NCBI GenBank assembly: GCA_963777505.1
Contig: CAVZQN010000004.1
Span: 1,152,001 to 1,216,000 of the forward strand
DNA: 64,000 nucleotides
Reading direction: 5' to 3'
DNA from: an uncultured bacterium
Lineage (GTDB): Bacteria; Acidobacteriota; HRBIN11; JAKEFK01
Part shown: in pieces, positions 1 through 64,000 of the stretch
Layout of the letters: each line of letters starts with the position of its first letter
Numbering within the stretch: position 1 is the stretch's first letter
Notes under the pieces: model-generated
Database searches by the model: none
The model's input: only the letters and a program-made list of their open reading frames with translations
Told to the model about the DNA's origin: nothing
Position numbers and translations under genes: made by a program

Positions 1-49
1 TGGAGCACAGGCAGAAAGAATAAAACCAAGCAGCAGAATTGGATAGAGA

Positions 50-1336
50 TTACTGTGACGCGTATTTTCTGACGCGGTCTGCAAGTTTTTTCGGCAATTC
101 AACATCAAGTTCAATCCGGCCATCCACATAATTCTTTCCGAAAATTTTGCCTTCATCATGCAGCATGGAAATCAAAGATTGCTCGTCGTTGGGAATTGAC
201 AGGTGCACCCGTTCCCAAAAATCAGAAAGCATCCCGACAATAGCTGAAGTCAAATGATCGATACCTTCTCCAGTTTCTGCAGAAACTGCTACCACATTCC
301 CAAGCTGATGGCTGTACGATTGTAACATGGCAGTTGGATTATCCATTAGATCGATCTTGTTTAATACATGCAAAATCGGTTTATTTGCAGCATCCAGGAT
401 GCGTAAAGTTTCAAGAACTGCCTGAATCTGTTCATCAACTGCAGGACTTGAAGCATCAATCACATGCAACAATAAATTTGCCTGCAATACTTCTTCAAGC
501 GTTGCACGAAATGCCGCAACCAGCTCTGTTGGAAGCTTTTGAATAAATCCGACTGTATCCGAAAACAAGACAGTTTGCTGATTCGGCACGCGAATACTTT
601 TGATTGTTGGATCTAATGTTGCAAAAAGAATAGGCGAAGCAAAGCTTTTGGATCCGGTGAGACGGTTGAAGAGAGTTGTCTTGCCTGCGTTTGTGTAACC
701 GATCAAGGAAGCAATTGGCAAAGGGATATCATGTCGTGATTTCCGTTGTAGTGCGCGAATTTCCTGCACATGATCCAATTGTTTTTTTAAGCGGCTTCTG
801 CGTTCGCGGAGACGGCGGCGATCGAATTCAAGCTTTGTTTCACCCGGTCCTCGAGTTCCAATTCCGCCACCCAGTCTTGATAATTGAATTCCACGTCCTG
901 TTAAACGAGGCAACAAGTAATCAATTTGTGCCAATTCAACTTGTAATTTGCCTTCTGACGTTTTTGCACGTTGAGCAAATATGTCAAGAATGAGTTGTGT
1001 GCGATCAAGAACTTTGCGATCCATGAGGTGTTCAATATTGCGCATTTGCGCAGGTGTTAAAGGATCGTCAAATAAAACCAGATCCACACTTTTGGCATCG
1101 CAGTAAACTTTTATTTCTTCGAGTTTTCCTTTTCCGCAGTAATAAGCCGGATCGCGCCGCGGTTTTTCTTGCAAGAAAATTTGCAGAACATCAGCGCCTG
1201 CAGTAATCGCGAGTGTTGAAAGTTCTTCGAGAGATTGTTCCTCCCGCCAGCGTTCGGCGCGACCGCCATAAATACCGACAGCGACAGCCTTCTCTCGTGG
1301 GGGAATTAAATCCTTAAGGGCGGTTTTCTTATGCAA
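50..1336 (-). CDS. hflX: GTPase HflX
   Basis: LILDIFAQRAKTSEGKLQVELAQ, RGPGETKLE, G1 GYTNAGKTT, LFATLDPT, DTVGFI, NKID; TTG start. Confidence 0.97.
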   Translation of the reverse strand: MHKKTALKDLIPPREKAVAVGIYGGRAERWREEQSLEELSTLAITAGADVLQIFLQEKPRRDPAYYCGKGKLEEIKVYCDAKSVDLVLFDDPLTPAQMRNIEHLMDRKVLDRTQLILDIFAQRAKTSEGKLQVELAQIDYLLPRLTGRGIQLSRLGGGIGTRGPGETKLEFDRRRLRERRSRLKKQLDHVQEIRALQRKSRHDIPLPIASLIGYTNAGKTTLFNRLTGSKSFASPILFATLDPTIKSIRVPNQQTVLFSDTVGFIQKLPTELVAAFRATLEEVLQANLLLHVIDASSPAVDEQIQAVLETLRILDAANKPILHVLNKIDLMDNPTAMLQSYSHQLGNVVAVSAETGEGIDHLTSAIVGMLSDFWERVHLSIPNDEQSLISMLHDEGKIFGKNYVDGRIELDVELPKKLADRVRKYASQ

Positions 1337-1399
1337 AACTTTTGATCAAAAGCCTTCGAATGAAATTATATGATGGTGGGAGCGGTTACGCTAGAGTCT

Positions 1400-1495
1400 A
1401 CAGAATCCAAGATCCAGGTTGCAAGATACAGTGGAGTTCCCTTGTATCCTCCATCTTGTATCTTGTATCTTTTTTCGTATATTTTGTATCCTGTA
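1400..1495. repeat. Degenerate heptamer (TCTTGTA/TACAAGA) short tandem repeats in inverted arrangement
   Basis: caagatccaggttgcaagataca ... cttgtatcctccatcttgtatcttgtatct ... ttgtatcctgta in the hflX/DUF1579 intergenic region. Confidence 0.6.
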
Positions 1496-1598
1496 GCAGC
1501 GGAAATATTTACTGAGTTTCACGATTCCGTTGAAAAGAACCATAGAACCTGGGCACGATCCTGTCGCCTGGAAGAAAAATCACATTTCGGAGGATTGA

Positions 1599-2195
1599 AT
1601 GTATCTGAAGAAGATTGTTTTATCAGTGTTGTGTTTGATTGTAGCTTGCGGTTTCGCGATGGCTCAAGAGAAAAAGGCGCCAAGTGAAGCGGACATGAAA
1701 GCGATGATGGATATGTACACGAAACTTGCTACGCCAGGCGCCCCGCATAAGCATATGGCCAGTTTGGCAGGCACATGGACTACCAAAACGAAATCATGGA
1801 TGGATCCCAGCCAACCCCCAATGGAATCGGCAGGCACATGCACACAAAAAGTATTGCTTGATGGACGATTCCTACAGCAAGAATGCTCAGGCGACATGAT
1901 GGGAATGCCGTTCACAGGGGTTGGTCTTATGGGGTATGACAACTTCACAAAGAAATACAGAGCAACATGGATGGATTCCATGGGAACTGGAATTTATCTT
2001 TTTGAAGGAACAGGAAGTCCCGATGGTAAGACAGTCACAATGACAAGCAGTTGGGATGATCCGATCGAAGGCCCGATGAAGGCTCGCACCGTGACCAAAT
2101 ATATCGACAACAACACCCATACTTTTGAAATGTTTGGAACGGGGAAAGACGGAAAAGAAAAGAAAATGATGGAAATGACCTACACCCGCAAATAA
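1599..2195 (+). CDS. DUF1579 family secreted protein
   Basis: Signal peptide (AMA|QE); TPGAPHKHMASLAGTW, LDGRFLQQE, GYDNFTKKY, WMDSMGTG; GGAGG SD upstream. Confidence 0.88.
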   Translation: MYLKKIVLSVLCLIVACGFAMAQEKKAPSEADMKAMMDMYTKLATPGAPHKHMASLAGTWTTKTKSWMDPSQPPMESAGTCTQKVLLDGRFLQQECSGDMMGMPFTGVGLMGYDNFTKKYRATWMDSMGTGIYLFEGTGSPDGKTVTMTSSWDDPIEGPMKARTVTKYIDNNTHTFEMFGTGKDGKEKKMMEMTYTRK

Positions 2196-2205
2196 TTCGC
2201 ACTCC

Positions 2206-2238
2206 AAAGGGGCGGTCCAAGGCCGCTCCTTTCTCTTT
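2206..2238 (+). terminator. Intrinsic terminator between convergent genes
   Basis: AAAGGGGCGG-tccaagg-CCGCTCCTTT hairpin followed by T-rich run. Confidence 0.65.
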
Positions 2239-2248
2239 AGCTGGCTTT

Positions 2249-2638
2249 TCATTCAGTAGGTGTGGAGCCCTTAATTTGATCTTCTGAGGGAGTGGTGTTC
2301 TGAATTTCTTCAATGATTTGTTCCGCCTCATCCGCATACGCTTCAGGAACCCATATCGCGCCTCTCCAAACTAAGGTCTGAGTTTGTTCAACGACTCCGT
2401 AGGTATCAAACGCAGTGCCTGATTGAGACAGATATGGAATACTTTGATTTTCAAAAGCCAGACATATTTCGATTAGTAAATCATGTCGCTGTGTTTCAAA
2501 AACGCGAGTCAATTCGTTTTTCGGATCTGTTTCGATTCGATCAGCGGATTCCTCAGTGGTTTGAATCAAATCAACATCGCAGTCAGCACAGCGTAGAAAA
2601 CCCTCCCGGTATTCGCTTCCACAATTCGGGCAGATCAT
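2249..2638 (-). CDS. Zinc-ribbon + DUF2007 (putative signal-transducing) protein
   Basis: MICPNCGSEYREGFLRCADCDVDL; C-terminal IWVPEAYADEAEQII. Confidence 0.75.
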   Translation of the reverse strand: MICPNCGSEYREGFLRCADCDVDLIQTTEESADRIETDPKNELTRVFETQRHDLLIEICLAFENQSIPYLSQSGTAFDTYGVVEQTQTLVWRGAIWVPEAYADEAEQIIEEIQNTTPSEDQIKGSTPTE

Positions 2639-3111
2639 TTGTCGCGTTCTGTCCTTTGTTGAAGAATTACTTTTCGAGCCATCGCAATTTGTCCGCTGTG
2701 ATATGCATTATGCTGCAATATCCCTGAAAGCATACCAGCAAGCGTAAGGTCTGGCTCAGTAGTTGACGACTCCGCGATTGTGTTTAACTTGCGAACTAAT
2801 TCATGTAACGAAGAATCCAGATCATACTGAGCTTGTTGCCATGCTCTGTCGCTTACTTCGAGTACAGCTCGCCAATCTCCTTCCTCTGGAATTTCTGGAA
2901 CAAAACTGGAATGTAAACGGCGGATCACTTCTCTTTGCCACGCATCCATATGCAAAGTGATTTCCCAGATGCTGTGTGAATTTGAAACCACGTACGCTGC
3001 AGCTTCTTTATGCGTAAGCCCATCGAGCAAGGATTTTGTGGATGGTCCATGCCATGGTTCTGATTCATGACCTTTTACTAGCTCTTTGGTAAAGTGTTGA
3101 ATCCAATTCAT
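2635..3111 (-). CDS. DinB/YfiT family protein
   Basis: PWHGPS, HSIWEITLH, GILQHNAYHSGQI metal-binding His residues; ATGA overlaps with neighbours. Confidence 0.88.
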   Translation of the reverse strand: MNWIQHFTKELVKGHESEPWHGPSTKSLLDGLTHKEAAAYVVSNSHSIWEITLHMDAWQREVIRRLHSSFVPEIPEEGDWRAVLEVSDRAWQQAQYDLDSSLHELVRKLNTIAESSTTEPDLTLAGMLSGILQHNAYHSGQIAMARKVILQQRTERDK

Positions 3112-4724
3112 TGTTTTCTTTCCTTGTTGAATACAGGTATTTCACCCTTTAGATTTTTCCCGTGTGCACGATGCGATTTTATGTTTGCTGTTTCATCAGG
3201 ATTACGTTTGTATAATTCTAGAAAGTTGCGGCGTCCAATTAGCATGAAGTGCCGATGAAAATCTGAATTGTCATGAAGTATTTTCCATAGTTTGTCATCT
3301 TGAGAAATGAAAACCCATCCTACCCATTTTTCGGGTTCTTTTCTTGCATCATTCCACCATGGTTTCGCGCCTTCATGAACAAATCGTTTAATCGGTAGTT
3401 TTAAATCATAAACAACAGGCGCAATTTCTCCCATCGCAACAAGGATCAACGACCCATCATCATGTTGTTGAAAATACCAGAGAAGGTCACCCTGGAGAGA
3501 CAGGTTACTCGCATCACGCAAAGATTCTTCTAGCAATTCGGAAGAATCAAATTTTCCGAAATAGCTTGATGTGCTGATGAAAAGCGCAAAGACAAGAAAT
3601 AAATAACGCATCAACTTTGAACGTTCAGGGAAATGTGAAAGAAAGAAACAACACGCCGGTACGATGAGTAAGCCATATCGGATACGCGTTGGATGCCCGT
3701 CATGATACTGGATCATAAACAAGAGTAGCGGACCAAGGATTGCAAGCGAAGCGATGAATGCAGGATTCCTAAATTTTCTGCGCAGCATTAAAAAGAATGC
3801 AGCAACTGATCCAATGGCCCACTCAAAACTAACCAGTTTTCCAAGCGTATATAGCGCTACAAAAAAAGATAGAAGATAGCTGCCTTGACCTGGCTGCCAA
3901 TCCGTAAACTTGTGGGTGACATCAATAAATGCAGATCCTGTTGTTCTCCAGTTAATCCAGAATGTTAAAGCAATTGCCAAAAAGTTGGGGATTCCCAGCA
4001 CCAGTCCGTCAAGAAGTATTTTCTTAAAACCACGTCTACTCTTGATGTGAAGCAAGGTCAACAAAAGACCGATCATTCCAAACGTAAACCAATTCTCGTA
4101 GCGGGTAAGCACACCAAAAGCAGAAATAATAGAAGCAAGCAATAGCCATTTTCTGGTCTGAGTGAGTTCGTAGCGTACAAAAAAGTACACGGCGGCCAGA
4201 CTGAATACGATCGAAAGTCCTTCAGTTAAAGAAGTGGATTGAAGATAGAGAATATTTACATTAATCATGTACAGCGTGCTTGCACAGAACGCCGATATTG
4301 GATCAACGACATGTTTCAGCAATTTGAATAAAAGAATGACGCTGAAGATGTAACTCAAGACGGAAAATGGGATTCCTCCAAAGCCGTTGAAGTAGATCCA
4401 ATCATTTTTTACGAGCGGGTAGTATAAGACGTGCGGAAGTGGAAGCCAGAATGCTCCAATTTGAATCCACCCCGGGCTTAAGTTGTCTGCAATCCTTCTG
4501 GGAACAAGCTGATGGCCTTTCGAATCAAAATGGGCATTATGGAAATCATTGCTGATAAAAAGATAAAGGCTCAATGCTGACAAAAGAATTGCACACAACA
4601 ATAGAATTTTTCCGTACGGTAGCTTTCCGAAGTCGACCGAATTCAAGGCTCTTTCGATAGGATCGTGTTTTGATTTGCGAACTTGTGATGGCTGAATTTC
4701 AGGATCGATCAAAGTGTTTTGCAC
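3108..4724 (-). CDS. GT-C fold membrane glycosyltransferase (PMT/ArnT-like)
   Basis: ~10 TM segments, first-loop D (HFDSKGH), WLPLPH, STSLTE, LTRYENW. Confidence 0.7.
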   Translation of the reverse strand: MQNTLIDPEIQPSQVRKSKHDPIERALNSVDFGKLPYGKILLLCAILLSALSLYLFISNDFHNAHFDSKGHQLVPRRIADNLSPGWIQIGAFWLPLPHVLYYPLVKNDWIYFNGFGGIPFSVLSYIFSVILLFKLLKHVVDPISAFCASTLYMINVNILYLQSTSLTEGLSIVFSLAAVYFFVRYELTQTRKWLLLASIISAFGVLTRYENWFTFGMIGLLLTLLHIKSRRGFKKILLDGLVLGIPNFLAIALTFWINWRTTGSAFIDVTHKFTDWQPGQGSYLLSFFVALYTLGKLVSFEWAIGSVAAFFLMLRRKFRNPAFIASLAILGPLLLFMIQYHDGHPTRIRYGLLIVPACCFFLSHFPERSKLMRYLFLVFALFISTSSYFGKFDSSELLEESLRDASNLSLQGDLLWYFQQHDDGSLILVAMGEIAPVVYDLKLPIKRFVHEGAKPWWNDARKEPEKWVGWVFISQDDKLWKILHDNSDFHRHFMLIGRRNFLELYKRNPDETANIKSHRAHGKNLKGEIPVFNKERKQ

Positions 4725-4730
4725 GGATTG

Positions 4731-6503
4731 CTACCGCAGAGGAATACGTTTAAGAAATGACTCATCGGTGATTCGTGCGACAGGATAAGCATCTTTGAAT
4801 GGATCGCGATAAGGTGAACGTTCGTAGAAGAAGTGGAGCCGTGCCTCCGGGTCAGATGCAAACTTAGGATCCGATTTTATTTTTTGCATGAATTCTTTTT
4901 CTAGATCAGGGTTTTTCTTTAGCATGTCTTCCGCGAGGGCTTCCATAACATACGGTTCTGCATATTCTTTTTGTTCAAATATTGCGTTAAAGAATCCCCA
5001 TGCAACAAAAGAATCATTTGATTGAGGTTCCAGCAAACCCATAATGATCCGATTGCTTCGTTGGTTTAGTTTTACGAAAACAGATCCCGCAGAAAATGTG
5101 CGCTCTTCTATGTTTGTTGTGACTTCATAGTTTGCGCCGTGTCTTCCTTCAAACGGTGCATTTTGCCAGTTAACATTTTGGAAGCGATATATTTCAAAGT
5201 TGCCAGTGACCGGCGCTGTAGTCCGGTTTAGTTCAATATTGTGCGCTTCAAGGCGGTCAATTACATCCGTCCATTGGCGCGGAATCAAATATCCAAACGG
5301 CGGAGATACAGAGTTCTGAACCTCAATTGTGTGATACCAGGGCACTGTTAATTCGAAAGGTTCTTTCCCATAGATAATGCGAACGGTACCCGAAATTGGA
5401 CTGACTTCGTGTTTAAATTCAATTCCGCGAAACTGAAATGGCTCACTCTTTTCACGATTTAATTTGAACCGGATGGGAACAGCAGAATCTAAAGCTTTCG
5501 TTTCTTCATCAGCCTTTGATTCAGCGTTAATCAGTTGTTCCCCAGATTGATTTAATTCCTGCAACGCCGAGATCATTAGATCGTAATGCGCACGCACCTG
5601 TACGTCGTACGGTTTGAGCATGTGCGTTTCCACGGTCATTCCGAGTCTATTTTGTATGGTCGCATATCCATCTGAAAACCGTGGATCAGCAAGAAAATGT
5701 GAGATGCCTGCGGCTGGATTCCGATCATCGACCATTTCGAAATAGGGTGCAGACTTGTGGCCTGTTTTTGTGAGACCTTCAACCATCGCCGGCTCCAATG
5801 TTTGTTGCCAGTATTTTGCAACTCCCGAAGCCATCATCGGTTCACGCTGGACAATATAAGTCACATCGTACTGAAAATCGGCGCCATCGCTGACGTGATT
5901 GTCCATGATAAAGTTCGGCAGCCATTTCGTATACAACTTAAGCATGGAACGCATCTCTGGCTGATCTGCTTTCATCCAATCACGATTCAAATTCAAATTT
6001 TCTGATGTCGTTCGCCAGCCCATCTCCTTTGGTCCATTTTGATTGATCCGATTGTATGGCCCGAAACGTTCATGGCCATCTACGCTGAAAATAGGAACCA
6101 CCAGCAACACTACATTGTTCAGCAGCGACTCCAATTTTTTCGTGATCACCATTTCTCGAAGCATCATGAACGATGCATCTTTACCGCCAATTTCTCCTGA
6201 ATGAATTCCATTGATGATCAAAACAACCAGGCGATTCGCTTTGCGTGCAGCATCCGGAGTGAATAATTTTTCGCGCGATACAATCAATAATGGCAGATCA
6301 CGTCCTTCCGGACTTTTCCCAAACTCTGAATAATTCACCCAGGGTGAAGCTGACGCAAGTTTTTTGCAGTAGGCAATGGCTTCATCGTAACGGCCGGTTT
6401 CTACAAACTTCGTGCGCTCAGCGTGTGTGAGCCAATCATTAGGGGTATCTGCAACAGCCATAACTGAAAGTATGATGCAAAATAGGAAAAAGGTCCTCTT
6501 CAT
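4731..6503 (-). CDS. M14 family zinc carboxypeptidase, secreted
   Basis: Signal peptide; GIHSGE (HxxE), NLNLNRD, DNHVSDG, VETHMLK. Confidence 0.9.
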   Translation of the reverse strand: MKRTFFLFCIILSVMAVADTPNDWLTHAERTKFVETGRYDEAIAYCKKLASASPWVNYSEFGKSPEGRDLPLLIVSREKLFTPDAARKANRLVVLIINGIHSGEIGGKDASFMMLREMVITKKLESLLNNVVLLVVPIFSVDGHERFGPYNRINQNGPKEMGWRTTSENLNLNRDWMKADQPEMRSMLKLYTKWLPNFIMDNHVSDGADFQYDVTYIVQREPMMASGVAKYWQQTLEPAMVEGLTKTGHKSAPYFEMVDDRNPAAGISHFLADPRFSDGYATIQNRLGMTVETHMLKPYDVQVRAHYDLMISALQELNQSGEQLINAESKADEETKALDSAVPIRFKLNREKSEPFQFRGIEFKHEVSPISGTVRIIYGKEPFELTVPWYHTIEVQNSVSPPFGYLIPRQWTDVIDRLEAHNIELNRTTAPVTGNFEIYRFQNVNWQNAPFEGRHGANYEVTTNIEERTFSAGSVFVKLNQRSNRIIMGLLEPQSNDSFVAWGFFNAIFEQKEYAEPYVMEALAEDMLKKNPDLEKEFMQKIKSDPKFASDPEARLHFFYERSPYRDPFKDAYPVARITDESFLKRIPLR

Positions 6504-6550
6504 TGTACCGATGGAAAATATACCCTAAATGATTCAATGTTAGAATGGTA

Positions 6551-6607
6551 CTCTGTGCCCTCTGCGGTTAAAAAGCAGAGTAATTAACCGCAGAGATCGC
6601 AAAGATC
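6551..6607. repeat. Dispersed palindromic intergenic repeat (AACCGCAGAGACGCAGAG-type), back-to-back pair
   Basis: ctctgtgccctctgcggttaa ... ttaaccgcagagatcgcaaag; related copies near 17893, 21675, 22002, 38616-38697, 40177, 48946, 58248. Confidence 0.65.
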
Positions 6608-6610
6608 AAC

Positions 6611-7558
6611 ATGATAGATCTTGAGAAGATACGGAGTGCGGCGGCGGCTATTAGTCCGCACATTCATCGAACACCTTTACGGCCTTCCTTTTATTTTTCC
6701 GAAATTTCTGGATTTGATGTTTCGCTAAAGCTTGAGAATTGGCAGCCAACAGGATCTTTTAAAGTGCGAGGGGCTCTTAATCTTGTTCGATCATTATCGA
6801 TACAGGAGCGCTTACGCGGTCTTGTGGCATGGTCTGCTGGAAATCATGCATTAGGAGTAGCGTATGCATCACGTGTGTATGATGCGCCTGCGACAATCTA
6901 TGTTCCACGAAAGACGCCGAGATCAAAGCTGGATAAACTTCAGCATTTTCTTGTCGATGTGCGAGGCGCTGAAACTTATGAAGATGCCGAACGTGAGGGT
7001 CGCTCTCTCGCGGAAAAGTTGGGGCTGACAATCGTTCATCCTTATGATGATTGGCGAACTGTTGCTGGACAGGGCACAATCGCTCTCGAGTTGCACGAAC
7101 AGATGCCTGAGCTTGATGCTGTTGTTGTCCCTGTTGGCGGGGGAGGATTAATTAGCGGTATTGCCATCGCACTGAAGAGTTTGGATCCGGATGTAAAGAT
7201 TATCGGTGTTCAAAGCGCCAATTCTCCGGCATTGAGCAAATCTTTAGAGGACAAAGTTTGTTATGAAGAATTTCCTGTTGAGCATTCAATAGCAGAAGGT
7301 CTGGCCGGTGGTATTGGCAAAATCGTTTACGAACTGGCTCCAAAGTATATCGATGAAATTCTTCTTGTTGACGAGGAAGAGATCAAAAAGGCCATCTTGC
7401 TCATGTTAGAACAAGAACAAGTTGTGACGGAGGCCTCTGCAGCAGTCACCCTTGCTGCGCTGACGCAAATTGAATCCGTTCCTCGTGGATCTCGTGTAGC
7501 TGCAATCGTTTCGGGCGGAAACCTCAACATGAGACTCCTGCGAGAAATCCTGCAATAA
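6611..7558 (+). CDS. PLP-dependent threonine/serine dehydratase (no ACT domain)
   Basis: KLENWQPTGSFKVRGA PLP lysine, SAGNHA, VPVGGGGL, SGGN. Confidence 0.92.
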   Translation: MIDLEKIRSAAAAISPHIHRTPLRPSFYFSEISGFDVSLKLENWQPTGSFKVRGALNLVRSLSIQERLRGLVAWSAGNHALGVAYASRVYDAPATIYVPRKTPRSKLDKLQHFLVDVRGAETYEDAEREGRSLAEKLGLTIVHPYDDWRTVAGQGTIALELHEQMPELDAVVVPVGGGGLISGIAIALKSLDPDVKIIGVQSANSPALSKSLEDKVCYEEFPVEHSIAEGLAGGIGKIVYELAPKYIDEILLVDEEEIKKAILLMLEQEQVVTEASAAVTLAALTQIESVPRGSRVAAIVSGGNLNMRLLREILQ

Positions 7559-7575
7559 CGCCTGTCCTCTAAAAC

Positions 7576-7604
7576 TTGACAAAACCCTGAGTTACGCCTA
7601 TCTT
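7576..7604 (+). promoter_or_regulatory. Sigma70-type promoter
   Basis: TTGACA (7576)-17 bp-TATCTT (7599), 18 nt before ATG 7623. Confidence 0.6.
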
Positions 7605-7622
7605 TAGTAACTGGAATAACTT

Positions 7623-7886
7623 ATGGGCAAAAAGAAGCAGAAATCTGAACTTGTTAATGATCGAACACTAGCTTGTCCGGTATGTCTTTCGGACAATTTG
7701 GATTCAATTTCAGTTCGAATGAAGAAGTGCGAGTCCTGTGGATTTATCTGGAATCATGAAGTATCAGACAGGGACAATCTTCTGTTAATCATGGAGCATC
7801 AGTCAAAGAGGGACAATCCCCCTGATGTGACAACAAATCCTGGGTTGCAAATACCTTTCGTTTCAAAAGTCCGCAAACAAAAGTAA
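7623..7886 (+). CDS. Small zinc-ribbon protein
   Basis: CPVC-x13-CESCGFIW; has its own sigma70 promoter. Confidence 0.65.
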   Translation: MGKKKQKSELVNDRTLACPVCLSDNLDSISVRMKKCESCGFIWNHEVSDRDNLLLIMEHQSKRDNPPDVTTNPGLQIPFVSKVRKQK

Positions 7887-7900
7887 GCCGCCGGGTTCTC

Positions 7901-10765
7901 TCAACCTCGATGTTTCCCCTTTAAGGATTGCGTAAGCTCAAGAGCCTTTTCATGTTCAGGCGAAATGGTGAGCGCCTTTTTTATGTGATTGGAAGCTCGA
8001 AGCCACAGGCCTTGCTGCATGTAAAACTCCGCTAACTGTACATGATAATCGGGGTTCCATGGATCTAATTCGATTGCCTTTTCAAACTGGCTTTGCGCGT
8101 CTTTGAGGAATCGGGGATGTTTTGAATAAGCTAGAGCCATGAGCTGATAGTATTTGGCTTCAGTTGGATGGTTCTGTACAGCTTGTTTACAGAGATTTGT
8201 AACGTTGTAGTAATCCTGGTCTTCGTATTTCTTTTCTGCTAAACGATAAAATTGTTCTGCAACCTTGATATGTTGTTCAGCTTCAATCTTCTTTTCTGAT
8301 TTTTGGACTTCCATTCGAACTTGAGCTTCCGCAGGTATCGGTGTTGGTGTAGGTGTGTGTGGTTCCGATGAGTCACTTGTGAAGCGTCTGCGCTGAAGTT
8401 CGAGCAAGTAACCTTCACGCAATCCTGCCTCTGTCTTATCTGACGGTTTGGCTGGAGGGTGCGACTTTGCTTTTAGATGACTTGCAGCTTGGGCACCCAT
8501 ATGTTCCGGTGCCACCGATTTTGCTTTTGGCTTAGTGGACGCTGCTGGTGTCGAAGCAGCAGAAGGTGCTTGTGGTGGAGGGGATGATGACGTCACATTT
8601 ACGTTTTCAATTCGTAGATTTCTTTGCATAGCCGGTGGAGGGTTATTTAGCAGAGGTTCAAATTTACGATGTGACGTTGTACCTCGCTCGTGTGGCAATT
8701 TGAATTCGATTGCGCCAAATTTGGAAAGTGCAAATACGATTCTAGTAATTTTTTCCTCGGGCATCCCTGTCAAAACATTCAACATATCGATTGTTATGTT
8801 TTCACCTTCAAAACGAGAAGCCACAAAACTCTCTTCCGGATTTAAACTCAAAGTTCGTAACAGAAAATCAAAGTCTTGTGTTCTTTTGATTGCAGCTCCC
8901 GCTGGGACATGTGCCCGGATAAGAGCGTAATCAATCGTCTCACGAGCTGCTCCCAGCAAATAATCTACAACCGGAATTGAACAAAAGGCTTCATTGTCAA
9001 TTTGAGCCGTCGCGAAATTCCCCTCAAAAACCGGCCAGAACAATACTTGATTCAATGCCGACATCATCAATTCACGATATGTTTTTTTGAAATCTTCCAT
9101 CGTGAAGGCATGATTTAGAAGTAAACGGTTTAAAGGCTGCTCTAAATCATTTTTGTTTGCAGGAACGTCTTCTCTTTTCAAAAAACCTTTTTTGACCATA
9201 TACACCCAGATATTTTCATCGGGCTGAATGGAGTCAAATAAAAGAATTTCACGGTTACGGACTAAAAATCTCTTTTCAAGAGTATTCCACCGGCAAGTTA
9301 CAAGGCCTGATTGCGATCGTGTATGAAGTGATGCTAAAAGTTCGTAAAAATTTAAGCTTGTAAGGACAGCAACCGGAGCAACTCGGCTAGCGGCTGGAAC
9401 TTTTAACTGGCTTCGATGGAGAAATTCATTTCTGACGCTTTCGAGTTCTTGAATCAAAGAGTTATAGTCTTGATAGCGCCCAGCTGCATCTTTCTGTGTC
9501 ATCTTCTCAATGATTCGATAGACAGAAACCGGGACTTTGCCATCAAGGCTATCGTATTCAGGAAAGGGATGCGATGTGTGTTTGATCACCATTTCAATGG
9601 GTGATGTGGCTTGAAAGGGAAGTCGGCCATAGAGCATGTGGTAGAACGTGATCCCGAGTGCATACATATCTGCACGCTGATCTACAGATGGAGATTTGGC
9701 CTGCTCTGGTGCCATATAGCTTGGTGTTCCCAGAAATTCTCCCCCCTGCGTCAGGTTTGAACTGATCTGTTCTGCATATGCAAGACCAAAGTCGACGATC
9801 TTTATCAGCTGATTTTCATCAAACATCAAGTTACTTGGTTTAATATCCCGATGGACGATGCCTTTTTTCGATGCCAGGTTTAAGGCTTGTGCGCACTGAA
9901 AAATGATATCAACGCCCGACATCGGTTCGATCCGTCCTTTTTTGCGGATCATATCCCCGAGCGAGCCGCCGGAACACCATTGCATAGCAAAATAATGCTC
10001 GCCCTTTTGTTCACTAAAACTATAAATAGATGCGATTCCAGGATGATTGATGGACGCTAATACTTTCGCTTCTCTTCTAAATCTTTCAACAAATTCGGGA
10101 GAACCTGAAAGCTTAGATGCCAGCACTTTAATTGCCACATACCGTTCAAGTTGTTCGTCTTTGGCTTTGAAAACCTGGCCCATTCCACCTTTTCCAACCA
10201 GCGATTCCACACGATAAATACCGTAAGAAGATTGGAAATTGAGAAATGAATAATCGGATAGAGCCAGCGAAGGAACATCTAAATCTCTTTTCGTTGCACT
10301 TGTATGGCCATCCATATTCGGTTGTTCTTCTGCCTTGGATGAAGTGACATCATGATTTGAAGTCGCGAGTGCCGTCGGCATTTTTAGTTCATCAATCAAA
10401 CGGATGAACCGTCCGACACGTGCCGTCAATTCGCGAGCATCAATCGGTTTGACAAGATATTCTTCGGCGCCGCTTGAAAAGCATGCGAGTTTCGTCTCGA
10501 GATCCCCTTTCGAAGTGAGAATAAAAACGACAATATCTTTTAAGGCCGGATCGCTTTTTATAATCTTGCACAGTTCGTCTCCCGGCATCTCGGGCATCAT
10601 GAGGTCGAGTACGATCAGTTGAGGCTTGTCTTGTTGAATTACGCTTAAAGCTTCAGTGGCATTGGGGACACATCGGACTGTCAGGCCTTCCTCCTGAAGG
10701 ATGGTCTGAAGATAACTTCGAATATCTTGCTCGTCATCAACGACGAGGACATCAAAAGACGACAA
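7901..10765 (-). CDS. Hybrid signalling protein: receiver + Hanks Ser/Thr kinase + DUF4388-like + Pro-rich linker + TPR
   Basis: VVDDE..LDLMMP..KP; GKGGMG, VAIK, HRDIKPSN, DFG, YMAPE; LASLHTRSQSGLV; C-terminal TPRs (FEKAIELDPWN); TTG start with GGAGG SD. Confidence 0.88.
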   Translation of the reverse strand: MSSFDVLVVDDEQDIRSYLQTILQEEGLTVRCVPNATEALSVIQQDKPQLIVLDLMMPEMPGDELCKIIKSDPALKDIVVFILTSKGDLETKLACFSSGAEEYLVKPIDARELTARVGRFIRLIDELKMPTALATSNHDVTSSKAEEQPNMDGHTSATKRDLDVPSLALSDYSFLNFQSSYGIYRVESLVGKGGMGQVFKAKDEQLERYVAIKVLASKLSGSPEFVERFRREAKVLASINHPGIASIYSFSEQKGEHYFAMQWCSGGSLGDMIRKKGRIEPMSGVDIIFQCAQALNLASKKGIVHRDIKPSNLMFDENQLIKIVDFGLAYAEQISSNLTQGGEFLGTPSYMAPEQAKSPSVDQRADMYALGITFYHMLYGRLPFQATSPIEMVIKHTSHPFPEYDSLDGKVPVSVYRIIEKMTQKDAAGRYQDYNSLIQELESVRNEFLHRSQLKVPAASRVAPVAVLTSLNFYELLASLHTRSQSGLVTCRWNTLEKRFLVRNREILLFDSIQPDENIWVYMVKKGFLKREDVPANKNDLEQPLNRLLLNHAFTMEDFKKTYRELMMSALNQVLFWPVFEGNFATAQIDNEAFCSIPVVDYLLGAARETIDYALIRAHVPAGAAIKRTQDFDFLLRTLSLNPEESFVASRFEGENITIDMLNVLTGMPEEKITRIVFALSKFGAIEFKLPHERGTTSHRKFEPLLNNPPPAMQRNLRIENVNVTSSSPPPQAPSAASTPAASTKPKAKSVAPEHMGAQAASHLKAKSHPPAKPSDKTEAGLREGYLLELQRRRFTSDSSEPHTPTPTPIPAEAQVRMEVQKSEKKIEAEQHIKVAEQFYRLAEKKYEDQDYYNVTNLCKQAVQNHPTEAKYYQLMALAYSKHPRFLKDAQSQFEKAIELDPWNPDYHVQLAEFYMQQGLWLRASNHIKKALTISPEHEKALELTQSLKGKHRG

Positions 10766-10911
10766 TCAGTGCCCTCCCCGGCAATCCGACCTCATAATTC
10801 ATAGCACTTTTTCCACATTCTGTCTAACTAGAACGACTTACGATAAAAGACGCTCGGCTTAACTGGAGGATTGTTCTGATTGGCTATTTTTTAAACACCA
10901 AGAGTGTTCTT

Positions 10912-11712
10912 TTATTGGACCTGAAAAGTAATATTGGACCAGAAGCTTTCCCAGTCCGCTTGCCGGTCGCCTTTAATAGGCAGGATCCGATTTGTTCGAA
11001 TCATCCACAAACCAGGATGCGTGATTTTGAATCGAACCATGCCATCAGCTCCTGTCTCCTGAGTTTGAGCGTAATCCTCCGGTATAGTACTATATTTGTC
11101 GTACGTAGCCATGACTCTGTTCATGCTCAATGGCTTGCCTTCAAACAAAATTTGAACCTTCAATTCATCGCCCACTTTCAGATTTGTTGGATTGGTTTGA
11201 GGAATAATCTCGATTTTAAATCCCAAAGGCTTCTTATAATCTTCCGTCTTTTTATTGCCAATCTGGACATAAGTTTTTAGAAATCGGCTGTAACGCTCTT
11301 TTCCGTAAGTTTCGCTAGCCCCAGGACTTTTGCGAGCTTCGATTACCTGTTTATATCCTTCGAGTGTGATGTATTTCTCGAAGATTTCGGGTTCAATTGA
11401 AATGTATGACGCGGTCCCTTCCCATCCAATCTGCTGAGTTCCCGGTTTCTCAAAAGTTACAGTTGGGTTCACTCCATCGGAATCCCGGAGGTCCTGTTTT
11501 CCAGATGGGCTCAACATTTTAAATTGCACCGTTTTATCGTCCCGCCATTTGAGTGGACCCCCTGGGAATCTGTCTTCAGTCAAGCGCATTTCAAGATTCA
11601 CTTCACCCGGTTTATCCAGATAAAAAGATCCAGGTTGCAGATAAAGATCGTGTGCAGCAAGTCTTGCTGCAAAAACGAATATCAAAACAGTGAATATGAA
11701 ATGCCGGCGCAT
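10912..11712 (-). CDS. DUF4198 family periplasmic protein
   Basis: Signal peptide ending AA|HDLYLQP; EIIPQTNP, VQILFEGKPL, TGADG, GLW, WESFWSNITF; AAGGAG SD before ATG 11712. Confidence 0.85.
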   Translation of the reverse strand: MRRHFIFTVLIFVFAARLAAHDLYLQPGSFYLDKPGEVNLEMRLTEDRFPGGPLKWRDDKTVQFKMLSPSGKQDLRDSDGVNPTVTFEKPGTQQIGWEGTASYISIEPEIFEKYITLEGYKQVIEARKSPGASETYGKERYSRFLKTYVQIGNKKTEDYKKPLGFKIEIIPQTNPTNLKVGDELKVQILFEGKPLSMNRVMATYDKYSTIPEDYAQTQETGADGMVRFKITHPGLWMIRTNRILPIKGDRQADWESFWSNITFQVQ

Positions 11713-11722
11713 ATAGCTCCTT

Positions 11723-13225
11723 TTACTCAAACATTTTTTCTACAGGCACGATCTGAATATTTTCTGCACGAAGATCTAAAGGGAAATTCATGATGTGTTT
11801 ATCCTCTTCCATCACAGATTCCGGTTTAGGAGATTCATACGTAATAGGGCTTGGAGTGTTTTCAGCAAGCGCTTTCTTAAAGTTTTCAGCATCTTCTGTA
11901 ACGACAGCGATAATCATGTTCTTAGTGTTCAGATGTTTCTTGATTGCGGCATTAACATCTTCAAGTTTCATGTTCGCAAGTTTAGTTTTTACATGCTCAA
12001 GATATGGTTGTTTCAATCCATAAAAACGATCATCGAGTGCGTATCCGAGTTGTTCGGAATCTGATTGTGCAAGGCTTACACTGTAGTTGATGAGGAAATT
12101 ACGAGAGTGTTCGAAGTCCTCTTTTGTGATCCCATTATCGATAAGCTTTTGCACTTCACGAATTGCTTGTCGCAATGCAAAATGCCGATTTTGATTTTGT
12201 ACGGGACGGATCCATACCTGAAAGATTTGTTGTTGCCGCGCAAAGTTGGGAAGCGGCTGCATCGCACGTCCACCAAATGGAAAGTGTTCAATATAACTGT
12301 AGTCGCCATAGTTTAAGCCCCGTTGTCCCCGCATTACGCTATAAAGATTGCCAAAGGAGTTCCTGTGTTGACCGAGCCAACAATTCATCACCATCATCGG
12401 ATAATAATCTTCATCGGAGCGTGTAATCTGAATTGGAAAGCCGAAACTGATTGCAGTACCTGCAGTTTCTTTTTCTATCAAAAACGCATGCTGGCCGGAA
12501 ATCGGTGATGGCGCCAGAATTGTTTTTGCGGAATTTGATTCGGAACCTTCAGATAGCGCACTAAAATCTTTCTTCATTTGTTGTATGAGCGAATCTGGAT
12601 AGTTGCCTGCAATGCCGATGACAAGATTTTTTTGTGTAAATTGTTGACTGTAGAAAGTCTTGACGTCCTCAATCGTCAGGGATTTTACAGAATGAATCGT
12701 CCCCGCATTTGGATAACCATAGCCGTTGTTTTTGAAGATTGCTGCATTTAACGCTTCCTTGCCTAACTCTTCATCATCGTTATAACGGAGTGAGCTTGCA
12801 ATTTCATTGGCTTGGTCTGTTTTCAGTCGTTCAAAGTCTTCCTGTTTGAACCCGGGTGATAACAACGCATCGCGAAGAAGTTCGTAATAGGGTTGAAGAT
12901 GATCCTGGTGTACGACGCCTGCGATGACTGTCATTTCTTTATCGACCTGGGAACCATAATACGCCGCCATGGGAAACAACAACTCGAGAATTTTTTCATA
13001 ATCATTCTTCTGAGTTCCAGCTTCTGCCAGCATACTTGCTGTTAAGGTGGCAATGCCTTCTTTTCCTTTTGGATCAAAAGCAGAACCGGTTCGAAACATA
13101 ATACGGAATGCGATAAGTGGGGATTCATTTTTAATTAAGAGCATATTTGTATCCGAAATTTGTTTTTCCGTGCTAAATGCAAATGCGGGAATGATCAACA
13201 TGAGCGCCATGAGCGGTTTAATCAT
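11723..13225 (-). CDS. M16B peptidase, non-catalytic subunit
   Basis: GSAFDPKGKEGIATLTASML (HxxEH absent), R-GLNY motif; signal peptide. Confidence 0.88.
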   Translation of the reverse strand: MIKPLMALMLIIPAFAFSTEKQISDTNMLLIKNESPLIAFRIMFRTGSAFDPKGKEGIATLTASMLAEAGTQKNDYEKILELLFPMAAYYGSQVDKEMTVIAGVVHQDHLQPYYELLRDALLSPGFKQEDFERLKTDQANEIASSLRYNDDEELGKEALNAAIFKNNGYGYPNAGTIHSVKSLTIEDVKTFYSQQFTQKNLVIGIAGNYPDSLIQQMKKDFSALSEGSESNSAKTILAPSPISGQHAFLIEKETAGTAISFGFPIQITRSDEDYYPMMVMNCWLGQHRNSFGNLYSVMRGQRGLNYGDYSYIEHFPFGGRAMQPLPNFARQQQIFQVWIRPVQNQNRHFALRQAIREVQKLIDNGITKEDFEHSRNFLINYSVSLAQSDSEQLGYALDDRFYGLKQPYLEHVKTKLANMKLEDVNAAIKKHLNTKNMIIAVVTEDAENFKKALAENTPSPITYESPKPESVMEEDKHIMNFPLDLRAENIQIVPVEKMFE

Positions 13226-14550
13226 TACTTCGCTCCTGTCAAAGTAACAACTGTTCTTTTTTCGATCAACATGTACTTTTGTGCAACTTTCTGGATTTCT
13301 TCGGGTGTAATCGAATCAACCGTTTGAATCGTTTTTTCCACACCATTGATATCATTGACCAGCGAAAAATACCTTGAAAGACCCGCTGCTGTTTTTTTGC
13401 TTGTATCAAGTCCCATCAAAAATGAGTATTTCAGATTGGATTTCAATTCAGCAAGACGTTTTGGTTCTGGCGGTGCAGTCTTCAACTTTTCAACCGCATC
13501 TGTAATTGCTTTCTCAACATTTTGTAAATCTTCAGCTTTTTTCAAACGTGCTAATACCATAAATAGAAATGGATCCCGATGTCGCTCAAAACCTGTAGCC
13601 AACAAATCGGCTCTCTGATCTTTTAATACGAGTTGGCGATACAATTCGGATGTTTCACCGAATGCAAGTTCTCCCAGCAAAGATAAAGCTGCAAAGTCTC
13701 GATTTTCCGGAGCAAATGGAGGCGCTTTGTAAGCGAGTGCTAAAAGAGGAAGGGTATTGCCGGGAAAGTCCACTTTTCCGCGTTTTTCCGATTTTTGTTC
13801 AGCTTCTTCAAAGTTGACCGTTTTATGCGAACCTGGTTTCCAGCTTGAATAATATTGTTTTATCGATGCAAGCGTTTGTGTTGGATCAAAATTTCCTGTT
13901 ACCAGAACGACACAATTGTCAGGCCTATAGAATCTTTTGAAAAATTGCAAACTATATTCGTATTGATTCGGCATATCTTCTATATCTTTTAGAAATCCCA
14001 TCGCTGTATGCTTGTAAGTCGATTTTTCAAAAGCGATATCACGTAAACGTTCTTCAATTTGAAATAACGGATTCGCAAAATTTTTGTTGTATTCACCGAG
14101 GATTGCCTTCGCTTCAGTCTGAAAGGCTTCAAGTGAATATTTTGTATTCATAAATTTATCTGCTTGAAGTTCAATGATCTTGTCAAGATAGCGAGTGGGG
14201 AAGTGTAAATAATAAATAGTCCAATCATCGCTGGTTGATGCATTTGTGTCGGCCCCCATTTCCATAACAATTTCGTTGTATTTTTCAGCAGGATACTTTT
14301 CCGTTCCGCGAAACATCATATGCTCAAAAAAATGAGCAAAACCGCTTTTCCCAGGTTCTACTTCATCGCGAGCTCCTGCGCGAACGACAGTAAAATAAGA
14401 AACGAGTCCTGCGTTTTTCATTGGAATCAGGACTACTCTCAATCCATTATCCAGTTTCGTTTCCTGATATTTATATGGGAAAAGTGATTGTGCAGATAAA
14501 GCTCCTGCAAAAAATGTTAGCAAAAAAAAGAGTAACAACATTCGAAGCAT
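13225..14550 (-). CDS. M16B zinc peptidase, catalytic subunit
   Basis: SGFAHFFEHMMFRGT (HxxEH); signal peptide; likely start ATG 14550 with GAGAGG SD. Confidence 0.92.
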   Translation of the reverse strand: MLRMLLLFFLLTFFAGALSAQSLFPYKYQETKLDNGLRVVLIPMKNAGLVSYFTVVRAGARDEVEPGKSGFAHFFEHMMFRGTEKYPAEKYNEIVMEMGADTNASTSDDWTIYYLHFPTRYLDKIIELQADKFMNTKYSLEAFQTEAKAILGEYNKNFANPLFQIEERLRDIAFEKSTYKHTAMGFLKDIEDMPNQYEYSLQFFKRFYRPDNCVVLVTGNFDPTQTLASIKQYYSSWKPGSHKTVNFEEAEQKSEKRGKVDFPGNTLPLLALAYKAPPFAPENRDFAALSLLGELAFGETSELYRQLVLKDQRADLLATGFERHRDPFLFMVLARLKKAEDLQNVEKAITDAVEKLKTAPPEPKRLAELKSNLKYSFLMGLDTSKKTAAGLSRYFSLVNDINGVEKTIQTVDSITPEEIQKVAQKYMLIEKRTVVTLTGAK

Positions 14551-14687
14551 CTTTGACAACCTCTCAAATGAATAGCAGTCAATTGCAGATTGCATATTGT
14601 ATAGCCCGGTAGCGTGGTAGGCAATGACAAAGAGGTAGATTTGCGGTTCGTAATAAATTGCTTACAATGTGCATCGAATGAAAAACA

Positions 14688-16301
14688 ATGATAGCGACTG
14701 AAACAGAGAAGTCCTGTCCCATTTGCAGTAGAAAATTCCCCTCGAAGGTGTTAGCAGAAGCCAGATGGATGGAGCCGGCCGTGTTGTCGAAAATGGAAGA
14801 ACGGCATCCGGGGTGGCATCGATTGGATGGAGCTTGTCCGGCGTGTGTTCAGGAAGCTTTATTAACAACGTTATTAAAGGAAGGTGAAGCTGCGCTTCAT
14901 GATGGAATTCAATCCGTGTGGCCGCTGGATGCCGAAGCCGCTTTTGGAGCATTACCGACTCCGCTCAGAATGCACGCAGATCCTAGGTTTACCGGACGCG
15001 GCGTAACGATTGCATTTATCGATAGCGGATTCTATCCACATCCAGATCTCATTCAACCGCGAAACAGAATCAAAGCGTGGGTGGATGTTAGTCTGCCAAG
15101 ATCTCGAAGTTTGCGTTTCAAGTCTGATCAAATTCCAAAATGGCCCGGTTGGGATGATCGAGAGCCCTATCAATGGCATGGGCTGATGACAAGTGCTGTT
15201 GCAGCAGGAAATGGTTGGCTCAGTCATGGACTCTATCGCGGAGTCGCAAGTGATGCAGAACTTGTACTGATTCAAGTCTTGCGAACAGGTGCAGGCAAAA
15301 TAAATAACCAAAGTATCTTGCGGGGACTTCGATGGCTTATTCGAAATGCAAAAAGCCTGGAAGTGCAAATCGTAAATATATCTCTTGGAGGGGATCGTGG
15401 AACTTTAGATCCCACAAATCCTGTAGACAATTCGGTAGAAGAATTAATTCGTCAAGGGATCACAGTTGTTTGTGCCGCTGGAAATGAAGGTCAACGTCAT
15501 CTTGTGCCGCCAGCTACTGCTCCGATGGCGCTCACAGTAGGCGGAATTGATGATAAGAATGTATTTGATCATCGTGAGATGGAATTGTGGCACAGCAATT
15601 ATGGTCAAACGATGGAAGGCGCATCAAAACCAGAATTGGTTGCACCAAGCATTTGGGTTGCTGCCCCGATGTTGCCAGGTACACCAACCGCTGATGAAGC
15701 GATCGAACTTTTTGCAAAACGCGCAACAGGGGATACATCAGTCAATGACAGAATGGCTGCACAAAAACTTGTGACTCCGCATTATCAACATGTAGATGGT
15801 ACGAGTTTCGCTGCTCCACTGACTTCGAGCGTGATTGCTTGCATGTTGGAAGCCAATCCTGAACTGGATCCGAAACAAGTACGCGCGATCCTAAAAGCAT
15901 CGGCTGTTCCGATTGCTGGTGCGCCTTTTGAACGGCAAGGCTCTGGTGTTTTGGAAGCAGGTCAAGCGGTTGCATTTGCGGTTTGGAGGCGTCCTCAAAT
16001 TCTCGATTTAGGTCAAAGACTTCCACCGCTGAAAAGAAATGGAATGATTCAGTTTTATTTATATGATCCCTCCGCAGCAAAGGTCCAACTATTTGGAAGT
16101 TGGGATGATTGGAAGACACCAATTGATGCAATCAGAATTGAAGGCAGTGTTTGGAAGGCAGTCCACCCTGAACTTCCAGCAGGAAGATACTTCTACAAGT
16201 TTTTGCTTGATGGAAGCCGCTGGATGGATGATCCAGGAAACCCACATAAGGCGCCGGATGCGAGTGGGTTCTTTAATAGCATTCTGACGGTGACCGAATA
16301 A
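14688..16301 (+). CDS. S8 subtilase (AprX-like) with N-terminal Cys4 motif and C-terminal glycogen-binding (CBM48/AMPK-type) domain
   Basis: IAFIDSG (D), WHGLMT (H), AAGN, GTSFAAP (S); CPIC...CPAC; VQLFGSWDDW...YFYKFLLDGSRWMDDP. Confidence 0.85.
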   Translation: MIATETEKSCPICSRKFPSKVLAEARWMEPAVLSKMEERHPGWHRLDGACPACVQEALLTTLLKEGEAALHDGIQSVWPLDAEAAFGALPTPLRMHADPRFTGRGVTIAFIDSGFYPHPDLIQPRNRIKAWVDVSLPRSRSLRFKSDQIPKWPGWDDREPYQWHGLMTSAVAAGNGWLSHGLYRGVASDAELVLIQVLRTGAGKINNQSILRGLRWLIRNAKSLEVQIVNISLGGDRGTLDPTNPVDNSVEELIRQGITVVCAAGNEGQRHLVPPATAPMALTVGGIDDKNVFDHREMELWHSNYGQTMEGASKPELVAPSIWVAAPMLPGTPTADEAIELFAKRATGDTSVNDRMAAQKLVTPHYQHVDGTSFAAPLTSSVIACMLEANPELDPKQVRAILKASAVPIAGAPFERQGSGVLEAGQAVAFAVWRRPQILDLGQRLPPLKRNGMIQFYLYDPSAAKVQLFGSWDDWKTPIDAIRIEGSVWKAVHPELPAGRYFYKFLLDGSRWMDDPGNPHKAPDASGFFNSILTVTE

Positions 16302-16311
16302 CTTTTAGCGA

Positions 16312-16378
16312 GGCGCAGGGGTGCGGAGGAGCAGGGGAGCTTAAATTCGTAATTCGTAAATCGCTATTCGTTATTCGG
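16312..16378. repeat. Short tandem repeats (GCAGGGG-type and heptamer TTCGTAA)
   Basis: gcaggggtgcggaggagcaggggag; attcgtaattcgtaaatcgctattcgttattcg. Confidence 0.55.
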
Positions 16379-16516
16379 ACTTCTGAGCTTGAGCTCAAAC
16401 GCGCAACCGGATGAGGTTCATTGTATTTGACACAAATTCCGGATCGTACCTGGCTCCTGTATCTTGAAACTTGCATCCCTTCTATATTTCCCAACAATGT
16501 GTATGATTTAACTCGC

Positions 16517-17851
16517 ATGAGTCGGTTAATACGCGCTCTCAGCTTCAAAGATCTTACGATCCTGATTGTTTGTTCAGTCATCGGATCCGGAATTTTTCTT
16601 GTTCCTGGTGTCGTATTACGCCAGGTTGACGGTTCGTTGATTCTGGCTTTGCTCGTTTGGGTAGTAGCAGGTGTTCTCTCTTTGGTAGGTGGACTTACTT
16701 ACGGCGAACTGAGTGCACAAAACCCGGAGGCTGGTGGCCTTTATGTTTATATCCGTGATTGCTTTGGTCCGTTTGCTGCATTCCTTTTTGGCTGGACCAC
16801 TTTTTTTGTTATTGGAAGCGGATCAGCCGCCACATTAGCTGTTGCATTTCCTGCATATCTGAGTCAGATCATTCCGGTGAGCAGCGGGATGTCAAAAATT
16901 ATTGCGGTTGCAATGATCTTAATCATCATGATCGTAAATATCCGCGGCGTACGCCAGAGTGCAACTCTTCAGAATTACGCAACCATTGTGAAAGTTGGTG
17001 CAATCATTTTGATCAGCGCTATTTTTCTATGGTTTGGAACAGGATTCCAGAACCTTAGTGGAACGGATCTCTGGCCTGCCAAAGTTGGCGGATCTCTTCT
17101 TACAGCATTTGGTATTGCAATGATCAGCGTACTTTGGGCTTATGAAGGTTGGCAGTATGCGACCTACACTGCGGGAGAAGTTGTGGATCCTCAGCGAAAT
17201 TTTCCGCGTGCATTCTTTGTCGGATTAATGATTTTGATGAGTCTTTACATCCTTGCTGTGCTGGGTTACGTTGCGGCTCTTGGTGTTAAAGGCGCTGCCG
17301 CTACTGATGCGATTGCTGCAGTTTCAATCAGCAAGATCGTTGGCCCCAATGCATCAAAATTACTTTCCGCAGCGATTCTGGTTTCAATTTTTAGTGCCAC
17401 CAACACAATATTACTGACAACTCCCAGAGTGTTTTATGCAATGGCATCAGATGGGCTTTTCTTCAGGAAACTTGCTGAAGTCAGCCCGCGTTTTCATACA
17501 CCTGTTTTTGCAATTGTTTCACTGGCGGTGTGGTCAATGGTTCTTGCCATTACAGGAACTTTCCAGCAGCTTCTTACTTATGTTGTTTTTGTAGGCTGGA
17601 TTTTTTATGGCCTTGGTGGCGCGTGTGTGTTTTTCTACAGACGAAGAATTCCAGCGTCACAGCGGCCATACAGTACACCCGGATATCCAATTACACCTAT
17701 TCTGTTTGTACTTTCGGCAGCCGCATTGGTTGTCAATACAATCGCCGCTGATACCCGTAGCGCACTCATTGGAATCGGTATCGTCCTCACCGGCTTCCCC
17801 GCATATTTGATCTGGAAAAACAAAACTCCCCTTAAGAATACAGGTGATTAG
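16517..17851 (+). CDS. APC family amino-acid permease
   Basis: VIGSGIF, YGELSA..PEAGGLYVY, WAYEGW, PRVFYAMASDGLF; ~12 TM; likely start ATG 16517. Confidence 0.92.
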   Translation: MSRLIRALSFKDLTILIVCSVIGSGIFLVPGVVLRQVDGSLILALLVWVVAGVLSLVGGLTYGELSAQNPEAGGLYVYIRDCFGPFAAFLFGWTTFFVIGSGSAATLAVAFPAYLSQIIPVSSGMSKIIAVAMILIIMIVNIRGVRQSATLQNYATIVKVGAIILISAIFLWFGTGFQNLSGTDLWPAKVGGSLLTAFGIAMISVLWAYEGWQYATYTAGEVVDPQRNFPRAFFVGLMILMSLYILAVLGYVAALGVKGAAATDAIAAVSISKIVGPNASKLLSAAILVSIFSATNTILLTTPRVFYAMASDGLFFRKLAEVSPRFHTPVFAIVSLAVWSMVLAITGTFQQLLTYVVFVGWIFYGLGGACVFFYRRRIPASQRPYSTPGYPITPILFVLSAAALVVNTIAADTRSALIGIGIVLTGFPAYLIWKNKTPLKNTGD

Positions 17852-17948
17852 CGATTTGTAACGCTGGCCTCTGGCCGGCTCCTAAAAATTTGAACCGCAA
17901 AGACGCAAGATCCGGCAAGATGGCGGCGTTACAAATTCCAAACGCAAA

Positions 17949-20562
17949 TTATTTGGCGAGTTTTAGTGGTGAATCGGCTTCGAGTTGAATGTGTACGGGT
18001 TTAGCTTTCCAAATATCCTTTGCATATTCACCGATGGCGCGGTCACTTGAGAATTTTCCCGAGTTAGCAACGTTCAAAATGCTCTTGCGTGTCCATTCAT
18101 CGGTATTTAAGAATGCCTTTGAAACTTCCATCTGGCATTTTACATATGAATCGAAGTCAGCAAAGAGAAAGAAGTTATCTGTAGACATCAACGAATCAAT
18201 GATTTGTTTAAACAATTGTGGGTTCCATGGTGAAAAGAATCCGCTTGAGATCATGTCGATGACCTTCTTTAAATCCGCATTCCGTTCGTAATATTCACCC
18301 GGGTTATATCCGGTTTTCTTTAGACTCAACACTTCTTCGGCTTTCAATCCGAATATGAAGATGTTTTCATCACCAACTTCTTCTTTAATTTCAATGTTGG
18401 CTCCATCGAGTGTACCGATTGTCAGCGCGCCATTCAGGGCAAACTTCATATTTCCTGTGCCTGACGCTTCCATTCCAGCTGTAGAAATCTGCTCGGATAA
18501 ATCTCCAGCAGGCATAATTTTTTCAGCCATTGAAACACAATAGTTAGGCAAAAATACAACTTTCAAAAGATTGTTCAGTTCTGGATCTCGATTTATGACA
18601 TCCGCTACGGAGTTAATCAATTTAATGATGAGTTTCGCTATGAAATATCCGGGTGCCGCTTTGCCCGCGAAAATCACGGTACGAGGTACAAATGTTCCTT
18701 CCGGATTTGCTTTAATTTGATTGTAAAGATGGATGACATGCAGGCAATTCATCAATTGACGTTTATATTCGTGAATTCTTTTGACTTGAATATCAAACAT
18801 CGAATCCACATTCACTTTAATTCCGGTGAGGCTAGCTATATACGATGCCAATCTTTCTTTGTTATGCGCTTTGACGGTTTGCCATTCTTTTCGGAATTCA
18901 GAATCTTCGTTATACGATGCAAGTTTTTTTAGATCGTACAGATTTGTAACCCAGCTTTCACCAATACGGCTTGAAATCAAATCCGATAGTTTTTGATTGC
19001 AGAGACGAAGCCAGCGCCTTTGTGTAATTCCATTTGTCTTATTATTAAAACGCTCAGGATAAAGTTCGTTGAAATCCTTAAAGAGCTGACTCTTTAGCAA
19101 ACTTGTATGCAGTTCCGCAACGCCGTTCGTTGAATGACTTCCCACTACGGCCAAATAAGCCATTCTAACCATACGCTCCTGTCCTTCTTCAATTAAAGAC
19201 ATTCTGCGAAGGCGATCATTATCTCCAGGGAATTTCTGTGAAACAAGATTTAGAAAGCGCTGATTGATTTCATAAATAATTTGCATGTGACGCGGCAGAA
19301 CACTTTCCATCATCGATACTGGCCACTTCTCCAGCGCCTCAGGAAGGATCGTATGATTCGTATAACCAAATGTAGCTATAGTCAGCTTCCAGGCATCATC
19401 CCAGTGCATTCCATTCAAGTCGATGAAGATCCGCATTAATTCCGGAATTGCAATTGCTGGATGAGTATCATTGAGCTGGACGGCTACTTTTTCAGGAAAT
19501 TCTGAAAAATTTGAGTGCGTTTTACGATAACGCCTGATGACATCCTGCAGCGTTGCGGAAACAAAAAAGTATTCTTGCTTTAAGCGGAGTTCTTTGCCTT
19601 GAAGAACATTATCATTTGGATAAAGTACTTTTGATATTGTTTCTGTTTTTTGTTTGTCCTGGACAGCTTTAATGTAATCTCCATGATTGAAGTATTCGAA
19701 ATCAAATTCCCTTGTAGATTTTGCGGCCCACAAACGCAGATTATTTACTGTGTTGTTTGCGTATCCGGCAATAGGAATGTCGTAAGCCATAGCCATGACA
19801 TCCTGTGTGTCGCGTCCACTCTGCAACTTGTTTACCATCCGGAGTTGTTGATTGAATGACGTGCCCATAAAATTGGACCGAATATAAATATTCAGGTCTT
19901 TCTATTTCCCAAACATTTCCATATCTGAGCCAGTTGTCTGGAGTTTCGACTTGATAGCCATCACGTATGTGCTGATAAAAAATTCCATATTCGTAACGGA
20001 TCCCATAACCGTATCCTGGCAGCTGCAATGTGGCCATTGAATCCAGATAACATGCGGCCAATCTACCGAGACCTCCATTGCCAAGACCGGCATCCCATTC
20101 GATTTCCTGTAATTGGTCGAGATCGTATCCGAGTTCGCGTAATTCTTTTTCAGCTTGTTCATAAAGATGAAGGTTGATCAGATTATTTCCAAGCTGACGC
20201 CCCATCAAAAATTCCATCGAAAGATAGTAGACACGTTTTGCATCCACTTCGTAATAGGTTTGTTGAGTTCGGATCCAACGTTTAACAAGCTGATCTTTCG
20301 CGGAAAGAGAAAGACTTTTAAAGAGATCGAGATTTGTTGCAGAATATTGATCTTTTGCCATAGTGTAGAGCAAATGCTTTTTGAATGATTCCTGAATCGG
20401 CTTAATAGATGATTGGTTGATCCGCCGGGTTACAGCGGAAGGTTTATTCTTTTTTTGTACTTCACTGGTCTTAACAGCACTAGTTTTGGTTCTAGATGTT
20501 TTCTTTACCAGCCCCTTTCCGGATTTTACAGCCGTAGCGCGCTTCTCTTTTTTGGCTGGCAT
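17949..20562 (-). CDS. glgP: Glycogen phosphorylase, split by +1 frameshift near 19812
   Basis: ORF 19741-20562 has [11 protein letters not shown] and [13 protein letters not shown]; ORF 17949-19868 has [24 protein letters not shown]; joins at VAEW/DTQDV. Confidence 0.95.
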
Positions 20563-21657
20563 TTAGTCCCCAAAGGAGATTCCAAGAGAGCGAGCGGTCA
20601 TTATACTATCGCAATCCAATGGAACGCATTTCAATTTGGAGATGGCTTCATCAATAGGGATGGTTTTAATTCCTGGTGGATCGAGTACGACCATTACATT
20701 AATATTGCCTTCCAGAATGCAACGGATTGCGGCAGCGCCAAAACGTAAACCCAGTAGGCGGTCAAAAGTTGTTGGTCCACCTCCGCGTTGGAGATGACCC
20801 AGTACAATCGAGCGTGTTTCTTTGTCTATGTGTTTGGGAATCTCTTTCGCGACATATTCTGCAATTCCACCTAGCAAAACGTCGCGTCCTGCTTCCTTGG
20901 GGGATTTGGTTTTCATTTCGCCGCCAGCAGGGCAGGCCCCTTCCGCGCACACTACAATAGAAAAATGACGGCCAGCGCGTTCTCTCTCCATAATTTTTTC
21001 GCAGATTTTTTCGATCTTAAATGGAATCTCAGGAATCAGGATCACATCTGCAGAACCTGATATTCCAGCATTTAATGCGATCCATCCCGCGTAACGGCCC
21101 ATCACTTCAACAACCATCACCCGTTCATGAGATTCAGCAGTTGAATGGAGTTTGTCGATTGCATCTGTTGCAGTGGATACCGCCGTATCAAATCCAAATG
21201 TGATGATTGTTCCGGGGAGATCATTATCAATGGTTTTAGGAACGCCTACGATGGGGATTCCTTTGTCCATAAATTTTTTTGCTATACGCATCGATCCATC
21301 GCCGCCGATGCAAATCAAAACGTCGAGCTTCAAACGGTGAAAATTTTCAACGACACGATCGGAAATATCAATGATTTCAATGCCCCCTTCTTTTTGTACG
21401 GGGAACTCAAAAGGATTACCTTTGTTTGCCGTGCCAAGGATCGTGCCTCCGAGATGTGTAATTCCACGAACACTATCCCGGGTTAATGGAATGACAGTGC
21501 CTTCCACAAGACTGCGGAAACCATGCGATATTCCATAAACCTCCCACCCCGCGTTAATTGCGGCAAGAGTTGTCGCGCGGATTACTGCATTGAGTCCGGG
21601 CGCATCACCGCCTCCGGTATTAATCGCAATTTTCTTTACTTTGCTTGGATCAAACAT
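20563..21657 (-). CDS. pfkA: 6-phosphofructokinase (group III type)
   Basis: TGGGDAPGLN, GGDGS, PKTIDND, EVMGR, LGHLQRGG. Confidence 0.95.
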   Translation of the reverse strand: MFDPSKVKKIAINTGGGDAPGLNAVIRATTLAAINAGWEVYGISHGFRSLVEGTVIPLTRDSVRGITHLGGTILGTANKGNPFEFPVQKEGGIEIIDISDRVVENFHRLKLDVLICIGGDGSMRIAKKFMDKGIPIVGVPKTIDNDLPGTIITFGFDTAVSTATDAIDKLHSTAESHERVMVVEVMGRYAGWIALNAGISGSADVILIPEIPFKIEKICEKIMERERAGRHFSIVVCAEGACPAGGEMKTKSPKEAGRDVLLGGIAEYVAKEIPKHIDKETRSIVLGHLQRGGGPTTFDRLLGLRFGAAAIRCILEGNINVMVVLDPPGIKTIPIDEAISKLKCVPLDCDSIMTARSLGISFGD

Positions 21658-21697
21658 TGGTGGGTTTGATTATACTCTGCGCCTTTGCGGTTAAAAA

Positions 21698-21997
21698 CTA
21701 CCCACAACAAGGACAAAGGCTTCGAAGTGTATTGAAAGAATAAATTCCTGTTTCGTGATGGTCGGAAAAAGCAAAGTGAAGTGCATAGTTTCCAACGATG
21801 CTAACTTTTGATGCCACAAGATCAGAAGGAATCGATTCTGGATCGAGGGTGCGAACACCTGTCCATTCATTGCGGCATCCTGCGCAAGGGCAATTCTGTC
21901 GTAAATAACGGAATGTGTAATTGCTAATATGCCCGTCTTTCCATGTAATTTGGAATTGATCATTGCCGATCTTTTTCAATTGCGACGGTTCGTTCAT
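21698..21997 (-). CDS. DUF971 / GBBH-N-like protein
   Basis: WKDGH, LRQNCPCAGC, VGNYA, FSDHHETGIYSF. Confidence 0.9.
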   Translation of the reverse strand: MNEPSQLKKIGNDQFQITWKDGHISNYTFRYLRQNCPCAGCRNEWTGVRTLDPESIPSDLVASKVSIVGNYALHFAFSDHHETGIYSFNTLRSLCPCCG

Positions 21998-22019
21998 CTA
22001 TACCGCTAAGACGCAGAGT

Positions 22020-23123
22020 TTATTCTTCGATAATTTCAAGAGGGGTGTTGTTGTAGTTGGCGATGCTGACCTGAGCTGCGAGTTTCTTGGTGATAGACTC
22101 AAATATTTTTGAAGTATTTGATTCAGGATCAGAGAGCACAAGAGGCTGTCCTATATCAGCATGTTCACGAAGTTTCCTATCCAGCGGAAGTTCACCAAGA
22201 AATGGAATATTCAGTTTTACAGCCGCTTCAGCAACCATTCCATGACCGAAAATGTAGTCCTGTTTCCCGCAATGTGGACACGTATAGAAACTCATATTCT
22301 CAATAATTCCAAGGATTGGAACTTTTGTCTCAACAAACATCCGGTAGGTTTTCATTGAGATTGTTAGACCAACATCCTGTGGAGTTGAAACAAGAACAGC
22401 ACCTGTAACTGATACTGATTGAACAAGCGTCAAATGAACATCACCCGTTCCTGGAGGCAAATCTACAAACAGGTAATCGAGTTCACCCCAATCCACTCCA
22501 AGTAAAGTCTGTTGGAGAGCTTTATGCGCCATTGGGCCGCGCCAAATCAGGGGTTTGTCACCAGGCGCCATCAGCCCCATAGACATGAATTTCATTCCAT
22601 GAGCCGGGACAGGCATCAGCAAATTTCCGCTCGCTTCAATGGAGCTACCGCTTTTGCCTAGCATGATCGGGACTGTAGGGCCATAAATATCCGCATCAAG
22701 AAGACCAACAGATGCGCCCATTTTTGCCATCGATGCGGCTAGGTTCACACTAACGGTAGACTTTCCGACTCCACCTTTACCGCTGCAGATCGCGATAATA
22801 TTTTTTACACCGGCAATCGCATTTGCATTTAATTTTGGCTGAGGCTTCACTTCAGCCTGCATATTCACATTCACATTCCTGACTCCCGCAAGGGATCCAA
22901 CAAAATTGATGGCATCATCCCTCATTTGATCCTTCGCAGGGCAAGCGGGCGTAGTCAGAACAAAGTCAAAACTGACATCTCCACCCTGAATTGAAATATT
23001 TTTGATAAAGCCGAGTGTTACGACATCTCTGCCCAGATCAGGGTCCTTTATTTTCCTGAGTTCTTTTAAGACATCAGCTTCAGTAATCGTAGAGATGTCC
23101 TCTTTCTTTGTAAATAATCCCAT
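22020..23123 (-). CDS. mrp: Mrp/ApbC Fe-S cluster carrier ATPase with N-terminal DUF59
   Basis: DPDLGRDVVTLG, LTTPACP, SGKGGVGKST, DLPPGTGD, ENMS..CPHC. Confidence 0.95.
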   Translation of the reverse strand: MGLFTKKEDISTITEADVLKELRKIKDPDLGRDVVTLGFIKNISIQGGDVSFDFVLTTPACPAKDQMRDDAINFVGSLAGVRNVNVNMQAEVKPQPKLNANAIAGVKNIIAICSGKGGVGKSTVSVNLAASMAKMGASVGLLDADIYGPTVPIMLGKSGSSIEASGNLLMPVPAHGMKFMSMGLMAPGDKPLIWRGPMAHKALQQTLLGVDWGELDYLFVDLPPGTGDVHLTLVQSVSVTGAVLVSTPQDVGLTISMKTYRMFVETKVPILGIIENMSFYTCPHCGKQDYIFGHGMVAEAAVKLNIPFLGELPLDRKLREHADIGQPLVLSDPESNTSKIFESITKKLAAQVSIANYNNTPLEIIEE

Positions 23124-23150
23124 AGCTTTAATTATAAGGTGTTGAACATG

Positions 23151-23660
23151 TTATTTGCGATGCCGGATCTTGTTTAGAATGAATGTCGCAAAATACTCAC
23201 CATATTTTTTTTGCAATTCTTTACGTTTCCAATCCCTTCCTGAGATAGTTTTGCGGCAATTTGGCTTATTGCAGCCACATGTCATCGTAAAATCATCGTC
23301 GTCGATCATTGCATAATCCAGCGTTAATTCTTCACCTGGTTTAATGTCATGCATTGCAACGTATGTGATTTGACCTTTCACGCCTACATTTGGCCCGCAT
23401 GAATGATTGATAAACATCATTACTGTGTCGTGTTCCTCTTTTGTGAGTGGAGCAAGAAAAAAGTCATCATCAATTTGAATGTATGAATCCCCAACAATTT
23501 TTCGTTTCTTCTTAAGTTGATCACGCGAAAGGATATGACCGCCTTTGATTGCAACAATTTCATTTTTTCGGATCGGTTTGGCTGCAAAAAGCCCGCGGCC
23601 GTGAATTCCGCTTTTTTTCCCCTTACGTGCTTTGGGATTGATATAACTTGAAACATTCAT
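23151..23660 (-). CDS. SET-domain lysine methyltransferase with post-SET
   Basis: SGIHGRGLFA, FINHSCGPN, EELTLDY, CGCNKPNCR. Confidence 0.9.
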   Translation of the reverse strand: MNVSSYINPKARKGKKSGIHGRGLFAAKPIRKNEIVAIKGGHILSRDQLKKKRKIVGDSYIQIDDDFFLAPLTKEEHDTVMMFINHSCGPNVGVKGQITYVAMHDIKPGEELTLDYAMIDDDDFTMTCGCNKPNCRKTISGRDWKRKELQKKYGEYFATFILNKIRHRK

Positions 23661-23706
23661 GCGCGCGCAATCTTATCATATCCCGCATTCCGAACATCGC
23701 GCATCG

Positions 23707-26046
23707 CTATCGAACATCAATTAAGCCGAAACGCCCGGTAGCATCTTTTACTTCGAATGCAACAGTTCCATCGGGGTTTGTACCAGCCCCTTTGTTCAAG
23801 GTGAATAATTCCACACCGTCTATTGAGAACATAAAGGTTGTTCCGTCAAAATGCACATTCACTTTGTACGTAGTGTTTGGAAGGATAGTCCTCTTGACAT
23901 TCTTTTTTGCAACAATCGCGCGATCTGAGCGTTGTTTTAATACCCACCTGTCGCTTTCTTCCTTCATGAGGATTTCAACCCTAGTATTTTTATCGACGTA
24001 CCAGCCGTATACCAAAATTTTATTTCGAAGACCGCCACTGGTTTGTACATCCACTTCAATCGTACAAGTACTGCAGCCTGTAAAAACAGGAGTTGCAATC
24101 GCTGTTGCTTTTTTATTTGTAGTGACTTGCAAAAAGCCGTTTTGTTCAAGCCACGAGCCTTTTGGATAAGTCCAATTACTTGCAAGCACGCCATCTTCAA
24201 AATCGTCGCATAGCAAACAACTGCCAGGCTGTGAATCGATTGGCAATTCTATAGACGTCTCGTGTATGAGTCCGCTGCTATCCGTTACGGTTAACGTAAT
24301 GTGATAGGAATGTGTACCTGTGCCGTAATCTTCCGCAACAAAGGAACCACCTGAGCCTGTTTGTTCAAGAAAGGTATGAAAATGAGTGTTGTGGTGTAGC
24401 AGGACAGTCCATTTAAGTGCACTCGGTGGCAATGCGCCGTCATCCGGATCTGTGCCTGAACCTGAGAAATTAATAACGTCACCTGGATCAACATGTGTCC
24501 CATCCAACGGTGTATTAATTGTGGCAGTCGGAGGGAGACTCCCGATTGTAATGGAAACAAAATCTTGAGAAAAATCTCCATCTTCATTTGTAACAGTTAA
24601 TGATGCGTTGAAAGTTTGGACGGAACCAGAAGTATATGTGTGCATTGGATTCGGTTGAGTAGAAGTATTACCATCATCAAAATCCCAGAAGTAGGTAAGG
24701 TCTTGTCCATTTGGATCAAATGAGCCGGCGCTGGAAAAAGAAACTTCAAGTGGAGAGTAACCGGATGTAGGATCTGCTGCAGCGGTTGCATGAGGTCCGT
24801 TAAACCGGATGCGCCGCAATTCACCATCGTTTAATGCGACATAATAAAGCAATCCATTAGGTCCTTGAGTAAAGTGGACAGGTCCTTCCGCATCGGTCGC
24901 AAAATCTCGCACCTCAATCAGATTATGATCCTCATCAAAAATGGCTCTACGGATCCAGGAATTCACATAGTCCGCAAAAAAATAATTTTCTTGATATTGA
25001 GAGGGATATTCGTCGTCTGTATAAAAAACTCCACCGGTTATTGAAAAACCGTCTCCGCTTGGATGACTGTAAAGATAAATCGGAAATGTGACGTCGTTAG
25101 GATCCATCTGCTGGCATTGAACGAAATCTTCCTGGTAGAACTCTTGTGGATCATTACCTTCGAAACAAGGCCACCCAAAATTTACGCCACGGCCAAGGTT
25201 CAATTCTTCCCAGGTATCCCAACCAACATCTCCAATCACCGGTTCACCTAAATGCGGATCCAATCCAAAGCGGAATGGATTTCTCAACCCGTATGACCAG
25301 ACTTTTGACTGAATCGAATTGGTACCATCATAAAATGGGTTATCAATCGGAGCCGTTCCATCAGGATTAATCCGCAATATCTTTCCCGAGTAGCTGTTTA
25401 AATCCTGGCTCCGCAATGCAAGGGGATCTGCAATAGAGAAGGAAGCCCCATCACCATTTCCTACGAAAAGTCTTCCATCCGGCGCAAAAAGAAGCGTACC
25501 AATTGAATGAGAAGTACCGTCGGCTGGAATGCAATCCGATCCGGCCGGATGACTATTACATGGAGGTGTTCCAATACTTCCCAGAATGACAACTTCACTT
25601 CCTGGCAACATTTCATCCGGATTATTGGGATCTGCCGTTACCCGGGTCAGCCTGGAGGTGCGAGGAGCAACACTGTTGTTGTTTCCAGCATTTTCGTAAG
25701 TGTAAAGGAGGTAAACAAAACCATTTGTTTCGTGGTTTGGATCCAAAGCAAGACCTAACATGCCCCGATCACCCGCGATATTTACCTGAGAAGAAATATT
25801 GAGAAAAGGAGTCGGCTTTAGATTGCCATTCTTATAAATTCGAACGATTCCTGTGCGCTGCCACGCAAAAATACGCCCATCGGAAGCGAAAACAGCTCCC
25901 ACCATAGTAAATGGCGGAAGCGAAAAAACGGTCTCAGATGTGAATCCAGGATCGTCAAAGGTTATAGCTTCCAATAACGGGGTCGTTATTAGACAGAATA
26001 AAAGACAAATCACCAAAAGGAGAGTACTTTTCATTCGTAAAAACAT
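23707..26046 (-). CDS. Secreted PQQ-dependent sugar dehydrogenase (GSDH) family protein with PKD/Ig and C-terminal beta-sandwich domains
   Basis: GDRGMLGLALDP, GKILRINPDG, YGLRNPFR, DVGWDTWEE, NFGWP; PKD YFWDFDDG. Confidence 0.85.
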   Translation of the reverse strand: MFLRMKSTLLLVICLLFCLITTPLLEAITFDDPGFTSETVFSLPPFTMVGAVFASDGRIFAWQRTGIVRIYKNGNLKPTPFLNISSQVNIAGDRGMLGLALDPNHETNGFVYLLYTYENAGNNNSVAPRTSRLTRVTADPNNPDEMLPGSEVVILGSIGTPPCNSHPAGSDCIPADGTSHSIGTLLFAPDGRLFVGNGDGASFSIADPLALRSQDLNSYSGKILRINPDGTAPIDNPFYDGTNSIQSKVWSYGLRNPFRFGLDPHLGEPVIGDVGWDTWEELNLGRGVNFGWPCFEGNDPQEFYQEDFVQCQQMDPNDVTFPIYLYSHPSGDGFSITGGVFYTDDEYPSQYQENYFFADYVNSWIRRAIFDEDHNLIEVRDFATDAEGPVHFTQGPNGLLYYVALNDGELRRIRFNGPHATAAADPTSGYSPLEVSFSSAGSFDPNGQDLTYFWDFDDGNTSTQPNPMHTYTSGSVQTFNASLTVTNEDGDFSQDFVSITIGSLPPTATINTPLDGTHVDPGDVINFSGSGTDPDDGALPPSALKWTVLLHHNTHFHTFLEQTGSGGSFVAEDYGTGTHSYHITLTVTDSSGLIHETSIELPIDSQPGSCLLCDDFEDGVLASNWTYPKGSWLEQNGFLQVTTNKKATAIATPVFTGCSTCTIEVDVQTSGGLRNKILVYGWYVDKNTRVEILMKEESDRWVLKQRSDRAIVAKKNVKRTILPNTTYKVNVHFDGTTFMFSIDGVELFTLNKGAGTNPDGTVAFEVKDATGRFGLIDVR

Positions 26047-26213
26047 CCTCGAAAGATATATACTAGCTATATCAGATTCAATTACTCCGCTATTATAATA
26101 GTCTCAATGGACGAAGACACTACGAGGGGCACTACATTCAGATAGGGTTTTTGATTCGGGTATGATAGGCCCGCTCTGAAATCCTTCGATCGATGCATGG
26201 GATACGTCTCACT

Positions 26214-26381
26214 ATGTCAAGTGAAGAACAACAAGAGAATGTCACCATAGATCGTAATTCGGAACCTTCACCTGATACTGTAAATAAAGTTGAAAGATCG
26301 GATTGGGAAAAAATCGATCTTGATGATGATGAGGATGAAGAGAATAACAAAAGATCCAAGAAGACACCTTTCTTCTATTAG
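26214..26381 (+). CDS. Small acidic hypothetical protein
   Basis: 55-aa ORF filling the intergenic space, acidic DDDEDEE run, ends KKTPFFY; no recognised family. Confidence 0.35.
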   Translation: MSSEEQQENVTIDRNSEPSPDTVNKVERSDWEKIDLDDDEDEENNKRSKKTPFFY

Positions 26382-26503
26382 ATCACGCCGATAATACCTA
26401 CCTTTTTTCATTATAACTGCCTACAATTTATTGACCGCATTCATGATGAGCGAACGCGGACGTAAATTAATATTTTTTTAAATCGTCGTAGGAGGTTTTT
26501 CGA

Positions 26504-27826
26504 ATGGCAGATGCCAAGCAGGAAGTTACAGATGTGGTCGTAATTGGTGGCGGTCCGGCCGGCTCGACAGTATCGACGCTGTTAGCTCAACAAGGATATC
26601 GTGTCGAACTCTTCGAACGTGAAAAATTTCCACGTTTCCACATTGGAGAATCACTGATTCCTGAAACATATTGGGTGCTTAAACGTTTGAACATGCTGCA
26701 GAAAATGCAGGAAAGTCATTTTGTAAAAAAATATAGTGTTCAATTTGTCAATGCTAGCGGTAAGCTCTCCGCGCCATTTTATTTCTGGGACAACAAACCG
26801 CATGAATGTTCTCAAACCTGGCAGGTTGTTCGCAGTGAATTCGATCAAATGATGTTGAACCATGCCAAAGAAAATGGTGTCAATGTTCATGAGGGCGTTC
26901 GCGTAATGGAAGTTTTATTTGATAATGATCGCGCTGTAGGAGTAACGATCAAAAATGAAGATGGATCCTTGCAGGATGTAAAAGCCAGAGTTGTTGTTGA
27001 TGCAAGTGGTCAAAATGGACTCTTAATGAACAGGCTTAATCTTCGTGTTTGGGATCCTATTCTCAATAAAGGTGCGATATGGACTTATTGGGAAGGAGCG
27101 TATCGTGACACTGGCCGGGATGAAGGGGCGACAATGGTGTTGCAAACGACCTCAAAAAAGGGATGGTTCTGGTATATTCCTCAACACGATAATATTGTCA
27201 GCGTCGGTGTTGTTGCGCCATTTGATTACTTGTTTAAAGGCCGCACGAATTATGCTCAAACCTACGAAGAAGAAGTCGAGCGTTGTCCGGCTGTGAAGCA
27301 GCGTATATCCAGCGGGAAGCGCGTTGCAGGTTATTTTGCGACAAAAGATTATTCCTATCGATCGAAACAAGTTGCAGGGAATGGTTGGGTGTTGATCGGA
27401 GACGCGGTTGGATTCTTAGATCCATTGTATTCATCCGGCGTTCTGTTGGCCTTGAAGTCGGGTGAACTTGCGGCGGATGCAATTGTAGAAGGATTTACAA
27501 AGGAAGATACGTCTGGGGCTCAGCTTGGCAAATGGGGCCCCATGTTTATGGAAGGTGTGAATCGAATGCGCCGGCTCGTTTGTGAATACTATGACGGTTT
27601 TAGCTTTGGTGCTTTTGTTCGGAAATTCCCGCATTTGCAAGGAACAATCACTGACCTATTGATCGGGGATCTGTTCAATGACCGCGTCGATAAAGTATGG
27701 GAGCCGATGGAATCACTTTATCCGCAGAATAAAACCCCAATTCCATCGTGGAACGCTGGCAAAGATGCTGATAAAAGTCCCGAAAAAGGGAATGAGCTGA
27801 TTCTTCCAGAGGGCCGACGACCTTAA
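26504..27826 (+). CDS. Flavin-dependent halogenase-family oxidoreductase
   Basis: GGGPAG, FPRFHIGESL, WFWYIP (WxWxIP), GDAVGFLDPLYSSGV; GGAGG SD. Confidence 0.85.
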   Translation: MADAKQEVTDVVVIGGGPAGSTVSTLLAQQGYRVELFEREKFPRFHIGESLIPETYWVLKRLNMLQKMQESHFVKKYSVQFVNASGKLSAPFYFWDNKPHECSQTWQVVRSEFDQMMLNHAKENGVNVHEGVRVMEVLFDNDRAVGVTIKNEDGSLQDVKARVVVDASGQNGLLMNRLNLRVWDPILNKGAIWTYWEGAYRDTGRDEGATMVLQTTSKKGWFWYIPQHDNIVSVGVVAPFDYLFKGRTNYAQTYEEEVERCPAVKQRISSGKRVAGYFATKDYSYRSKQVAGNGWVLIGDAVGFLDPLYSSGVLLALKSGELAADAIVEGFTKEDTSGAQLGKWGPMFMEGVNRMRRLVCEYYDGFSFGAFVRKFPHLQGTITDLLIGDLFNDRVDKVWEPMESLYPQNKTPIPSWNAGKDADKSPEKGNELILPEGRRP

Positions 27827-27845
27827 CAGCCGTGCAATCCGTTAT

Positions 27846-28397
27846 TTATTTTGCTGCGGTTGAAGTAAAGTGTTGGGCCATCCCGGACTGAAAATTGTAA
27901 ACAAACTTTTTGAATTCCGGGTGTAGGAAGCTTGCACCGAACTTAAATTTTTTCATCTCATCGTAAGCCTGATCTGCACTCCATCCATGCTGTGTCATTC
28001 GGTAGACTGCAGTCATCACTCCCGTGCGATGACGTCCGCCAACACAATGTACATAAACGGGCTGATTGACTGGATCTAGAATGATTTCCAAAAACTCAGC
28101 AAGATTTGCGGCAGTAGGAGGCTCATGTGTAGTCATTGGAATTTGAAAATATTTCATCCCTGTCTTTTCAACCATTCCCTTTTCATTCACATCTGCATCA
28201 TGACTGGTCAGGTTGAGTACAGCTTTCACTCCAAAATCAGCAAGGTCTGAATAGTCGTTTTCGAACGGTTGAGCGCCTCGATAGTAGCTGTCGCTAACCC
28301 GGCCGAAATTTTCGACTTTAATGTTTGATTCAGCAAATACAGGCAGACTAAACGCGATTAAGATCAACATTGAAAGGGGATATTTGTGGTTTTTCAT
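27846..28397 (-). CDS. Secreted PTP/dual-specificity phosphatase
   Basis: Signal peptide; YRGAQP; HCVGGRHRTG (CX5R). Confidence 0.88.
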   Translation of the reverse strand: MKNHKYPLSMLILIAFSLPVFAESNIKVENFGRVSDSYYRGAQPFENDYSDLADFGVKAVLNLTSHDADVNEKGMVEKTGMKYFQIPMTTHEPPTAANLAEFLEIILDPVNQPVYVHCVGGRHRTGVMTAVYRMTQHGWSADQAYDEMKKFKFGASFLHPEFKKFVYNFQSGMAQHFTSTAAK

Positions 28398-28536
28398 GTC
28401 AGTTCATCCAATAACAATAAGACTCAACTGAAATGCATTTGGTTGAGTCCCCAGTGGCTCCAGCAGAGTCTTATATCTGACCATTGATGAACATTGATGG
28501 TAGGGGAACCGTATCCTTATATCAAAGGTGAGGTGA

Positions 28537-29010
28537 ATGAGCATGAGCCATTCAAAGATCTACTTTTTGGTTTTGAACCTGGCTTTTTGCATTGCTTCTG
28601 CTGCACTCGCAGCCGACTCTGATGATTCAAAGTATCGTTATCTTCGTCCCTTATCGACAAATCTGAAACCTGAGGATGTCAAAGATTCTGCTGAGCCTGA
28701 ATTCACTATTGCAAGAGACATCATCCGTGAGGAGAGAGAAGAACTTGACGATGAAGACCACGATTTCAAGATTTTTCTGAAACACTCTAAAGCAGGGATG
28801 GAACATCTTCGCAACTCAAAACGGATCATGGAAGAAGTCGAACGAGAAATCTCGAAAAAACGCCAACACGAAGAAAAGGAATTGAAGAAATTCCTTGCTG
28901 AAATTGATAGAGAGCGAAGAAAGCATATCGTAGAGATTGAACGAGAACAGAGAAAGCTCATCCAGGAAATAGAACGGCAATATCGAAAGGGCCTTAAGAA
29001 AATAGATTGA
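28537..29010 (+). CDS. Hypothetical secreted charged coiled-coil protein
   Basis: Signal peptide (ALA|AD); E/R/K-rich helical repeats; GAGGTG SD. Confidence 0.6.
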   Translation: MSMSHSKIYFLVLNLAFCIASAALAADSDDSKYRYLRPLSTNLKPEDVKDSAEPEFTIARDIIREEREELDDEDHDFKIFLKHSKAGMEHLRNSKRIMEEVEREISKKRQHEEKELKKFLAEIDRERRKHIVEIEREQRKLIQEIERQYRKGLKKID

Positions 29011-29039
29011 GTTGTTCAGGTTCTTGAGCTTTGGGGTAG

Positions 29040-31442
29040 ATGCTCGAAATGAAAACATCCGAGTTTTGGAATTCTATTGCAAATGTGAAAACGAGAGGCC
29101 GTATTCTATTCGCCGGTTGTGCGGCCGTTGTAGTGGTGATGACCTATCTTGTCATACTTTATTTTCACAGCTGGTGGACAATTGAAAATTATCTAAGATC
29201 CGAAAAATGGTCACTGCCTTCCACTCTGTACTCAGAAGCTCCCGTCATCCGGTTAGGGATGCCAGCAAAATCAAAGGCGTTTGTCGATCACTTCCGCCGC
29301 TTGAATTATCACAAGCACAGTATGAGTCAGCCAATGGATCAGGACGGGACATATGCTGTGTTTTCTAATGGAGTTGTTTTCAAAAAACGCCAGCTTTTTT
29401 TAGACAAGCCAAGACACCACCCAATCCGTGTTGAAATCAAATCCGATCGCATTAGCCGGATCGTTGATCTGGATACATCACGTTCCATTGATAAATATGA
29501 ACTCGAGCCGATTCCGATTAGAAGTCTTTTTGGTAAAACAATCGAGAAAAGACGGATCGTTCCATACGAGGAAATTCCCGATCACTTAATTGAAGCGGTT
29601 ATTGCAATTGAAGACCGTCGTTTCTTCAAACATCATGGCATCGATTTTCCTGCGATTGCTCGCGCCATTTTGAACAACCTTGGCAACAATAGAATGTCGC
29701 AGGGCGCAAGCACAATCACTCAGCAGTTTGCAAAGAACTCGTTTCTTACAAGGGAAAGAACAATTCAGAGAAAGATTCGGGAAGCCATCATGGCTACCGT
29801 GCTTGAGGCTCGTCTAAGTAAGGAAGAGATTCTTGAATTGTATTTGAATGAGATTTATTTAGGTCAGCAAGGTTCTGTCGGGATTCATGGAATCGGAGAA
29901 GCAAGCCGTTTTTATTTTGCTAAAGATGCACAACATGTCACTGTGCCTGAGGCCGCATTATTGGCCGGCATGATTCAAGCTCCCAGCGCTTTGAACCCAT
30001 ACAATCATCCAAAAAATGCAAAACAAAAACGCGATACAGTGCTGCTGGCAATGAGGAATCTTGGCTTTATCTCATCTAAACAACATGATGTATGGGTGAA
30101 ATCAAACATTGTTGTGCGTCCGCTTGACGCGCGTATGGATGCTGCACCGTACTTCGGTGATCTTGTAAAAGCCAAATTGTCTGAGAAATATGATGGAGAA
30201 GCGATTCATAAAAAGAATTTAGCAATCTTTACTACCTTAAATTTGGAGATGCAGGAAGCTGCAGAACAAGCGCTCAAAAATGGTTTAGCGAAGATTGATT
30301 CAGCCAGGTATTCAAAAACAGGAAAGAGCATACAAGGTTGTCTAATTGCAATTGATCCTGAAACCGGTTTTGTTCGCGCGCTTGTTGGCGGGCGTTCATA
30401 TGCGCCTGGCCAGTTTAATCGTGTAAAGCAAGCTTCGCGTCAGCCTGGCAGTGCGTTTAAGCCAATCGTTTATGCTGCGGCACTTGAACAGGCTTTTTCT
30501 TCAATTCAAAGTTCTAAGGTGAAATCGGCTAGAAATTTTTTTACTCCGGCTACACTTGTGCGAGATGAACCGTGGCTCTTAAAGTATTCAAATAAACAGT
30601 GGGAACCAAAAAATTATGATGGTTACTATCATGGCGATGTAACTTTAAGAACCGCTCTGGCCCATTCTTTAAATGTTCCAACAGCAAGATTGGCAAGTGA
30701 AGTAGGCTGGAAAAATATTTCCGATCTGGCACAGGAACTTGGATTTACAAATGTAAAACCGTTTCCTTCGCTTGCTCTCGGTGCATTTGAAGCGAGTCCA
30801 TGGCAGATGGCCGAAGCTTACACTGTGTTTGCAAATGAAGGCGTGAAAACCTCATTGAATATGATCAAAGAGGTGAGTGATTCACATGGAAAAGTTTTAC
30901 AAACAACGCAAATTCAGAACGAACGAGTCTTCCATGCCGAAACCGCTTTCTTAATCACAGATATGTTGAGGTCGGCAATGGTTGATGGTACAGCAGCATC
31001 CTCACAACGCAGTGGTTTCACGCGTCCGGCGGCTGGAAAAACCGGAACAACAGATGAATTTCGAGATGCATGGTTTGTCGGATACACTCCTCAACTGCTT
31101 TGTGTTGTATGGGTGGGATACGATGATAATACTTCGTTAGAGATGAACGGTTCACAAGCTGCACTTCCAATCTGGCTTGAATTTATGAAAAAAGCTGCGA
31201 TAAAACTTCCCGTTCAATCTTTTGATGTGCCGGACGGAATCGTTTTAAAGAGAATTGATCCAACCAACGGACGCCGTGCCAATGAAGGATGTCCGGTTGT
31301 AATCGATGAAATTTTTATACGCGGTACGGAGCCTCAATCATTTTGTGAGGAGCACGATGAATGGGGTTTGGCAGACGACAGTCGAAGCGACCGCAGATCT
31401 GTCAGCATTTGGAAACGTCTCAAGAGATTGTTTAGAAATTGA
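29040..31442 (+). CDS. mrcB: Class A penicillin-binding protein (PBP1B type)
   Basis: TM anchor, UB2H-like region, EDRRFFKHHG, GASTITQQ, RKIRE; GSAFKP, SLN, KTGTT. Confidence 0.9.
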   Translation: MLEMKTSEFWNSIANVKTRGRILFAGCAAVVVVMTYLVILYFHSWWTIENYLRSEKWSLPSTLYSEAPVIRLGMPAKSKAFVDHFRRLNYHKHSMSQPMDQDGTYAVFSNGVVFKKRQLFLDKPRHHPIRVEIKSDRISRIVDLDTSRSIDKYELEPIPIRSLFGKTIEKRRIVPYEEIPDHLIEAVIAIEDRRFFKHHGIDFPAIARAILNNLGNNRMSQGASTITQQFAKNSFLTRERTIQRKIREAIMATVLEARLSKEEILELYLNEIYLGQQGSVGIHGIGEASRFYFAKDAQHVTVPEAALLAGMIQAPSALNPYNHPKNAKQKRDTVLLAMRNLGFISSKQHDVWVKSNIVVRPLDARMDAAPYFGDLVKAKLSEKYDGEAIHKKNLAIFTTLNLEMQEAAEQALKNGLAKIDSARYSKTGKSIQGCLIAIDPETGFVRALVGGRSYAPGQFNRVKQASRQPGSAFKPIVYAAALEQAFSSIQSSKVKSARNFFTPATLVRDEPWLLKYSNKQWEPKNYDGYYHGDVTLRTALAHSLNVPTARLASEVGWKNISDLAQELGFTNVKPFPSLALGAFEASPWQMAEAYTVFANEGVKTSLNMIKEVSDSHGKVLQTTQIQNERVFHAETAFLITDMLRSAMVDGTAASSQRSGFTRPAAGKTGTTDEFRDAWFVGYTPQLLCVVWVGYDDNTSLEMNGSQAALPIWLEFMKKAAIKLPVQSFDVPDGIVLKRIDPTNGRRANEGCPVVIDEIFIRGTEPQSFCEEHDEWGLADDSRSDRRSVSIWKRLKRLFRN

Positions 31443-31458
31443 TTCATCAACGCTGAGT

Positions 31459-32295
31459 TCAACGTTGAACAAATGTACCCCGGCGTAAGTCTCCCAGAGC
31501 TTCCTCAATTTCCTCTTTTGTATTCATAACAAACGGGCCATATCGTGCAACACTTTCTCTAAGCGGTTTACCTGATGCCAGAATGAAACGTGCTGTCTGA
31601 TCTTTGGCTCTAACGTTTATGAAGTCTCCATCTCCGAATACAACCAGTCTTGGAGCTGAAACTTCAGTTTCACCAAAGTTCGCTGTACCTTCGAAGATAT
31701 ATGCAAAGGCATTGTGATCTGAAGGGATTGAATACTGGAAAGAAGTTTGTGGAGGCACAAGTACATCCATATATGTTGGAGCGGCTGCAATATCTGCAAC
31801 CGGTCCGGTAGCATCGCCAACGGTTCCCGCAATTACGCGAATTTCGGCGCCTTCAGTTGTTTTGATTTCCGGTATCGTATTACTCAGGACTTCCTGATAA
31901 TTCGGTTTAGACATCTTTAGTTTTGCAGGTAAATTTACCCAGAGCTGCATTCCATGAATTCCTTCCGGCCGGAGCTGAGGCATTTCTTCATGCATAATTC
32001 CGCCGCCAGATGACATCCATTGAACATCGCCCTTTCCAATCTTGCCAGAATTTCCAAGAGTATCTCTGTGTTGAACTTCACCTGATAGTACGTAGGTCAC
32101 AGTTTCAATCCCGCGATGCGGATGCATTGGAAATCCGGCTTCATAGTCTTCAGGCTTTGTGTTGGTAAAATGGTCCAGCAACAAGAACGGATCTAAATAA
32201 TTTAACGGGCCTCCAATTGTTCTTTGTACAAAAACTCCGGCACCTTCACGAACCCTGTAGGGTTGAATTACGTCTTGAACCTTTCTTTCTTTCAT
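31459..32295 (-). CDS. Pirin family protein
   Basis: DPFLLLDHF, FPMHPHRGIETVTY, GIMHEE, QLWVNLP, YGPFVMN. Confidence 0.95.
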   Translation of the reverse strand: MKERKVQDVIQPYRVREGAGVFVQRTIGGPLNYLDPFLLLDHFTNTKPEDYEAGFPMHPHRGIETVTYVLSGEVQHRDTLGNSGKIGKGDVQWMSSGGGIMHEEMPQLRPEGIHGMQLWVNLPAKLKMSKPNYQEVLSNTIPEIKTTEGAEIRVIAGTVGDATGPVADIAAAPTYMDVLVPPQTSFQYSIPSDHNAFAYIFEGTANFGETEVSAPRLVVFGDGDFINVRAKDQTARFILASGKPLRESVARYGPFVMNTKEEIEEALGDLRRGTFVQR

Positions 32296-32342
32296 AATGT
32301 CACCTTCAATTTAAAGTATAGAATTCCTGTCAAGTGCCGTTC

Positions 32343-32436
32343 GTAGTCGGGCACGCGGCCGAGCGAATGCGAGGCAGTGCCGTTCTAACGGTACTGTCCG
32401 GCCGCAGAAATGCGGCGGAACTGCGTACCCGACTAC
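32343..32436. repeat. REP/REPIN-like GTAG...CTAC palindromic element
   Basis: GTAGTCGGGCACGC ... GCGTACCCGACTAC terminal inverted repeats enclosing internal hairpins. Confidence 0.6.
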
Positions 32437-32481
32437 AAAAGATATAATGAATCACACAACACAACAATTGAGGATAGAACA

Positions 32482-32964
32482 ATGATTCCAAAAGAAGATC
32501 TACATAAATGGATTAAGAAGGAGTTTGCAACAACCTTAAAGGTCTTAAAGGCATATCCGCCTGAAATGCTCGATTTCCGACCGCACGAACGTTCGAGTGA
32601 TGCAATCAAACTGACGTCAACTTTCGTTTTTGAAATGCATTTACTTTCAATGAACATTTTTGGTGATGCGATTGATCGTTCAATATTCAGTACTTACAAA
32701 CCAGGCCGTTTTCAGACTTTAATCGAAGATTTTGAAGCGGAGACTTCGAAATTTTTATCCCGTTTTGAGCAGATGCCTGAAGAAGAATTGAATAAGACCG
32801 TGAAATTTGCAGGAGTAACATTCAGGGCTGATGAATTTATACTTGCCATGATCTGCGATCAGGTTCATCACCGCGGACAGCTTTCCGTATATGTCAGAAT
32901 GGCCGGCGGAAAAGTGCCTTCTATTTATGGACCATCCGCTGATGATAAAGCAACGAACCTTTAA
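32482..32964 (+). CDS. DinB family protein
   Basis: FRPHERS, DQVHHRGQLSVYVRMAGGKVPSIYGPSAD; start at ATG 32482 with GAGGA SD. Confidence 0.88.
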   Translation: MIPKEDLHKWIKKEFATTLKVLKAYPPEMLDFRPHERSSDAIKLTSTFVFEMHLLSMNIFGDAIDRSIFSTYKPGRFQTLIEDFEAETSKFLSRFEQMPEEELNKTVKFAGVTFRADEFILAMICDQVHHRGQLSVYVRMAGGKVPSIYGPSADDKATNL

Positions 32965-32968
32965 CGCG

Positions 32969-35039
32969 CTATTGTTGACGAATCAACTGAGGCCTTTCAC
33001 TGCATGTAGGTAGAAAGTAAATCCCGACATCATTCTTTCCGGCACTCAAAGATATTTCGGGAATTAAGGTGTCGAAATGATGTGTTGTTGAATCGAGTGG
33101 CGCCGAAAGTGTAGTGGCTCGATAGATTCCATTTACGGAGACCGCAAGCACAATCTTTTTTGCAGGCAGATCGTTTCCGTGAATTCTTCCGGCAACAAAA
33201 ACAGGAAGAAAATTTGTTTGCAGATTTACATTGGCAAGGAGATTTTGATTACGCATTTTTGCCGAAAATCCGTCAACGCTTTGCGTTTCTGCTTCAACGC
33301 TCTTGCCGATTATCTCTCGACATGGGGAGTTCAGGTTTTCGATTTGTTGGCCGGAACCAAACCAGCGTAACTTTCGATGAAGTGCTAAATTGTCAGATTT
33401 GAAATTTGCATCAAATCGATTGCGAATTTTACAGTTTTCAGAACATATGATGCGTGTCCGATCTTTGGGCGGAGGAGAAGACGCTACGCTAATGCCATCC
33501 ATTTTCCATGGAATTTCAACGCCCGCGAGTTCTGCAATGGTTGGAAGAATGTCGATTGTTTCTACATTCCAATCCAGTATTCTTCCTCCTTTCTGTCCCG
33601 GAGTTTTTATGAATAAAGGAACAAAAATAACTTCTTCAGCATTTTCCCGCGTCACTGTCCGAAGCGTCTTGCCTGATGTAAAACTGATTCCATGATCTGC
33701 AGTGATTACGATTATGGATTGATCATACAAGCCGGATTTTCGAAGCTTTTTCAAAAATTCCCCAATCCAGTAATCAACAAAGCCAACTTGCATCAAGTGC
33801 CTTTGATAAGCCCTCTGGACAGCTGCTTCATCGTCTAGCCATTTTGCAAACACCAGATTCATCCCCTCATACGTTTGAGATCCATAACTTTTTCCTGATG
33901 GCAAAAGATACCAGGGGAAATGAGGAACATTCGGATGAATAAAATGAAGGACTGGTCGTTTTGTTGGTTGAATAGAATTCAGAAAATTTCTGCAAATGAA
34001 CATCTGGATCTTTGCTATTCATGCGGCGATCCGTTTTTCCTTTTTCTGAATCAGAAGCAAAATCACCCCACGATTGTGTAATTGGCGGCAAATAAATCGA
34101 ATATTTGTGCGGAAGAATAATGTGAAGATAAACAAGAGTGAGATCTGAAATTAGGGAAGTCCACAATTGGACATGATTTCTTTCAAATGCAATTTCATGC
34201 GGATTCATCCAGGTTACAGTTTCAAAAACATTCAAGTCATATGACTTTGCAAAAAGCGTGAAGAGGTTCTTCGGGTATTGAATCGTGATCGGCAACCGGT
34301 CAGGTTCTGGATAGTTGCCCGTCAGAATTCCTGCCAGTGACTCTTCTGTGCGTTCTGCTACCGTGCTGCAGGCACGATACCAGTTCCATTCACGAGTTAA
34401 GTTTGCGAAGTTTGGATATCGTATTGCGTCTACATTCCGGTGTTCGTCTAAAAGAGATATGAGTGGAAATTCATCAAAAACAATGAGAAAAACAGGAGTT
34501 TCGGAGCGAACACTCACATCTGGAATCTCAACTGGATTCGAAAACATCAATTGCCAAATTTTCGGGCTTGCAATGAAAAGAAACGGCACAATAAGCGCGG
34601 CCGGAGCGAGATAAAGATAAAACAAACGCAACCAGTGAAACCGAAAGTATCCAAGACTTGTGATGACACAAATCAAAACAAGAGCAACCATAAAAAAGTT
34701 GCTTACTATCATCTGCTGGCGATTAAATCCTGGAAGCAAAAAAACAAGAGTAAAAAATGTTATTAATAGCAATTGAAACAAACGGCCGGCACCTGGACTG
34801 ATTTTCGAAATAAGAAACCGGATGAGCACCAGAATCCCCGGCAAAAGAATGCTGATAACTAACGTAAATGCGAGCAATTCAAAACGTGAAATGCGTTTGA
34901 AGACAAAAAATTCTGCATACCGTGCGAGGATTTCAAATAAAGGCCGGGCAACGGTTAGATTAAAAAGTCCGAATATGGCTAGAGCATCTATAACCGAAGT
35001 TGTTTTCGCGGTTCTCTCAGCATTGAACTGCCCCATCAC
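32969..35039 (-). CDS. Membrane-anchored sulfatase-like (alkaline phosphatase superfamily) transferase, split by +1 frameshift near 33985
   Basis: 5 N-terminal TMs, IVFDEFP, T at nucleophile position (ERTEESLAGILTG), PHFPW, VITADHG, DILPTI. Confidence 0.8.
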
Positions 35040-35080
35040 TGATCATTCTAACCGACGACAGCCATCATGAGTGCACCTCC

Positions 35081-36464
35081 ATGTATCATATGTATATGAA
35101 TATTGCCCGGTTAATAACATGTTTATTAACCATCTTCATACTTGCGGCTGGGTGCGATACTTTTTCTAATGATGATGCAAAGTCGCAACCTAATATTTTG
35201 TTTCTCATAAGCGACGATCACAGCGGAGAGGATCTAGGCTCAACGGGTGAGAACAGACCTCGCACACCCGCGCTGGATGCCCTGGCTGCAGCGGGAGCGC
35301 GCTTCATGAATGCATATGCATTATCTCCGCAATGTAGCCCAAGCCGTTCTGCAATCATGACTGGACGTTCGCCGCATGCAACGGGAACCTCGCGGCTTCA
35401 CAGCGCTCTTACGGAAGAACACGATACAGTGATTGATGCGCTGAAGCGATCGGGTTATTACGTAGGTGCGTTTCACAAAGTCCATCTTGGAGAAAGTTTC
35501 CAGTCACGATGGCAATTTTATGGAGATAAGGATGCATCCTTTGAATTGTTTTTCCGCGATCGTCCGCGCGATCAACCGTTCTTTCTTTGGGTAGGGTTTG
35601 ACGATCCACATAGACCCTATCAATCAGGCGCAGTATCAAATCCGTTTGATCCTGAAAATGTGCGAGTTCCTGGATTTCTGCCGGATACAAATGCTGTTCG
35701 TACGCGATCTTGCAGATTATTACGATGAAATTGCGCGAATGGATTCAGATGTTGCCAGAATACTTTCACTGCTTGAAACGAATGGCCTGGCTAAGAATAC
35801 GCTTGTTGTTTTTGCCGGTGACAACGGGATGCCATTCCCGGGTGCGAAAGGTTCGCTCTATCATCAAGGTGTAAATGTACCGTTAATCGTCCGATGGCCG
35901 GGTTATATTAAAGCTGCACAAGTAAAAAATGAGGTCGTTTCGTTAGTTGATCTAGCGCCTACGTGGCTCGAAGCCGCAGGCATTAAACCACTCGCACAAA
36001 TGGAAGGGAAGAGTCTTCTTCCACTTTTGACCGGGCAATCGAGATCCCCAGATCGGCCGGCCTTTTTTGAACGGAACTGGCACGATAATCTTGATTTGAT
36101 ACGAGGCGTCCGCTCGGGTCGTTACCTGCTCATTCAAAATTACCGGACCGAATTGCCTTATCCACCAACTCTCGATCTCGTTCAGTCGCCAAGTTGGGTT
36201 GCAATTCGGGAACTTCATGGACAAAGCAAATTATCACAAGCGCTTGAGCAAAGATATTTTGCTGCTCCACGTCCGGAGGTTGAGTTGTTCAACCTCGATC
36301 TGGATCCTTTTCAACTTCAAAATCTTGCAGCCGATCCGGCTCACTCTGCCATTGTTGGAAATCTGCAAAAACTCCTTGGCGATTGGATGATTTCCACAAA
36401 CGATTTTCTTCAACCACCTATTCCTCCCAAGCGCAGCACTCACGGTGAATCCATACGTCAATAG
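35081..36464 (+). CDS. Cys-type sulfatase (sulfamidase-like), possible lipoprotein, split by +1 frameshift near 35703
   Basis: PNILFLISDDH, CSPSRSAIMTGR, DPHRPY, GDNGMPFPGAKG, VDLAPT; LAAGC lipobox. Confidence 0.88.
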
Positions 36465-36480
36465 AAGATAAGTGGAGGAT

Positions 36481-36519
36481 GAAGTAGAAGATAGAAGATA
36501 GAGGATAGAAGATAGAAGA
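36481..36519. repeat. Heptamer tandem repeat (AGAAGAT)n
   Basis: tagaagatagaagatagaggatagaagatagaag. Confidence 0.75.
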
Positions 36520-36588
36520 GCGCTCCATTCCGTTGATCTGTGACTAATTCAATCAGTGTTCACCAGTGTTTAAGTAAAAGGGATTGCA

Positions 36589-37797
36589 ATGTATGATGCG
36601 ATTGCTCTAGAATTGCAACAAATGATGCACACACACGATTCCGTAGAACCTATTTCACGCCGCGCGATGCTGAAAGCACTTGCCGGAGGCATGCTTCTGC
36701 CAGGCGCATTTATGATCAATCTTGGCCGTTCGAAAGTTTTCGCAGGAGATGTGCGCGAGTATTCATCTCGAGCCATTGATCTTGTCGGTCGATCACTGGT
36801 GATCGATATGCTTGGTGTACTCGCAATTGATGATAAGAAAGCAGATCGATGGATCAGTTCGCCGGAAGGGATGTCAGCGGAAGAGCTTGCGGCGTTTAAA
36901 ACTTGCGGAATCAATACGTTTCACAATGCATTTGGTATTGGGGGACCAACTTCATATGAAGATGCACTCCTTTTCATGGCAAGCTATAGCGCTTTTCTGA
37001 ATCGCATGAGCAATGACTTTACCCGAATCAGTACAACAAAGGATATGGAGAGTGCCAAGAAGGATGGCAAGATCGGCGTTATTCTGGGTTTACAAAATGC
37101 GGATCAATTTCGGACCCCAGATGACGTCAAACTTTTTTACGGATTGGGAATGCGCTGTGCACAACTTACATACAACACACAAAATATGATTGGCTCCGGA
37201 TCAACTGAGCGTGTGGATGGCGGCGTCACCGATTTTGGTGCAGAAATTATTAAGAAGATGAATGAAATCGGAATGCTGGTAGATGTTTCTCACAGCGGCG
37301 ATCGAACAACTCTGGATGCGATCGATTTATCCGCAAAACCGATTGCTATTACACATTCCAACTGCAGAGCACTCAATAATCACCCGCGGCTAAAAACCGA
37401 TGAAGCAATCCGTAACCTTGCCGCTAAGGATGGTGTTATTGGAATCACTGGCGTACGTATGTTTGTGCGCGACCGGGAACCCACGACAATCGATCATTTC
37501 GTCGATCATATTGATCATGTTATTAAACTTGTTGGGGTGGAACATGTTGGAATCGGCTCTGACTCTGATCTGAACGGTTATGATGATCTCCCCGAGGATA
37601 TGCAGAAAAAACTGCGTGAAAGCTATAAGTCCAGTTATGCTTTCCGCGAGAAAATAGATATTGAAGGTCTTGATCATCCCCGCAAAGTCTTTGATCTTAC
37701 CGAAGCCTTAATTCGCCGCGGCTATAGCGATTCCAATATCGAAGCAATCCTTGGTGGAAACTTCAAAAGGTTACTTCTGCAAGTCTGGGGCAGCTAA
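36589..37797 (+). CDS. M19 membrane dipeptidase with Tat signal
   Basis: SRRAMLK twin-arginine; LVDVSH, THSNC, DHIDH, VGIGSD, ILGGNF. Confidence 0.9.
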   Translation: MYDAIALELQQMMHTHDSVEPISRRAMLKALAGGMLLPGAFMINLGRSKVFAGDVREYSSRAIDLVGRSLVIDMLGVLAIDDKKADRWISSPEGMSAEELAAFKTCGINTFHNAFGIGGPTSYEDALLFMASYSAFLNRMSNDFTRISTTKDMESAKKDGKIGVILGLQNADQFRTPDDVKLFYGLGMRCAQLTYNTQNMIGSGSTERVDGGVTDFGAEIIKKMNEIGMLVDVSHSGDRTTLDAIDLSAKPIAITHSNCRALNNHPRLKTDEAIRNLAAKDGVIGITGVRMFVRDREPTTIDHFVDHIDHVIKLVGVEHVGIGSDSDLNGYDDLPEDMQKKLRESYKSSYAFREKIDIEGLDHPRKVFDLTEALIRRGYSDSNIEAILGGNFKRLLLQVWGS

Positions 37798-37820
37798 GGG
37801 CCCAGGATCTAAACTGCACG

Positions 37821-37842
37821 TAGTACTATAACTATAGTACTA
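37821..37842. repeat. Perfect AT-rich palindrome, second copy at 52741-52764
   Basis: TAGTACTATA-AC-TATAGTACTA and CTAGTACTAT-GAGT-ATAGTACTAG, both at or just after 3' ends of + strand genes. Confidence 0.6.
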
Positions 37843-37890
37843 TGAAATTAACGAAAGAACCTGTCCACGCTTTTTAATGAAAATATTTTG

Positions 37891-38565
37891 CTAAGAAAAT
37901 ACAGGGATTAGTACATTCGGAATGAAGTCGACTAAGAAATGCGTAATGATATTCGCTTTTAAGTCGCGCCGCTTAATATAAAGCACGGCAAGAATGGCTC
38001 CTGCAACAAACGAGATGATGATACCGCCGATTCCTTGTCTGTAGTGAAAGATTGCAAAGAGGATTAGTGGAATCAAGAAATAGATAAACCAATTTCCAGT
38101 CATTTTTTCCAGACGTTCGATAACATAACCGCGGTAACAAACTTCTTCTACAATTCCGGCCCGCAATACCATCAATGAAATGACCCACAAAGAAACATTT
38201 TTATAGCGCTGGATTTCGCCGCCTTCACCAAATTTGATTCCAACCTTGCTGAAAATAAAAAGAAGTAATGCCAGTGCAGCGGCAGCAATGACAACTCCAA
38301 GAAGTCCCCAAAGAATCGATTTGCCCCAGTGTCTGTTATGAAGACCAATTGAATCTAAGCCTAGCTTTTCTCCTTTAACAATCAGCAGCAGAAGGATTCC
38401 TGTTAACGCAAATATGGAGAGTTCTTTCGTCAGTACGAAAGCATTCGTAAAAGGACCGGGAGAAGCTGTTTTTTGAAAAATGAAAATTAGAAGGGGGACA
38501 CCAAAAAGTGCGATCGCAAGCCCGATATAAGTTATAGCCGGAGTTCGCTCCACGCTCTGTTGCAT
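37891..38565 (-). CDS. CPBP (CAAX/Abi) intramembrane metalloprotease
   Basis: EEVCYRGY, FAIFHY, HFLVD motifs; multiple TMs. Confidence 0.9.
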   Translation of the reverse strand: MQQSVERTPAITYIGLAIALFGVPLLIFIFQKTASPGPFTNAFVLTKELSIFALTGILLLLIVKGEKLGLDSIGLHNRHWGKSILWGLLGVVIAAAALALLLFIFSKVGIKFGEGGEIQRYKNVSLWVISLMVLRAGIVEEVCYRGYVIERLEKMTGNWFIYFLIPLILFAIFHYRQGIGGIIISFVAGAILAVLYIKRRDLKANIITHFLVDFIPNVLIPVFS

Positions 38566-38751
38566 TCGCCACGAATCATACCATGCAATTTGTAACGCCG
38601 GCATTTTCAGATTTCAACCACGAAGGCCACGAAGCATCACGAAGATTTTTCTTTAATTATTTGTATCTTCGTGCTTCTTCGTGAACTTCGTGGTAAAAAT
38701 CCTAAGAGCCGGCTGGGAGCCGACGTTACAAATTGCTATATAATCTGCCGC

Positions 38752-40170
38752 ATGATGATCCTTCTATTTCTCTTATTTTCGTTATCGATATTTCAAACTG
38801 CAGACGCTGAGTTGGATGTTGTGTTCGCGAATGCACACGTCATGGACCCCGAATCTGGCGTTGATGCCATTCAACACATAGGTGTTCGCGGCAATCGGAT
38901 CGTTGAACTTTCAACGAATCCGCTGAGCGGCAAAACGGTGATCGATGCAAAAGGGCTCGTATTAGCGCCTGGTTTTATTGATCTTCACTCGCATGGTCAG
39001 TCTGACGAAAATTATCGTTACAAAGCGATGGATGGTGTAACCACTGCGCTTGAGTTAGAAGTTGGCGTTTCGCCGGTTGCAAAATGGTACACAGAACGTG
39101 AAGGAAAGGCCCTCGTAAACTACGGCGCTACGTGCGGTCATATTCCAGTACGCATGGCAGTGATGCATGATTCCGGAACATTCTTGCCGCGTGATAAGGC
39201 GGCAAATGTTCGAGCCACATCCGACGAAGTTCGACAAATTACTGAATTAATAAAACGAGGTTTGGAAGAAGGTGCACTTGGCATTGGTTTCGGTATTAAT
39301 TACGTTCCCAAAACAACACGGAGTGAGATCTTCGATCTTTTCAGCATTGCAGCGGAACACAAAGTAGCCAATTTTGTTCATATGCGCTTTTCCGGATCCG
39401 GTGAAACGGATGGCGCTCTTGTTGCTTTGCAAGAAGTGCTTGCCGATACTGCGGCAACAGGCGCTTCACTGCATGTGGTTCACATTACAAGCACATGTTT
39501 ACGGGAGACATCTACTTGTTTAAAGATGCTTGAAGGCGCACAGAGAAGTGGACTCGATGTCACAACGGAATCCTATCCCTACACTGCGACTGCAACACAG
39601 ATTGATTCAGCAATCTATAATGAAGGCTGGCAAGAACGGCTCGGTATTACATACAAAGATTTGCAATGGGTCGCAACTGGTGAACGGCTTACGAAAGAGT
39701 CGTTCGATCGTTATCGAAAAACCGGTGGAGCTGTGATTGGTCATTCGATTCCTGAAGAAATTGCGCGTCTGGCTGTTGCGAATTCGAATGTAATCGTTGC
39801 AAGCGACGGTCGCTTCGTTGAAGGAAAAGGTCATCCACGCAGTGCTGGCACATTTGCGCGTGTGCTCGGATATTATGTGCGCGAACAGAAGGCACTTAGC
39901 TTAATGGATGCAATCCGTAAAATGACTTTATTGCCTGCACAACGATTAGAAAAATCAGTACCGCAAATGAAAACGAAAGGGCGGATCAAGGTTGGCATGG
40001 ATGCTGATCTCACACTCTTCGATCCGGCCCGCGTCATTGACCGTGCAACTTTTGAAAATCCGGCCCAATTTTCCGAAGGGATCCATCATGTGATGGTGAA
40101 CGGCGTATTCGTAGTACGAGATGGCAAAATCGTTGAAGGGGTAAAGCCGGGAATCGCAATTCGCCGATAA
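38752..40170 (+). CDS. Secreted amidohydrolase (D-aminoacylase-like)
   Basis: APGFIDLHSH, HMR, HVVHI, ASDG, HPRSAGTFARVLG, DADLTLFDP; signal peptide. Confidence 0.88.
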   Translation: MMILLFLLFSLSIFQTADAELDVVFANAHVMDPESGVDAIQHIGVRGNRIVELSTNPLSGKTVIDAKGLVLAPGFIDLHSHGQSDENYRYKAMDGVTTALELEVGVSPVAKWYTEREGKALVNYGATCGHIPVRMAVMHDSGTFLPRDKAANVRATSDEVRQITELIKRGLEEGALGIGFGINYVPKTTRSEIFDLFSIAAEHKVANFVHMRFSGSGETDGALVALQEVLADTAATGASLHVVHITSTCLRETSTCLKMLEGAQRSGLDVTTESYPYTATATQIDSAIYNEGWQERLGITYKDLQWVATGERLTKESFDRYRKTGGAVIGHSIPEEIARLAVANSNVIVASDGRFVEGKGHPRSAGTFARVLGYYVREQKALSLMDAIRKMTLLPAQRLEKSVPQMKTKGRIKVGMDADLTLFDPARVIDRATFENPAQFSEGIHHVMVNGVFVVRDGKIVEGVKPGIAIRR

Positions 40171-40197
40171 GAACTCAACCGCAAAGACGCCAAGATA

Positions 40198-41142
40198 TTA
40201 AGGTTTTCGTTTTCTGGGTTCCAGAGTTTTCATGTCGTAGTGAGTTTTGAAGAATTCATCACACCAGAGACAAATATTTTTCAGGTCTCGCGTTCTTTCT
40301 TTGGCGTATTCTTCCGTCACGCCAACTGATTCACCCATTTTCCATGGAGCACCTTCATTTAACTGTTTGAAAATTTCAGAACGCGATACCCGCATCAGTA
40401 CATCGGCAACTTTCTCTTTACGAGCATCACCCATCGGTTCGAGTGTTCCAGGACAACACGGATTGATTTTCCAAAGTTGAATTGAGACTTCTTGCGGAAT
40501 ATCTTCTGAGCCCCCAAGGAATCCGCGTGCACCGGAAAGGATTGCGCAAAAGTTGTGCATCGGATCCTTTTTCCAAATCCCTTTTTGAATTGCGCGGCCT
40601 CGTGCCCAATTTCCACCAAGCCACATTTCTTCCGTGGCACCCCAGAATCCATAACTGATCCGATCTTTCTTGAGGTATGTTTCTTTTTCAATCAATGGAT
40701 CAGTGTTTTCATCGCTCATCCCACGCGAACGAAATAGCTGCGTGAGTGCTTCTTTTCGTTCGCCTTTGTATTTATGGTAACTGTCGATTGAAGCAACATC
40801 GAAGCGAGTCACTCCTTTTTGAATTAAAGTATCCAGAATTTCTTCTGTCAGAAGATCGCCGTTAGTTTGAAGCATGATCTGAGTCGTGTTGGAATATTTT
40901 TTCTTTAAAGTGTCGAGTATCAAATAAAGTTGTTTCCGCTCCGCAAGCGGCTCACCGCCCGAAAGGATTAAACGATCGATTCGATCGGGCAGATGATCGA
41001 TGATTGCAAGGCATTCTTCATCGCTGATGCGTGAACCTTCAGGCCCGGAAAGGTTATAGCAATGATCACAAACGTCGTTGCATAGCTGAGTGAATACCCA
41101 GTACAAAGATTCGCAATGGTTAAAATCGTTTTTTATAAGCAT
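40198..41142 (-). CDS. Radical SAM enzyme of unknown function with extra C-terminal cysteines
   Basis: CNDVCDHC (CxxxCxxC), SGGEPL, QTNG; later NFC, PCCP, CLWC. Confidence 0.9.
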   Translation of the reverse strand: MLIKNDFNHCESLYWVFTQLCNDVCDHCYNLSGPEGSRISDEECLAIIDHLPDRIDRLILSGGEPLAERKQLYLILDTLKKKYSNTTQIMLQTNGDLLTEEILDTLIQKGVTRFDVASIDSYHKYKGERKEALTQLFRSRGMSDENTDPLIEKETYLKKDRISYGFWGATEEMWLGGNWARGRAIQKGIWKKDPMHNFCAILSGARGFLGGSEDIPQEVSIQLWKINPCCPGTLEPMGDARKEKVADVLMRVSRSEIFKQLNEGAPWKMGESVGVTEEYAKERTRDLKNICLWCDEFFKTHYDMKTLEPRKRKP

Positions 41143-41148
41143 GTCTTC

Positions 41149-41194
41149 GTAGGGCCGGTCTTGTGCCGGCCCGGGCGGCCACAGCCGTCCCTAC
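41149..41194. repeat. REP-like GTAG...CTAC doublet; related copy at 62624-62648
   Basis: gtagggccggtcttgtgccggcccgggcggccacagccgtccctac; gggcggccacaagggccgcccctac. Confidence 0.6.
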
Positions 41195-41923
41195 TGTCGT
41201 TTTTGTAACAAGCCTTCCCAAAACTCGATCTCACGCTGAACACCTGTTTTAGGATCGTGAATGAATTGCTGAACATCGTCAAAAACTTCCAGCGTACCTT
41301 TCTGCATTAGAGCAATTTGGTCACCCATCAGGATCGCTTCCTTCAAATCGTGTGTAACAAAAATCGATGTAATTTTGAACTGCTTTGCAACAGTTACGAA
41401 AAAATGTCTGCATCGAAGTGCGTGTCTCCGCGTCAAGATTGCCGAAAGGTTCGTCCAGAAGCAGCAACAAAGGATTCACAATGAATGCACGTCCAAAAGA
41501 AACTCTTTGCTTTTGGCCTCCGGAAAGTTGATGCGGCATCTTGCGCGCATGCTCATCAATCTGCAAACTCTGAATCATTTGAGCTGTTTTTTCTTGAATC
41601 TCTTTTTCCGGAAGTTTGCGCAACCTCAACCCAAAAGCAATATTTTCAAAAACATCCAGATGAGGAAACAAAAGCGTTTCCTGATAAAGATAAACAATAT
41701 TTCTCTTATGCGCTGGAACTTCATTTACGATTGTTTCTTGCAAAACTATTTGTCCGGAATCGCCCGCCAACAAGCCCGCGATAATCTTAAGGAGCGTAGT
41801 TTTGCCGCAACCAGAACGTCCCACAATGCTAAGGTTGTGATGCTCATTCAAGGAAAAGCTTAAATCCGAAAGAACTCTGTCTGATTGGAACGATTTATTC
41901 AAACTTTCAACTTTTAATAGCAT
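41191..41923 (-). CDS. ABC transporter ATP-binding subunit, split by +1 frameshift in an A/T run near 41400
   Basis: GRSGCGKTT, LSGGQKQR, LLLDEPF; FVTHD switch His lies in the downstream frame. Confidence 0.9.
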
Positions 41924-42695
41924 TTATGCAGGCTTTTTGAAAATGTAATTTTTATTAAACCAGAGCAAAATTGCAGGAGGCATGATCAGCAGACAGCTCG
42001 CCACCGCAGCATAGTACGGATTGGCTTCATTTATATATTGATAGACTTTAACAGTCAGCGTTTGAATCTTTCCAACCCCGATGATTGTAGTTAATCCGTA
42101 TTCGAACCACGAAATCAAAAATGTTTGGAAAAAGCAGACAAGCAGCATTGGCCGAGATATTGGGACAATTACTCGAAAGAAAGTTTGAAAGGTATCACTT
42201 CCGAGAGTTGCTGAAAGCTGTTCCAATGATTTCAGACGACTGCTCCAGTACCCGCTAAAAAAAATTACACTGAATGGATACGCAATGATGAATTGAGCCA
42301 GAACGACTCCGCTTGCTTTTCCTGCAAGTCCCAGTTTTACGAAAGAAAAGTAAATACATGCCGCATAAATAACAGGTGAAAGAATGTACGGCAAATACGC
42401 TGCAAAAAGTAGTTGATTATTTCTAGGATGATACGCCACGGCACGACTTGTCACAAATCCGAGTGCTGTTGCCGAAACCGAAACGGCAATCGAAATGCCT
42501 GCCGATATCGCCAGACCGGAAAGTAGACTGCTGTGCGCTGAGAAAAGCGTCAACCAATTGTTCATTGTTACTTGATCCGGAAGTACTTTCGGATATTGCC
42601 AGTTGTTTGTTAATGAAAGTAATGCCAGGAATGCAAAAGGAAAAGCAAATACGTATAACTGCGACAATAGAAGTGGATTGTTGTTTAGAGGTCAT
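41924..42695 (-). CDS. ABC transporter permease (YnjC-like half), +1 frameshift near 42660
   Basis: NWQYPKVLP, EQLSATLGS (EAA loop); likely true start ATG 42695 (MTSKQQ...) overlapping the upstream gene's end. Confidence 0.85.
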
Positions 42696-43536
42696 AGGCC
42701 AGTTTCCGTTTTCTAAACAAGAGAACAATGAATATTCCAGTCAGGATCAAATACAGAACCGCCATCGTATACGCGGTTGGAATGTCCTGAAGATTGAATC
42801 GCTGCAACTTCCTGATTAACAAGACGGAGATCATTTGTGGATTTTGTCTGCCGAGGAGCAGCGGGATTTCGTATGATCCAAGCACGAAAATGAAATACAG
42901 CACAATCGTTGGAAATGATCTCTTCAGTAAAATTGGGATGGCAATTTTGAGTTCCGCTTGAACGAAGCTCGCGCCGAGAGTTCTTGCCAGCCTGTGCAGC
43001 TCTTCTAGATTTTCACTCTCATTCAAGTTCGCAAACAAGATTGCGAAAAAAGGAAGCCCCATCAAAACGTGAGTTGCGATGATGCCGATGCCAAACGCAT
43101 CCTGAATCAGGTCAGGAAATTCTTGAACTCGGGTGATCCAGCCGAATTGAAAGAAGACTCTGGAGAACAAACCTGCTCTGGCAAAAACTTGAAAAGCAAA
43201 AAATGCAGCAACGATTGCAGGGATTCCAAGCGGAAGATAAAAAAATGTCGAAATCCATCCATGCGATAGTTCTTTTTTTAAGATGGAAACGACAAGAAGT
43301 GCCAACGAAATCGTGATTGTCATTGAAACGATCGCGATATAAAGACTAAACAAAAAAGATGAGATAACTTCGTTGGAAGTGAGAGTTGTGATCCAGTAAG
43401 AAATCGTAAATCCAGGGCGTAAGATGCCGGCAAGGCCAACACTGTAAAGTGCTGCATATCCAAAGGACATGAATAATGGAACTATGGTGAATAACGCAAA
43501 AACAAAGAGAGCAGATGTGTTGAGCTTACTTTTCAA
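42685..43536 (-). CDS. ABC transporter permease (YnjC-like half)
   Basis: 6 TMs, LARTLGAS EAA loop, GSYEIPLLLG. Confidence 0.88.
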   Translation of the reverse strand: MKSKLNTSALFVFALFTIVPLFMSFGYAALYSVGLAGILRPGFTISYWITTLTSNEVISSFLFSLYIAIVSMTITISLALLVVSILKKELSHGWISTFFYLPLGIPAIVAAFFAFQVFARAGLFSRVFFQFGWITRVQEFPDLIQDAFGIGIIATHVLMGLPFFAILFANLNESENLEELHRLARTLGASFVQAELKIAIPILLKRSFPTIVLYFIFVLGSYEIPLLLGRQNPQMISVLLIRKLQRFNLQDIPTAYTMAVLYLILTGIFIVLLFRKRKLAYDL

Positions 43537-44759
43537 TTACATGTTTCCTGAAATCATCATACAACCGGATCATGTATTCCGGGGCGAGTTCCGGCAGAGC
43601 TTTTGAATTAATTTCCTCACGTTTTGGCGCTAATTTCCTGCCAGGAACATTTTGAAATTTCTGCTGCCAATCCGCGGGTAACTGCTGGAGATTCAAAACC
43701 GTCCCATCTCCCCATACATTTGGTTTTGATTTTTCGAGTTGTGCTTCCGGTGAAATAAGGAAGTTGCAAACGACCATTCCGCCGGCTTTGTTACCGGAGC
43801 GATTTACAATTCCAATGTAATGTGAATTTTGAATTGTGCCGGAATCCAAAACATAGGCTTTTGAAGATGAAGGAAATAGGCCTTGCATTACTTTGTTGTC
43901 AACTTCACCATCATTATTGCTCATCGTAAAATCAAGTTCACTGCTTGCAAACATCTGATGCATCGGCGCGACGGCATCCGGAAATGTTTTGCCCTGTTTC
44001 CAGAAATATGGCTTGATGCGATTGATGTAGTTCCAAAGTTCGGCGGAATATTTTTCGTATTTCTCTTTGTTAAACGGTCCGGACAATTCCGCCTTACTTC
44101 CTGAAATCGCAATCAAAAAAGACTTCAGCAAGAGTCATTCCTGTAAAATCATTTCCGATCGTGAATTTCCCTGGATGCTTTTTTACATAAAGCTCCAATT
44201 CCTCCATATTCCGTGGAGGATCGTTCACCCGCCTGCTGTCATAAATGATGGCAAGCTGTACATTTCCCCACGGACATTCCATCCCATTTACTGGCTGCTG
44301 AAAGTCGGTGTTGATGAACGGGTTTTGCCAGTCGATATATTTTGAGTTTGGAAGACGCTCTGTAAAAGGTCCATATAAGCCCTGGATCTCGCGCAATTGA
44401 TAAAATGTTTCTCCATTGATCCAGCAAAGATCGATCTGGCTCGAAGTTTCCTTTGCTTCGATTTCAGTCATCAAGATTTGAACGATTTTGTTTCCTTGAC
44501 CTTCTGAAATATTGAGCGTGACTCCGAAGTCATTTTGTAGATGAGGTTTTACGTAGTTATTCATGTATGCATTGATATAAGGATCGCCACCCCACATCAT
44601 CAGTGTGACACTGGTGCCTTTCGCCGAGGCAAGAATCTGATCCCAATTCATTGCGGCAACATCTTGGGTCTGTTGCTGAGTTTTGCAGTGGCTTAAAAAC
44701 AAAGAAGCAAAAATCAAGATCGCGATCTTGCAACGAACGCTTTTATCCATTTGTTGCAC
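43526..44759 (-). CDS. YnjB-like ABC substrate-binding lipoprotein, split by +1 frameshift near 44130
   Basis: MWGGDPYIN, DLCWINGETF, ECPWGNVQLA, DFTGMT/LLK, NFLISPEAQ, WGDGTVL; LSHC lipobox. Confidence 0.88.
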
Positions 44760-44761
44760 GC

Positions 44762-47743
44762 TTAAAAGAGATAGCGCACTGTGAATTGGAATTGACGTGG
44801 TGGTGCAGCGTTCCGCTGAACAAAAATGCCCGAAGCTTTTGATCCAACTTGAATTTGATTGCTCTGCGTCGCGTTGTTGGAATAGCCGCTTAAATTGTTT
44901 TCGTTGAATACATTAAATATGTCTGCGCGTAAGATCAGATTCGACCAGTTGTACTGTGCCCCAACATCGAATGTATACGACCATGGCAGCCGATCGTTAT
45001 TCCTTGATTCACCAGGAAAGCGATCGCTGTTTCCGACATAGGCATCACCAAACGAACGGCCGTCCCCGTTTAGATCGGTCGTACCGAAAAGGATTGCATC
45101 CGGAATGCGATTGATAGGCTGTCCACTTTGCAACAAGGCCGCAACTGTAAATGAGAAATCATTGATCGGATAGTAATCGAAAACAGCACTGATTACATGG
45201 CGGCGATCGTTGATCGAAGCTCCCCATTCTTCTTCAAAATTGTTCGCATCTTCCGCGCGAAAATTAATGTCTTCAGTATTGTTTCGCAGCGAAGATAACG
45301 TATAAAACAATAAGTATGAATACTGATCATCCGCTCTCGTTTTTTGATACGTGAAGTTGGCTGCATAGTATTTTGATTCGCCTTCAGTTTCTGTAACCAC
45401 AATATTTCTTGCGATTCCCCGGACGATCTGTCCGTTGATAATCGCATACGGACCTTGTGCATCGACAAAAATAGGAATCGCACGTGTTGCATCTGCTTCG
45501 GCCTGTGTCCGAACCACGACATTGTTTGGATCATTTAATGGATAAGGCGATGGCGCATTCAAATCACGCAAACGAAAAAGATTGTAAGAACGTGTGTGCA
45601 TCACATCTACGTAAAAAAGTTGGTCTTCTTTCACTTGAAATTGATAACCGGCAGAGAAGTGATGTGTGCTGGGGTTTTGATAACCATCTGGATTCAGAAT
45701 ACGAAGTTCGTTGCTGAATGTGCTATCACGAAGTCCTTGAAGATCTTCCGGACCCGGCCCGTTGAGATACGTAACATTTGAAAAAGTGCCGCTCAAATTC
45801 CCGTCATTGGTGACTCGATTTACATCGGTATTTGAGGGCAGTATGCCGAGACGGATTAGCTCCTGGATCTGGCTCTGATAATCCGCAGAGGTAGTACTGA
45901 ATTGCAGAGCATCGCTAAAAATTGCATACAGGATTTTGTCATAATACAGTCCATATCCACCACGAAAACTGCTGCGATCATTTACTCTATAATTCAGGCT
46001 CACACGTGGCGCAAAATTATTTGCATCTCCATCCGTTGAGCCGCCTTTTGAAAGATTATCGTAATCGTAACGCAAGCCCAGCGTTAAATTGAGATTGCTG
46101 CTCAATGAAATTAAATCTTCCGCATAAAAACTGTAAACATTTTGCCGAGCGCCGAAAGAGTTCGTACGCAGCTCAACGTTGTAATTAAGAACTTCGGCGT
46201 CTGATGGAATATCGTTGATATCCAGAGCTGAACCTGGATTTTGTGTTCGGAGTTGATCGAGTTGATCCTGATTGAGCTTTACAAGGTAATTGCCGTTTAC
46301 ATTACCACCACCCAGCAAAGAATGATCGGATGTTTTCACGCCGGCACCAAATTTGAAGGAATGGTTTCCCGTGTAATAATCCAGCTTTTGGTCGAACTGC
46401 CACGTATTTTCAAGTTCATCAAACACGAAACCCGGATGTCCAAGAACTGCAATTGTTTGTTCGCTGGGATCCAGCACAGTCACTTGCGGGCTGTCCGGAT
46501 TTTCACCGCGCCCATAATTCCATCGAAAACGAGAGTAGAGAAGATTTGTTTCAGACATGAAGTTGCCGTGCAGATAAGTGTTTTTTGATGCAAGCAGAAG
46601 TGAATTTCTATCCTGACTGTTAGCAGCAGAAGGGAATTGAACACCGCCCTCTAATCCACCTCCTTGACGTTCTATATTGACCCATCCGGAATTCACGCGA
46701 AAAGATGATTTCAGTTCGTCATTCCAGAGGTGATCCACTTTTCCGGAAAGCAGAGTAAAACGATTTTCTCCGCCCACTGTTTCATTCACCCCCAGTGGCG
46801 GGCTGTTCAAGAGATTGTCTTTTAAATCGAAAGTTTGCTCCGCATCGATGAAGAAAAACGTCTGATCGCGAACGATAGGACCGCCGAGCGCAAAACCTGC
46901 CTGGTGCCGTTGGAATCCGTCCTTCACTTGATTTCCGGAAAGATCTCTTTGAGCAAATTCTGACTCACCATCGATTGCCGGCCCTGGACGAACAACGTAA
47001 AATGCTTCGCCGTTCAAATTGTTACTTCCGGATCGGGTTGTGATGTTTACGATTCCGTTTCCACTTTGTCCAAATTCGCTGGAATAGTTGCTCGTCAAAA
47101 CCGTAACATTTTGTGTGATGCCTATTGGCGCTGCAAATTTCTGCCCGCCCAGAAAATTTTCATTGTTGTCCAGTCCATCGATCAAATAACTTGTGTAAAG
47201 TGAATTAGCGCCATTGATACTTACGTTTGGAGCTTCCGGAAAAAAGCCGGTCGCCTGAGTTACGTTTGGAAGACGAAACAAAACGCGTGTAACATCGCGT
47301 CCTTCAACTGGAATTGCTTCAATTTCTTCTGCTTCCAGTTCGGAGGATACTTCGGCATCAATCGTGTTGAGTTGGGTTGTTGCTCTGCCTTCAACAGTGA
47401 CTTCTTCGGCTTTATTTTCTTTTCGCGGTAGGTACAAATTCACACTCGACTTCTTATTAGATCGAACAAGAATATTTTCGGCTCTCGCCTCAAAATACTG
47501 ATCGTTTTCACCAACAGATACCGTGTAAGATCCGGAAGTTGAAAGAGCTGTGAATTGCGCTTTCCCCTGAGTGTTCGTTGCCTTTTGTATCGAATATCCA
47601 ATAGAACTGTTTTCTAAGCGAACCATAATTCCGGAGATTGCTTGTTGATTCGATAAATCGGATACAGTTACTTCCAATTCTTCCTGGGCAAATGCAATTT
47701 GAGCAATCAAAAGAAACAAAACAGAAATGAATAGTTTCTTCAT
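44762..47743 (-). CDS. TonB-dependent receptor (Oar/carboxypeptidase-regulatory-domain type)
   Basis: Signal peptide, N-terminal Ig-like domain, plug YLIDGLDNNE, SGSN, LTLGLRYDY, C-terminal PRQFQFTVRYLF. Confidence 0.92.
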   Translation of the reverse strand: MKKLFISVLFLLIAQIAFAQEELEVTVSDLSNQQAISGIMVRLENSSIGYSIQKATNTQGKAQFTALSTSGSYTVSVGENDQYFEARAENILVRSNKKSSVNLYLPRKENKAEEVTVEGRATTQLNTIDAEVSSELEAEEIEAIPVEGRDVTRVLFRLPNVTQATGFFPEAPNVSINGANSLYTSYLIDGLDNNENFLGGQKFAAPIGITQNVTVLTSNYSSEFGQSGNGIVNITTRSGSNNLNGEAFYVVRPGPAIDGESEFAQRDLSGNQVKDGFQRHQAGFALGGPIVRDQTFFFIDAEQTFDLKDNLLNSPPLGVNETVGGENRFTLLSGKVDHLWNDELKSSFRVNSGWVNIERQGGGLEGGVQFPSAANSQDRNSLLLASKNTYLHGNFMSETNLLYSRFRWNYGRGENPDSPQVTVLDPSEQTIAVLGHPGFVFDELENTWQFDQKLDYYTGNHSFKFGAGVKTSDHSLLGGGNVNGNYLVKLNQDQLDQLRTQNPGSALDINDIPSDAEVLNYNVELRTNSFGARQNVYSFYAEDLISLSSNLNLTLGLRYDYDNLSKGGSTDGDANNFAPRVSLNYRVNDRSSFRGGYGLYYDKILYAIFSDALQFSTTSADYQSQIQELIRLGILPSNTDVNRVTNDGNLSGTFSNVTYLNGPGPEDLQGLRDSTFSNELRILNPDGYQNPSTHHFSAGYQFQVKEDQLFYVDVMHTRSYNLFRLRDLNAPSPYPLNDPNNVVVRTQAEADATRAIPIFVDAQGPYAIINGQIVRGIARNIVVTETEGESKYYAANFTYQKTRADDQYSYLLFYTLSSLRNNTEDINFRAEDANNFEEEWGASINDRRHVISAVFDYYPINDFSFTVAALLQSGQPINRIPDAILFGTTDLNGDGRSFGDAYVGNSDRFPGESRNNDRLPWSYTFDVGAQYNWSNLILRADIFNVFNENNLSGYSNNATQSNQIQVGSKASGIFVQRNAAPPRQFQFTVRYLF

Positions 47744-47843
47744 TTCTTCTCTCCTTGTAGAGCTATCGGCAGAGGATCGGTATGGATGCCGGTGCGTGTT
47801 ATCAGTTTTCGGGAGAGGAAAATGGAAGTTCGGAAGGAGGTGG
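47738..47843 (-). promoter_or_regulatory. Putative anti-SD hairpin coupled to a polyproline stall site
   Basis: mRNA CUUCCAUUUUCCUCUCC (47828-47812, codons L-P-F-S-S-P just after PPP) can pair with GGAGAGAAGAAAUGAAG (47754-47738, SD + AUG of the receptor). Confidence 0.55.
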
Positions 47844-48545
47844 TAATTGCCAGCGCGATCGCTGGATGTCGGTAGGCAGGTGAATTAGTGAAAGGAAAGT
47901 ATCACTTTTATGATGCTGCTTCAGTTCTTTCAGCAATGATCGAGCCCTGGCTCCGATTTTGTTTTTGCAACTTGCCAGAAGCCGAAGATCTTCTATCGAA
48001 TCGATGTCATGCTTAACCGATAATAAGCACGTATTTTCTTCTCCGAAGACATGTTGAAGTTGGTCACGATCGGTGTTTTTTTGCCATTGAATTTCTGAAA
48101 GTTTATGGCTGTCTTGAATATGAAAGCCAATGAGGTAGCATCCTCCACGGTGATCCGGACCGATGACAAGTCGATGTTTTGAGAGTTGCGCAAGGGCTGT
48201 CTTGATATCCCTGGATTGAAGTTCCGGACAATCGGAACCGATAACAATGATTTGTTGATAACCAGTTTGAGCAAGTTTTGCGATTGCGTTTTGCAATCGC
48301 TCGCTGAAGGATGCACCGGTTTGAGCGTGTGTAAAGATTTTGATGCTTTCTGATCTTTTCGAATTCGAACGAAGATCTATGTCCGTACTGAAAAGATGTA
48401 CATCAGCGTCAGCGGTAACATCAGAAGTCAGGGACGGAATTTGTAGGAATTCCGAAAATCTTTTGGTGAATCCTCGAAGAGCGAGATCCGTTTGAATACC
48501 TGCAGCAAAAATGAGAACAGCTTTAGTGCATTTGGAATTTGCCAT
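47802..48545 (-). CDS. DUF2064 (TIGR04282/CofC-like GT-A fold) protein with C-terminal extension ending WQLPPPSELPFSSPEN
   Basis: QTGASFSERLQNA, IIVIGSDCPEL, IGPDHRGGCYLIG, DIDSIEDL. Confidence 0.85.
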   Translation of the reverse strand: MANSKCTKAVLIFAAGIQTDLALRGFTKRFSEFLQIPSLTSDVTADADVHLFSTDIDLRSNSKRSESIKIFTHAQTGASFSERLQNAIAKLAQTGYQQIIVIGSDCPELQSRDIKTALAQLSKHRLVIGPDHRGGCYLIGFHIQDSHKLSEIQWQKNTDRDQLQHVFGEENTCLLSVKHDIDSIEDLRLLASCKNKIGARARSLLKELKQHHKSDTFLSLIHLPTDIQRSRWQLPPPSELPFSSPEN

Positions 48546-48580
48546 GAAAAAATCCGGCTATCATCAACTCTATATTAGTT

Positions 48581-48817
48581 TCAATTGGGTTTTGGTTTAT
48601 TCTCCATTTGCTGCTTGGCTTTCTGTCGATCGGCTATTTCCTCCTGGACGAGTTTATAGGCAAGATAATATTTGAAGATATTGCTTACATATGTAACTGT
48701 TTCCTGTCCGATGCGCTCGGCAGCAACCCGTTCAACGTTATTGAACCAAAGGTTCGGATTCAAACCTTTTTGTGCGGCTTCTTTGCGCAAGTTCCGTATT
48801 CGATTCGGTCCTGCATA
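48581..48817 (-). pseudogene. C-terminal remnant of an MltF-like lytic transglycosylase
   Basis: YAGPNRIRNLRKEAAQKGLNPNLWFNNVE...IGQETVTYVSNIFKYYLAY preceded by an in-frame TAG; SBP and catalytic regions absent. Confidence 0.7.
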
Positions 48818-48994
48818 CTAGATTGTTTTCTCACAGTCTTTAGCCTTCCCGGTCGTTGGCAGTAATGCTTGACGTACTATTTTTCACTAAAGTCTACATT
48901 TATACAACATTGGAAAGATTTAGTTTCCGGAGAATATTTGTCATACTCTTGGCGTCTTGGCGGTTGAGTTCTTTTAGAGCAGTTGTTGTCGTTT

Positions 48995-49552
48995 CTATCT
49001 CTGGCCGAGATTTTTTACCTTCAAGCTCAAAGCAATCAAAATCACACCATTGATAATAGCGAAAAGACCAATAATCCAAATGACTGCTAGCGCGCCGACT
49101 CCCGGGCGTAAAATCAAAATAAGCCCAAACAATAGTGACATCACGCCACTAAATCCTAGAAGCCATTCTGTTTCGATCACCTTCCGCAATCGAATGGCTG
49201 CGACGATATGAAAGATTCCGGTGATGATTGCCCAAAATGCAATAAACCAAAGCAATACTAACCCGGTAGTGCCAGGCCATAAGAATGTGAGAATGCCGAT
49301 TGCAATACTCAAAATGCCTGAAATCAAAGTTGCCCACCATCGTTCCTGTTCACCATATTGCTTGATTCCAAGCACGAGGGAAAAAATACCATCAATGAGG
49401 GCCCACGCACCAAAGAGGGTGATCAAGAACACAATTGTCATTCCTGGCCAAACAAAAGCAAGAATTCCAAACAGAATTGCTGCGACTCCACGAAGAAGCA
49501 AGAGCCACCAGTATTTAGAGATCATGTTCGTCAACGTACTCAGTGAATTCAT
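48995..49552 (-). CDS. HdeD/DUF308 family membrane protein
   Basis: WWLLLLRGVAAILFGILAFVWPG repeat structure; AGGAGG SD. Confidence 0.9.
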   Translation of the reverse strand: MNSLSTLTNMISKYWWLLLLRGVAAILFGILAFVWPGMTIVFLITLFGAWALIDGIFSLVLGIKQYGEQERWWATLISGILSIAIGILTFLWPGTTGLVLLWFIAFWAIITGIFHIVAAIRLRKVIETEWLLGFSGVMSLLFGLILILRPGVGALAVIWIIGLFAIINGVILIALSLKVKNLGQR

Positions 49553-49610
49553 TCACGTCCTCCTTGAGCAATTAGAATTTGAATTGGTCATAGTGTCAGT
49601 CTGCAGAATT

Positions 49611-50369
49611 TCATAAACTGTGAGGCATTGGCACTCCGAGCAGACGGGCGGCCGCCATGATCATCTGAATGGCTAATGCGACCTGGAGTACTCCCAGCAC
49701 TGCGCCTAGTACCCCAAGTACGCCTGAGCCGTGCTTTAGAATCGGTCGCGCAAACCACATAGCAATCAGATTAAGAATCATTACCAATAGAAAAATTCCC
49801 AAAATGTTGAAATCTCGTGATTTGTCCGAAGCGCCAAGCATCAGAATCAGTGCGGCGGTTCCAAATGGTGTGATGATGCTAGGAAATGCCAAAGGTGAGA
49901 ATGCCAGACCTTTTCGAAGGGTAGTGACCTCGGCTTCTTCAGTTTCCGCGGAAGGAGCAGCATGGGGTTCATACTGCGACAACACAGTCTTCAATGCGAT
50001 GAGCAATAGAATCAAACCGCCTGCAAGTAGTAACGCTGGCAAAGAAACTCCCCATTTGAAAAGGAGATTTTGTCCCAAGAGTGCTGCGACCAAACCCGCC
50101 AGGCACGCAATGACAAAGCCTTTTAGTGCGAGGCGTCTCGATGTTGCATCGTCCATTCCCTTTGTAATCTTCACAAAGGGTCCCAATAATTTAATCGGGC
50201 CAAGCATCACTAGAAAGAAAGTGAAGATTTTGCTGTAAGGAATCGTCAGTTCCCTGGCGCCTTCCGCGGAGGAACTCGACTCGGCGCCAGGCGATGCCGT
50301 TTGTGCCACGGCAGTTGCGGTCAATCCCAGAAGCAGCAACATTGCGCCAATCTTCAGAAATTTCATCAT
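49611..50369 (-). CDS. MarC family membrane protein with N-terminal signal-peptide-like extension
   Basis: FFLVMLGP, AGGLILLLIAL, AFSPLAFPSI, LAIQMI. Confidence 0.82.
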   Translation of the reverse strand: MMKFLKIGAMLLLLGLTATAVAQTASPGAESSSSAEGARELTIPYSKIFTFFLVMLGPIKLLGPFVKITKGMDDATSRRLALKGFVIACLAGLVAALLGQNLLFKWGVSLPALLLAGGLILLLIALKTVLSQYEPHAAPSAETEEAEVTTLRKGLAFSPLAFPSIITPFGTAALILMLGASDKSRDFNILGIFLLVMILNLIAMWFARPILKHGSGVLGVLGAVLGVLQVALAIQMIMAAARLLGVPMPHSL

Positions 50370-50511
50370 GGATGTTCTCCTATCAATTATTGAGGTTCGT
50401 AAAGCAACGCCCGAGCCTTAGAACAAGAACTGCGGCCTGCTATTGGGTCTGGGCCGCTTATTCATTGGTTTGTCGTTCTCCCAAAGTAATATCTTTGGCC
50501 TTGTGAAGATA

Positions 50512-50527
50512 TTGGACCTTAGTCCAG
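50512..50527. promoter_or_regulatory. Palindromic operator TTGGACTWWAGTCCAA (copy 1)
   Basis: TTGGACCTTAGTCCAG upstream of marC. Confidence 0.65.
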
Positions 50528-50586
50528 TGGCTTGGGTGTGACCGATTGTGATTACTATTAATATAGTATTACTTTTTGAGGATGCA

Positions 50587-51786
50587 TTACTTTGCGGTTT
50601 GCTCTTTAGTATTCGGGTCGCGCACAAATCTAACACCGAGGTGATCAGTACCTGTATTTAGTTCACCTTTTCCGCGGGTTCCAACCATGTAGCGCGTGCA
50701 GTATTGATCAGTGCACAAGAAGGAACCGCCGCGATGAACGCGCTTTTTTTCAGTGGGCTCGGATGGATCAAATGACGATTCGGGTCCGGCTGGATTTTTA
50801 GTTACACCACCAACTTTCGCTAACTCTGCATAATAATCAGGACGATACCAGTCGCTGACCCATTCCCAAACATTGCCTCCCACATCGTAAAGTCCATAAC
50901 CGTTCGGAGTAAAAGAAGCTACGGGAGCGATTCCTGCGAAGCCATCGCTGCCAGTGTCTGCTACTGGAAATTTCCCCTGATACGTATTTGCCATGGGTTT
51001 ATTCTGAGCATTCAAATCATCGCCCCATGCATAGAGTTTTCCAGTCAAACCGCCGCGTGCGGCAAACTCCCATTCGGCTTCAGTCGGGAGACGTTTGCCT
51101 GCCCACTTTGCATAAGCAAGAGCATCGTCATATGCAATATGAACGACTGGATATTTCTCCTTACCTTTGATATTGCTTTCGGGTCCTTGCGGATGGCGCC
51201 AGTTTGCGCCGGTCTGATAACGCCACCATTGATAATGATTATTCAATGGGACTGCTTCGATAGAGGCAGAGAACACAATTGAACCAGCTACAAGATTCTC
51301 CGGCGGAGCGTCAGGAAATTCTTCTTTAGTGGGTGTGCGTTCAGCGATGGTTACATAACCTGTCGCTTTGATGAACTTCACGAATTCTTCATTCGTCAAC
51401 TCAGTCGCATCCATCCAGAACCCATCAACATATACCCGATGAACTGGTAATGCATCGCGCGTCAGACCGGGCATATCACACATCGATTCGCTTTCGGCAG
51501 TACTGCCCATTGAAAATTCACCACCCGGTATCCATACCATTCCTTTCGGTGCAGGACCAGGTGCCGATGTTGAATTGCTCTTTGTCGATACGAAAGTAAC
51601 AGAAGGTGATGAAGATGGCTCTGACTTCACCGTAGAAACACGCGCTTGTTCGGGGATCGGAGGCGTCGATTTTCGTAAAACGAAATAGGCCAAAACAGCA
51701 GCCCCGATTAACGCCAACGGTAACCACCAAATTATGTAAGATCTGGTCTGTTGCTTTTCGCGCCTGGCGTGATTTCGTTGTGACAT
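50587..51786 (-). CDS. Formylglycine-generating enzyme family (FGE-sulfatase)
   Basis: RLPTEAEWEFAARGG, NGYGLYDVGGNVWEW, RGGSFLCTDQYC; N-terminal TM. Confidence 0.92.
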   Translation of the reverse strand: MSQRNHARREKQQTRSYIIWWLPLALIGAAVLAYFVLRKSTPPIPEQARVSTVKSEPSSSPSVTFVSTKSNSTSAPGPAPKGMVWIPGGEFSMGSTAESESMCDMPGLTRDALPVHRVYVDGFWMDATELTNEEFVKFIKATGYVTIAERTPTKEEFPDAPPENLVAGSIVFSASIEAVPLNNHYQWWRYQTGANWRHPQGPESNIKGKEKYPVVHIAYDDALAYAKWAGKRLPTEAEWEFAARGGLTGKLYAWGDDLNAQNKPMANTYQGKFPVADTGSDGFAGIAPVASFTPNGYGLYDVGGNVWEWVSDWYRPDYYAELAKVGGVTKNPAGPESSFDPSEPTEKKRVHRGGSFLCTDQYCTRYMVGTRGKGELNTGTDHLGVRFVRDPNTKEQTAK

Positions 51787-51840
51787 TGTTTTCAGATGTA
51801 TTAACTAAACGACTATCGAGCAGAAATTATGGATCTCAGA

Positions 51841-51860
51841 TATTGGACTTTAGTCCAATA
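51841..51860. promoter_or_regulatory. Palindromic operator (copy 2, perfect arms)
   Basis: TATTGGACT-TT-AGTCCAATA between divergent FGE and hypothetical genes. Confidence 0.75.
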
Positions 51861-51964
51861 AACGCCTGAGACGAATTTAGTTTACTATGTACAAGCACCA
51901 CAGGTACATATCCTTCTATCCTCGGTGTATCTGGCCAGTCTTAAAACATTTCATGGAGGCATCA

Positions 51965-52744
51965 ATGCGACAAATTTTAATGCTCACACTTCTTATTTTC
52001 GGAGTAGTTGGTTTTGTTTTTGCCCAAACAGGGGAACGGCTTTCAGACAAGGAAGTTAAAGAGATAATCGACAATGTCGATCATGGGCGTGATCGTTTTG
52101 AAGATGCAATGGAAAACAATTTGAAACATGCAATTTGGCGTGGTCCAAAAGGCGAAGTCGATATTTCAAAAGCCCTTGACGACTTCCAGGAAAATACAAA
52201 AGATTTGGAAGAACGCTTTAAACCGGATTATTCCGCAAGTAGTGAAGTGGGTGTTGTGCTCGAAAAAGCAACCAATATTAGCAATTTCCTATCGAATCAT
52301 CCTGGCACAAAAGGTGCGAGTGAATTTGATCATTTTGCAGTCGACTTGAAAAAGTTAGCGAACGCTTATGGAACGGATTTTCCAGTCCCTGAAGGCGCAT
52401 CATTTCGCAGAATCAATGATGGTGAAGCAGCAAAGGCTGCCGATTTACTAGCAAAGCAAGCGGATCAACTCAAGAAACAAATTGACAAGGACAAGACAAT
52501 TCCAGATGAGCAGCAAGAAATCTACAAAGATGATATTGATCAACTCATCAAGAGTTCGAAGACATTAAAGGACCGTCTTGCAGATTCGGATCCCGCAACG
52601 GCGGAAGCACGTACAGTGGTTGATCAGGCAGCGCAAATCGGTCAGGCATTGGAAGGCGCTCAAGTGGCGGCACCTGTTACGTCAGCATGGAGCTCAATGC
52701 AGGCGTCTTTGAGTAAGATCAAGCAAGCCTTCCAATTGGACTAG
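51965..52744 (+). CDS. Secreted helical protein with two internal repeats
   Basis: Signal peptide (VFA|QT); RLSDKEV... and RINDGEA... repeats; GGAGG SD. Confidence 0.75.
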   Translation: MRQILMLTLLIFGVVGFVFAQTGERLSDKEVKEIIDNVDHGRDRFEDAMENNLKHAIWRGPKGEVDISKALDDFQENTKDLEERFKPDYSASSEVGVVLEKATNISNFLSNHPGTKGASEFDHFAVDLKKLANAYGTDFPVPEGASFRRINDGEAAKAADLLAKQADQLKKQIDKDKTIPDEQQEIYKDDIDQLIKSSKTLKDRLADSDPATAEARTVVDQAAQIGQALEGAQVAAPVTSAWSSMQASLSKIKQAFQLD

Positions 52745-52807
52745 TACTATGAGTATAGTACTAGCATGGGTAGCGGCAAGATTTTCGGGCGCCCAGCCGG
52801 CTGGGGG

Positions 52808-52829
52808 ATATTGCACCAAAGTCCAATAT
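52808..52829. promoter_or_regulatory. Palindromic operator (copy 3)
   Basis: ATATTGCACCAAAGTCCAATAT, plus half-site GGACTAAA at about 52837. Confidence 0.6.
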
Positions 52830-52867
52830 TCCATCCGGACTAAAAATGGTATCTTCTTGATGCCCTA

Positions 52868-53026
52868 TTGCGAAGCCAAGCTGTTAGAAAAAGAGAGATA
52901 ATTTCTTTGATATTCTTCATGACCTTTGGAAGTGCGAACATGCATGCACAGCAGACTCAGCCCGCCTTTGGAATTGATCCTAAGGCGGCTGAGCTGTTGC
53001 GCAAAAACAACCAATTTGTTCGGTGA
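52868..53026 (+). pseudogene. Truncated secreted-protein ORF (DUF2092-like N-terminus)
   Basis: My translation: MRSQAVRKREIISLIFFMTFGSANMHAQQTQPAFGIDPKAAELLRKNNQFVR*; signal peptide + IDPKA..LLRK; family call from recollection. Confidence 0.35.
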
Positions 53027-53250
53027 TTCAGCCACGGTAACCTCCCCGTTCATCCGCTAGAAGACGAAAGATCAATAACCAGTCTATTTCTTCGTTCGGT
53101 TAGGCTTGCTGTATTTGCATTTGCAAAAATCTATCCTGGCGCACACAGCACATCTAAATCTATGAAAAGGCGGGTGGGTTAGGTATGTTCAGCTTCCGCT
53201 TGTTTTGAGCAAAATAAGATCGAGCAAACTGTGGAGTAGTATTCAGGCGG

Positions 53251-53281
53251 AAAAATAATAAGGGCGGGTTCATGCCCGCCC
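53251..53281 (-). terminator. Intrinsic terminator of the sortase-LPXTG operon
   Basis: GGGCGGG-N6-CCCGCCC followed on the minus strand by TTATTATTTTT. Confidence 0.65.
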
Positions 53282-53331
53282 CCATTGCTTCCCTTGATTG
53301 CTTTTTGACCAGTTGGTCGCGAATACATCGC

Positions 53332-54045
53332 TTATTTCTTGAAAATTTTCAGGCCATAGGAAAACGCAAGGAATACGATTCCCAGAATCCCGAATACTGC
53401 GATGGGGCTTCCCGTTTTTGGCAAAGTCGATGGTGCCGGGCTGTCGTCGTCGTCAGACGAAGCTGCCATCGGAGCAGGAGCGGGAGCAGGACTTGGAGCG
53501 GGACTGGGAGCTGCAGCCGGAGCACTTCCAGAAACTCCACCAGGAGTTGTTGTCACAACGGTGCTTTGGTTCTTATGGTAAATAGTAGCTGTCAGATTCA
53601 TTCCCTTCTTAAGATCATAGACAGTCATTTCCTTGCCATCTACGGTAAAGCGGATCCAATCATCAACTACGAATTGTTTATTCGTGCGATCAGCCATCGT
53701 TACGATAAGTGTTGGGGGCTGCACGTGCCAAACTTTCCCCTGTTTGATCTCAGTTGAATAAACAGTTGTAGGTGAAGTGGTCGAAGTAATCGTTCTGGAA
53801 AGAGCGGTCCCCGGCTTCAATTCATGAACAGAAACTTCTTTTCCATCCACATTAAACCGGAAATCTTCGGGTACATCGAAGCTTTTTAATTCGCCCGTTG
53901 AAAATTTGATTACAAGGTGGTTTCCATCTACGGAAACTACTGTGCCTTGTCTGACTTCTGTCGTCACTTGCGCTTGAGCGGGACTCAAGCATACAAGCAT
54001 TCCCGCAAAAAACAGTATCGCAATTGTAAACCCACGCATATACAT
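53332..54045 (-). CDS. LPXTG sortase-substrate protein with two OB-fold-like repeats
   Basis: Signal peptide; repeats FRFNVDGKEVSVHELKPG / IRFTVDGKEMTVYDLKKG; PA-rich linker; LPKTG + TM + KIFKK. Confidence 0.88.
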   Translation of the reverse strand: MYMRGFTIAILFFAGMLVCLSPAQAQVTTEVRQGTVVSVDGNHLVIKFSTGELKSFDVPEDFRFNVDGKEVSVHELKPGTALSRTITSTTSPTTVYSTEIKQGKVWHVQPPTLIVTMADRTNKQFVVDDWIRFTVDGKEMTVYDLKKGMNLTATIYHKNQSTVVTTTPGGVSGSAPAAAPSPAPSPAPAPAPMAASSDDDDSPAPSTLPKTGSPIAVFGILGIVFLAFSYGLKIFKK

Positions 54046-54051
54046 TACCTC

Positions 54052-54684
54052 CTAAGGATTTTTTGATGTCACGTTAGTTGAATTTTTGGTTAACGAGGCC
54101 TGAATGATGAAGCGCTCTGGTGCGCTCCCTACAAAATAAAACGGATAACAAGTAACAAGTGTGAGAGATGGATTCGGTCTGGGATTGAGAACCCAAACGT
54201 CTTCAGGTTTGACGATATGAATTGCATCAATTGCATAGAGACGTTTTTCGTTGGACGTGACTAGTTCGATCGTATCGCCAAGGTTAATGTCCTTCAGTCC
54301 ACGAAAGAACCCATCTCGATGTCCGGCGATTCCAATATTACCGCTACCGTTGATTTCTGATGTTCCGGGAATACGACCGACGGCGCGATTGAGTGTAATG
54401 TCATCAATTCCTTCGAATACTGACACTTCAAGGTTGATACGATTGATTCGTAGTATCGCCGCCGGAGGGTCAAAATTATTCAGAAGCGATTCTTTATAAG
54501 CCTGGATCCGTTTTGAATCCCAGAGACTAAAATCTGGTGAATCCTCTGTGATTGTTTTGTCCTGAAGATTCTGAGTTTGTGCTTCGACGGCAGCATAATT
54601 CCAGAGGAACCCGTGTAGACGCACAAAGACATAGATTCCAATCGAAGCAAACCCGAGTATTCTGAAGAATTTTTCCAATCTCAT
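54052..54684 (-). CDS. Sortase (class D-like)
   Basis: N-terminal TM, GIAGHRDGFF, LTLVTCYPFY, ERFI (His-Cys-Arg triad). Confidence 0.93.
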   Translation of the reverse strand: MRLEKFFRILGFASIGIYVFVRLHGFLWNYAAVEAQTQNLQDKTITEDSPDFSLWDSKRIQAYKESLLNNFDPPAAILRINRINLEVSVFEGIDDITLNRAVGRIPGTSEINGSGNIGIAGHRDGFFRGLKDINLGDTIELVTSNEKRLYAIDAIHIVKPEDVWVLNPRPNPSLTLVTCYPFYFVGSAPERFIIQASLTKNSTNVTSKNP

Positions 54685-54768
54685 TAGACAGTTATTGTGA
54701 ATAGCCTAGCAAGAGCCCGGCCTGCTATTCTTTGCAAAAGTACGATAGTAGATATACGGATACCTGTA

Positions 54769-54788
54769 AATTGGACTTTAGTCCAATT
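54769..54788. promoter_or_regulatory. Palindromic operator (copy 4, perfect arms)
   Basis: AATTGGACT-TT-AGTCCAATT about 85 bp upstream of the sortase. Confidence 0.75.
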
Positions 54789-54796
54789 GAAGCGAC

Positions 54797-55459
54797 TCAA
54801 ATGTTGATTTTTGGTCCGATTTGTAAACGCTCGGCGATTCTTGCAAGCTCAGCCAGCGATTGAACTTCCATTTTTTCCATCACGTGTGCACGATGTACTT
54901 TAATGGTTTTCTCAACCAGACCAAGTTCAGCTGCTATTTGCTTGTTGAGTTCTCCAGAAACAACATGCTCCATAACTTCAAACTCTCTTGGAGTGAGTTT
55001 CGCCAGACGTTGATTGATTACTTCCCATTGTTTTCTTTCATTACGAGTAATTGAATCTTGCTCAATCGCCTTATTTACTGCTTTCAGGAGATCTGAGCCT
55101 GATACAGGCTTGGTAAGAAAGTCGACAGCACCGCCTTTCATTGCACGAACGCTGCTTGGGATATCTCCATGACCTGTTAGAAATATGATGCTCCGTTGAC
55201 AGCCAGTTAGCAGCAGTTGTTCTTGTAATTCCAATCCATTGAGTCCGGGCATTGAAACATCGAGCACTGCACACCCCGGTATTGAGCTGTCATGATTCTG
55301 AAGAAATTCAACGGGAGATGAAAAGCACTTGGTTTCAAAACCTTTAGATCTTAAAAGGCGCGAGAGTGCTTTTTGTACTGAAAGATCATCATCGACCACA
55401 AAAACAACAGGGACGGAACTATTGAAGCTCGTGCGTTGATGTGGGTCATTGTGCTGCAT
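54797..55459 (-). CDS. FixJ/NodW-family response regulator (REC + LuxR HTH)
   Basis: VVDDD, LDVSMP, FLTGHGD, FLTKP, LTPREFEV..NKQIAAELG..TIKVHRAHVMEK; likely start ATG 55459. Confidence 0.92.
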   Translation of the reverse strand: MQHNDPHQRTSFNSSVPVVFVVDDDLSVQKALSRLLRSKGFETKCFSSPVEFLQNHDSSIPGCAVLDVSMPGLNGLELQEQLLLTGCQRSIIFLTGHGDIPSSVRAMKGGAVDFLTKPVSGSDLLKAVNKAIEQDSITRNERKQWEVINQRLAKLTPREFEVMEHVVSGELNKQIAAELGLVEKTIKVHRAHVMEKMEVQSLAELARIAERLQIGPKINI

Positions 55460-55569
55460 AGAGGATCCAAGGAAAGAATACGGAAACTTGATTCTATCCC
55501 TTACTAATGATCCTGTCAATTTCTCTACTGTTAAGCCTGCGTAACATTTTACGGATGTCTCTTTAAGTG

Positions 55570-55585
55570 TTGGACTAAGGTCCAT
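55570..55585. promoter_or_regulatory. Palindromic operator (copy 5)
   Basis: TTGGACTAAGGTCCAT between the two divergent response regulator genes. Confidence 0.65.
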
Positions 55586-55770
55586 CTTGTCCGACATGAC
55601 ATTTAGAGGAAGAATGAATGGTGACAACGCCACAATTGAAGAATGCAGCGAGCAGGCTCAACATTGTAGGCAGGAGCTTTGACAACGAAAATGAGAGGAT
55701 ATTGTGAATGATTGTAGCTTCAGCGCTGCCCACATCAAGTCAAGTTCTAGATAAACAAGGCAAATATTTT

Positions 55771-56151
55771 ATGATGCCTTTAATTGAAGACACTTTGATC
55801 CATGTGATTGACGACGATCCTTCAGTGCGAAAGGCAATCCGCAGATTACTACAATCAATGGGATACAGGGCCAAGGCATATGCTTCCGCAATGGAATTCC
55901 TAAAAGAAAAGAACGAAATAAGATCGTGCCTCATTCTTGACGTACAACTTGATGGAATGAGTGGGCCTGAACTACAGCAACATCTCATAGATATGGGACT
56001 CAGAATCCCTATCGTTTTCATCACCTCGCATGACGATGAAAGCATTCGCAAACGAATTGAGCAGACAGGCGCTCCGTTTTTGAGAAAGCCTGTTGAAGGA
56101 CATCAACTCCTTGAAGCGATTCAAAGAGCAATGAAATCATTCGCTGAATAG
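55771..56151 (+). CDS. Single-domain response regulator (FixT/CheY-like)
   Basis: VIDDDPSVR, LDVQLDGMSG, FITSH, FLRKP. Confidence 0.9.
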   Translation: MMPLIEDTLIHVIDDDPSVRKAIRRLLQSMGYRAKAYASAMEFLKEKNEIRSCLILDVQLDGMSGPELQQHLIDMGLRIPIVFITSHDDESIRKRIEQTGAPFLRKPVEGHQLLEAIQRAMKSFAE

Positions 56152-56211
56152 AAGGCGAGTCTTAGGATATGCTAGCTTAGGAAATGAAAATCAAAAAACG
56201 TTGAGACAGCC

Positions 56212-58239
56212 TTGAAAGAACGTTCCCCTCTGACCGCATACCGCCCCCTGATTGAAAATATTCTGTGGTTCTGTTTATTCGAAACGGCATTCTATTTTGC
56301 TTATCGATATGGAATGTCGTTCAGCAATACTACCGCTTCTCCTTTCTGGTTCCCGGATGCGGTTCTGCTTTGTGCGCTCATGCGCAGTCATCCGCGAAGA
56401 TGGTGGATTTTTGTTTTCGCGCCACTTCCAATTCGAATCTTCGCAGAAGTCGCTCACAATATTCCTTTATGGTTTTTGCTCGCAACATTCGCGATTGATT
56501 CCGCAAAAGGGGTACTGACAGCTTTCGCTTTGCGCCACGTTAACAAGAATCCCATCCGTTTTGAAACGATACGAGAATATTTATTGTTCTTTTTCTTCGC
56601 AGTTTTAATGATTCCTGCAGCAGCTGCTTTTGGCAGGTGCTGCGAGCTCGACACATGCTTGGTGATGATTATTGGCAAGCATGGGGACGCTGGTTTCTTG
56701 GAAATGTGACGACACAATTGGTTTTGACACCAGCAGTTTTATATTGGGTATTTGGCCATCCTGGGAAGATTCAACTCCCGTCCACGAAGCGTGGTATTGA
56801 GGCCGGGTTATTGATCATCGGGCTTCTCGCGTCGGGCTATTTCGCCTTCCATTCGGAATCTCTTTCCAGCAGATTTTGCTGAGCCGTTATTCTTCGCACC
56901 TGTTCCATTTTTGTTTTGGGCAGCAATCCGGTTTGGAATGTTCGGCGCTTCTGCTGCAATCGTAGCGATCGCTGTTCTAGCCGTTCATGCAGCACTCAAT
57001 GCTCGTGGACCATTTTCGGGGCAGTCGCCGGCAGCAACGGCAGTCGCCTTGCAAAATTTTCTGATCATCAGAGCAGCGCCGCTTTATCTGGTGGCAATCT
57101 TGATAGGGCAAAGGAATGAAGTTGAGCAATCGCTAAGAGAAAGTGAAGGACGTTTTCGGAATGTGGCGAATTCTGCTCCGGTTGTGATTTGGATGACAGG
57201 ACCCGACACGCTTTGCACTTTCGTCAATCAAACTTATCTCAATTTCACCGGCCGTACAGTAGAACGGGAACTGGGAAATGGTTGGACAGAATGTATTCAC
57301 TCCGATGATTTAAAACATTGTCTAGATGTTTATCGCTCCGCCTTTGATTTGCATAACGAATTTGAAATGGAATACCGTGTGCGTCGGAACGATGGTGAGT
57401 ACCGGTGGTTGTTCGCCAAAGGAGTGCCTCGGCGGGCGCTGAATGGAGATTTCTTAGGTTATATCGGCACAGCCATCGATATTACAGATCGCAAGCGGGT
57501 AGAGGAGGCCAATCGTCATCTTGCTCATGCGCAACGTCTTACAATTTTGGGTGAATTTACCGCAATGATTGCTCATGAAGTAAATCAACCATTGGCTGCC
57601 ATCATGAGTAACACGGAAACCATCATGAATTTATTAGACTTTGAACAACCGCCGATGAAAGAAATTCGGGAAATACTTTCAGATATTCGCCAGGATGATC
57701 TTCGTGCAAACGAAACGATACGACGAGTTCGATCGCTGTTACAGAAACGCGAAATGCACATGGAACCATTTGATCTCAATCAAATTACTTCAGATGTGCT
57801 CAGGATCATAACCGCAGATGCAACGCGCAGGCACGTTCAAATTCGAAGAGACTTTGAACAAGGTCTTCCATTGGCTTTCGGGGACCCAGCCTATTTGCAA
57901 CAGGTATTGTTGAATTTGATTTCTAATGGAATCGATGCGATGAAGGATACTTCAGAATCTATCCGACAGCTTACCGTGCAAACGAAACATGATCACAACA
58001 ATACTATCGAAGTATCTGTCACAGATTGTGGGTGCGGTATCCCATCCGAAAAGCTGCCTCAAATTTTTGATTCATTTTTCACAACAAAAGAAGAAGGTAT
58101 GGGACTAGGCCTCTCCATCGCGCGTTCGATTATTGAAGCCCATCATGGACGTATCTGGGCTGAAAACAATTCCAATGGCGGTGCAACATTTCATTTTGCT
58201 GTGAGAATGCTTGATGATTCGAAGAATCTAAAACACTAA
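56212..58239 (+). CDS. MASE1-PAS sensor histidine kinase, split by frameshifts near 56635-56645 and 56875
   Basis: SPFWFPDAVLL (MASE1); PAS WTECIHSDD..EYRVRRNDGEYRW; AHEVNQPL, QQVLLNLISNG, FFTTKEEGMGLGL. Confidence 0.88.
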
Positions 58240-58270
58240 ATCTTTTCAACCGCGAAGGCACGCTCTCATA

Positions 58271-59320
58271 TTATGGATTAAAACTAATTCGAACTCCGGT
58301 AGTTAGAAGTAAATCATTTTCCTCGGCACCACTGACAGGATTGCTCAGGTAACGATCGCTGACTGTTAAATGCCAATCAAACGTGTCGTTCATTTTGGTA
58401 ACAATGCCCGCATCAAAAGTCATCCGGAATTCGCCTGTATCACTCAGATTGGGAAAGATTACAAATCTTTCTTTAAACGAAACACGTTCGGAGAGTTGAT
58501 ATGAAAAATCTTCGCCCACGAGGAGTTCAGCTGAGTTTCTGCTTTCATCTACTTCAAAATTTTCATAATTGTAGGATCCGCCGCCAAATATCTGAAACTG
58601 TGAGCGGTCATTCTTAACCAAATACCATCCTAAACCGCCGCCTAATACAAGCCTTAAATCGAGAAATTGAAACTCATCATGTTCCATATCCGTAAACACA
58701 AACGGTGTAAGCTTCTCTGTAATGAAGTACTCATACCTTCCACCCCCACGAATGGCGTTTGCTGTTGTTCTTGATTCACCCGTTGTGCTGTCTTGTGCAT
58801 ACAGTGAAGCCGCATAAAAACTGGTCTTATCGTTTGTGGTTGTTCTTGACGCGGACGCTCCAAGCGCAAAATTGATTGTTTCCGAATTCCCCTGACTTAA
58901 ACTGAGCCCGGCTTCAACAAAACCGCCCCAAAGATCTCCCCATCCGGGATGTTCGTAACGCTCTACTTCGGCAAAATAATTATCTTTGGAACGGATCGCT
59001 GCGACTGTGGCAACTGCAGAAACAACTGTGCCGGCATCAGTAGTTTCTACTGTTATATCTCGCTCTGTAAACGTAATCGTTCCAAACAATGTCTTTCCGT
59101 CAGTCATGGATACATATACAGGTTCTGTGGACGTGATTTGTTGAATGGCATCATGAGAAATAGTAATGTCCCCTGCATATGCAGTCTTGAGAATGAGGGT
59201 CTTACCATCGGATTTTATTATTTGTCCTGTGATCCGGTCTGAATTCTTCATCTGAACTTCATCGGCAGAACAGATGACTGCTGCAAGAAAAATAAAAAGG
59301 AATACGAATTTTGACATCAT
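58271..59320 (-). CDS. DUF481 (YdiY-like) outer-membrane beta-barrel protein
   Basis: Signal peptide, GLSLSQGNSET, EHDEFQFLDLR, GGGLGW, terminal TTGVRISF. Confidence 0.85.
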   Translation of the reverse strand: MMSKFVFLFIFLAAVICSADEVQMKNSDRITGQIIKSDGKTLILKTAYAGDITISHDAIQQITSTEPVYVSMTDGKTLFGTITFTERDITVETTDAGTVVSAVATVAAIRSKDNYFAEVERYEHPGWGDLWGGFVEAGLSLSQGNSETINFALGASASRTTTNDKTSFYAASLYAQDSTTGESRTTANAIRGGGRYEYFITEKLTPFVFTDMEHDEFQFLDLRLVLGGGLGWYLVKNDRSQFQIFGGGSYNYENFEVDESRNSAELLVGEDFSYQLSERVSFKERFVIFPNLSDTGEFRMTFDAGIVTKMNDTFDWHLTVSDRYLSNPVSGAEENDLLLTTGVRISFNP

Positions 59321-59408
59321 ATACTTTCTCCAATCGTGATTATTAAACCGTCGTCAAGAATTTGAATAGTCAGGTCGATTTTATACACTCTTTAACAGTG
59401 TGCATACA

Positions 59409-59424
59409 TGGGCTAAAGTCCTAT
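59409..59424. promoter_or_regulatory. Palindromic operator (copy 6, degenerate)
   Basis: TGGGCTAAAGTCCTA between divergent DUF481 and PP2C genes. Confidence 0.5.
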
Positions 59425-59474
59425 AGAAAAGATAAACTAAAGTAGGATATTTTCCTCAAGTAAGGAGTTGTAAC

Positions 59475-60419
59475 ATGTGGAATTTTTCGGATGTAGATAC
59501 AGAAGAATTGTTTCTTCCGGTAAAGCAATTAGACATCGATCGACCCCGGGCTTTTTCATCCGAAGTTCGCGTAGATTTTGGTGCTGTATCGGACCGCGGC
59601 AAGATGCGTATGAATAATGAAGACGCATTTTTGATTCTTCGTACCGGACGATACATGCATAAGGTAATGACAAATGTCCAGCCGGAACTTTTGCCGGAAC
59701 ATCATGAAGAAAACGCTTATGCAATGGCAGTTGCCGATGGAATCGGTGGACTTGCTGCCGGCGAAGTAGCAAGCAGTATGGCAATCACAACGGTTGTAAA
59801 TCTCATGCTTTCATCTGTGAAATGGGCCTTAAAGCTGGATCACCCGGAATATCGTGAAAAAGAAATGGAAGAAGGAATTCAGCGTGCTGTCGATTACCTG
59901 TGTAAGGCGGACCTTGCAATTGGACGCCGCGCCGAACAAGATGAAAAGTTTGAAAAAATGGGGACCACACTCACGGCATCTTACACCTTTGGAGATGATC
60001 TTTTCATTTTCCATATTGGAGACTCAAGAGCTTATCTGTTGCACAATGGAGTATTAAGCCGATTGACTCACGATCACACGCTCGCCCAAGCTCTTGCAGA
60101 CAAAGGTGACATCACTCAAGAGGTGGCAGCAACTCACAAATTCAAACATTATTTAACACGCGCAATTGGTCATCATGGAGGAAAACTTGAAGTGGAGATC
60201 CATCATTTGAAACTCGCAGATAACGATCTTGTACTGCTTTGTTCAGATGGTCTCACCGATCTGGTTAGCGATGAACAAATCGCAGAAACTCTGAAAGGAA
60301 CTGAGCCTCCGCAAAACAAATGTGAGTCTCTTGTAAATCTTGCTTTGCAAAAAGGCGGAAGAGACAACGTTACCGTGTTATTGGCACATTATCATCTTCC
60401 ATCGACAGGAAGTTTCTAA
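59475..60419 (+). CDS. PP2C/PrpC Ser/Thr phosphatase
   Basis: RMNNEDA, VADGIGG, MGTTLT, HIGDSRAY, LCSDGL, GGRDNVT. Confidence 0.93.
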   Translation: MWNFSDVDTEELFLPVKQLDIDRPRAFSSEVRVDFGAVSDRGKMRMNNEDAFLILRTGRYMHKVMTNVQPELLPEHHEENAYAMAVADGIGGLAAGEVASSMAITTVVNLMLSSVKWALKLDHPEYREKEMEEGIQRAVDYLCKADLAIGRRAEQDEKFEKMGTTLTASYTFGDDLFIFHIGDSRAYLLHNGVLSRLTHDHTLAQALADKGDITQEVAATHKFKHYLTRAIGHHGGKLEVEIHHLKLADNDLVLLCSDGLTDLVSDEQIAETLKGTEPPQNKCESLVNLALQKGGRDNVTVLLAHYHLPSTGSF

Positions 60420-60421
60420 CG

Positions 60422-62612
60422 TTGGCAAATACCAGCTCTATTTTCCAAAGATTTGTTTCAATCAGCTTTTCCAAACAAATTATTCTTGGACTTTCTTTAG
60501 GCATCATTCTCGGGCTTTTTTTTGGAGAAATGATTGCACCCCTTCGTGTTGTTGCTGATGGATTTATTCGTCTACTTCAAATGACGGTTCTTCCATATGT
60601 CACTATCTCGCTGATCTCAGGGTTAGGTTCTCTTACAAAACAACAAGGCAAAATGATTTTCACGAAAGTAGGGGGTTTGCTCCTTCTTTTGTGGGGAATC
60701 ACCCTTCTATTTGTATTTCTCAGTACCTCTCGCTTTTCCAAGACAGGAATCAGCATCTTTTTTCAGCACATCATTGATAGAAGAGCCCAAATCTTTCGAT
60801 TTCTTGGATCTGTATATTCCAACGAATCCATTTTTCTCTCTTGCTAATAGCATAGTACCTGCAGTAGTTTTCTTCAGCATAGCTCTCGGAATCGCTTTAA
60901 TTGGAATCGAAAATAAGGAGCAGCTAATCGGATGGCTTGAAATCGCGCGAAAAACCCTCAGCCAAATAAGTCGCTTTGTTGTGAAGTTAACTCCAGTCGG
61001 ATTATTCGCGATTGGTGCCAATCTGGCAGGTACACTCAGGTTGGTGGATTTGGAGCGAGTCCAGGTGTTCTTGCTGATTTACGCCACAATTGCGGTTTTA
61101 ATGACGTTATGGGTTTTACCAGGGTTGGTCACTGCATTGACATCAATTCGGTATCAAGAGATTTTGAAGCGCACTTCGGATGCGTTGATTACAGCTTTTA
61201 TGACAGGAGATCTATTCGTCGTTCTACCTATTTTAGTTGATTCAAGCAAAGATCTGATTCAACGTCACTCAACAGAACGGAATGATGCCGCGAACCTGCC
61301 GGACGTTATCGTGCCTGCCTCGTTTAATTTCCCCCACTCTGGCAAAGTTCTTTCGTTAAGCTTCATCCTTTTTGCCGCATGGTTTAGTGATACCAGTTTT
61401 TCTTTGCTCGATAAATCAAAACTTGCGACCACCGGAGTACTTACATTTTTTGGAAACCTTAATGTCGCTGTGCCGTATCTATTAGACTTTTTCCATATTC
61501 CGATCGACACCTTTCAGTTATTCCTTGCGACAGGTGTCATCAACTCTCGTTTCGGAAGTGCAATTGCAGCAATGCATACATTCGTGTTGGCGGTCCTTGG
61601 CGCGTATGCAATGACCAACACTTTAACCATAAAACCAAAGAAATTGATTCGTTATGTTTTCATTACGCTGTTTTTTGCTTTCTTCAGTCTCATAGCTCTA
61701 CGATTCTTATTTGGTCTTGTCTTGGACAACAGTTATAGAAAAGGAGATGTTCTCCGTTCCATGCATCTCCTGAAGAGTAAAGATGCAGCAACGGTGTATC
61801 GTGACTTCCGCGCGGTTCCCCCATTACCAGAAACCAAAATGACATCTTTGCTGGCGCAAATTGATGAACGGAAGAAACTTCGGGTCGGCTACTTACCTAA
61901 TAGTCTCCCTTATGCTTTTTTTAACACAAAGAATGAACTTGTTGGTTTTGATGTCGATATGGCACACCAACTTGCAAAAGAAATGAATGTTTCTCTGGAA
62001 TTTGTTCAGATGGATCGGACCAAAGTCATTGATCAATTAAAAAGCGGGTATTGCGATATCTTGATGTCAGGCTTTGCGGTGAGTACCGGTCGAGCCAGAC
62101 AAATTATTTTGTCTTCACCTTATCTTTATGAAAATGCAGCCTTCATTGTTCCTGATTTCAGACGACATGAATTTGCAAATCGGGAGTCGATTCTAAGCAT
62201 TCAACATCTTCGAATCGGGATTCCGGACATTCCTTATTACAAGGATAAAATCCGCGAATACGCACCGAATGCCAAGGTAGTGACGATTGATTCACCGATG
62301 GATTTGTTTGAAGGAAAACGAAAGGATTGTGATGTTCTTCTTATTAGCGCTCAGCGCGGCTCTTCCTGGTGCTTGCTATATCCACAATTTACGGTCGTGG
62401 TACCGCAGCCAGGGATATTGACGGTTCCAATCGCCTATGCAGTTGCTCGGAATGATCAGAACTTTGCTGCCTTTGTGAATACCTGGATAGAGCTAAAAAA
62501 GAACGATCGAACGATTGATGATTTATACGATTACTGGATTCTTGGAAAGAATGCAGAACCGCAACAACCGCGATGGTCAATTCTTCGAAACATTCTCCAT
62601 TGGGTGAAATGA
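60422..62612 (+). CDS. Dicarboxylate/amino acid:cation symporter fused to a family-3 substrate-binding domain, +1 frameshift near 60720
   Basis: FIRLLQMTVLPY, YIPTNPFFSLA, LTPVGLFA; C-terminal LRVGYLPNSLPYAF..GFDVDMAHQLAK. Confidence 0.85.
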
Positions 62613-62812
62613 TACAAAATTTTGGGCGGCCACAAGGGCCGCCCCTACCAGTTTCTGATCTTAATTAGAAAACTATAACCTGATAGAGTTTCAAACGGTT
62701 AAGACGGATACAACCCGATTGCATGCAAAACTCATGTTTTCCTCCAAGATGTATCCAAACATTCGATACGTAATTTTCCTTCCAATATATAGCCTCCGGT
62801 AAAATACGACAT

Positions 62813-62828
62813 TGGAACTTTAGCCCTA
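62813..62828. promoter_or_regulatory. Palindromic operator (copy 7, degenerate)
   Basis: TGGAACTTTAGCCCTA (12/16 match) about 85 bp upstream of the ferritin-like gene. Confidence 0.4.
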
Positions 62829-62913
62829 TAAGTCTCTGATTTCCTGTATTTAAACCAATTGCGAATCCTACCTTCTGGCATATCTTTCTTACGCAATCAA
62901 ATCTGGAGGAATT

Positions 62914-63546
62914 GTGGACAAAGATCAGATGCATGGGCTGCTTTATGAAGCACTCGAAACTGAACAAGGCGGCGTTCTCGTATACGAAACGGCTCTTCGA
63001 TATGTAATCAATGAAGACTTAAAGAAAGAGTGGGAAGAATATCTTGAACAAACCCAAAATCACGTAAAGGTCCTGTTGAATGTTTTTAAGAAACTTGGAC
63101 TTAATCCCGGAGTGGAAACACCTGGGAGAGTGGTAGTGCGGCATTCAGGACTGTCGTTGGTTAGAACAATGGAGATCGCGGGTGTATCAGCAAAACCAGA
63201 AGCCGCTGAAATCGTCGCTGCGGAATGTGTGGTTCTTGCAGAAACAAAAGATCATTCAAATTGGGAATTAATAGGCCTTGTCAGCGAAACTCTTACTGGA
63301 GTTGAGAAAGAAGCGCTCAAGGGTGCATATGACGAAGTCGAGGACGAAGAAGATGAACATCTCTACCATACTGCGGGATGGGCCAGGGAATTACATCTTC
63401 AAGCGTTGAAATTGCCGGCTCAACTGCCACCGCCGGAAGAAGAAAAAGATGTTAAGTCCGCAATTGCCGCAGCTCGCGCGAAAAAAGAACGGAAAGGTGA
63501 AATCATCCAAAAACCAAGGAAACAAAATGAAAAAAGAAAACGCTGA
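62914..63546 (+). CDS. Ferritin-like (DUF892/YciF-like) stress protein
   Basis: [31 protein letters not shown] di-iron-type ExxH motifs; GTG start with GGAGG SD. Confidence 0.8.
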
Positions 63547-64000
63547 CAAGAAACGAGAGCTTAAAGCTTCGAATAATGAGAATGAAAAACTAACCGATCT
63601 CGAACAAAATAAAGAAACAGGGGCAGGGGAACTTTTAACAACAAATCAAGGGACACGGATAAATGATAATCAAAACACGCTGAAAGCAGGTCCACGCGGT
63701 CCTTCTCTGCTTGAAGATTTTATTTTTCGTGAAAAGATCACACACTTCGATCATGAGCGGATTCCAGAAAGGGTTGTACATGCGCGCGGCACGGGCGCCC
63801 ATGGTTATTTTCAAGTATACAAACCAATGAGCGACCTGACGAAGGCGAACTTTCTTCAAGATCCAAATAAACGCACACCCGTATTTGTGCGTTTTTCTAC
63901 GGTAGCAGGTTCTCGCGGATCAAGTGATTTAGCCAGAGATGTGCGAGGTTTTGCGGTTAAATTCTACACCGACGAAGGAATCTTTGACCTTGTTGGCAAC
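63527..64000 (+). CDS. katE: Catalase HPII (large subunit), N-terminal part, runs off the window
   Basis: Not in the ORF track; my translation MKKENADK...LTTNQG...[37 protein letters not shown]...[23 protein letters not shown]. Confidence 0.95.

Follow-up and report, generated by a model that had tools for sequence, protein, structure and literature searches.

The window, that is, the whole stretch of 64,000 nucleotides of DNA analysed here, carries on its minus strand an operon headed by a DUF2064-like gene, behind which lie genes for a TonB-dependent receptor, ABC transporter components and a radical SAM protein (Table 1). The open reading frame (ORF), its DIDSIEDL motif (residues 180-187), W-Q-L-P-P-P (residues 232-237), the Shine-Dalgarno sequence (SD) and ATG of the receptor and the 58-nt gap before it, all described in the initial annotation, are found where it had placed them, and the ORF ends with a TGA at 47804-47802. 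Inspection of the gap (47744-47801) revealed neither a promoter-like nor a terminator-like site on the minus strand, and no match to an Rfam family. Further downstream, the two halves of the split YnjB-like gene match NF008633 positions 8-200 and 201-394. Since two genes of the operon are frameshifted, the system may be decaying in the window, or these may be assembly errors. The radical SAM protein has 1297 relatives at E <= 1e-20, and the 120 matches listed are 68-99% identical. The source genome also contains efp, a presence that was counted, among other things, against the leader reading put forward below.

Table 1. Features of the operon, with positions in the window.
Feature	Position	Strand	Basis
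DUF2064-like ORF (P0001), 247 aa, first gene of the operon, without KTRL loop	47802..48545	-	Pfam PF09837
Folded core, residues 1-215, MobA/CofC-like nucleotidyltransferase fold; final helix 196-215	47901..48545	-	AF2, Foldseek
Candidate Rho-utilisation-like region: C-rich, G-poor, 3' end of the ORF and start of the gap	47774..47924	-	base counts
Conserved tail motif R-S-R-W-Q-L-P-P-P, residues 229-237	47835..47861	-	homologue alignments
PPP codons CCA CCT CCT; contain CUCCUU, main predicted partner of the receptor SD	47835..47843	-	
Ten variable residues after PPP, SELPFSSPEN	47805..47834	-	
Pyrimidine-rich segment CUUCCAUUUUCCUCUCC, complementary to the receptor ribosome-binding site (anti-SD of the initial annotation)	47812..47828	-	duplex energy
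Intergenic gap, 58 nt	47744..47801	-	
Receptor SD AAGGAG, 7 nt before AUG	47751..47756	-	paired p 0.99 in ensemble
Predicted 9-bp hairpin with receptor AUG and codons 5-8	47723..47747	-	pair probabilities about 1.0
TonB-dependent receptor, 993 aa, signal peptide; ATG at 47743	44762..47743	-	Plug, OMP_b-brl_4, CarboxypepD_reg domains
YnjB-like ABC substrate-binding protein, two frames, split at T6 run 44120-44115	43526..44759	-	NF008633
Two ABC permease genes, 43536-42685 and 42667-41924	41924..43536	-	
ABC ATPase, frameshifted near T6 run 41404-41399	41191..41923	-	
Radical SAM protein, 314 aa, last gene of the cluster, highly conserved family	40198..41142	-	

By searching Pfam, we found that the first ORF is a DUF2064 protein (80 bits against a gathering cut-off of 25.8, E 1.6e-22, residues 45-154), while the NCBIfam model TIGR04282 matches only from residue 45 onwards with 92.5 bits, below its cut-off of 134, which leaves the protein outside that family. 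AF2 models of the core reached pLDDT values of 85.5 and 89.5; their best Foldseek match was 3CGX, followed by CofC/FbiD/IspD-type chains, and hmmsearch against the PDB also returned 3cgx (E 7e-20). With the canonical DUF2064/TIGR04282 proteins (PDB 3CGX; “arsenosugar biosynthesis glycosyltransferase”), the window protein shares the fold, the motifs G-x-D-C/x-P, GG-x-Y-L and D-x-D, and neighbouring genes of the radical SAM (ArsS-type) and ArsM-like kinds. It differs from them by having DHRGGC in place of DGGYY, by a C-terminal extension carrying the proline motif and by the loss of the G-x-VKTRL loop. Indeed, this loop is present in 17 of 18 canonical relatives, whereas it is absent from the window ORF, from all PPP members in the alignment shown and from all 150 representatives of the RxPP type described below. 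Also, in none of the 17 canonical sequences with KTRL do the last 30 residues contain R[AG]PP or PPP. A quick tree separates the canonical clade (support 99) from a KTRL-less clade made of a PPP clade (99) and an RxPP clade (92). As predicted from their sequences, the proteins of the window's clade are about 230-250 aa long, have no signal peptide and have lost KTRL. A domain without the canonical nucleotide loop fits a sensor better than an enzyme.

A C-terminal PPP by itself is not rare in the source genome, as 22 of 3886 ORFs of a crude set have one in their last 20 residues, but its conservation across the DUF2064-like family is far beyond chance. Among 125 homologous loci (Acidobacteriota, Verrucomicrobiota) defined by the core motif alone, 124 have PPP in the tail, typically as Q-[LMI]-PPP, followed by four residues in 79 loci and by five in 23; RPPP occurs in a few family members. 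The three prolines (P235-237) are invariant in 35 of 35 homologues of 33-79% identity, and at least 90% conserved in a 145-sequence alignment. The gene is usually the first of a co-directional cluster with genes for an outer-membrane channel, transporters, and radical-SAM or methyltransferase proteins. Judging from these alignments and neighbourhoods, the proline motif at the C-terminus is conserved and holds a fixed position in a clade of DUF2064-like proteins whose genes stand first in transport operons. However, the specific link to TonB-dependent receptors supposed in the initial annotation did not hold in this clade, where only 5 of 60 downstream ORFs are receptors, next to 19 porins, 11 methyltransferases, 11 radical SAM proteins and 14 without a Pfam family.

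By using P0096, we found a sister clade in Bacteroidota, which we clustered at 50% identity to analyse the best 150 cluster representatives. R[AG]PP is present in the last 30 residues of 128 of these best 150 (88 RGPP and 40 RAPP), followed by 1-10 residues, and five further ones end in R[AG]P; the motif occurs elsewhere in none of the 150 proteins, and none has an N-terminal hydrophobic run. In a joint alignment R-G-P-P stands opposite L-P-P-P, with two prolines invariant in 56 of 56 sequences. The tails at 46 Bacteroidota loci read RGPP (19), RAPP (18), RGP-stop (3), KAPP (1) or PPP (2), or have no such motif (3), and the next gene at 34 annotated loci encodes a TonB-dependent receptor (22), an ArsS-like radical SAM protein (8) or a YnjB-like binding protein (4). 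RGPP and RAPP are described as robust arrest motifs refractory to EF-P; proteomes are reported to exclude them, and where they do occur they are over-represented close to the C-terminal end of small proteins encoded ahead of regulated genes, among them genes for TonB-dependent receptors (PMC12992588). The conservation of a C-terminal proline motif in homologues, which the initial annotation had anticipated, is thus observed in both clades, and together with RGPP/RAPP at the aligned position in the sister clade it gives the idea of an arrest leader substantial support by comparison.

The tunnel-length spacer proposed from the window is also a family trait, as in each of the two clades the core D-x-D/N motif and the P-site proline are a median of 55 aa apart (IQR 52-56, n=106; IQR 54-55, n=86); in the RxPP clade the sequence of this linker is not conserved. 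At the codon level, CCT encodes the middle proline at 57 of 122 loci (15.1 of 32 when cluster-weighted), compared to 9 of 122 for either of two core prolines that are invariant in the same genes and 24% (n=37) in PPP motifs of other genes at PPP-clade loci. In both clades, C also exceeds G between -90 and +130 relative to the stop, with a skew of +0.06 to +0.14 (C 18-24 and G 7-8 per 60 nt in the window). The CCT excess and the skew are partly built in by the proline codons themselves and only partly corrected for shared ancestry. CCU-C is reported to be generally disfavoured, being slow and slippery (PMC8129111).

On balance, we lean, with confidence a little above even, towards a reading in which the DUF2064-like first gene is a CruR-type cis-acting leader and its proline motif a nascent-chain pause or arrest site; the window ORF would probably regulate the genes behind it while being translated. 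We infer that the LPPP form of the window stalls the ribosome and that this stalling is regulated. The window ORF resembles RAPP-type leaders in size (247 aa), motif position (10 residues after PPP) and context (receptor 58 nt downstream). Its PPP is preceded by the conserved R-x-R-W-Q and by a Leu at -1, a residue that makes for weak stalling in E. coli reporters. However, its tail reads Q-L-P-P-P instead of the R-[AG]-P-P core, and in the AF2 models its N-terminus is the first beta-strand of the fold rather than a signal peptide or transmembrane segment. The absence of the RAPP-type Arg and the weakness of LPPP in E. coli count against the leader: loss of this Arg (AAPP) is reported to abolish RAPP-type arrest (PMC12992588), and LPPP is described as a weak staller in E. 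coli reporters, over-represented in the proteome (PMC4176338). Moreover, known RAPP leaders are, according to the same survey, mostly secreted or membrane proteins whose export provides a pulling force (PMC12992588), so that for a protein without signal peptide the release mechanism would have to be new.

How a stalled ribosome would act on the downstream genes can be asked from the predicted RNA folds. The initial annotation proposed a switch of the SecM/MifM type, in which a ribosome stalled on PPP melts a stem sequestering the SD and thereby turns on receptor translation. In agreement with the complementarity it noted, the pyrimidine-rich 17-mer forms with the receptor ribosome-binding site (RBS) the best duplex among 770 windows of the gene (-14.4 kcal/mol, reached by 0.125% of 4000 random windows from the 64-kb stretch), with about 12-13 pairs rather than about 15. 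In the fold of the 151-nt region (MFE -31.8, z -2.47), the GGAG of the SD is indeed occluded by the last 45 nt of the ORF (paired p 0.99), but this 17-mer, put forward as the main partner, is a minor one in the predicted ensemble (about 0.25), while the CUCC inside the PPP codons, within the CUCCUU that had also been recognised as anti-AAGGAG, accounts for about 0.71. The switch also finds support in the CCUCC carried by the PPP codons at 13 of 13 acidobacterial receptor-linked loci, and in 15 receptor-linked PPP-clade loci, where the RBS pairs with the ORF tail at mean p >= 0.4 in seven and the tail is the best or near-best RBS partner within the ORF in four. However, the predicted ensemble has the receptor AUG in a separate 9-bp hairpin, in which the upstream ORF takes no part, and masking the footprint of a stalled ribosome hardly opens the start region, either in the window (accessibility from 0.34 to 0.36), where a second pyrimidine stretch takes over the SD in silico, or on average at 35 receptor-linked loci (from 0.498 to 0.511, against 0.508 with a control mask). 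The advantage of native tails over synonymous recodings in this pairing is marginal (p 0.04 to 0.77; Fisher's combined p about 0.05, with non-independent loci), most downstream genes of Verrucomicrobiota and Bacteroidota show no SD and have start regions that are already open, and the gap to the next gene ranges from 12 to about 250 nt. Thus, the SD-sequestering stem is not conserved, and we consider it improbable that the leader works in this way. Also, CruR, which had been invoked as an example of such a stem, is reported to act through Rho, and we judge a CruR-like Rho-dependent route to be at least as likely as the SD stem.

The same tail might instead serve the mature protein, as a docking peptide, a binding-site arm (possibly with Arg residues replacing the lost KTRL loop) or an oligomerisation element, any pausing being incidental and the gene simply encoding the pathway's first enzyme or an accessory protein. 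Some other proteins are known to depend on an invariant PPP for their function. In the PPP clade about 10 residues ahead of PPP are conserved, as a protein-level motif would equally lead one to expect, and a fixed distance to the C-terminus and the Asp, His and Cys residues invariant in the core of PPP-clade alignments, as in a working binding site, are also favourable to such a motif. In AF2 models made with 35 sequences the tail is low-confidence or disordered (pLDDT 51-62); with 145 sequences, the confidence of residues 231-247 rises to 72-74 and a short helix is predicted at 225-232, which could mean that the motif docks on the mature protein. That LPPP is a weak and common word in E. coli (PMC4176338) points the same way. 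Nevertheless, we hold this explanation to be unlikely, given that the sister clade keeps only R-[AG]-P-P, reported as an arrest motif and as a word strongly avoided in proteomes, while the rest of its linker varies, that linker length is maintained and linker sequence is not, that the synonymous codon bias is specific to the position of the middle proline, and that a co-directional gene always lies behind the DUF2064-like gene. A pause depending on EF-P or tRNA(Pro) could also, as with CadC or mgtP, tune the copy number of the protein or couple the operon to translational capacity, with no ligand involved. PPP is the classic EF-P substrate, efp is at hand in the genome, the choice of CCU is reported to affect how strongly the ribosome pauses and how many copies of a protein are made (PMC8129111), and leaders that control the genes behind them through PPP codons have been reported (PMC5299641, PMC3641672). 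Yet the RGPP/RAPP of the sister clade, described as EF-P-refractory, argue for a dedicated arrest over an EF-P readout, and a whole conserved domain on a fixed spacer would be needless for such a purpose, which makes this explanation very improbable in our view.

Under the CruR-type leader that we favour, the fold would just have left the exit tunnel when the ribosome is on the prolines, and whether or not the domain is ligand-bound or folded (with ligand sensing as a conjecture) would set how long the ribosome dwells there. On this dwell time would depend how strongly the channel, ABC transporter and radical-SAM genes of the same transcript are expressed. A candidate for the transduction step is the shielding of the C-rich, putative Rho-loading stretch over the end of the ORF, as in CruR; another, in the window only, would be the transient freeing of the paired SD. 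Hence, the arrest leader of the initial annotation has gained from the comparison of homologues, while its SD-stem mechanism and its receptor specificity have not.

CruR (DUF2946, Bordetella pertussis) is the product of the first gene of its operon, carries RAPP at its C-terminus and controls a TonB-dependent transporter encoded downstream (PMC9426467). Like CruR, the window ORF is the first gene of an operon with such a transporter and encodes a folded protein, not a mini-peptide, with a conserved C-terminal proline motif a few codons before the stop, and the C-rich stretch over its end would fit a CruR-like shielding from Rho. The regulation by CruR is described as cis-acting and post-transcriptional, and the window family is likened to it here on the grounds of sequence. 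It differs from CruR by a MobA/CofC-like fold in place of the unrelated DUF2946, by the absence of a signal peptide and of a CXXC motif, and by LPPP instead of RAPP, since RAPP/RGPP is found only in the Bacteroidota sister clade. With the RAPP/RGPP arrest peptides ApdA, ApdP and ApcA the family shares a length below 300 aa, a motif within about 10 residues of the C-terminus and nowhere else in the protein, and a co-directional gene downstream. However, most known RAPP/RGPP peptides are reported to be secreted or to reside in membranes and to serve in monitoring Sec/YidC or in metal binding, whereas the DUF2064-like proteins are probably cytosolic and adopt an enzyme fold; the main text of the survey of Fujiwara et al. 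2025 contains neither “DUF” nor “glycosyltransferase” and does not name the DUF2064 family. As for SecM/MifM, the predicted fold in the window has the downstream SD paired with the 3' end of the ORF before it, but unlike there, the stem is not conserved, the ribosome footprint does not open it in silico and there is no export-derived pulling force. Finally, three consecutive proline codons and a non-random codon choice are shared with the PPP of CadC and the mgtP leader, whereas the Leu at -1 makes for a motif that is weak in E. coli, and the homology to EF-P-refractory motifs suggests a dedicated arrest.

We confirmed the sequence features that the initial annotation had described at the end of the DUF2064-like ORF and in front of the TonB-dependent receptor gene, and its coordinates were all right (see the table below). 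The ORF scored 80 bits against the DUF2064 model PF09837 and 92.5 bits against the curated TIGR04282 model, which is under the cut-off of 134 and begins to match only at residue 45. On the coding strand, no promoter-like or terminator-like site was found in the gap before the receptor gene. Comparing positions 40000-52000 with Rfam gave a chance snoRNA as sole match at E <= 1 and no family at the locus, and none of the known RNA families reached gathering score in eight loci. The genome holds an efp gene; among its other ORFs, four short ones carry a RAPP/RGPP motif and none of the four precedes an ORF of at least 200 aa.

Organization of the window operon and positions of the features at the junction of its first two genes
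Feature	Position	Strand	Remark
DUF2064-like ORF	48545-47802	minus	247 aa
PPP codons	47843-47835		
Pyrimidine run	47828-47812		
Stop codon of the DUF2064-like ORF	47804-47802		
AAGGAG	47756-47751		
Receptor ATG	47743		
TonB-dependent receptor gene	47743-44762	minus	993 aa; 58 nt after the DUF2064-like ORF
YnjB-like ABC binding-protein gene			follows the receptor gene
Two permease genes			
ABC ATPase gene			
Radical SAM gene	40198-41142	minus	last gene of the operon, end at 40198

At the T6 runs 44115-44120 and 41399-41404, frameshifts split the YnjB-like binding-protein gene and the ABC ATPase gene, both on the minus strand, which could be due to a long-read assembly error or to decay, that is the onset of pseudogenisation. 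The radical SAM protein belongs to a widespread and very conserved family found in Bacteroidota, Ignavibacteria, Calditrichota and others (1297 relatives at E <= 1e-20, of which the 120 listed are 68-99% identical) that bears no specific NCBIfam name. Because this family greatly exceeds the DUF2064-like gene in both breadth and conservation, we discarded the idea that the two are obligate partners.

In a word-indexed search, we found 97 relatives. Aligning 35 of these (33-79% identity with the window protein) showed P235, P236 and P237 to be invariant and W232 and Q233 at least 90% conserved; with 145 sequences, the three prolines and Q233 were still at least 90% conserved. A genome scan (best 80 of 266 loci) and a single metagenome scan (75 loci) added Acidobacteriota and mostly Verrucomicrobiota loci at no more than 45% identity. 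Loci were retained if they had a complete C-terminus and the core motif DH[RQH]GG[CG]Y; of these, 124 of 125 carry PPP in the tail, followed by four residues in 79 loci, five in 23, three in 5 and other lengths (1-19) in 17. The proline tail that the initial annotation had proposed to look for in relatives is therefore a family trait of what we call the PPP clade. Genomes from the window's own genus and family contain canonical DUF2064 genes only, at no more than 35% identity, so the distribution of the gene is patchy. A C-terminal ...AFAA/ALAA, considered as an ssrA-like degron, was seen only in Verrucomicrobiota and is absent from the window clade.

In the PPP clade the downstream gene is co-directional in every readable locus. 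The specific link to TonB-dependent receptors was not borne out there, with only 5 receptors among 60 downstream ORFs, next to 18 Porin_O_P, 1 Porin_4, 11 ArsM-like methyltransferases, 5 radical SAM+DUF3641 (ArsS-type) proteins, 6 other radical SAM proteins and 14 ORFs without a Pfam family. The recurring order is the DUF2064-like gene first and an outer-membrane channel second, followed either by an ArsM-like methyltransferase, a PHO4/PitA-like transporter, a radical SAM enzyme and a flavin oxidoreductase, or by a PhnS-like ABC system and then a radical SAM enzyme. Given that porin, ArsM-like, PHO4/PitA-like, radical SAM and flavin oxidoreductase genes are combined, these clusters suggest uptake and alkylation of an oxyanion of the arsenic or phosphorus type. 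Candidate substrates would be arsenite or arsenate and, judging from the ArsM/ArsS/PhnS-like neighbours, organoarsenicals or phosphonates. In clusters with a phosphate-selective porin (loci L004-L071), the ArsM-like methyltransferase scored 342 bits against NF040538, below its cut-off.

The C-terminus of a distant match, P0096 (locus L072, a Cyclobacteriaceae MAG), reads ...CRRGPPAISDI, and a SusC-like receptor ORF (taken from its first start codon) lies 27 nt after its gene, followed by a SusD-like gene. Searching exhaustively with P0096 by HMMER gave 7797 cluster representatives at E <= 0.001, canonical DUF2064 proteins included. Among the best 150 of these 7797, each standing for one 50%-identity cluster, 128 carry R[AG]PP within the last 30 residues (88 RGPP and 40 RAPP), with 1-10 residues after it (mode 3); five others end exactly in R[AG]P, two have RPPP, three K/R-[AS]-PP, eight a KGSP variant and four none of these. 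None of the 150 has R[AG]PP elsewhere in the protein, a KTRL loop or an N-terminal hydrophobic run. A joint alignment of 56 sequences aligned the PPP clade and this Bacteroidota RxPP clade end to end, with R-G-P-P over L-P-P-P and the two prolines invariant; ahead of the motif, the RxPP clade shows no conservation of the linker. In a quick maximum-likelihood tree, whose careful search is unfinished and whose root is a midpoint only, canonical KTRL-bearing DUF2064 proteins (SH-aLRT support 99) stand apart from a KTRL-less clade that splits into the PPP (99) and RxPP (92) clades.

Another scan of genomes yielded 47 Bacteroidota loci, isolates of Marivirga, Marinoscillum and Emticicia among them. 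The 46 with a recognisable core comprise 19 RGPP, 18 RAPP, 3 RGP-stop, 1 KAPP, 2 PPP and 3 without motif. The next gene, in 34 annotated loci, encodes a TonB-dependent receptor (22), an ArsS-type radical SAM protein (8) or a YnjB-like binding protein (4), the gene set also found in the window. Two minor forms of the tail were also observed. Eight proteins (P0308, P0309, P0318, P0344, P0354, P0361, P0363 and P0366), three of which form a supported subclade in the quick tree, have N-K-G-S-P near the C-terminus instead of R[AG]PP, which may be a further variant of the motif. In L170, L171, L173, P0230, P0232, P0237, P0303 and P0342 the ORF ends R-[GA]-P-stop, the stop codon replacing the second proline; in the first three, all loci, the next gene (ArsS-type radical SAM) lies about 430 nt downstream.

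RAPP and RGPP are reported to cause robust arrest refractory to EF-P, RGPP being generally the strongest and AAPP inactive; proteomes exclude the two motifs, and an enrichment is described close to the C-terminus of small proteins, most of them secreted or in the membrane, whose genes lie upstream of diverse genes, among them those for TonB-dependent receptors (Fujiwara et al., PMC12992588). The main text of that study contains neither 'DUF' nor 'glycosyltransferase', and its supplements may list these proteins. We found no paper with the name 'DUF2064', and, by their titles and the start of their abstracts, papers with TIGR04282, PF09837 or 'arsenosugar biosynthesis glycosyltransferase' are not concerned with the tail. 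Several features of the window agree less well with arrest: unlike RAPP, its LPPP motif has no Arg, LPPP is described as weak and over-represented in E. coli (PMC4176338), the genome has efp, and two genes of the operon are interrupted.

The lost loop, the spacer, the codon choice and the base composition described below are in keeping with a leader. The fold is MobA/CofC-like, the closest solved chain being 3CGX, followed by FbiD/CofC and IspD-type enzymes. The N-terminal nucleotide loop G-x-VKTRL, present in 17 of 18 canonical relatives, is absent from the KTRL-less clades; at the position of DHRGGCY in the window clade, the canonical relatives show DGGYY. A median of 55 residues separates the core D-x-D/N motif and the P-site proline in both clades (IQR 52-56, n=106, and 54-55, n=86), even though the linker is unconserved. 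Since several canonical proteins end about 10 residues past the D-x-D/N motif, the core would be separated from the peptidyl-transferase centre by about 40-45 residues at stalling. At roughly this distance a domain has left the exit tunnel.

Codon usage at the tail is also biased. The middle proline codon is CCT in 57 of 122 loci (15.1 of 32 clusters when weighted at 60% identity), whereas two other invariant prolines in these genes, P107 and P130, each have it in 9 of 122. In other genes at these loci, CCT makes up 24% in PPP motifs (n=37) and 20% at the first codon of PP pairs (n=548). CCC/U followed by C is reported as generally selected against, being slow and frameshift-prone (Krafczyk et al., PMC8129111).

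The initial annotation had proposed that a ribosome stalled at PPP opens a stem that sequesters the receptor SD. Folding 47870-47720 with RNAfold indeed gave an SD-occluding structure (-31.8 kcal/mol, z -2.47 vs shuffles) in which GGAG of the SD is paired with a probability of 0.99. Its main partner (about 0.71) is CUCC within the PPP codons, and the pyrimidine run accounts for about 0.25; the AUG is in a separate 9-bp hairpin with receptor codons 5-8. The complementarity of the pyrimidine run is real, since this 17-mer is the top RBS-pairing window among 770 in the gene and its duplex energy (-14.4 kcal/mol) is attained by 0.125% of 4000 random windows from the 64-kb window, but it forms a minor alternative with fewer than the proposed 15 pairs.

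As a conserved principle, stem opening is not backed by the homologous loci. Masking the stalled-ribosome footprint at 35 receptor-linked loci with curated starts changed mean start-region accessibility from 0.498 to 0.511, compared to 0.508 for a control footprint 12 codons upstream (Wilcoxon p 0.48), and from 0.34 to 0.36 at the window locus. Pairing between ORF tail and RBS was predicted in 7 of 15 PPP-clade receptor loci and was marginally better than in synonymous recodings (p 0.04-0.77, combined p about 0.05, the loci being non-independent), and the gap to the next gene varies from 12 to about 250 nt.

A hairpin over the PPP codons was rejected as a general feature because a single verrucomicrobial subclade had it (loop CCUC on a 10-bp stem); across 111 loci the mean z vs synonymous recodings was -0.26, with 12.6% at p <= 0.05 and a window z of +2.1. 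In the window, the +1 frame is open from the PPP codons up to the receptor ATG, itself in this frame (47835-47743). We discarded a programmed +1 frameshift at CCU-C, by which ORF and receptor would be fused, as gap lengths modulo 3 vary among loci; since homologous loci do not keep the next gene in this frame, we take the open frame as chance. Other hairpins were observed downstream of the ORF. Verrucomicrobial loci (L025, L030, L021, L024, L049 and others) share one or two GC-rich hairpins 10-60 nt past the DUF2064-like stop (e.g. CGCGAGC-loop-GCUCGCG), without a clear U-tract or Rfam match, which may be attenuator-like elements. In four Spirosomataceae loci (L193, L195, L196 and L205), the gap before the receptor has a common hairpin, UUCUUCA...UGAAGAA, with apparent compensatory changes, and further on a long stretch rich in U ahead of the receptor start. 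These may form an intrinsic attenuator separating leader and receptor gene.

What the tail does can be weighed from these observations. We give a slightly better than even chance to its being a regulatory pause or arrest element. Comparison, above all with the RGPP/RAPP sister clade, lends strong support to the proposal of an enzyme-fold arrest leader for an uptake operon, but not to the SD-stem mechanism proposed at the window. An unlikely alternative is a purely protein-level motif, for instance one docked on the mature protein: AF2 confidence over residues 231-247 rose from 51-62 with 35 sequences to 72-74 with 145, which speaks for it, and predicting core (1-215) and tail (216-247) as separate chains of a complex scored 0.00, which is no evidence either way. 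The SD-stem version, which the unchanged start-region accessibility and the variable gaps argue against, shares with plain EF-P tuning the probability left over by these two readings.

If the tail does act as a pause or arrest element, a CruR-like, Rho-dependent route would be at least as plausible as SD-stem opening. CruR had been invoked as an example of stem opening; it acts via Rho. In this DUF2946 protein, encoded first in an operon that includes a TonB-dependent transporter, copper sensed by the nascent chain relieves arrest at a C-terminal RAPP and thereby leads to Rho-dependent termination (Roy et al., PMC9426467), a mechanism described in a review as shielding of a Rut site (PMC12360218). 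In both of our clades, a C>G skew of +0.06 to +0.14 extends from about -90 to +130 nt around the stop, with flanks at about 0 (C 18-24 and G 7-8 per 60 nt near the stop in the window), and proline codons account for part of this skew, not for its full extent.

More tentatively, and with doubt prevailing, the cytosolic nucleotidyltransferase-fold domain could have given up catalysis and be a co-translational small-molecule sensor that sets arrest lifetime and switches uptake and modification operons in three phyla. Ligand-dependent folding or binding of the domain just outside the exit tunnel would determine how long the ribosome is arrested about 55 residues downstream, at RGPP/RAPP or PPP, and this lifetime would in turn control whole operons comprising a TonB-dependent receptor or porin, an ABC transporter, a radical SAM enzyme and an ArsM-like methyltransferase. 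If true, no arrest sensor before it would have combined an enzyme fold with independence from export machinery as a source of force. A real arrest would provide a testable system for folding or ligand control of the peptidyl-transferase centre without a translocon, a role for an uncharacterised DUF2064 branch and a pointer to the substrate of the conserved transporter and radical-SAM cluster. Experiments are feasible because cultured carriers exist among the Bacteroidota loci (Marivirga, Marinoscillum and Emticicia).

The family is widespread and combines a full enzyme-like cytosolic domain, a fixed-length spacer and a putative arrest motif; in soil and marine bacteria, its genes come first in operons devoted to outer-membrane uptake and radical-SAM chemistry. 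To our knowledge, known arrest-peptide regulators sense protein export or, in the case of CruR, a metal through a small secreted domain. This kind of system is already known from RAPP-type leaders and CruR, and what is new here is the putative cytosolic sensor with a nucleotidyltransferase fold, together with the PPP form of the tail.
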